17,900 nt of DNA from an uncultured Myxococcales bacterium. GTDB taxonomy: Bacteria > Myxococcota > UBA4151. The notes below the pieces were generated by a model. That model ran no database searches. It was not told the DNA's origin and saw only the letters and a program-made list of their open reading frames with translations. Each line of letters starts with the position of its first letter. The stretch's first letter is position 1. Positions 1 through 17,900 of this stretch are shown in pieces. The translations under genes were made by a program, and so were the position numbers. Location of the stretch: NCBI GenBank assembly GCA_964013405.1, contig CAXGWI010000067.1, positions 1-17,900 on the forward strand, read 5' to 3'.

Positions 1-893
1 GTCTCCGAGAATTCCACATTGATGCTGCCCTCCGCGACCACGTGACAGCGCTCATCGCTGCCTTCGGCGCAGGCCTTTTTGGTGAGCGGGAGCATGAGGC
101 TGGCGCCCACTTCGATACCGAAGGGCAGTTCCCCCCAGAGCCCGAGCGTTGCGGCGGGGATGAAGTTGTCTTCCACTTTGACCATGGCCCAGGCATCGAA
201 ACCAGGATCTTCTGTGCCGCTTGGGTCGGCGCTCACCGTAAAGGTTTGATCCACCAGCAGGCGAATGTTCTGGAGGCCTAAACCGAGAGCCCACTTCTCT
301 TGACGGTAGGCCGCGCCCAGTTGGAAGAACTGCATCTGAACGTCGGCATAGACCACTGTGTAGCGTTGTGGGCCAAACTTGTCCCAGTCCCGAGACATAC
401 CGTGGGGCCCGAAGGCGCTAAAAGCGAGGCTCCAGCCATCCCCAGAGCCATAACCCATGGAGATATAGGGGATTGGACGGGTGCCAGGCACACAGAAAGC
501 CCAATCTTCCTCCGGCGTATTTGCCGCACGGGGCTGACCGAAGCAGTTCTTGGCTTGCAGAAACTGATCACTGAAGTTGGTATTTTGAAGAATCTTGCTC
601 TCGAAGTAGTCGGGATTGTTCTGATCCCGCGGTGGTTGGAGCAGGCCGACCGAGGAACGGCGAAACTGTGTGCTTTCCTGCAGGGCTGTGCCGTCGATCG
701 AAAGAAAGAAGCCCTTCTGTGCGAAGGCAAACCGTGCGGGATTGTACCAGGCGGCCCAGGTCGCGTCGGTGGAAGCAACGCCCGTTCCGCCCATAGAGAG
801 CGGTCCCGTGCCAACACCCGGGCGAAAGAAGCCCGCGGCATGAACAGTGCTGGGTAAGAGGCTAAGCAGCAAAAGAAGACGGAATATCGTCAT
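1..893 (-). CDS. FadL/OmpP1/TodX-family outer-membrane transporter for long-chain fatty acids or other hydrophobic compounds (3' end beyond window)
   Basis: Not in the ORF track because it has no stop in the window. Manual translation from ATG at 893 (RBS GAGGAG upstream) gives MTIFRLLLLLSLLPSTVHA|AGFFRPGVGTGPLSMGGTGVASTDATWAAWYNPARF..., i.e. a signal peptide plus the FadL-type hatch pattern (AGF...MGG...A...YNPA). Amphipathic beta-strand-like segments follow (PIPYISMGY, GPQRY, FFQLGAAY, WALGLGLQ). The frame is open to position 1. Confidence 0.8.
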   Translation of the reverse strand, partial: MTIFRLLLLLSLLPSTVHAAGFFRPGVGTGPLSMGGTGVASTDATWAAWYNPARFAFAQKGFFLSIDGTALQESTQFRRSSVGLLQPPRDQNNPDYFESKILQNTNFSDQFLQAKNCFGQPRAANTPEEDWAFCVPGTRPIPYISMGYGSGDGWSLAFSAFGPHGMSRDWDKFGPQRYTVVYADVQMQFFQLGAAYRQEKWALGLGLQNIRLLVDQTFTVSADPSGTEDPGFDAWAMVKVEDNFIPAATLGLWGELPFGIEVGASLMLPLTKKACAEGSDERCHVVAEGSINVEFSE

Positions 894-907
894 CGCAACT
901 CCTCGAT

Positions 908-1534
908 TTAGGCAGCCTGGGCCTGGGGATTGAGTTGACTGAAGAAGGCCGCAAACAGCTCCGTCTCAAGAGCCTGGAATTCGGCTCGACGCGATGTCGC
1001 CTCCGGGTCCAATGCTTCGATCCCTTCAATCATCTCTTCGAGGTGTTGATCCTCTTCTTCGATGATGCCCCTCAAGGTGACTGGGATTCGGTGGCGGCGG
1101 AGCACCGTGTCATAAATGGGATAAAGGCACTGAGCCCGCTCTTCGATGGCCAGTGTGACATAGAGATAGGCGAGGGCCCGTGCTTTGGCTTCGGGAACGG
1201 CCTCGAGGAGTCGCTCAAAGATGCCGTGGTCCAGGCTCTGGAAGTAATGGCGAGCTGCAAGGCCTTCGAGCAGTTCATGGTCTTCATAGCCGTCGCAGGT
1301 CCCGGGGTGAACTCGCTGCGCAGCCCGCTTGAAGAAGAGGGCATGGCGACTCTCTTCCGAGGCATGTCGCAGGATTTGCTCGGTGAGCCCATCCTTGCCC
1401 TGGCTTTTCCAGATTTTCCGAGCACCGGTCGCCTCCAGCATAGAGACCGTGTTCAGCCAGCGTGCGTGGCGCTCTGGTGAAGGCACGAGGCTTTCGAAGA
1501 ATGCTTCAAGTTCTTGGGGCTTGGGTTTCATCAT
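908..1534 (-). CDS. bioE: Ferritin-like di-iron protein; likely BioE-type pimeloyl-generating oxygenase
   Basis: Di-iron four-helix-bundle ligand set E34...E61xxH64...E131...E161xxH164. The N-terminal HARWLNTVSMLEATGARKI resembles, from recall, the ferritin-like proteins in Chlamydia and Elizabethkingia bio clusters. Starts 3 nt after the bioA stop in an operon lacking bioC/bioH. Confidence 0.72.
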   Translation of the reverse strand: MMKPKPQELEAFFESLVPSPERHARWLNTVSMLEATGARKIWKSQGKDGLTEQILRHASEESRHALFFKRAAQRVHPGTCDGYEDHELLEGLAARHYFQSLDHGIFERLLEAVPEAKARALAYLYVTLAIEERAQCLYPIYDTVLRRHRIPVTLRGIIEEEDQHLEEMIEGIEALDPEATSRRAEFQALETELFAAFFSQLNPQAQAA

Positions 1535-1537
1535 GGT

Positions 1538-2776
1538 CTATCCGTCCTGCACCACCTGGGCAGTCGCATCAAGGAGGATCCCCAAGGCATGGTTCAGGTC
1601 CTCGGTACCGACGCAGAAAGGCGGCATGAGGTACAAGACGTTACCTAGGGGACGAATATAGAGCCCTTTTTGAAGGGCCTTTTGGGTGACTCGCTTGCCA
1701 ACGGGGTCGAGGTAGCCACCTTCACCCCCGGCGATGTTAAATGCGAAGATCCCGCCACGGCAGCGCAACTGAGTGACCCGAGGTAACTCACTGAACGAGG
1801 GCATCGCTGCCCGGTAACAAGCCTCCATGCCCGCAACCCGGGTGAGGGTTTGTTCCTCTTCGAAGAGGCTCAGTCCAGCCAGGGCGGCGGCGCAGGCCAG
1901 CGGGTTGCCCGTGTAGCTGTGCCCATGGAGAAAGGCTTCCGATTTACTGGGGCCTAAGAATCGCTGGTAGACGCTTTCTCGAGCCACGGTGACCGAAAGG
2001 GGGAGTGTGCCGCCGGTGATCCCCTTCGATAAGCAGATGATGTCGGGAACGACCCCGGCTTGTTCGACAGCAAAGACACTGCCCGTGCGACCCCAGCCGG
2101 TCATCACTTCGTCCGCAATGAGCCAGGACCCGGCTCCGCGACAGGCGGCGGCCAGGCCCGCGAGATAGTCGGGCGAAGAGAAGACCATCCCGGCGGCCCC
2201 TTGGACCAGCGGTTCGATGATCGCTGCGGCGCATCGCTGTCCTTCCTTGGCGAAATAGGCTTCCGCCGCTTCAAGATCACCATAGGGAAGAATGTCGACA
2301 TCGAAGAGCAGGGGCCACCAAGGGCGATTAAAGACGCCCCGCTCCCCGACGCTCATGGCCCCAATCGTGTCGCCATGATAGGCGCCGGTGAAGGCAACGA
2401 TCCGGGTGCGTTGCCCATCGTCTCCGTTGCCTTGCATGGCCATCTTCAAGGCGACCTCAACGCTTGTTGAGCCGTTGTCGGAGTAGAAGACACGATTGAG
2501 GTCGCCGGGCAGCATGTCTGCGACCTGGTCTGCCAACTGCTTCGCGGGGCTGTGGGCGAAGTCGGCGAGAATGACCTGATCAAAACGCTTGGCTTGCGCC
2601 GCGATCGCAGCGGCGATTTTCGGGTGGGCATGACCGTGGTTGTTGACCCACCACGACGAGACGCCATCGAGGAGCTTACGCCCATCTGCCAGGTGATAGA
2701 AGGCGCCTTTCGCCTCTCGGACTTCTCCGAGGGGCTCGAAGCCTTCCATTTGTGTAAAGGGATGCCAAAGGCTCAT
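1538..2776 (-). CDS. bioA: Adenosylmethionine-8-amino-7-oxononanoate aminotransferase
   Basis: LWHPFTQM, DGVSSWW, SDNGSTSVEVALKMA, YHGDT, IADEVMTGWGRTG, CLSKGITGG (PLP Lys), HGHSYTGNP, IRPLGN; ATGA overlap with bioD. Confidence 0.97.
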   Translation of the reverse strand: MSLWHPFTQMEGFEPLGEVREAKGAFYHLADGRKLLDGVSSWWVNNHGHAHPKIAAAIAAQAKRFDQVILADFAHSPAKQLADQVADMLPGDLNRVFYSDNGSTSVEVALKMAMQGNGDDGQRTRIVAFTGAYHGDTIGAMSVGERGVFNRPWWPLLFDVDILPYGDLEAAEAYFAKEGQRCAAAIIEPLVQGAAGMVFSSPDYLAGLAAACRGAGSWLIADEVMTGWGRTGSVFAVEQAGVVPDIICLSKGITGGTLPLSVTVARESVYQRFLGPSKSEAFLHGHSYTGNPLACAAALAGLSLFEEEQTLTRVAGMEACYRAAMPSFSELPRVTQLRCRGGIFAFNIAGGEGGYLDPVGKRVTQKALQKGLYIRPLGNVLYLMPPFCVGTEDLNHALGILLDATAQVVQDG

Positions 2777-3402
2777 GGCTGGTTCTCCAGATCCCTCGCA
2801 AGTTGCATGGCAAGGGAATCAAAATCGGCTTCCACATCATCCCGCCAGTCGATGCGTGCTCGCACCGGAGTCCCGGTGTAGCGGGCGATATCTCGCTCAT
2901 TCTCGGCATGGGGAGGGCCCACCAAGATGTAGCCGAGGCAGGATAGACCATGGCTCTGCAATGCCTGGTGGGTGAGAAAGCTGTGGTTCAGGGTGCCTAG
3001 ACCCGTGCGCGCGACGACGAGCACGGGCAAGTCGAGGGCTTGCATAAGTTCATGCTGCCAACGGACCGGCGCCGCAGCGAAGGGGACCATGAGTCCACCG
3101 GCTCCCTCCACGACGAGCGGTTCGTCTGTGGGCAGTTTGAGTTGATCGATATCGACCCGTAGGTTTTCATCCTGGGCTGCAGCGTGGGGCGACGCTGGGC
3201 GGATGAGCCGATAGCCTTCCGGATACACGGTGCAGCCGGCCAGCCGACCGACCCGCTGGCTGTCTGTTTCTGTATCGAGGCCTGCTTGGACCGGCTTCCA
3301 ATAGGCAGCGCCTAGGGCTTTGCACAGAAGGGCAGAGATGACGGTCTTGCCCACATCCGTATCCGTACCCGTGACATAGAACTGAGCAGGGAGAGTCATC
3401 AC
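2773..3402 (-). CDS. bioD: Dethiobiotin synthetase
   Basis: VTGTDTDVGKT P-loop, YWKPVQAG, PASPH, VVEGAGG, LGTLNH. The start is GTG 3402 or ATG 3399, overlapping the bioF stop. Confidence 0.96.
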   Translation of the reverse strand: MMTLPAQFYVTGTDTDVGKTVISALLCKALGAAYWKPVQAGLDTETDSQRVGRLAGCTVYPEGYRLIRPASPHAAAQDENLRVDIDQLKLPTDEPLVVEGAGGLMVPFAAAPVRWQHELMQALDLPVLVVARTGLGTLNHSFLTHQALQSHGLSCLGYILVGPPHAENERDIARYTGTPVRARIDWRDDVEADFDSLAMQLARDLENQP

Positions 3403-4532
3403 AGTTGCTCCAAAGTATGAAGGAGGTCCGTCGCTAGGCGGTCGATTTGGATCTCGGTGAGGTGAGCGCCGGCGACCAGGCGTAGCCGCGCCGTGCCTTC
3501 TGGAACGGTTGGTGGGCGAATGGCGCGGACGTCGTAGCCTCGGGCCTGGAGGCCGTCTGCAACGGCCAGAGCCCGGGCGCTGCTGCCTAGGACGACGGGC
3601 ACGATGGCGCTGTCTCCCCTGACCGTCAGTCCTCCTTGCTGCAGTTGATCACGAAGCCGCTGGGCCAGGGCCAGGGGGCGAGCGCGTCGAGGGGCATCTG
3701 CCCGGATCGCAGCCATGGAGGCCTCCAGAGCCGGTGCGACCACCGGTAGTGGGCCCGTGGAGTAAATGAAGGGCCGAGCCCGGTTTACCAGGAGACGTCG
3801 TAGACTTTCGCTGCTGGCCACGAAGGCACCGGCTAGGCCCATCGCCTTGCCACAGGTGTGTAGCGTCGCTGTCACCTTGGACTGCAGGCCCAGTTCGGCC
3901 ACCCGCCCTTGACCCTCCGGGCCATAGAGGCCGGTGGCGTGGGCCTCGTCGACGATCAAGCCGGCCCCGTAGCGGGAAGCGATCTCAGCGAGGGCCTCAA
4001 GTGGGGCCAGGTCTCCGTCCATACTGTAGAGGGACTCAACCACGATCCAGTGGGGGCCTTTTTGCGCCCTGAGGGCTGCTTCCACTTGCTCGCAGTCTAG
4101 ATGGTCAACGATGCTGACTCGGGCTTTGCTGAGACGAATTCCATCGATCAGGCTGGCATGGTTGAGGGCGTCGGACACCACATGATCCCCAGCCTCGATG
4201 ACCGTGGCGAGAAGACCGAGATTGGCCTGATAGCCGGAGGTGAAATAAAGGCCGGCTTCTTGGCCCTGCCACTGGGCGAAGCGACACTCGACCGTCTCGA
4301 GTTCCCAACGCTCTCCGGTCAACAGGCGAGAGCCCGTCGCCCCCGTGTCCAGGCCCGCCTGGAGGCTCCGGATCATGGCCGAACGCAAGCGCTCATCTCG
4401 GGCGAGCCCGAGATAGTCGTTGCTCGAAACGTCAAGGCCTTCAGGGGCCTTCAAACGCCGGTACAGTTGCTTCTGTTGGAGCGTTTCGAGTCGAGCAGCG
4501 AAGCGAACTTCAGGCGGTGGCCAGCTGTGCAT
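3399..4532 (-). CDS. bioF: 8-amino-7-oxononanoate synthase
   Basis: SSNDYLGL, GSRLLTG, SGYQAN, DALNHASLIDG, ESLYSMDGD, VDEAH, TCGKAMG (PLP Lys), IRPPTVPEG. Confidence 0.96.
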   Translation of the reverse strand: MHSWPPPEVRFAARLETLQQKQLYRRLKAPEGLDVSSNDYLGLARDERLRSAMIRSLQAGLDTGATGSRLLTGERWELETVECRFAQWQGQEAGLYFTSGYQANLGLLATVIEAGDHVVSDALNHASLIDGIRLSKARVSIVDHLDCEQVEAALRAQKGPHWIVVESLYSMDGDLAPLEALAEIASRYGAGLIVDEAHATGLYGPEGQGRVAELGLQSKVTATLHTCGKAMGLAGAFVASSESLRRLLVNRARPFIYSTGPLPVVAPALEASMAAIRADAPRRARPLALAQRLRDQLQQGGLTVRGDSAIVPVVLGSSARALAVADGLQARGYDVRAIRPPTVPEGTARLRLVAGAHLTEIQIDRLATDLLHTLEQL

Positions 4533-5505
4533 CGTGCCGATGGGTCGGGCGAGCTTCGAGGGGCTCGAGCCCGAGCTTCTCCAACAGGGCCCGGTCCTTT
4601 TCCATTTCCGGATTGCCCGTGGTCAGCAATTTCTCGCCGTAGAAGATACTATTGGCTCCTAGTTGGAAGGCCATGGCTTGAGCCTCATCGCTCAGCCGGG
4701 TGCGGCCCGCAGCCAAGCGGATCATGCTGTCCGGCATTAAAACCCGGGCGACGGCCAGGGTGCGAAGGAAATCCCAGACACTCACGGTTTCTTCATCTTG
4801 AAGGGGCGTCCCTTCCACTTGGACCAAGCTGTTGATGGGGACGCTCTCGGGGTGAGGCTCCATGTTTGCGAGCACCTGAAGCATGCGGGCCCGGTCCCAG
4901 CTTTTCTCGCCCATGCCGATAATGCCGCCGGAACAGACTTGGATCCCAGCATTTCGGACATTCTCTAGCGTTTGGAGTCGGTCGGCAAAGCCGCGGGTTG
5001 AGATGATCTCCGCATAGTGTTCCGGCGAGGTGTCGATATTGTGATTGTAAGCGGTGAGGCCTGCCTCGGCCAAACGCTGCGCCTGTTTAGCATTGAGCAT
5101 GCCAAGGGTGCAGCAGACCTCAAGTCCCATTCCGCCCACATCCCTCACCATTTCCACCACCTCGTCGAAGTCCTTGTTGTCTCGAACTTCTCGCCAGGCG
5201 GCGCCCATGCAAAACCGAGTACTTCCTTGATCTTTCGCAAGCGTCGCTTGCTCCAGGACCACTTCTCGATCGATCAACCGTTCTGCGGCCAAGCCGGTAT
5301 TGTAACGAGCAGACTGGGGGCAGTAAGCGCAATCTTCCGGGCAGCCACCACTCTTAATATTGGACAAGGTGCACAGTTGGATTTTGCCAACGGGCTGGAA
5401 AGCCCGATGCGCTTCTTGGGCTCGAAAGCTTAGTTCGTGAAAAGGGAGGGCAAAGAGCGCCTCCACCTCTTCCACTCGCCAATCGTAACGAATCGTGGGT
5501 TCCAT
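4510..5505 (-). CDS. bioB: Biotin synthase (radical SAM)
   Basis: CPEDCAYCPQ radical-SAM motif, RFCMGAAWR, YNHNIDT, CSGGIIGMGE, ESVPIN, GANSIFYG. ATG at 5505 is preferred because GGAGG lies just upstream; the track start is 5517. Confidence 0.98.
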   Translation of the reverse strand: MEPTIRYDWRVEEVEALFALPFHELSFRAQEAHRAFQPVGKIQLCTLSNIKSGGCPEDCAYCPQSARYNTGLAAERLIDREVVLEQATLAKDQGSTRFCMGAAWREVRDNKDFDEVVEMVRDVGGMGLEVCCTLGMLNAKQAQRLAEAGLTAYNHNIDTSPEHYAEIISTRGFADRLQTLENVRNAGIQVCSGGIIGMGEKSWDRARMLQVLANMEPHPESVPINSLVQVEGTPLQDEETVSVWDFLRTLAVARVLMPDSMIRLAAGRTRLSDEAQAMAFQLGANSIFYGEKLLTTGNPEMEKDRALLEKLGLEPLEARPTHRHDAQLATA

Positions 5506-5557
5506 CGGTCCTCCCATGGCGTCGCCGCCGCCTACCGCATATTGCCTGCCAACACGC

Positions 5558-5586
5558 TTGACCAGGCCTTAGACAGCCCCTATCAG
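5558..5586 (+). promoter_or_regulatory. Putative sigma70 promoter of tRNA-Cys
   Basis: TTGACC (5558-5563), 17-nt spacer, TATCAG (5581-5586), then a GC-rich discriminator-like CAGGGCGC directly before the tRNA. Confidence 0.55.
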
Positions 5587-5597
5587 CAGGGCGCTTC

Positions 5598-5674
5598 GGC
5601 GTTGTACCCAAGCGGTCTAAGGGAACGGTCTGCAAAACCGTGATTCACCGGTTCGAATCCGGTCAACGCCTCCA
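5598..5674 (+). tRNA. tRNA-Cys (anticodon GCA)
   Basis: Acceptor stem GGCGTTG/CAACGCC, U73 discriminator and encoded CCA; anticodon arm ACGGT-CTGCAAA-ACCGT (GCA at 5632-5634); T-arm ACCGG-TTCGAAT-CCGGT; GG in the D-loop. Confidence 0.97.
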
Positions 5675-5683
5675 AAGGGATTT

Positions 5684-5714
5684 TGCGGTGCATGCACCGC
5701 ATTTTCTTTTTTTT
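5684..5714 (+). terminator. Rho-independent terminator downstream of tRNA-Cys
   Basis: Perfect inverted repeat TGCGGTG-CATG-CACCGCA followed by TTTTCTTTTTTTT. Confidence 0.85.
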
Positions 5715-5718
5715 ATGG

Positions 5719-6378
5719 TCATTCACCGGCGGTCAACGGTTCGGCGACGTGATCAAAAAGATAGCGCCAGATACGCCAGTTGCGCTTGAGATAAAAACGC
5801 TCCCGCTCCGTCCGGGCCTCGGTGATGGGGCCAGGGGTTTCCACGCCAGGGCCGAGTCGGTTGCGAAACAAACCGGAGGCTTCCAGCCGGGCCGGAATCT
5901 CCTTGGCCAGATGTTCTTGGTCGGTCTGAACAAAGAGTTCGCTACCGGGGGCCATGACTTGGTGGAGTTGTTCAACGAAGCTGTGGTTGACCAGCCGTCT
6001 TTTGGCATGTCGTTTTTTGAACCACGGATCTGGAAAGCTGATGAACACCCGTCGCAGGCAGGCTGGGGGAAGCACTTGGTTGAGGTAACGGGTGGCATCC
6101 ACGTGGACTACCAAGGCGTGATGCAGCCCTTGCTGATGGAGTCGTAGCCGAGCCTCGGCACAGAAGGCGGAGCGAACCTCCATGCCAACGAGCCGAGTGG
6201 TTGGGTTGAGCGTCGCGTACTCAGCAAGGAAGTCGCCGAGTCCGATGCCGATATCAGCCTCCTCTGGGGGGCCACCGAGGTGTTCCTCCCAATCGGGGAT
6301 GACAAGGTCCGTCTCACGAAACGTGAGCGGGTTGGTATGGTGCCGAAGTCGGCGAGCGGTTTTCGATTTTAGTTTCAT
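5719..6378 (-). CDS. trmB: tRNA (guanine-N7)-methyltransferase
   Basis: LRHHTNP, DIGIGLGDFL SAM motif, GMEVR, FPDPWFKKRHAKRRLV, QTD, TERER; ATGA overlap with epmA. Confidence 0.93.
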   Translation of the reverse strand: MKLKSKTARRLRHHTNPLTFRETDLVIPDWEEHLGGPPEEADIGIGLGDFLAEYATLNPTTRLVGMEVRSAFCAEARLRLHQQGLHHALVVHVDATRYLNQVLPPACLRRVFISFPDPWFKKRHAKRRLVNHSFVEQLHQVMAPGSELFVQTDQEHLAKEIPARLEASGLFRNRLGPGVETPGPITEARTERERFYLKRNWRIWRYLFDHVAEPLTAGE

Positions 6379-7343
6379 GAAGGGGCACCCAAGAGTCGGC
6401 CAAGGTGGATCGCTTTCACCGCAGCCAGATCGTTCTCTCCCATGGCTAAGGCCGTGAGCCGGTCGAGACCGAGCGCGATGCCAACGGTTGGGGGCATCAG
6501 GTCGACGGCTGCGAAGAAATCCGGATCCTCTGGGTAGGCCGGCCGACCTCGGCTTACCCGTTCAGCTTGCCAATGCCGATAGCGTTTGGCCAGGATTTCA
6601 CCATCTGTTAGTTCGGTGAAGGCATTCGCCAGTTCGATGCCGTCGAGATATAATTCAAACCGATCGGCGAAACGAGGATCGTCATCCTCCAACTTCGCCA
6701 TGGCTGCTTGGCTGGCTGGAAAGCCAGAGATGAAGAGAAAGCCCATGTCTTTGAGCCGAGGCTCGATGACTTCAACCCATGCAAAATAGAAGAGTTCGTC
6801 CCAGGACTCGTCGGGTCGTACGGCAACCCCGCGAGTTTGAAGGCGCTGGGCAAAGCTTGCAGCGGGTTCTTCAGGGTCGAGCTCGAGTTGCAGGAAACTG
6901 GCGAAGAGTTCGCTCACCCGCTGATGGCGAACGGGGAACTGACGCGGGTGGCCAGCGGCCTCAAAAGCGGCTTCGACGAGGGCGATGCAGTCGGCCTGGA
7001 GTGCTTCAGGCTCGGCGCCCGGTCGATACCACTCGACCATTTCAAACTCGAGATCGTGCCAAGGCCCCCCTTCTTCGTCTCGGATGCAGGGAGCGATCTC
7101 GAACAGAGGGCCTGCACCTTGGGCGAGGAGACGTTTATGCCAGACCTCAGGGCTGGTTCGGAGAAAGACTCGACGGGTCTTCGCACCGAGGGCTGTCAGG
7201 TCCACGGCCGGGGCCTCGAGGTGGGCCTCGCCCCCGGGGGCGAGGGTGGTCACTGGGGTGACGACCTCCACGAGACCTCTCGACGAGAGGGTCTTTCGGA
7301 CGGCAGTGCGAACCGCACTGTTGAGGAGAAGCCGACGACGCAT
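6375..7343 (-). CDS. epmA: EF-P lysine aminoacylase (GenX/PoxA)
   Basis: LysRS catalytic core without the anticodon-binding domain: EVVTP, LRTSPE, H-x-x-EFEMVEWYR, FPASQAAMA, ADRFELYLDGIELANAFTEL, GIALGLDRL. ATG at 7343 follows GAGGGGGG; the track start is GTG 7358. Confidence 0.9.
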   Translation of the reverse strand: MRRRLLLNSAVRTAVRKTLSSRGLVEVVTPVTTLAPGGEAHLEAPAVDLTALGAKTRRVFLRTSPEVWHKRLLAQGAGPLFEIAPCIRDEEGGPWHDLEFEMVEWYRPGAEPEALQADCIALVEAAFEAAGHPRQFPVRHQRVSELFASFLQLELDPEEPAASFAQRLQTRGVAVRPDESWDELFYFAWVEVIEPRLKDMGFLFISGFPASQAAMAKLEDDDPRFADRFELYLDGIELANAFTELTDGEILAKRYRHWQAERVSRGRPAYPEDPDFFAAVDLMPPTVGIALGLDRLTALAMGENDLAAVKAIHLGRLLGAPS

Positions 7344-7451
7344 GCCCCCCTCTGCCACCGCACCCCCCCGAGGAAAAGCTTCCGTTCAACAAGGAGAGAT
7401 AGCCCCTTTTTGCGGGACGGGTTACACCCACTGGGTGCTGGGAGCGTGCCA

Positions 7452-7904
7452 ATGAACCGAAGGGATCGAACAGCGGTCGTTTTCATGCGGTGGTGTCTTG
7501 CCTACCTTCTCCTGGAATCGGTCTGGATCAAGGTGTCTTTGGGCAGGCCTGCTGAGCACATGGCAGCCCTTTTGGAGCATTGGCTTCGATTGGGTGTCTC
7601 CCAAGACTGGATCGGCCAAATTCTGACGGCCGGACACGCACACCCGGATCTGGCCATGGCCCTTGTCCTCGGGATCGAAGGACTTGCCGGGGTGATGTTG
7701 GCCCTCGGCGTTGGTAGTCGCATTGCGAGCCTCGCCTGCGGTCTACTCTACGGCCTGCGCTACCTCATCGCACCCCACGGCTTAGCCCTCGTCGTCGCCA
7801 TGGTCGCAGGCGCAGTCTTCGTGAGCGACTCAGGAAAGAGCCTCAGGCTTTTGGGGCGGCGCCGGCTCGTCGACGAAAGCTCACCACAAACCAATCCACT
7901 GTAA
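7452..7904 (+). CDS. DoxX-like small multi-pass membrane protein
   Basis: Real part of the 6708..7904 ORF, starting at ATG 7452 after GGGAG. Shows the DoxX-like pattern (MRWCLAYLLL...K; P...ALVLGIEGLAGVMLALGVGSRIAS) and 3-4 hydrophobic segments. Overlaps the 3' end of the convergent methyltransferase. Confidence 0.65.
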   Translation: MNRRDRTAVVFMRWCLAYLLLESVWIKVSLGRPAEHMAALLEHWLRLGVSQDWIGQILTAGHAHPDLAMALVLGIEGLAGVMLALGVGSRIASLACGLLYGLRYLIAPHGLALVVAMVAGAVFVSDSGKSLRLLGRRRLVDESSPQTNPL

Positions 7905-8661
7905 CCGGTTCATCGGGATCGAGATCGGTCATCGCTTGGTCCAGCAGGGCTTCCCGGGCCTCGGGTTCCAGACCGGGCGCCATCCAGTCGCTCATGGCCG
8001 GGATCCGCAACAAGGCCATGAATTCCCCTTGCGTACTTCGGTAGGTGAGTGGGGTCCAGCGCCCGGGCTCTAAGTCGCACATCGCTGCTGTTGCATCCAG
8101 TTGAGTCGGGTTCAGTTCGCGGATCGCACCGGGCAATTCCGCGTGACCTTCGGCAAGAACTCGGGTCACGGCTGCTTGAAGAGGGTGTCCTTCGACGCTG
8201 CCACCCCGGACGTAAGTTGCTGGCACTGTGAAGTGAAGGCTGCCCCCCGGCACCAGGAGCCGAGCCATGTCGGTCAATGGACTGCCGTGGAAATGCCAGA
8301 AAGCCGCGTTGCAGACGATGGCATGGAAAGGCGCTGCCCGTGAGGCACTTAAACGTTCCGCTGAGCGGACCTCGAAGGTCACTCGGGGATCATCGAGAAG
8401 AGTCCTGGCCAGCGAGACCATCGCCGCGGCCCGATCGACACAATGCAACTCTCCACGGGGGCCCAAACGCTGCAAAACAGCCTCGGCGGTGGCCCCGGTG
8501 CCACAAGCTAAGTCGAGAATCCGTATGTCGGGCCAGTCTGGATATGCCTCGAACAAAGTATCATTCAGTGCCCGATTCAAATGGGCATAGACCGGCCAGG
8601 ATCTCGTGAACTCCGCGTAGGTTTCAGCCGTCAGAAGGTCGTTCCAGGCATCCTCGTTCAC
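7843..8661 (-). CDS. Class I SAM-dependent methyltransferase
   Basis: ILDLACGTG motif I, CVDRAAAMV, SAERL, FHAIVCNAAF, RLLVPGG. The start is placed at GTG 8661, which overlaps the upstream TGA (GTGA) and has AGGA upstream. Confidence 0.88.
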   Translation of the reverse strand: MNEDAWNDLLTAETYAEFTRSWPVYAHLNRALNDTLFEAYPDWPDIRILDLACGTGATAEAVLQRLGPRGELHCVDRAAAMVSLARTLLDDPRVTFEVRSAERLSASRAAPFHAIVCNAAFWHFHGSPLTDMARLLVPGGSLHFTVPATYVRGGSVEGHPLQAAVTRVLAEGHAELPGAIRELNPTQLDATAAMCDLEPGRWTPLTYRSTQGEFMALLRIPAMSDWMAPGLEPEAREALLDQAMTDLDPDEPVTVDWFVVSFRRRAGAAPKA

Positions 8662-9323
8662 GGGCCATCCTGATGCAGGGGGCATACGGCTGGGAAACTG
8701 ATGCCTTTTTCTGCGAGGACGAACTGATTGCGTCGGAGGTCTTCGGTCACGACTTCCCACTGCCCTTTGCATGCCCAGTCACCCCGAAGGCGGGGGACGT
8801 TGCGACACCACTTACGGTAGCGTCTCGCCAGAATAAAGTTGTCATGGAATTGCCGGGCCATACCACAGACACAGCCTTGAAGTTCCATGCACGGCCCCTT
8901 CAGCGCGGCTGGGAGTTGAATCGTGCCTAACTCTTCCGGCTGAGCCTCTGAGTCTAGACTCGCCAGTCGGCTCTCCTCGGCCCGACGGTTCTCTTCTGCA
9001 AGTTTCTGTTGGTACCGGGCCTGGAGTTCGGCTTCTCGCTTTGTCTCGAGTTTCTCCGCAATCTCTTGGGCCAGGTGATCCACCTGTTCGACGGCGGCTT
9101 GTCGCTCCTTTTGTCGATGACCTCGTTCATCGGCCGAAGGCACGGCGGCTTCGATGAGCCAGAGTACGACCAAAGCGCCCCAAACCGCACCGATCGCGAG
9201 CCCCCGGCCACCTTGGAGCGGGCCGCCCGGCATCTCCCCATAGTGACCGGTTGGCATGGTGAGCCGGGAATAGAGGTAGAGAAGGATGACCAGCGCCGTG
9301 CTGATCATGACCAACCACTCCAT
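8658..9323 (-). CDS. Hypothetical membrane protein (two TM helices, charged coiled-coil-like stretch, six-Cys C-terminal domain)
   Basis: ATG 9323 follows GGAGGAG. Two hydrophobic N-terminal segments, an E/Q/K/R-rich helix, then Cys pattern C-x5-C-x-C...C...C...C. Translationally coupled to the methyltransferase. Confidence 0.7.
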   Translation of the reverse strand: MEWLVMISTALVILLYLYSRLTMPTGHYGEMPGGPLQGGRGLAIGAVWGALVVLWLIEAAVPSADERGHRQKERQAAVEQVDHLAQEIAEKLETKREAELQARYQQKLAEENRRAEESRLASLDSEAQPEELGTIQLPAALKGPCMELQGCVCGMARQFHDNFILARRYRKWCRNVPRLRGDWACKGQWEVVTEDLRRNQFVLAEKGISFPAVCPLHQDGP

Positions 9324-9361
9324 GGTACCTTCTCCTCCCCTGCTGTTCATGCCAGAAACCC

Positions 9362-11533
9362 GTGGCAGCGGCCAGACCCGCTTCGAGGACCGAGCCCCTG
9401 AACCCAGAGTTACTCAGCGCAGTCTGGTCGATCACCATTCTCTGTGGTGCTGCTTGGCGGCTTCGCACACTGGTTCTGGCCTCGGGCGTGGGTCGTCGAT
9501 GGATTCCGTGGCTGTTTGCGTGCTGCCTCCTGACATTGGTTCGGATGAGCGTCCTGTTTTATCGTCACCTGTGGTCAAGCGAGCATGTGGATCCGTGGGT
9601 CATCCCGGTCGTGGTCCTGACCCTAAGTCTCTTTATCGTTTGTTGTTTTTCCATGTTGGTCGAATTCGTCGAGGCTGGCCCCCTGCCGACCTATCTCGTG
9701 TTTGTGGTGGGCGCCCTCCTCGCACCCCTGGCATCCATTCCATTGCTTCGATTCGATGCAGACTACGGTAGCCGCATTGCACCCATCGCAACCGTGCTCG
9801 CGATCCCCTTCTTGCTGGGGAGCGTGTATTTCGCCGTCTACCTGTATAAACGAACGGCATTCGAAGCACGGCGCCCGATGATCTGGGGCTGTACCATTGC
9901 CTGTTGGGCCGTGTGTGCAAGCGCTTGCTACGATGCATTTCTCGTCCAGCAAACCGGCGCCGCGGGGGTCTTCACCACGGGTTGGGTTCAGTCCATTGCC
10001 CTCATCGTCATCATGTTGATCGCGGAGGGCCTACTCACTCGAGAGTTTGTGCAGCGGGCCGACGAAAGGGAGCGGGCCGAGATCCCCGTTGAGGCTCAGT
10101 CGAGACTTTTTGCGACGGTGAGCCATGAACTTCGAACGCCCTTGAGTAGCATCATTGGGCTGCAGGAAGCCCTCTCTAATCGCCTCGCTCCGGCGGGCCA
10201 ACTGGCTCTGGTGAAAGGCCTGGGACAGGCAGCCCTCCGCTTGGCTCGACTGATCGACGGCGTCGTCGCGGTGGAGCGTTTTGCGCTGAACCGTCAACGT
10301 CTCGACGAAAAGCCCTTCACCCTTTCTCGGCTGTTTCATCAGGCGGAAGGAGATCTTCAGCAGCGCGTGAGTTGGTCCTTGTCCGGTCCGCTTGACCAAG
10401 TGGTCGTCGGTGATGACCGGCGGTTTCGCCAAGCCCTCGAGTTCTTGTGTTACGAGTTGAGCGCTTATGCAGGGGCGGAACCGGTTCAGGCCGAAGTGCG
10501 TGGGAAGCGGGTCTCTCAGGACGTGACTGAGGTCTCTTTTCGGCTCGTTTGTAGGTCGAGCAAGTCGCAGGCTGGGGAAAGGCCTCCCTTAGAACCGCTG
10601 AGTTCACTGTCGATTGCCCGCCGACTCTTCCGACTGCTGGGCGTCGAGCTGACGAGCGAAACAGATGCCTCAGGTGCACTGACCTGCCAAGCAACCTTTC
10701 AACTTCCGAGCGTTATCGGCCGAGTCGAACTCACGGAGACACCCCGGGAGCCAACGCGGGAAATTGGGACACGAGAAGCAAGAGTTCTCGTGGTGGATGA
10801 CAACGCGATGAACCGCAGAGTCCTGCGCCTCTTGATGGAGCAGACCGGCTGTGACCTCATCGAAGCAAGCAGCGGCGCAGAAGCGATCCGCCGGGCAAAG
10901 GAAGGTGAGTTCGAGTCGGTTCTCATCGATCTGCATATGCCGGGCATGACGGGACTGGATGTCGCTGCAGAGCTTCGGCGGCACTGGCAAGAGGTCGGTG
11001 CTGAGCAGGCCTGTCGCTTGGTGGCTTGGAGTGCTGACCTGCGGCCCGAAATGATCGCATCTGCCTTTGCCTCTGGCTTTGATCGGTTCTTACCAAAGCC
11101 ATACTCTCGAGAAGAATTGTTCCAGGCCCTGGAATTTCCTCTCGGGACACCGGACCAGGAGGATCTGGTGGAAGCGGTGGATGGGCGTCAAGCGAGCGAG
11201 TTCTTGCTCGCTTTGGTCGGTGGCGACGAAGCCTTGGCCGAGGAGCTCGTTGAGGAGTTTGAGTCCACTTGGCGGATGGCACACGAGCAACTCGTGAATG
11301 CCTACGAGCGCGCCGATTGGCAGGAGGTCCAGGCCCTGGCCCACCGGCAAAGAGGTGGTTGCTTAAGTCTCGGCCTCAACGAGCCAGCAGCGACGGCCGG
11401 CCGACTTCAGGTTGTGGCCGGGGAGGACCACAGGGAAGAGACCTACTCATTGTTGCTCCGCTTGCGAACCCAGTGTGAAGCTGCCGGTCGGCTACTCCGG
11501 CGTTCTCTGCAGCGTTCGGATCAGCAGCGATGA
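9362..11533 (+). CDS. Hybrid sensor histidine-kinase-like protein: 7TM, HisKA, degenerate HATPase, REC, Hpt
   Basis: About 7 hydrophobic segments; H-box ATVSHELRTPL (His codon 10124-10126); CA-like region lacking N/G1/F/G2 boxes; intact receiver (VVDD, LIDLHMPGMTG, S, KP); Hpt motif LAHRQRGG. The start is uncertain (GTG 9362, or CTG 9398 after GAGGA). Confidence 0.9.
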   Translation: MAAARPASRTEPLNPELLSAVWSITILCGAAWRLRTLVLASGVGRRWIPWLFACCLLTLVRMSVLFYRHLWSSEHVDPWVIPVVVLTLSLFIVCCFSMLVEFVEAGPLPTYLVFVVGALLAPLASIPLLRFDADYGSRIAPIATVLAIPFLLGSVYFAVYLYKRTAFEARRPMIWGCTIACWAVCASACYDAFLVQQTGAAGVFTTGWVQSIALIVIMLIAEGLLTREFVQRADERERAEIPVEAQSRLFATVSHELRTPLSSIIGLQEALSNRLAPAGQLALVKGLGQAALRLARLIDGVVAVERFALNRQRLDEKPFTLSRLFHQAEGDLQQRVSWSLSGPLDQVVVGDDRRFRQALEFLCYELSAYAGAEPVQAEVRGKRVSQDVTEVSFRLVCRSSKSQAGERPPLEPLSSLSIARRLFRLLGVELTSETDASGALTCQATFQLPSVIGRVELTETPREPTREIGTREARVLVVDDNAMNRRVLRLLMEQTGCDLIEASSGAEAIRRAKEGEFESVLIDLHMPGMTGLDVAAELRRHWQEVGAEQACRLVAWSADLRPEMIASAFASGFDRFLPKPYSREELFQALEFPLGTPDQEDLVEAVDGRQASEFLLALVGGDEALAEELVEEFESTWRMAHEQLVNAYERADWQEVQALAHRQRGGCLSLGLNEPAATAGRLQVVAGEDHREETYSLLLRLRTQCEAAGRLLRRSLQRSDQQR

Positions 11534-12984
11534 ATATCCTCGCGATCAACATTCTATGGTCCTTAGGACTCACCTCTGCCCTCTTTTGGCGAGTGAGTGC
11601 ATTGCTCGGGATCCTGCAATCGAAACAGCCCTGGGCCGCCTTCCTGCGCTGGACGCTGGCCCTCACCATCTTCAAGCAGTTGATGGCCCTCTTTTTCTAT
11701 ACGGCCGAAACAGCAGCGATCGCCCAAGTCTTCTATATCCTTCTTTTGGTCTCCACTGCCTTCTTCTTCCCCATCGCATTTGAGACCGTGCTTCGCTTTG
11801 TTGGTCGTCCGTCGGGCCGCTTAGCAAAAGTGGGTATCATCGGTGTGGTTCTGACGGTTGTAGGGGCCTGTTTCTGGGGCATCGAAGGGATGGTGTTGCG
11901 TCAGCCCAAAGGGGTGGATGCCTACATTTTCGATGCCGACCTGGCCCCGTGGGCTGGTGCCCTCTTGGCCGGATGGACGCTCTTTTATGGTGTGGTGACC
12001 TGGTTGGCTTTGCGTCCCATTGCTGCACCGGCAAACCGTCCCTTTCTTCCCGTGGTGTACGGCTACGGTATCAATCTGCTGATCATCATCCACGACGCTC
12101 AGGTGGCCTCTGGGGTCCTAGAGACGCCGTTTTTGAGCGGGTTTGGCAACGTGGTCCTCGCCGTCACTTTTGTCATCAGTGCGGAGCTCACGGTCACCCG
12201 GGAATTGCAACGGACCGCAGCATCCGATCGCCAGGCCCTGGCCGAACTAGACTCAAGGCGCCGCTTCCTCGATGGGGTGAGCAAAGAACTTCAGGGGCCC
12301 ATGGAAGAGATCGAAGATCTACGAGGCCGTCTCCAGGCCGAATCGCTGGACGAGGATTCGCGACGGCTCGTGGGTCTGATCAAGACGTCTTCCGACCTCC
12401 TTCATGGCACTTTGGAGCAGTTGGTGGATTTCGAGCGATTGAATCGAGGTGATTTCATTTTACGGGATGAACTCATCGAGTTGGAATCCCTTCTGAATGA
12501 TATCCTCCAGCAGGGTCGAGAGCTCACACTGGCCGAAGGGCTACAGTTTCGGGGGGACGTCGACGTTTCCGAGGGGCTCGTTGTCCGTGGAGACGCGCAG
12601 CGATTACGACAGGTGCTCACTTACCTCATCGCCAACGCAGTCAAGTTTACCCTTGAGGGGTCGGTGATGTTTCGTTGTCGAGCTTATCGTATGCCCGACG
12701 CATCCCAGATTACGCTGCGGTTTGAGATCGAGGATACGGGCGTTGGGATTGCAGCGAACGATCAGGCCCGTATCTTCACAGCCTTTGCCCAGGCTGATGA
12801 GGGCATCGAGCGGCGCTTCCAAGGGGTTGGCCTCGGTCTGGCACTGTGTGAAAAGCTTGTGGGTGAGATGGGGGGAGAAATCCAGTTGGACAGTCAGGTG
12901 GCCAAAGGAACTCGGATCCAAGTCGACATCAGGTTGGAGGAGGCGTTGACCCCGCAGTCTAACGATTCCTTAGGGCCTCGCTAG
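11530..12984 (+). CDS. Sensor histidine-kinase-like protein: 7TM, HisKA lacking the phospho-His, intact HATPase_c
   Basis: About 7 hydrophobic segments. The H-box position reads GVSKELQGPM (Lys codon 12283-12285). N box IANAVKFT, G1 EDTGVGI, F box IFTAFAQAD and G2 GVGLGLALC are all present. ATGA overlap with the upstream kinase. Confidence 0.9.
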   Translation: MNILAINILWSLGLTSALFWRVSALLGILQSKQPWAAFLRWTLALTIFKQLMALFFYTAETAAIAQVFYILLLVSTAFFFPIAFETVLRFVGRPSGRLAKVGIIGVVLTVVGACFWGIEGMVLRQPKGVDAYIFDADLAPWAGALLAGWTLFYGVVTWLALRPIAAPANRPFLPVVYGYGINLLIIIHDAQVASGVLETPFLSGFGNVVLAVTFVISAELTVTRELQRTAASDRQALAELDSRRRFLDGVSKELQGPMEEIEDLRGRLQAESLDEDSRRLVGLIKTSSDLLHGTLEQLVDFERLNRGDFILRDELIELESLLNDILQQGRELTLAEGLQFRGDVDVSEGLVVRGDAQRLRQVLTYLIANAVKFTLEGSVMFRCRAYRMPDASQITLRFEIEDTGVGIAANDQARIFTAFAQADEGIERRFQGVGLGLALCEKLVGEMGGEIQLDSQVAKGTRIQVDIRLEEALTPQSNDSLGPR

Positions 12985-13565
12985 TAAGCGTTTCCTCGGA
13001 CCAAGGCGAAGAACTGACCCAGGTCCTTGTCCCCCTTGCGGGCTTTACCCACACTGACGCCATCACAGACCACACGCATGTCGTCTTGCATCCCTGCGTA
13101 GACCAGTTTTGAGAGACCTGCTTCATTGGGTTTGCGCATGGGCCAGTCGGGCACGTCACCATCTGGGATGCTGCGATAGTCGATGAAGAGTTCTGCATCA
13201 TCGGCGGCCGGATGGACCAAGAAATAGCCGGGGCCTGTGATCCATTGGTTTTGCTGCTTGTTGTAGCCCCACAGTTCGTCTTCGCGATCGGTCGCACGGG
13301 TGAAGTGCTTCTCGAAGCAGCGGAAGACCGGCAGGGTGTTGATGCCCAAATGGGGGACTCTTGCGCCAGCTGGTAGGGACGTTGGCACGAAGTCGTCCAG
13401 CGTCATGGTTCGCTGCCCGTCCATCAGCCGATAGAGATCGCCAACGGCCTTTCGGCTCAGTGCCCGTACTTCATCGACACGGGCCTCGATGCTGAGCCCG
13501 GCGAGGTGCTCCGAGATCGCGTTGGCCGGGCTATTGGACTGGATCAGATCCGCGAGATGACTCAT
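12981..13565 (-). CDS. Hypothetical protein coupled to GMC oxidoreductase
   Basis: True start is probably ATG 13565 (MSHLADLIQ...), in ATGA overlap with the GMC stop. Globular composition with motif-like segments GINTLPVF-FEKHF, WGYN, TGPGYF, IDY, VY-GMQD-MR. Confidence 0.75.
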   Translation of the reverse strand: MSHLADLIQSNSPANAISEHLAGLSIEARVDEVRALSRKAVGDLYRLMDGQRTMTLDDFVPTSLPAGARVPHLGINTLPVFRCFEKHFTRATDREDELWGYNKQQNQWITGPGYFLVHPAADDAELFIDYRSIPDGDVPDWPMRKPNEAGLSKLVYAGMQDDMRVVCDGVSVGKARKGDKDLGQFFALVRGNAY

Positions 13566-15076
13566 AGGTTTCGCTCCATTAAACGGGTCGCAATTCGACG
13601 GGATAAGGCCATGATCGTGTGCTGGGGGTTGACCCCAAGAACCGAGGGGATGATGGAGGCATCGGCTACATAGAGCCCCTCGGTGCCATGGACTTTGCCG
13701 TCGAAGTCGCAAACGCTTTTGCCAGCTTCTGCCCCCATGGTGCATCCGCCGAAAAGATGAGTGAGAATGCTGGTCCATGCCCTCGGGTCTAGCGAGGCGT
13801 TCTCCAGCAAATGGATCTGGTCTGGTCCCAGGGCGTAGGGAAGACCGTGGACACCGGGCATGATGGCCTTCGCACCCACCGCAAAGAAGAGATGGGCGAG
13901 TTGGATCGAGCCCTGACGCAGGCGCAGCATATCCGCTTTGTTCATCGTGTAGAAAACTTGCGGTTTTCCGCCGATTCCAGGCCGAATGGTGCCGACGCTC
14001 TGGGCCCGAACCGCGGCGACCCAGAGGGCGAGGTTACGATAATTTTGTACCCGGTCCATCAAGGTCTTGCCCGCCCCCGCAAGGCGACCGGCGATCAACT
14101 CGAGGGGCATGTTGAGGGTCTCGAGTTTAAGGCCGGGGTCGTTGCGGAAGTGGGTGGAAGCCATACCCTGGGTCGCACCAACGGTCATGTCGACGGGATC
14201 ATCGAATGAGCCGAGTGTTGCCGTGCCCGGATGGGCCCGAAAGCCTTTGCCGAGGGCCGGCGTTTTGAGGCCGCTCCGCCAGAGGATCATCGGACTGTGG
14301 GTGACGGAAGCAGCGACGATCACTGCGCGCCGGGCCCGTACCTGAAAGCGACTTCCTTTTTTTCGGGTTTGCGGATGCACAAAGTGACCCTCGACCCCTT
14401 GAACCCGCCCCTGCGTGTGCATCAAACGCCGCACCGGTGCACAACTGAGCACCGTGCCCCCCCGCCGTCGCACCTCGGGAATCCAGGTGACATTGGTACT
14501 TTGCTTGCGGCCTGCGCGGCAGCCTTGCAGGCATTGGGCCTGACCGAGACAACCCTTCACACTACGTTCGATCACATGGCCTTCGATGCCTAAATTTTCG
14601 GCGGCTTGGAGTGCGAGGACGTTGCTTCGCCCCATGGATTCGGTGGGCACGGGGCAAACGGATAACTCCCGCTCGATCTGGTCCTGATAGGTCCAAATCG
14701 TTTCGGGCATGTCCGGGTCGTCCAGTCCGACTTGGTCTTTCCACAACTGGAAGATATCGCCCGGTGTCCGAACGACGATGGCCGAGTTGATCACCGTGGT
14801 GCCGCCCATCGTCCGGGCCTGCAGCACCGGGGAGAGCGCTCGCCCCATGGTCACCGATGACCCCCACTCATCGAAGAGATCCCGAAAGGCGCCGTAGAGG
14901 GTGTAGGGATAGTCCTCGGGGTCTCGCCAGGCCCCGGCCTCGACAACGGCCACCGATGCGCCGCCTCGGGCCAGGGTCACGGCAGCGCTACCACCCCCGG
15001 CGCCGCTGCCGACGACCACGTAGTCCACCTCCAACTCGAGGGTTTCACGGCCGGTCTGGTACGCGTAGTGGGTCAA
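13562..15076 (-). CDS. GMC-family FAD-dependent oxidoreductase
   Basis: VVVGSGAGGG Rossmann motif, VVEAG, GGTTVINS, Cys cluster CLGQAQCLQGCRAGRKQS, catalytic-type HLFGG, VADAS, GVNPQHTIMALS. TTG 15076 (after GGAGG, TTGA overlap) is preferred over GTG 15088. Confidence 0.93.
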   Translation of the reverse strand: MTHYAYQTGRETLELEVDYVVVGSGAGGGSAAVTLARGGASVAVVEAGAWRDPEDYPYTLYGAFRDLFDEWGSSVTMGRALSPVLQARTMGGTTVINSAIVVRTPGDIFQLWKDQVGLDDPDMPETIWTYQDQIERELSVCPVPTESMGRSNVLALQAAENLGIEGHVIERSVKGCLGQAQCLQGCRAGRKQSTNVTWIPEVRRRGGTVLSCAPVRRLMHTQGRVQGVEGHFVHPQTRKKGSRFQVRARRAVIVAASVTHSPMILWRSGLKTPALGKGFRAHPGTATLGSFDDPVDMTVGATQGMASTHFRNDPGLKLETLNMPLELIAGRLAGAGKTLMDRVQNYRNLALWVAAVRAQSVGTIRPGIGGKPQVFYTMNKADMLRLRQGSIQLAHLFFAVGAKAIMPGVHGLPYALGPDQIHLLENASLDPRAWTSILTHLFGGCTMGAEAGKSVCDFDGKVHGTEGLYVADASIIPSVLGVNPQHTIMALSRRIATRLMERNL

Positions 15077-15465
15077 TCTGTCCTCCACGTGCCTGGATCT
15101 TCACCATAGGGCTTGAGGCCCAGGGCCCTTCGAACCTGTGGGTCTGCGCCCCAGCACATGCCGGCTACCGTCTTGACCATCAGGAGCGCCTGCCGGAGCC
15201 CGTAAAGGCGGGAGCGACTCATTCTCATCACATGGGCATCGAGGAGGGATTTGGGCAGGAGGAAAGCGGGAAGCGGCAAGAAGACGGTGATGAGCGGTGA
15301 GATCACGAGGACCCAAGCGGACAGATAGAAACTCAACCGGAAGACCAGCGGCGATTCTTTTTTGAGCCGGCGCAAAAAGCCGGAGGGGTCACAGTCCTTG
15401 GCACCTGGAAGGCCATCGGCCGGTGGTAGAACGGCGCCGAGGCAAAATGCGAAGAGTGCGGTCAA
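15073..15465 (-). CDS. Small partner protein of the GMC oxidoreductase (gluconate 2-dehydrogenase subunit 3-like)
   Basis: About 130 aa, coupled directly upstream of the GMC gene. C-terminal RQALLMVKTVAGMCWGADPQVRRALG resembles small helical subunits that precede GMC enzymes; family assignment is tentative. Confidence 0.6.
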   Translation of the reverse strand: MTALFAFCLGAVLPPADGLPGAKDCDPSGFLRRLKKESPLVFRLSFYLSAWVLVISPLITVFLPLPAFLLPKSLLDAHVMRMSRSRLYGLRQALLMVKTVAGMCWGADPQVRRALGLKPYGEDPGTWRTD

Positions 15466-15471
15466 GAGGGT

Positions 15472-16500
15472 CTACAGGTCCAGGCTCTGGCCCGCGGACT
15501 TCAGGTCCCGTGCGGCCCGGGCCACCCGGTCTGCCATGCCTTGCTCACCCTTTTTCAGGTAGGCTCGGGGATCATAGGCTTTCTTCACACCCACCTCACC
15601 GTCCACCTTCAAGACCCCGGCATAGTTGGTCATGATGTGGTCCACGACCGGCCGGGTGAAGGCGTATTGGGTATCGGTATCGATGTTCATTTTGACGACA
15701 CCATAAAGGAGCGTTTCGTGAATTTCTTCCAGCCCGCTGCCGGAGCCGCCGTGGAAGACCAGGTCGAAGCGGGCCTCCGCACCAAACTGCTGGGCTACCG
15801 CCGCCTGCCCGTCTCGAAGAATCGATGGCTTCAGTTGCACGTGTCCAGGCTTATAGACGCCATGGACATTACCGAAGGTTGCGGCGAGCATAAATCGACC
15901 GCCAAGGGGTTCCAGGGCTGCCCAAGTGGCCACCATGTCTTCTGGCGTGGTGTAGAGCTTTTCGGCCGGCGCCCCTGAGTTGTCGACGCCGTCCTCTTCA
16001 CCGCCAACGACACCGATCTCCACCTCAAGAATGATCTCGTTGTCCCGACACAAGGTCATCAGTTCTTGGGAGGCGGCCAAGTTCTCCTGCAGCGGCAGGA
16101 CCGAACCATCGAACATGTGGCCGCTAAAGAGGTTCTTCTGACCCCGGGCCCGCCGAGCGGCGGTTTCCGCGATCAGGGGCCGCAGGAAGCCGTCCACCTT
16201 CTCGGGGTGGCAGTGGTCGGTGTGGAGGGCGATGTTAATATCGTAATGGTCGGCTGCCCGGTGAATGTATTCGGCCAGGGCAATCGCTCCGTCCGTGGCT
16301 TTCTTGACCTCGAGACCGCTGGCGAACTGTCCGGCGCCCGTGCTGACCTGGAGGATGCCGTCGCTCTCTTCGGCAGCGAGGCCTGCCAGGGCGGCGTTCG
16401 CCGTGACGATGCTCGATATGTTGATAGCCGGATAGGCATAATGACCCGTATTCGCGGCATCGAGCATGGCGGAAAAACCTTTAAAATCAACGACCGGCAT
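15472..16500 (-). CDS. fbaA: Fructose-bisphosphate aldolase class II (type A)
   Basis: YPAIN, ALHTDHC, HMFDGS, LEVEIGVVGGEEDG, ATFGNVHGVYKPG, VFHGGSG, KMNIDTDTQYAF, KKAYDPR. Confidence 0.97.
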   Translation of the reverse strand: MPVVDFKGFSAMLDAANTGHYAYPAINISSIVTANAALAGLAAEESDGILQVSTGAGQFASGLEVKKATDGAIALAEYIHRAADHYDINIALHTDHCHPEKVDGFLRPLIAETAARRARGQKNLFSGHMFDGSVLPLQENLAASQELMTLCRDNEIILEVEIGVVGGEEDGVDNSGAPAEKLYTTPEDMVATWAALEPLGGRFMLAATFGNVHGVYKPGHVQLKPSILRDGQAAVAQQFGAEARFDLVFHGGSGSGLEEIHETLLYGVVKMNIDTDTQYAFTRPVVDHIMTNYAGVLKVDGEVGVKKAYDPRAYLKKGEQGMADRVARAARDLKSAGQSLDL

Positions 16501-16620
16501 GGGCGCCCCCTCGGGATTTTGTGCTCGGGCTCCTAGCTAGGCCACGGGGACCAAGCAAGGCCCGGTTGCCTAGAAGCCCGTGCAGCCTTAACAAGAGCCT
16601 GGCCAGAGGGAGGAGTCATC

Positions 16621-17280
16621 ATGGGTAAAAGGATCGGATTTGTCTTGAGCGGCGCCGGCGTATTTGACGGCGCGGAGCTCCATGAAAGCGTGCTGTGTTT
16701 GCTCGCGCTGGATCGAGGTGATGCAGAGGTCATCTTCATGGCCCCGGACAAGGATCAGTTCCACGTGGTCGATCATCAAAGCGGAACGCCAGCGGAGGGC
16801 GAGCGGCGATCGGTACTGTCCGAAGCCGCGCGGCTGGCCCGGGGCCCGGTTCGGCCACTGGCAGAAGTCTCAGCCGATGAGGTCGATGCGATCCTCATGC
16901 CTGGGGGCTTTGGCGCCGCGAAGAATCTGAGTACTTGGGCATTCTCTGGCGCGGCCGGTGAGGTCGATGGGGACCTCCAGCGTTTGTTGGGAGCGGTTCA
17001 CGGGCAAGGCAAGTGGATCGCTGCATGCTGTATCGCACCGGCCATCCTCGCCAGGGTCTTTGGGGGCGATGGTGTCAAGGTGACCCTTGGGACGAGTGAC
17101 CAGGATGCTGCGGAGGTCGAGAAGACAGGGGCCCAACACGAGCGGTGTTCGGTCGAGCAAGTGTGTATTGACGAAGAACACCGCCTGATCACCACACCGG
17201 CCTACATGGAGGCAGCTCGGATCCGCGAACTTGAGCCGGGCATCAGTGACATGGTCGGTCACCTTCTGCGGCTCGCCTAG
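16621..17280 (+). CDS. elbB: ElbB/ES1-type glyoxalase (DJ-1/PfpI superfamily)
   Basis: VLSGAGVFDGAELHE, RSVLSEAARLARG, PGGFGAAKNLS, CCIAP, VTLG, ITTPAYM; strong RBS GGAGGAG. Confidence 0.93.
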   Translation: MGKRIGFVLSGAGVFDGAELHESVLCLLALDRGDAEVIFMAPDKDQFHVVDHQSGTPAEGERRSVLSEAARLARGPVRPLAEVSADEVDAILMPGGFGAAKNLSTWAFSGAAGEVDGDLQRLLGAVHGQGKWIAACCIAPAILARVFGGDGVKVTLGTSDQDAAEVEKTGAQHERCSVEQVCIDEEHRLITTPAYMEAARIRELEPGISDMVGHLLRLA

Positions 17281-17292
17281 GTATCGTCTTCA

Positions 17293-17900
17293 ATGCGAGC
17301 GAGCGGTAGCTACGACCTCGCGATCTTTGGCAGCGGCTTTCTCGTACGCCTGACCGCTTGTTTGGTGGCGAAGTCAGGCCGACGCGTGCTTCGTATTCCC
17401 CTCGACCATCCCGAGCTGGAGGCGGCTCAGCCCTGGCCCACCCTGTGGCCGATGGATTTAACGGCCATTTCCGGCCCTCGAGAACGGGCCTTGGAGTTGG
17501 GCTTTCTTGTCCCGCTGCGTGACCATCTCGAGGACCGAGACCTGCTGGGCCAGTACGTGTCGCCTGAGGGGACGGCAGAACTCTTTTGCGATGCCGAATT
17601 GCTGGCAGCCCAAGCGGCACGGTTTCAGCCTAAAGGCCCCCTCGGTGTCTTCAGCAAAAAGCTGTTGAAGCGACGGAGTTGGGAGCTAGAGCAGAGCGAG
17701 CACAGCCCCGGCGGGAGTTTGTTTGCTCGACCGCGGCTTTTTCGCGCAAAGCCTAAGCTTGGCCGGGCTCCAAAGAGCAAGCGAACGCTCGATGCTCTCG
17801 ATCACCTTGTGGCTTCGCACCCATGGACTTGCGGCAGCGAGGGGCAACTGGTGCTCGCGGGGGGGCGCCGCTTGGATGAGCGGGTGATCCGGGATCCGGT
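17293..17900 (+). CDS. Partial ORF with a degenerate FAD/NAD-binding Rossmann N-terminus (3' end beyond window)
   Basis: Not in the ORF track. Manual translation from ATG 17293 gives MRASGSYDLAIFGSGFLVRLTACLVAKSGRRVLRIP..., open to the window end, starting 12 nt after the elbB stop. Confidence 0.6.
   Translation, partial: MRASGSYDLAIFGSGFLVRLTACLVAKSGRRVLRIPLDHPELEAAQPWPTLWPMDLTAISGPRERALELGFLVPLRDHLEDRDLLGQYVSPEGTAELFCDAELLAAQAARFQPKGPLGVFSKKLLKRRSWELEQSEHSPGGSLFARPRLFRAKPKLGRAPKSKRTLDALDHLVASHPWTCGSEGQLVLAGGRRLDERVIRDP

Follow-up and report, generated by a model that had tools for sequence, protein, structure and literature searches.

Can two adjacent sensor kinases, each lacking what the other has kept, work as a single enzyme? 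The question is raised by genes A and B (Table 1), which lie in the window, a 17,900-nucleotide stretch of DNA from an uncultured Myxococcales bacterium, and for which the original prediction had proposed a split, obligately heterodimeric kinase. The usual teaching has sensor kinases as homodimers, and A and B would be labelled by annotation pipelines as two defective kinases. Judging from sequence comparisons, we consider it probable that A and B form a heterodimer in which the ATP domain of B phosphorylates His255 of A in trans, and that the pair likely works only when mixed.

Architecture of the gene pair

The coordinates, the ATGA overlap and the motifs given in the original prediction were all found in the sequence, and its description of the two proteins agreed with the Pfam searches. 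Protein A, said to combine H255, D523 and H661 with a dead catalytic domain, matched HisKA, Response_reg and Hpt, and gave no match to HATPase_c at E<=0.1. Protein B, said to have a full CA domain and K252 at the H-box but neither REC nor Hpt, matched HATPase_c (E 5.9e-23), and its HisKA match stayed under the cutoff (17.8 bits vs 26.9); its motif residues are K252, N369, D402 in G1 and G432 in G2. Measured against tripartite kinases of the ArcB/BarA/GacS type, A carries the HisKA phospho-His, the receiver Asp and the Hpt His in one chain, which B does not, but lacks a CA domain with N, G1, F and G2 boxes in that chain; the whole set of boxes and acceptor residues is present only across A plus B. 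In the NCBIfam test for tripartite sensor kinases, scores were far under every equivalog cut-off.

Table 1. Features of the A/B kinase pair, in window coordinates
Feature	Position	Strand	Description
Gene A, 723 aa	9362..11533	+	7TM - DHp - catalytically dead CA fold - REC - Hpt; predicted phospho-acceptor half
A seven-helix membrane domain	9404..10036	+	Paralogous to B membrane domain
A DHp	10094..10285	+	Intact H-box: H255 (10124-10126), E+1, T+4
A CA-like domain	10394..10711	+	Without N, G1, F and G2 boxes; shortened lid
A receiver	10784..11131	+	D523 (10928-10930), with DD, S and K residues
A Hpt	11243..11485	+	H661 (11342-11344); one of two Hpt matches in genome
ATGA overlap	11530..11533	+	A stop / B start
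Gene B, 484 aa	11530..12984	+	7TM - His-less DHp - CA with ATP boxes; without REC or Hpt; predicted catalytic half
B seven-helix membrane domain	11536..12198	+	HisKA_7TM-like fold, predicted-structure match, TM about 0.8
B DHp	12253..12447	+	Lys252 (12283-12285) for His, Gly for Thr+4; ungapped vs GacS (7Z8N)
B CA	12589..12939	+	N369, DTGVG, FAQAD, GVGLGL intact; Tyr365 (12622-12624) at first N-box Asn

In the AlphaFold2 models of both proteins, seven N-terminal helices are predicted to precede the DHp, and A appears to retain the CA-like fold, with the lid as a low-confidence loop (residues 402-411). Searches of the pair's membrane domain gave no Pfam match to HisKA_7TM (PF16927); the seven-helix fold is suggested by predicted-structure matches in the Atlas (TM about 0.8) to HisKA_7TM-bearing clusters, in which both sides are models. 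Foldseek with the models returned generic kinase cores only. The start of A is plausibly the putative GTG at 9362, and it is uncertain because the G001 orthologue has ATG at codon 10, where the source genome has ACC.

A and B are sister paralogues whose membrane domains are themselves paralogous by profile and tree, with one branch parting the A-types from the B-types (100/97, 16 rows). The membrane-domain profile finds exactly two copies per genome in all six genomes of a small Myxococcota class. From 1.84 billion representatives it recovers 12 proteins, each A- or B-type by sequence and four of them fragments.

Assembly error was considered as the cause of the losses and rejected: marine metagenome contigs run without indels over A-H255, the dead G1/G2 region of A, B-K252 and the B stop codon. 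Runs X1-X3 show zero differences and may represent the source sample; among other studies, X4 and X9 cover the dead G1/G2 region, and X8 covers K252, only near a contig end. The single indel is on one depth-2 contig (X6, at 12745). Differences between strains are 18 synonymous vs 3 non-synonymous in B, and 14 vs 19 in A, mostly from low-depth contigs; nine of the non-synonymous differences in A are in linkers and six in REC.

Conservation and graded loss in relatives

The two genes adjoin, with a stop/start overlap, in 6/6 genomes of the class and within conserved synteny; these genomes are kin and not independent trials, and the neighbours of the full-length relatives P0069, P0070, P0071 and P0075 fall outside the count. 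The seven aligned A-types all keep H, E+1, T+4, the REC Asp and the Hpt His and are without G2, and the N, G1, F and G2 boxes are kept in 10/10 B-types at about 25-30% overall identity. The H-box is dead in nine of these ten (K, A, Y, D or His-Gln), P0069 being the B-type with an intact H-box, and the Hpt His is absent from every B-type examined. A His-Gln H-box is kinase-dead in CrdS and NtrB (PMC3510030), and the first N-box Asn pairs with the H+1 acid (PMC8292422); this Asn is kept in 8/10 B-types, including all five His-Gln proteins, whose own acid is gone.

The five closest relatives represent stages of the same reciprocal trade, earlier than or equal to that of the source genome. Across the family, the A series runs from loss of G2 alone to no boxes left, and the B series from intact through His-Gln to His-less and truncated. 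In the sister genus both proteins are full-length, and B has its own receiver. Between two species of the source genus, B-CA is more conserved than B-DHp (66% vs 56% identity), and A-CA is the least conserved domain of A (44%); within the sister genus, the dead CA of A shows 71-80% identity, and the receiver of B 74-79% vs 52-66% for that of A. Frameshifts occur in A of G005 and B of G004, in assemblies that are 59% and 85% complete, respectively. The original prediction had named separate or intact orthologues as the mark of independent decay; in the class genomes the pair is instead always adjacent and the losses are conserved. As read from the motifs, the pattern is one of conserved, graded subfunctionalisation, not independent decay.

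A phylum search with the membrane profiles, in which seven candidates were scored per genome, matched 8/401 and 10/401 genomes, six of which are the class; matches outside the class did no better than E 1.8e-7 and count as weak, a single intact 7TM kinase-receiver being the only one examined fully. Word-index protein searches returned one new relative, P0004, and three already known. Generic kinases only were found in a metagenome scan with P0075 (80 of 609 confirmed loci, 1 of 64 parts) and a genome scan with P0070 (6 loci). These 86 loci, with eight partial matches left out, served as a background skewed towards intact kinases by its retrieval through canonical motifs; 103 of its 104 fully covered kinase cores are intact, and none forms a reciprocal pair.

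In the N box of B (YLIANAVKF), Tyr365 stands for the first Asn, a position held in this background by Asn (102/104) or His (2/104) and by His in the B relative P0070. Tyr365 also appears in the metagenome runs X4, X6 and X8, from three studies, and the B of G001 carries the canonical Asn. It may weaken catalysis in the source-genome B; the invariance of the B-type ATP boxes would argue against weak ATP binding, with Tyr365 as a caution.

Likeness to known kinases

The original prediction knew split kinases only from other architectures, to which FasB/FasC (with FasA) of Streptococcus pyogenes is a counterexample, described as two adjacent membrane DHp-CA kinases, proposed to be split, with a two-hybrid signal for the hetero- but not the homodimer (PMC12675982). 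Like these multi-pass proteins, A and B are adjacent, co-oriented and paralogous, and their motifs place the catalytic domain on B and the acceptor His on A, just as FasB is the proposed donor of the catalytic domain and FasC H246 the acceptor (PMC12675982). Unlike B, FasB retains DHp histidines (H241, which is dispensable, and H284), and FasC's kinase domain, in the same account, is dispensable rather than described as motif-dead as in A. In FasBC a simple pair of kinases has its regulator next to it, whereas A/B is tripartite, with REC and Hpt and no adjacent regulator; in addition, both losses are legible in the A/B sequence. The likeness is one of proposed mode, with homology claimed only for the generic kinase core. 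What is new here is a four-step phosphorelay kinase split between two chains with intermediates preserved, the split principle having been proposed already for FasB/FasC.

RetS has a 7TMR-DISM sensor, two receivers, no Hpt and a complete partner kinase; A gave no 7TMR-DISM Pfam match, and has one receiver plus an Hpt and an adjoining partner without the His. A nevertheless resembles RetS of Pseudomonas aeruginosa as a membrane hybrid kinase with a receiver, an HExxT motif and a CA domain without G-boxes, and RetS, which keeps HExxT without ATP binding, is described as an inhibitor and phosphatase (PMC8498467, PMC5992135). RetS and GacS form a DHp heterodimer, and GacS H293A and G472A/G474A complement in trans (PMC8498467). 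GacS, as described there, is a complete, homodimeric kinase inhibited by RetS, whereas B has no usable His, so that A/B holds no autonomous kinase to inhibit, and the Hpt is carried by A. Since T+4 is intact in A, A is likely also a phosphatase.

Rv0600c and Rv0601c divide a class I kinase between adjacent genes, one part binding ATP and the other bearing the His, by fission into domain fragments and not by whole-sensor duplication. With TcrA, they are described as two sensor kinases and one regulator of Mycobacterium tuberculosis (PMC3544749). CheA3/CheA4 of Rhodobacter sphaeroides likewise has the catalytic domain and acceptor His on separate proteins, neither of which autophosphorylates alone, but these are class II (CheA) kinases that have lost whole domains, while A and B, as class I membrane kinases, retain both folds and show reciprocal active-site decay (PMC3591291). 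B is like DivL of Caulobacter in combining a non-His H-box residue with a CA fold; DivL is described as binding an ATP analogue weakly, sensing DivK~P and giving its Tyr an invariant role (PMC4211667), whereas B-types have four different His replacements plus His-Gln, and invariant ATP boxes. YiaZ/PP_2664, a hybrid-kinase heterodimer whose members are described as also homodimerising, was set aside as an analogue (PMC12551699). A literature search, with most subscription journals outside it, found no description of this kinase family, or of a tripartite kinase split in nature.

Proposed mechanism, alternatives and output

Of the original prediction, the split-kinase reading appears well supported by the comparative evidence of adjacency and conserved reciprocal loss. 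A and B stem from duplication of a seven-helix, four-step sensor kinase, and a different half of the chemistry is missing from each, with phosphate predicted to pass from A His255 to the A receiver, the A Hpt and then a response regulator. The A G2 box and lid, missing in all A-types, were presumably lost first. The own His of B would then have decayed more than once, to His-Gln in the sister genus and to K, A, Y or D elsewhere, possibly because the mixed dimer left it without a functioning catalytic partner; the B Hpt His would have followed, and the source genus would have deleted the B receiver and Hpt. Trans chemistry seems feasible, as the GacS mutants complement in trans and the DHp helices of A and B are of GacS length and in register with GacS. 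DHp length is no guide to cis vs trans, since ArcB and BarA share it. Retained motifs do not alone prove mechanism, because RetS keeps HExxT without ATP binding and DivL keeps a noncatalytic CA. FasB/FasC, one natural case with genetic support, and the engineered complementations indicate that a mixed dimer can work.

The predicted route from B-CA through A-His and A-REC to A-Hpt is weaker than the split itself: it needs trans-cis-cis, which is absent from the modes described for ArcB (cis-trans-trans), EvgS (all cis) and BarA (all trans) (PMC4734776), and relatives with B-REC may use a different route. The accompanying idea of an AND gate over two sensors found no support, and one of the FasBC partners can do without its membrane domain. 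Somewhat doubtfully, we suggest that the family records an all-trans phosphorelay becoming divided, in which the sister genus would alternate from B-CA to A-His, B-REC and A-Hpt (the trans-trans-trans mode of BarA), and the source genus, having deleted the B receiver, would be rewired to trans-cis-cis, with the seven-helix domains as one obligately heteromeric sensor. The alternating route would explain the strongly conserved B receiver despite the lost B H-box acid and Hpt His.

The evidence that RetS and DivL bring to bear also fits a regulatory complex without autokinase, in which A, in the manner of RetS, would be a sensor-gated phosphatase or a sink for phosphate and an Hpt donor supplied by another of the cell's hybrid kinases, and B a DivL-like pseudokinase tuning A allosterically. 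RetS, with its intact HExxT and degenerate CA, works via siphoning and phosphatase activity, and RetS chains hold ranks 2 and 4-10 in the fold search with A; DivL serves as a sensor module without the His and with weak ATP-analogue binding, and Tyr365 of B is atypical. The source genome also encodes hybrid kinases without Hpt, which could feed the A Hpt, and the conservation of the dead CA in sister-genus A is expected for a new non-catalytic role. We nonetheless regard this complex as unlikely, given that such a role needs none of the four boxes kept in all ten B-types, that strict complementarity of loss holds at all three positions, CA, H-box and Hpt, and that the kinase-specific E+1 is kept in 7/7 A-types.

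Even less probable, in our estimation, is an arrangement without a DHp heterodimer, with B homodimers transiently phosphorylating the His of A homodimers, as in CheA4/CheA3, or with A2B2 as the working unit. CheA3/CheA4 is a bipartite kinase, and the HisKA and HATPase domains of EnvZ are reported to stay active in isolation (PMC3591291); the FasBC authors allow a higher-order oligomer, and such a complex would ease the cis/trans routing problem. Against it stand the full-length, GacS-registered DHp helices of both proteins, the RetS/GacS demonstration that related DHp domains make a heterodimeric bundle, and the stop/start overlap in every class genome, which suits 1:1 assembly. That two redundant paralogues decayed independently, complementary by chance in a dead or dying system, is very improbable: the frameshifts in 2/6 genomes, Tyr365 in the source-genome B and the lack of an adjoining response regulator gene in any genome examined speak for it, but it is largely refuted by open frames and complementary motifs kept across two genera at 25-32% identity, by the predominantly synonymous strain variation of B, and by retained elements that make up exactly one complete CA, His, Asp and His set.

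With the heterodimer as the preferred reading, the family makes testable, using soluble fragments, both a route from homodimer to obligate heteromer after duplication and the choice of cis vs trans for each step of a His-Asp-His relay. An obligate heterodimeric kinase core would also be a useful two-input synthetic sensor part, if both membrane domains sense separately.

In contrast to the operon regulator of FasB/FasC, no response regulator gene flanks the pair in the window or in loci L016-L020, and scans for sigma-70 promoters and terminators gave nothing above shuffles. The nearest regulator is about 8 kb from the pair in G003 and G005, and a conserved single-domain receiver is a weak candidate for the cognate regulator.

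Architecture, distribution and neighbourhood of the A/B pair

The original prediction of two reading frames joined by an ATGA overlap holds in the sequence, where each motif quoted for A and B was found again. Pfam likewise agreed with the proposed division of domains, matching HisKA, receiver and Hpt in A with HATPase_c unmatched, and HATPase_c in B with HisKA below cutoff. AlphaFold2 models predict seven N-terminal helices in each protein and a catalytic (CA) domain in A that retains its fold with a collapsed lid, and the structures of GacS, RetS, ShkA and HK853 match both kinase cores. The membrane domain of B gave no Pfam match and resembles HisKA_7TM-bearing clusters (predicted-structure match, TM about 0.8). 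Two points are new here: Tyr365 in B stands where the first N-box Asn is expected, and the start codon of A is uncertain. Key sites of both proteins are reproduced without frameshift in marine metagenome contigs, except for one indel in a depth-2 contig, and runs with zero differences may represent the source sample.

Conserved adjacent pairs, the proposed test of the arrangement, were found in all six genomes (two genera) of the class, the stop codon of A overlapping the start codon of B; in two of these, B runs over a contig break. The membrane-domain profile identifies one A and one B per genome and no third copy, and the pair sits between a conserved methyltransferase/EpmA region and a class II aldolase. 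An exhaustive search of 1.84 billion representatives with this profile returned 12 proteins, comprising A and B themselves, another six long relatives and four fragments (left out of the motif tables), and phylum genomes outside the class gave weak matches in 2/395 and 4/395. P0004, labelled Myxococcales bacterium, is the only close database relative of the N-terminal 470 residues of A (54%). The arrangement is real and conserved, and the literature searched, mostly outside subscription journals, describes neither this family nor any naturally split tripartite kinase. What sets the pair apart is its four-step architecture, together with the intermediates that are preserved.

Several neighbouring and other features are listed below. 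The divergent membrane protein lies about 40 bases from the GTG of A, has no Pfam match, and has an orthologue directly upstream of A in the second species of the genus (G001) and in one sister-genus genome (G003). The GMC oxidoreductase group also follows B in G001, and is absent between B and the aldolase in the sister genus.

Coordinates of the pair and of other features (window positions unless a genome or locus is named)
Feature	Position	Strand	Remarks
Kinase A	9362-11533	+	
Kinase B	11530-12984	+	
Divergent conserved membrane protein	8658-9323	-	
GMC oxidoreductase between two small unknown genes	12981-15465	-	convergent on B
Gene cluster for biotin synthesis (bioB, bioF, bioD, bioA, as recognized from sequence)	908-5517	-	followed by ferritin-like protein (weak Pfam match)
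Conserved tail of sister-genus B	L017:5797-5870		also L018, L020, L027
Frameshift in G005 A	L020 about 11000		
Frameshift in G004 B	L027 about 540		
Single-domain receiver	G000:C15:23842-24231 (L145 3843-4235)		also L152, L153, L154, L155
Membrane hybrid kinase and the intact kinase after it	G000:C5:57618-62707 (L021)		pair also in G001:C55 (L022)
GAF-PAS-PAS-HisKA protein	G000:C11:3006-4736 (L149)	-	

Motif losses and their probable order

Motifs were tabulated for seven A-types and ten B-types, excluding the frameshifted A of G005, which carries the same motifs as the tabulated A-types. G2 is missing from all seven A-types, which all retain His, Glu+1 and Thr+4 in the H-box, Asp and Lys in the receiver and His in the Hpt. 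Decay is graded: the database A-type P0075 retains N and G1, the sister genus retains N but has DTGSRI, and none of the boxes survives in the window's genus. All ten B-types retain G1, F, G2 and the Mg-binding Asn. Their H-box reads His-Gln, with Gln for the acid at H+1, in five proteins, has K, A, Y or D in place of His in four, and is intact only in P0069, whose sequence stops within its receiver. A receiver and a His-less Hpt remnant are retained in the five His-Gln proteins and a receiver only in P0070 and P0071, and B of the window's genus has neither domain. In CrdS and NtrB, the substitution that gives His-Gln was reported to abolish kinase but not phosphatase activity (PMC3510030). Among background kinases, in a sample biased toward intact cores, 103/104 cores were intact, and in the window's genome 14 of 18 HisKA matches had both a His and a CA match.

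A tree of 16 rows (membrane domain plus kinase core, leaving out G004 B and three controls) separates A-types from B-types by one 100/97 branch, with long branches leading to the window's genus. With the root set on this branch by assumption, the B H-box was inactivated at least twice, in a K/A/Y group (95/90) and in a His-Gln group with P0071 inside (100/99), of which the intact P0069 is the sister (88/84). The simplest order of events is that A lost G2 first and the His of B then decayed repeatedly. The selection pattern fits this order. Between the two species of the window's genus, the CA of A shows that protein's lowest identity (44%; other A domains 59-62%), and in B the CA is at 66% versus 56% for the DHp. 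In the sister genus both the dead CA of A (71-80%) and the receiver of B (74-79%) are strongly conserved. Strain differences among the matches listed, most of which come from low-depth contigs, were 18:3 synonymous to non-synonymous in B and 14:19 in A, with 9 of A's 19 in linkers.

Sister-genus proteins also carry conserved segments of their own. In A (L017, L018, L019, L020 and P0068), DRLSDxxADDPNLSLALA replaces the dead ATP lid and recalls the lid of RetS, repurposed to regulate dimer choice; each of the five His-Gln B proteins carries, after the Hpt remnant, a near-invariant tail (QSFExAAYPQGKTxEFP) that is possibly a docking peptide.

Probable heterodimer and an alternative regulatory complex

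Together, A and B have exactly one complete set of elements: B contributes the CA, and A the first His, the Asp and the second His. The two proteins probably work as a heterodimer, in which the CA of B would label the His of A in trans and the relay would run trans-cis-cis in the window's pair, between a presumed stimulus and output; the sister genus could use an all-trans route via the receiver of B. GacS, reported to autophosphorylate in trans with H293A and G2 mutants complementing each other (PMC8498467), offers an engineered twin of the pair, and its DHp aligns ungapped with that of B and equals that of A in length. For FasB/FasC, genetics and two-hybrid data without in vitro kinase assays led to the proposal that, within a heterodimer, the kinase domain of one partner phosphorylates the His of the other (PMC12675982), and CheA3/CheA4 is described as a class II split kinase (PMC3591291). 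The first N-box Asn is reported to partner the H+1 acid, its conservation falling where the acid is absent (PMC8292422); it is retained in 8/10 B-types, including all five with Gln as their own H+1, as expected if it serves the Glu of A.

Other observations count against the heterodimer. Tyr365 removes this Asn from the window's B (present in 102/104 background kinases), P0069 has an intact H-box, and A of G005 and B of G004 carry one frameshift each, located in a run of A and close to a short repeat, with nearby genes unbroken by tblastn; these may be either error or decay. The trans-cis-cis need also differs from measured tripartite routes, described as cis-trans-trans, all cis or all trans (PMC4734776). 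Alternatively, A and B may form a regulatory complex without autokinase activity, A being RetS-like and B a DivL-like pseudokinase. Non-catalytic roles are known for each half by itself, as reported for RetS (PMC5992135) and DivL (PMC4211667), and for this reason we give the alternative some weight, while considering it unlikely.

Candidate output and other degenerate kinases

No response regulator flanks the A/B pair, and each of the six genomes has two Hpt domains, one of them on A. In G003 and G005, a conserved single-domain receiver lies some 8 kb away from the pair and is a weak candidate for its output; in the window's genome its region on C15 is syntenic with the downstream flank of the pair in G003. 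For this receiver, the two species of the window's genus share 95% identity, and identity across genera is 47%. Its neighbours are presumably glyA-like and ribD-like genes, recognized by sequence without a family call. The glyA-ribD interval is a frequent site of nrdR.

The hybrid kinase of L021 has Gln for His, has lost its N and G2 boxes and retains its receiver. Immediately downstream of it is a fully intact REC-PAS-kinase-REC-Hpt protein, and the two form a pseudokinase/active kinase pair that is not reciprocal, one member being dead at both sites; similar tandem frames occur at G002:C114, G003:C88 and G004:C108. The L149 protein, with an intact H-box and without a CA domain, would by its sequence be another His acceptor needing a foreign catalytic domain or reverse phosphotransfer.
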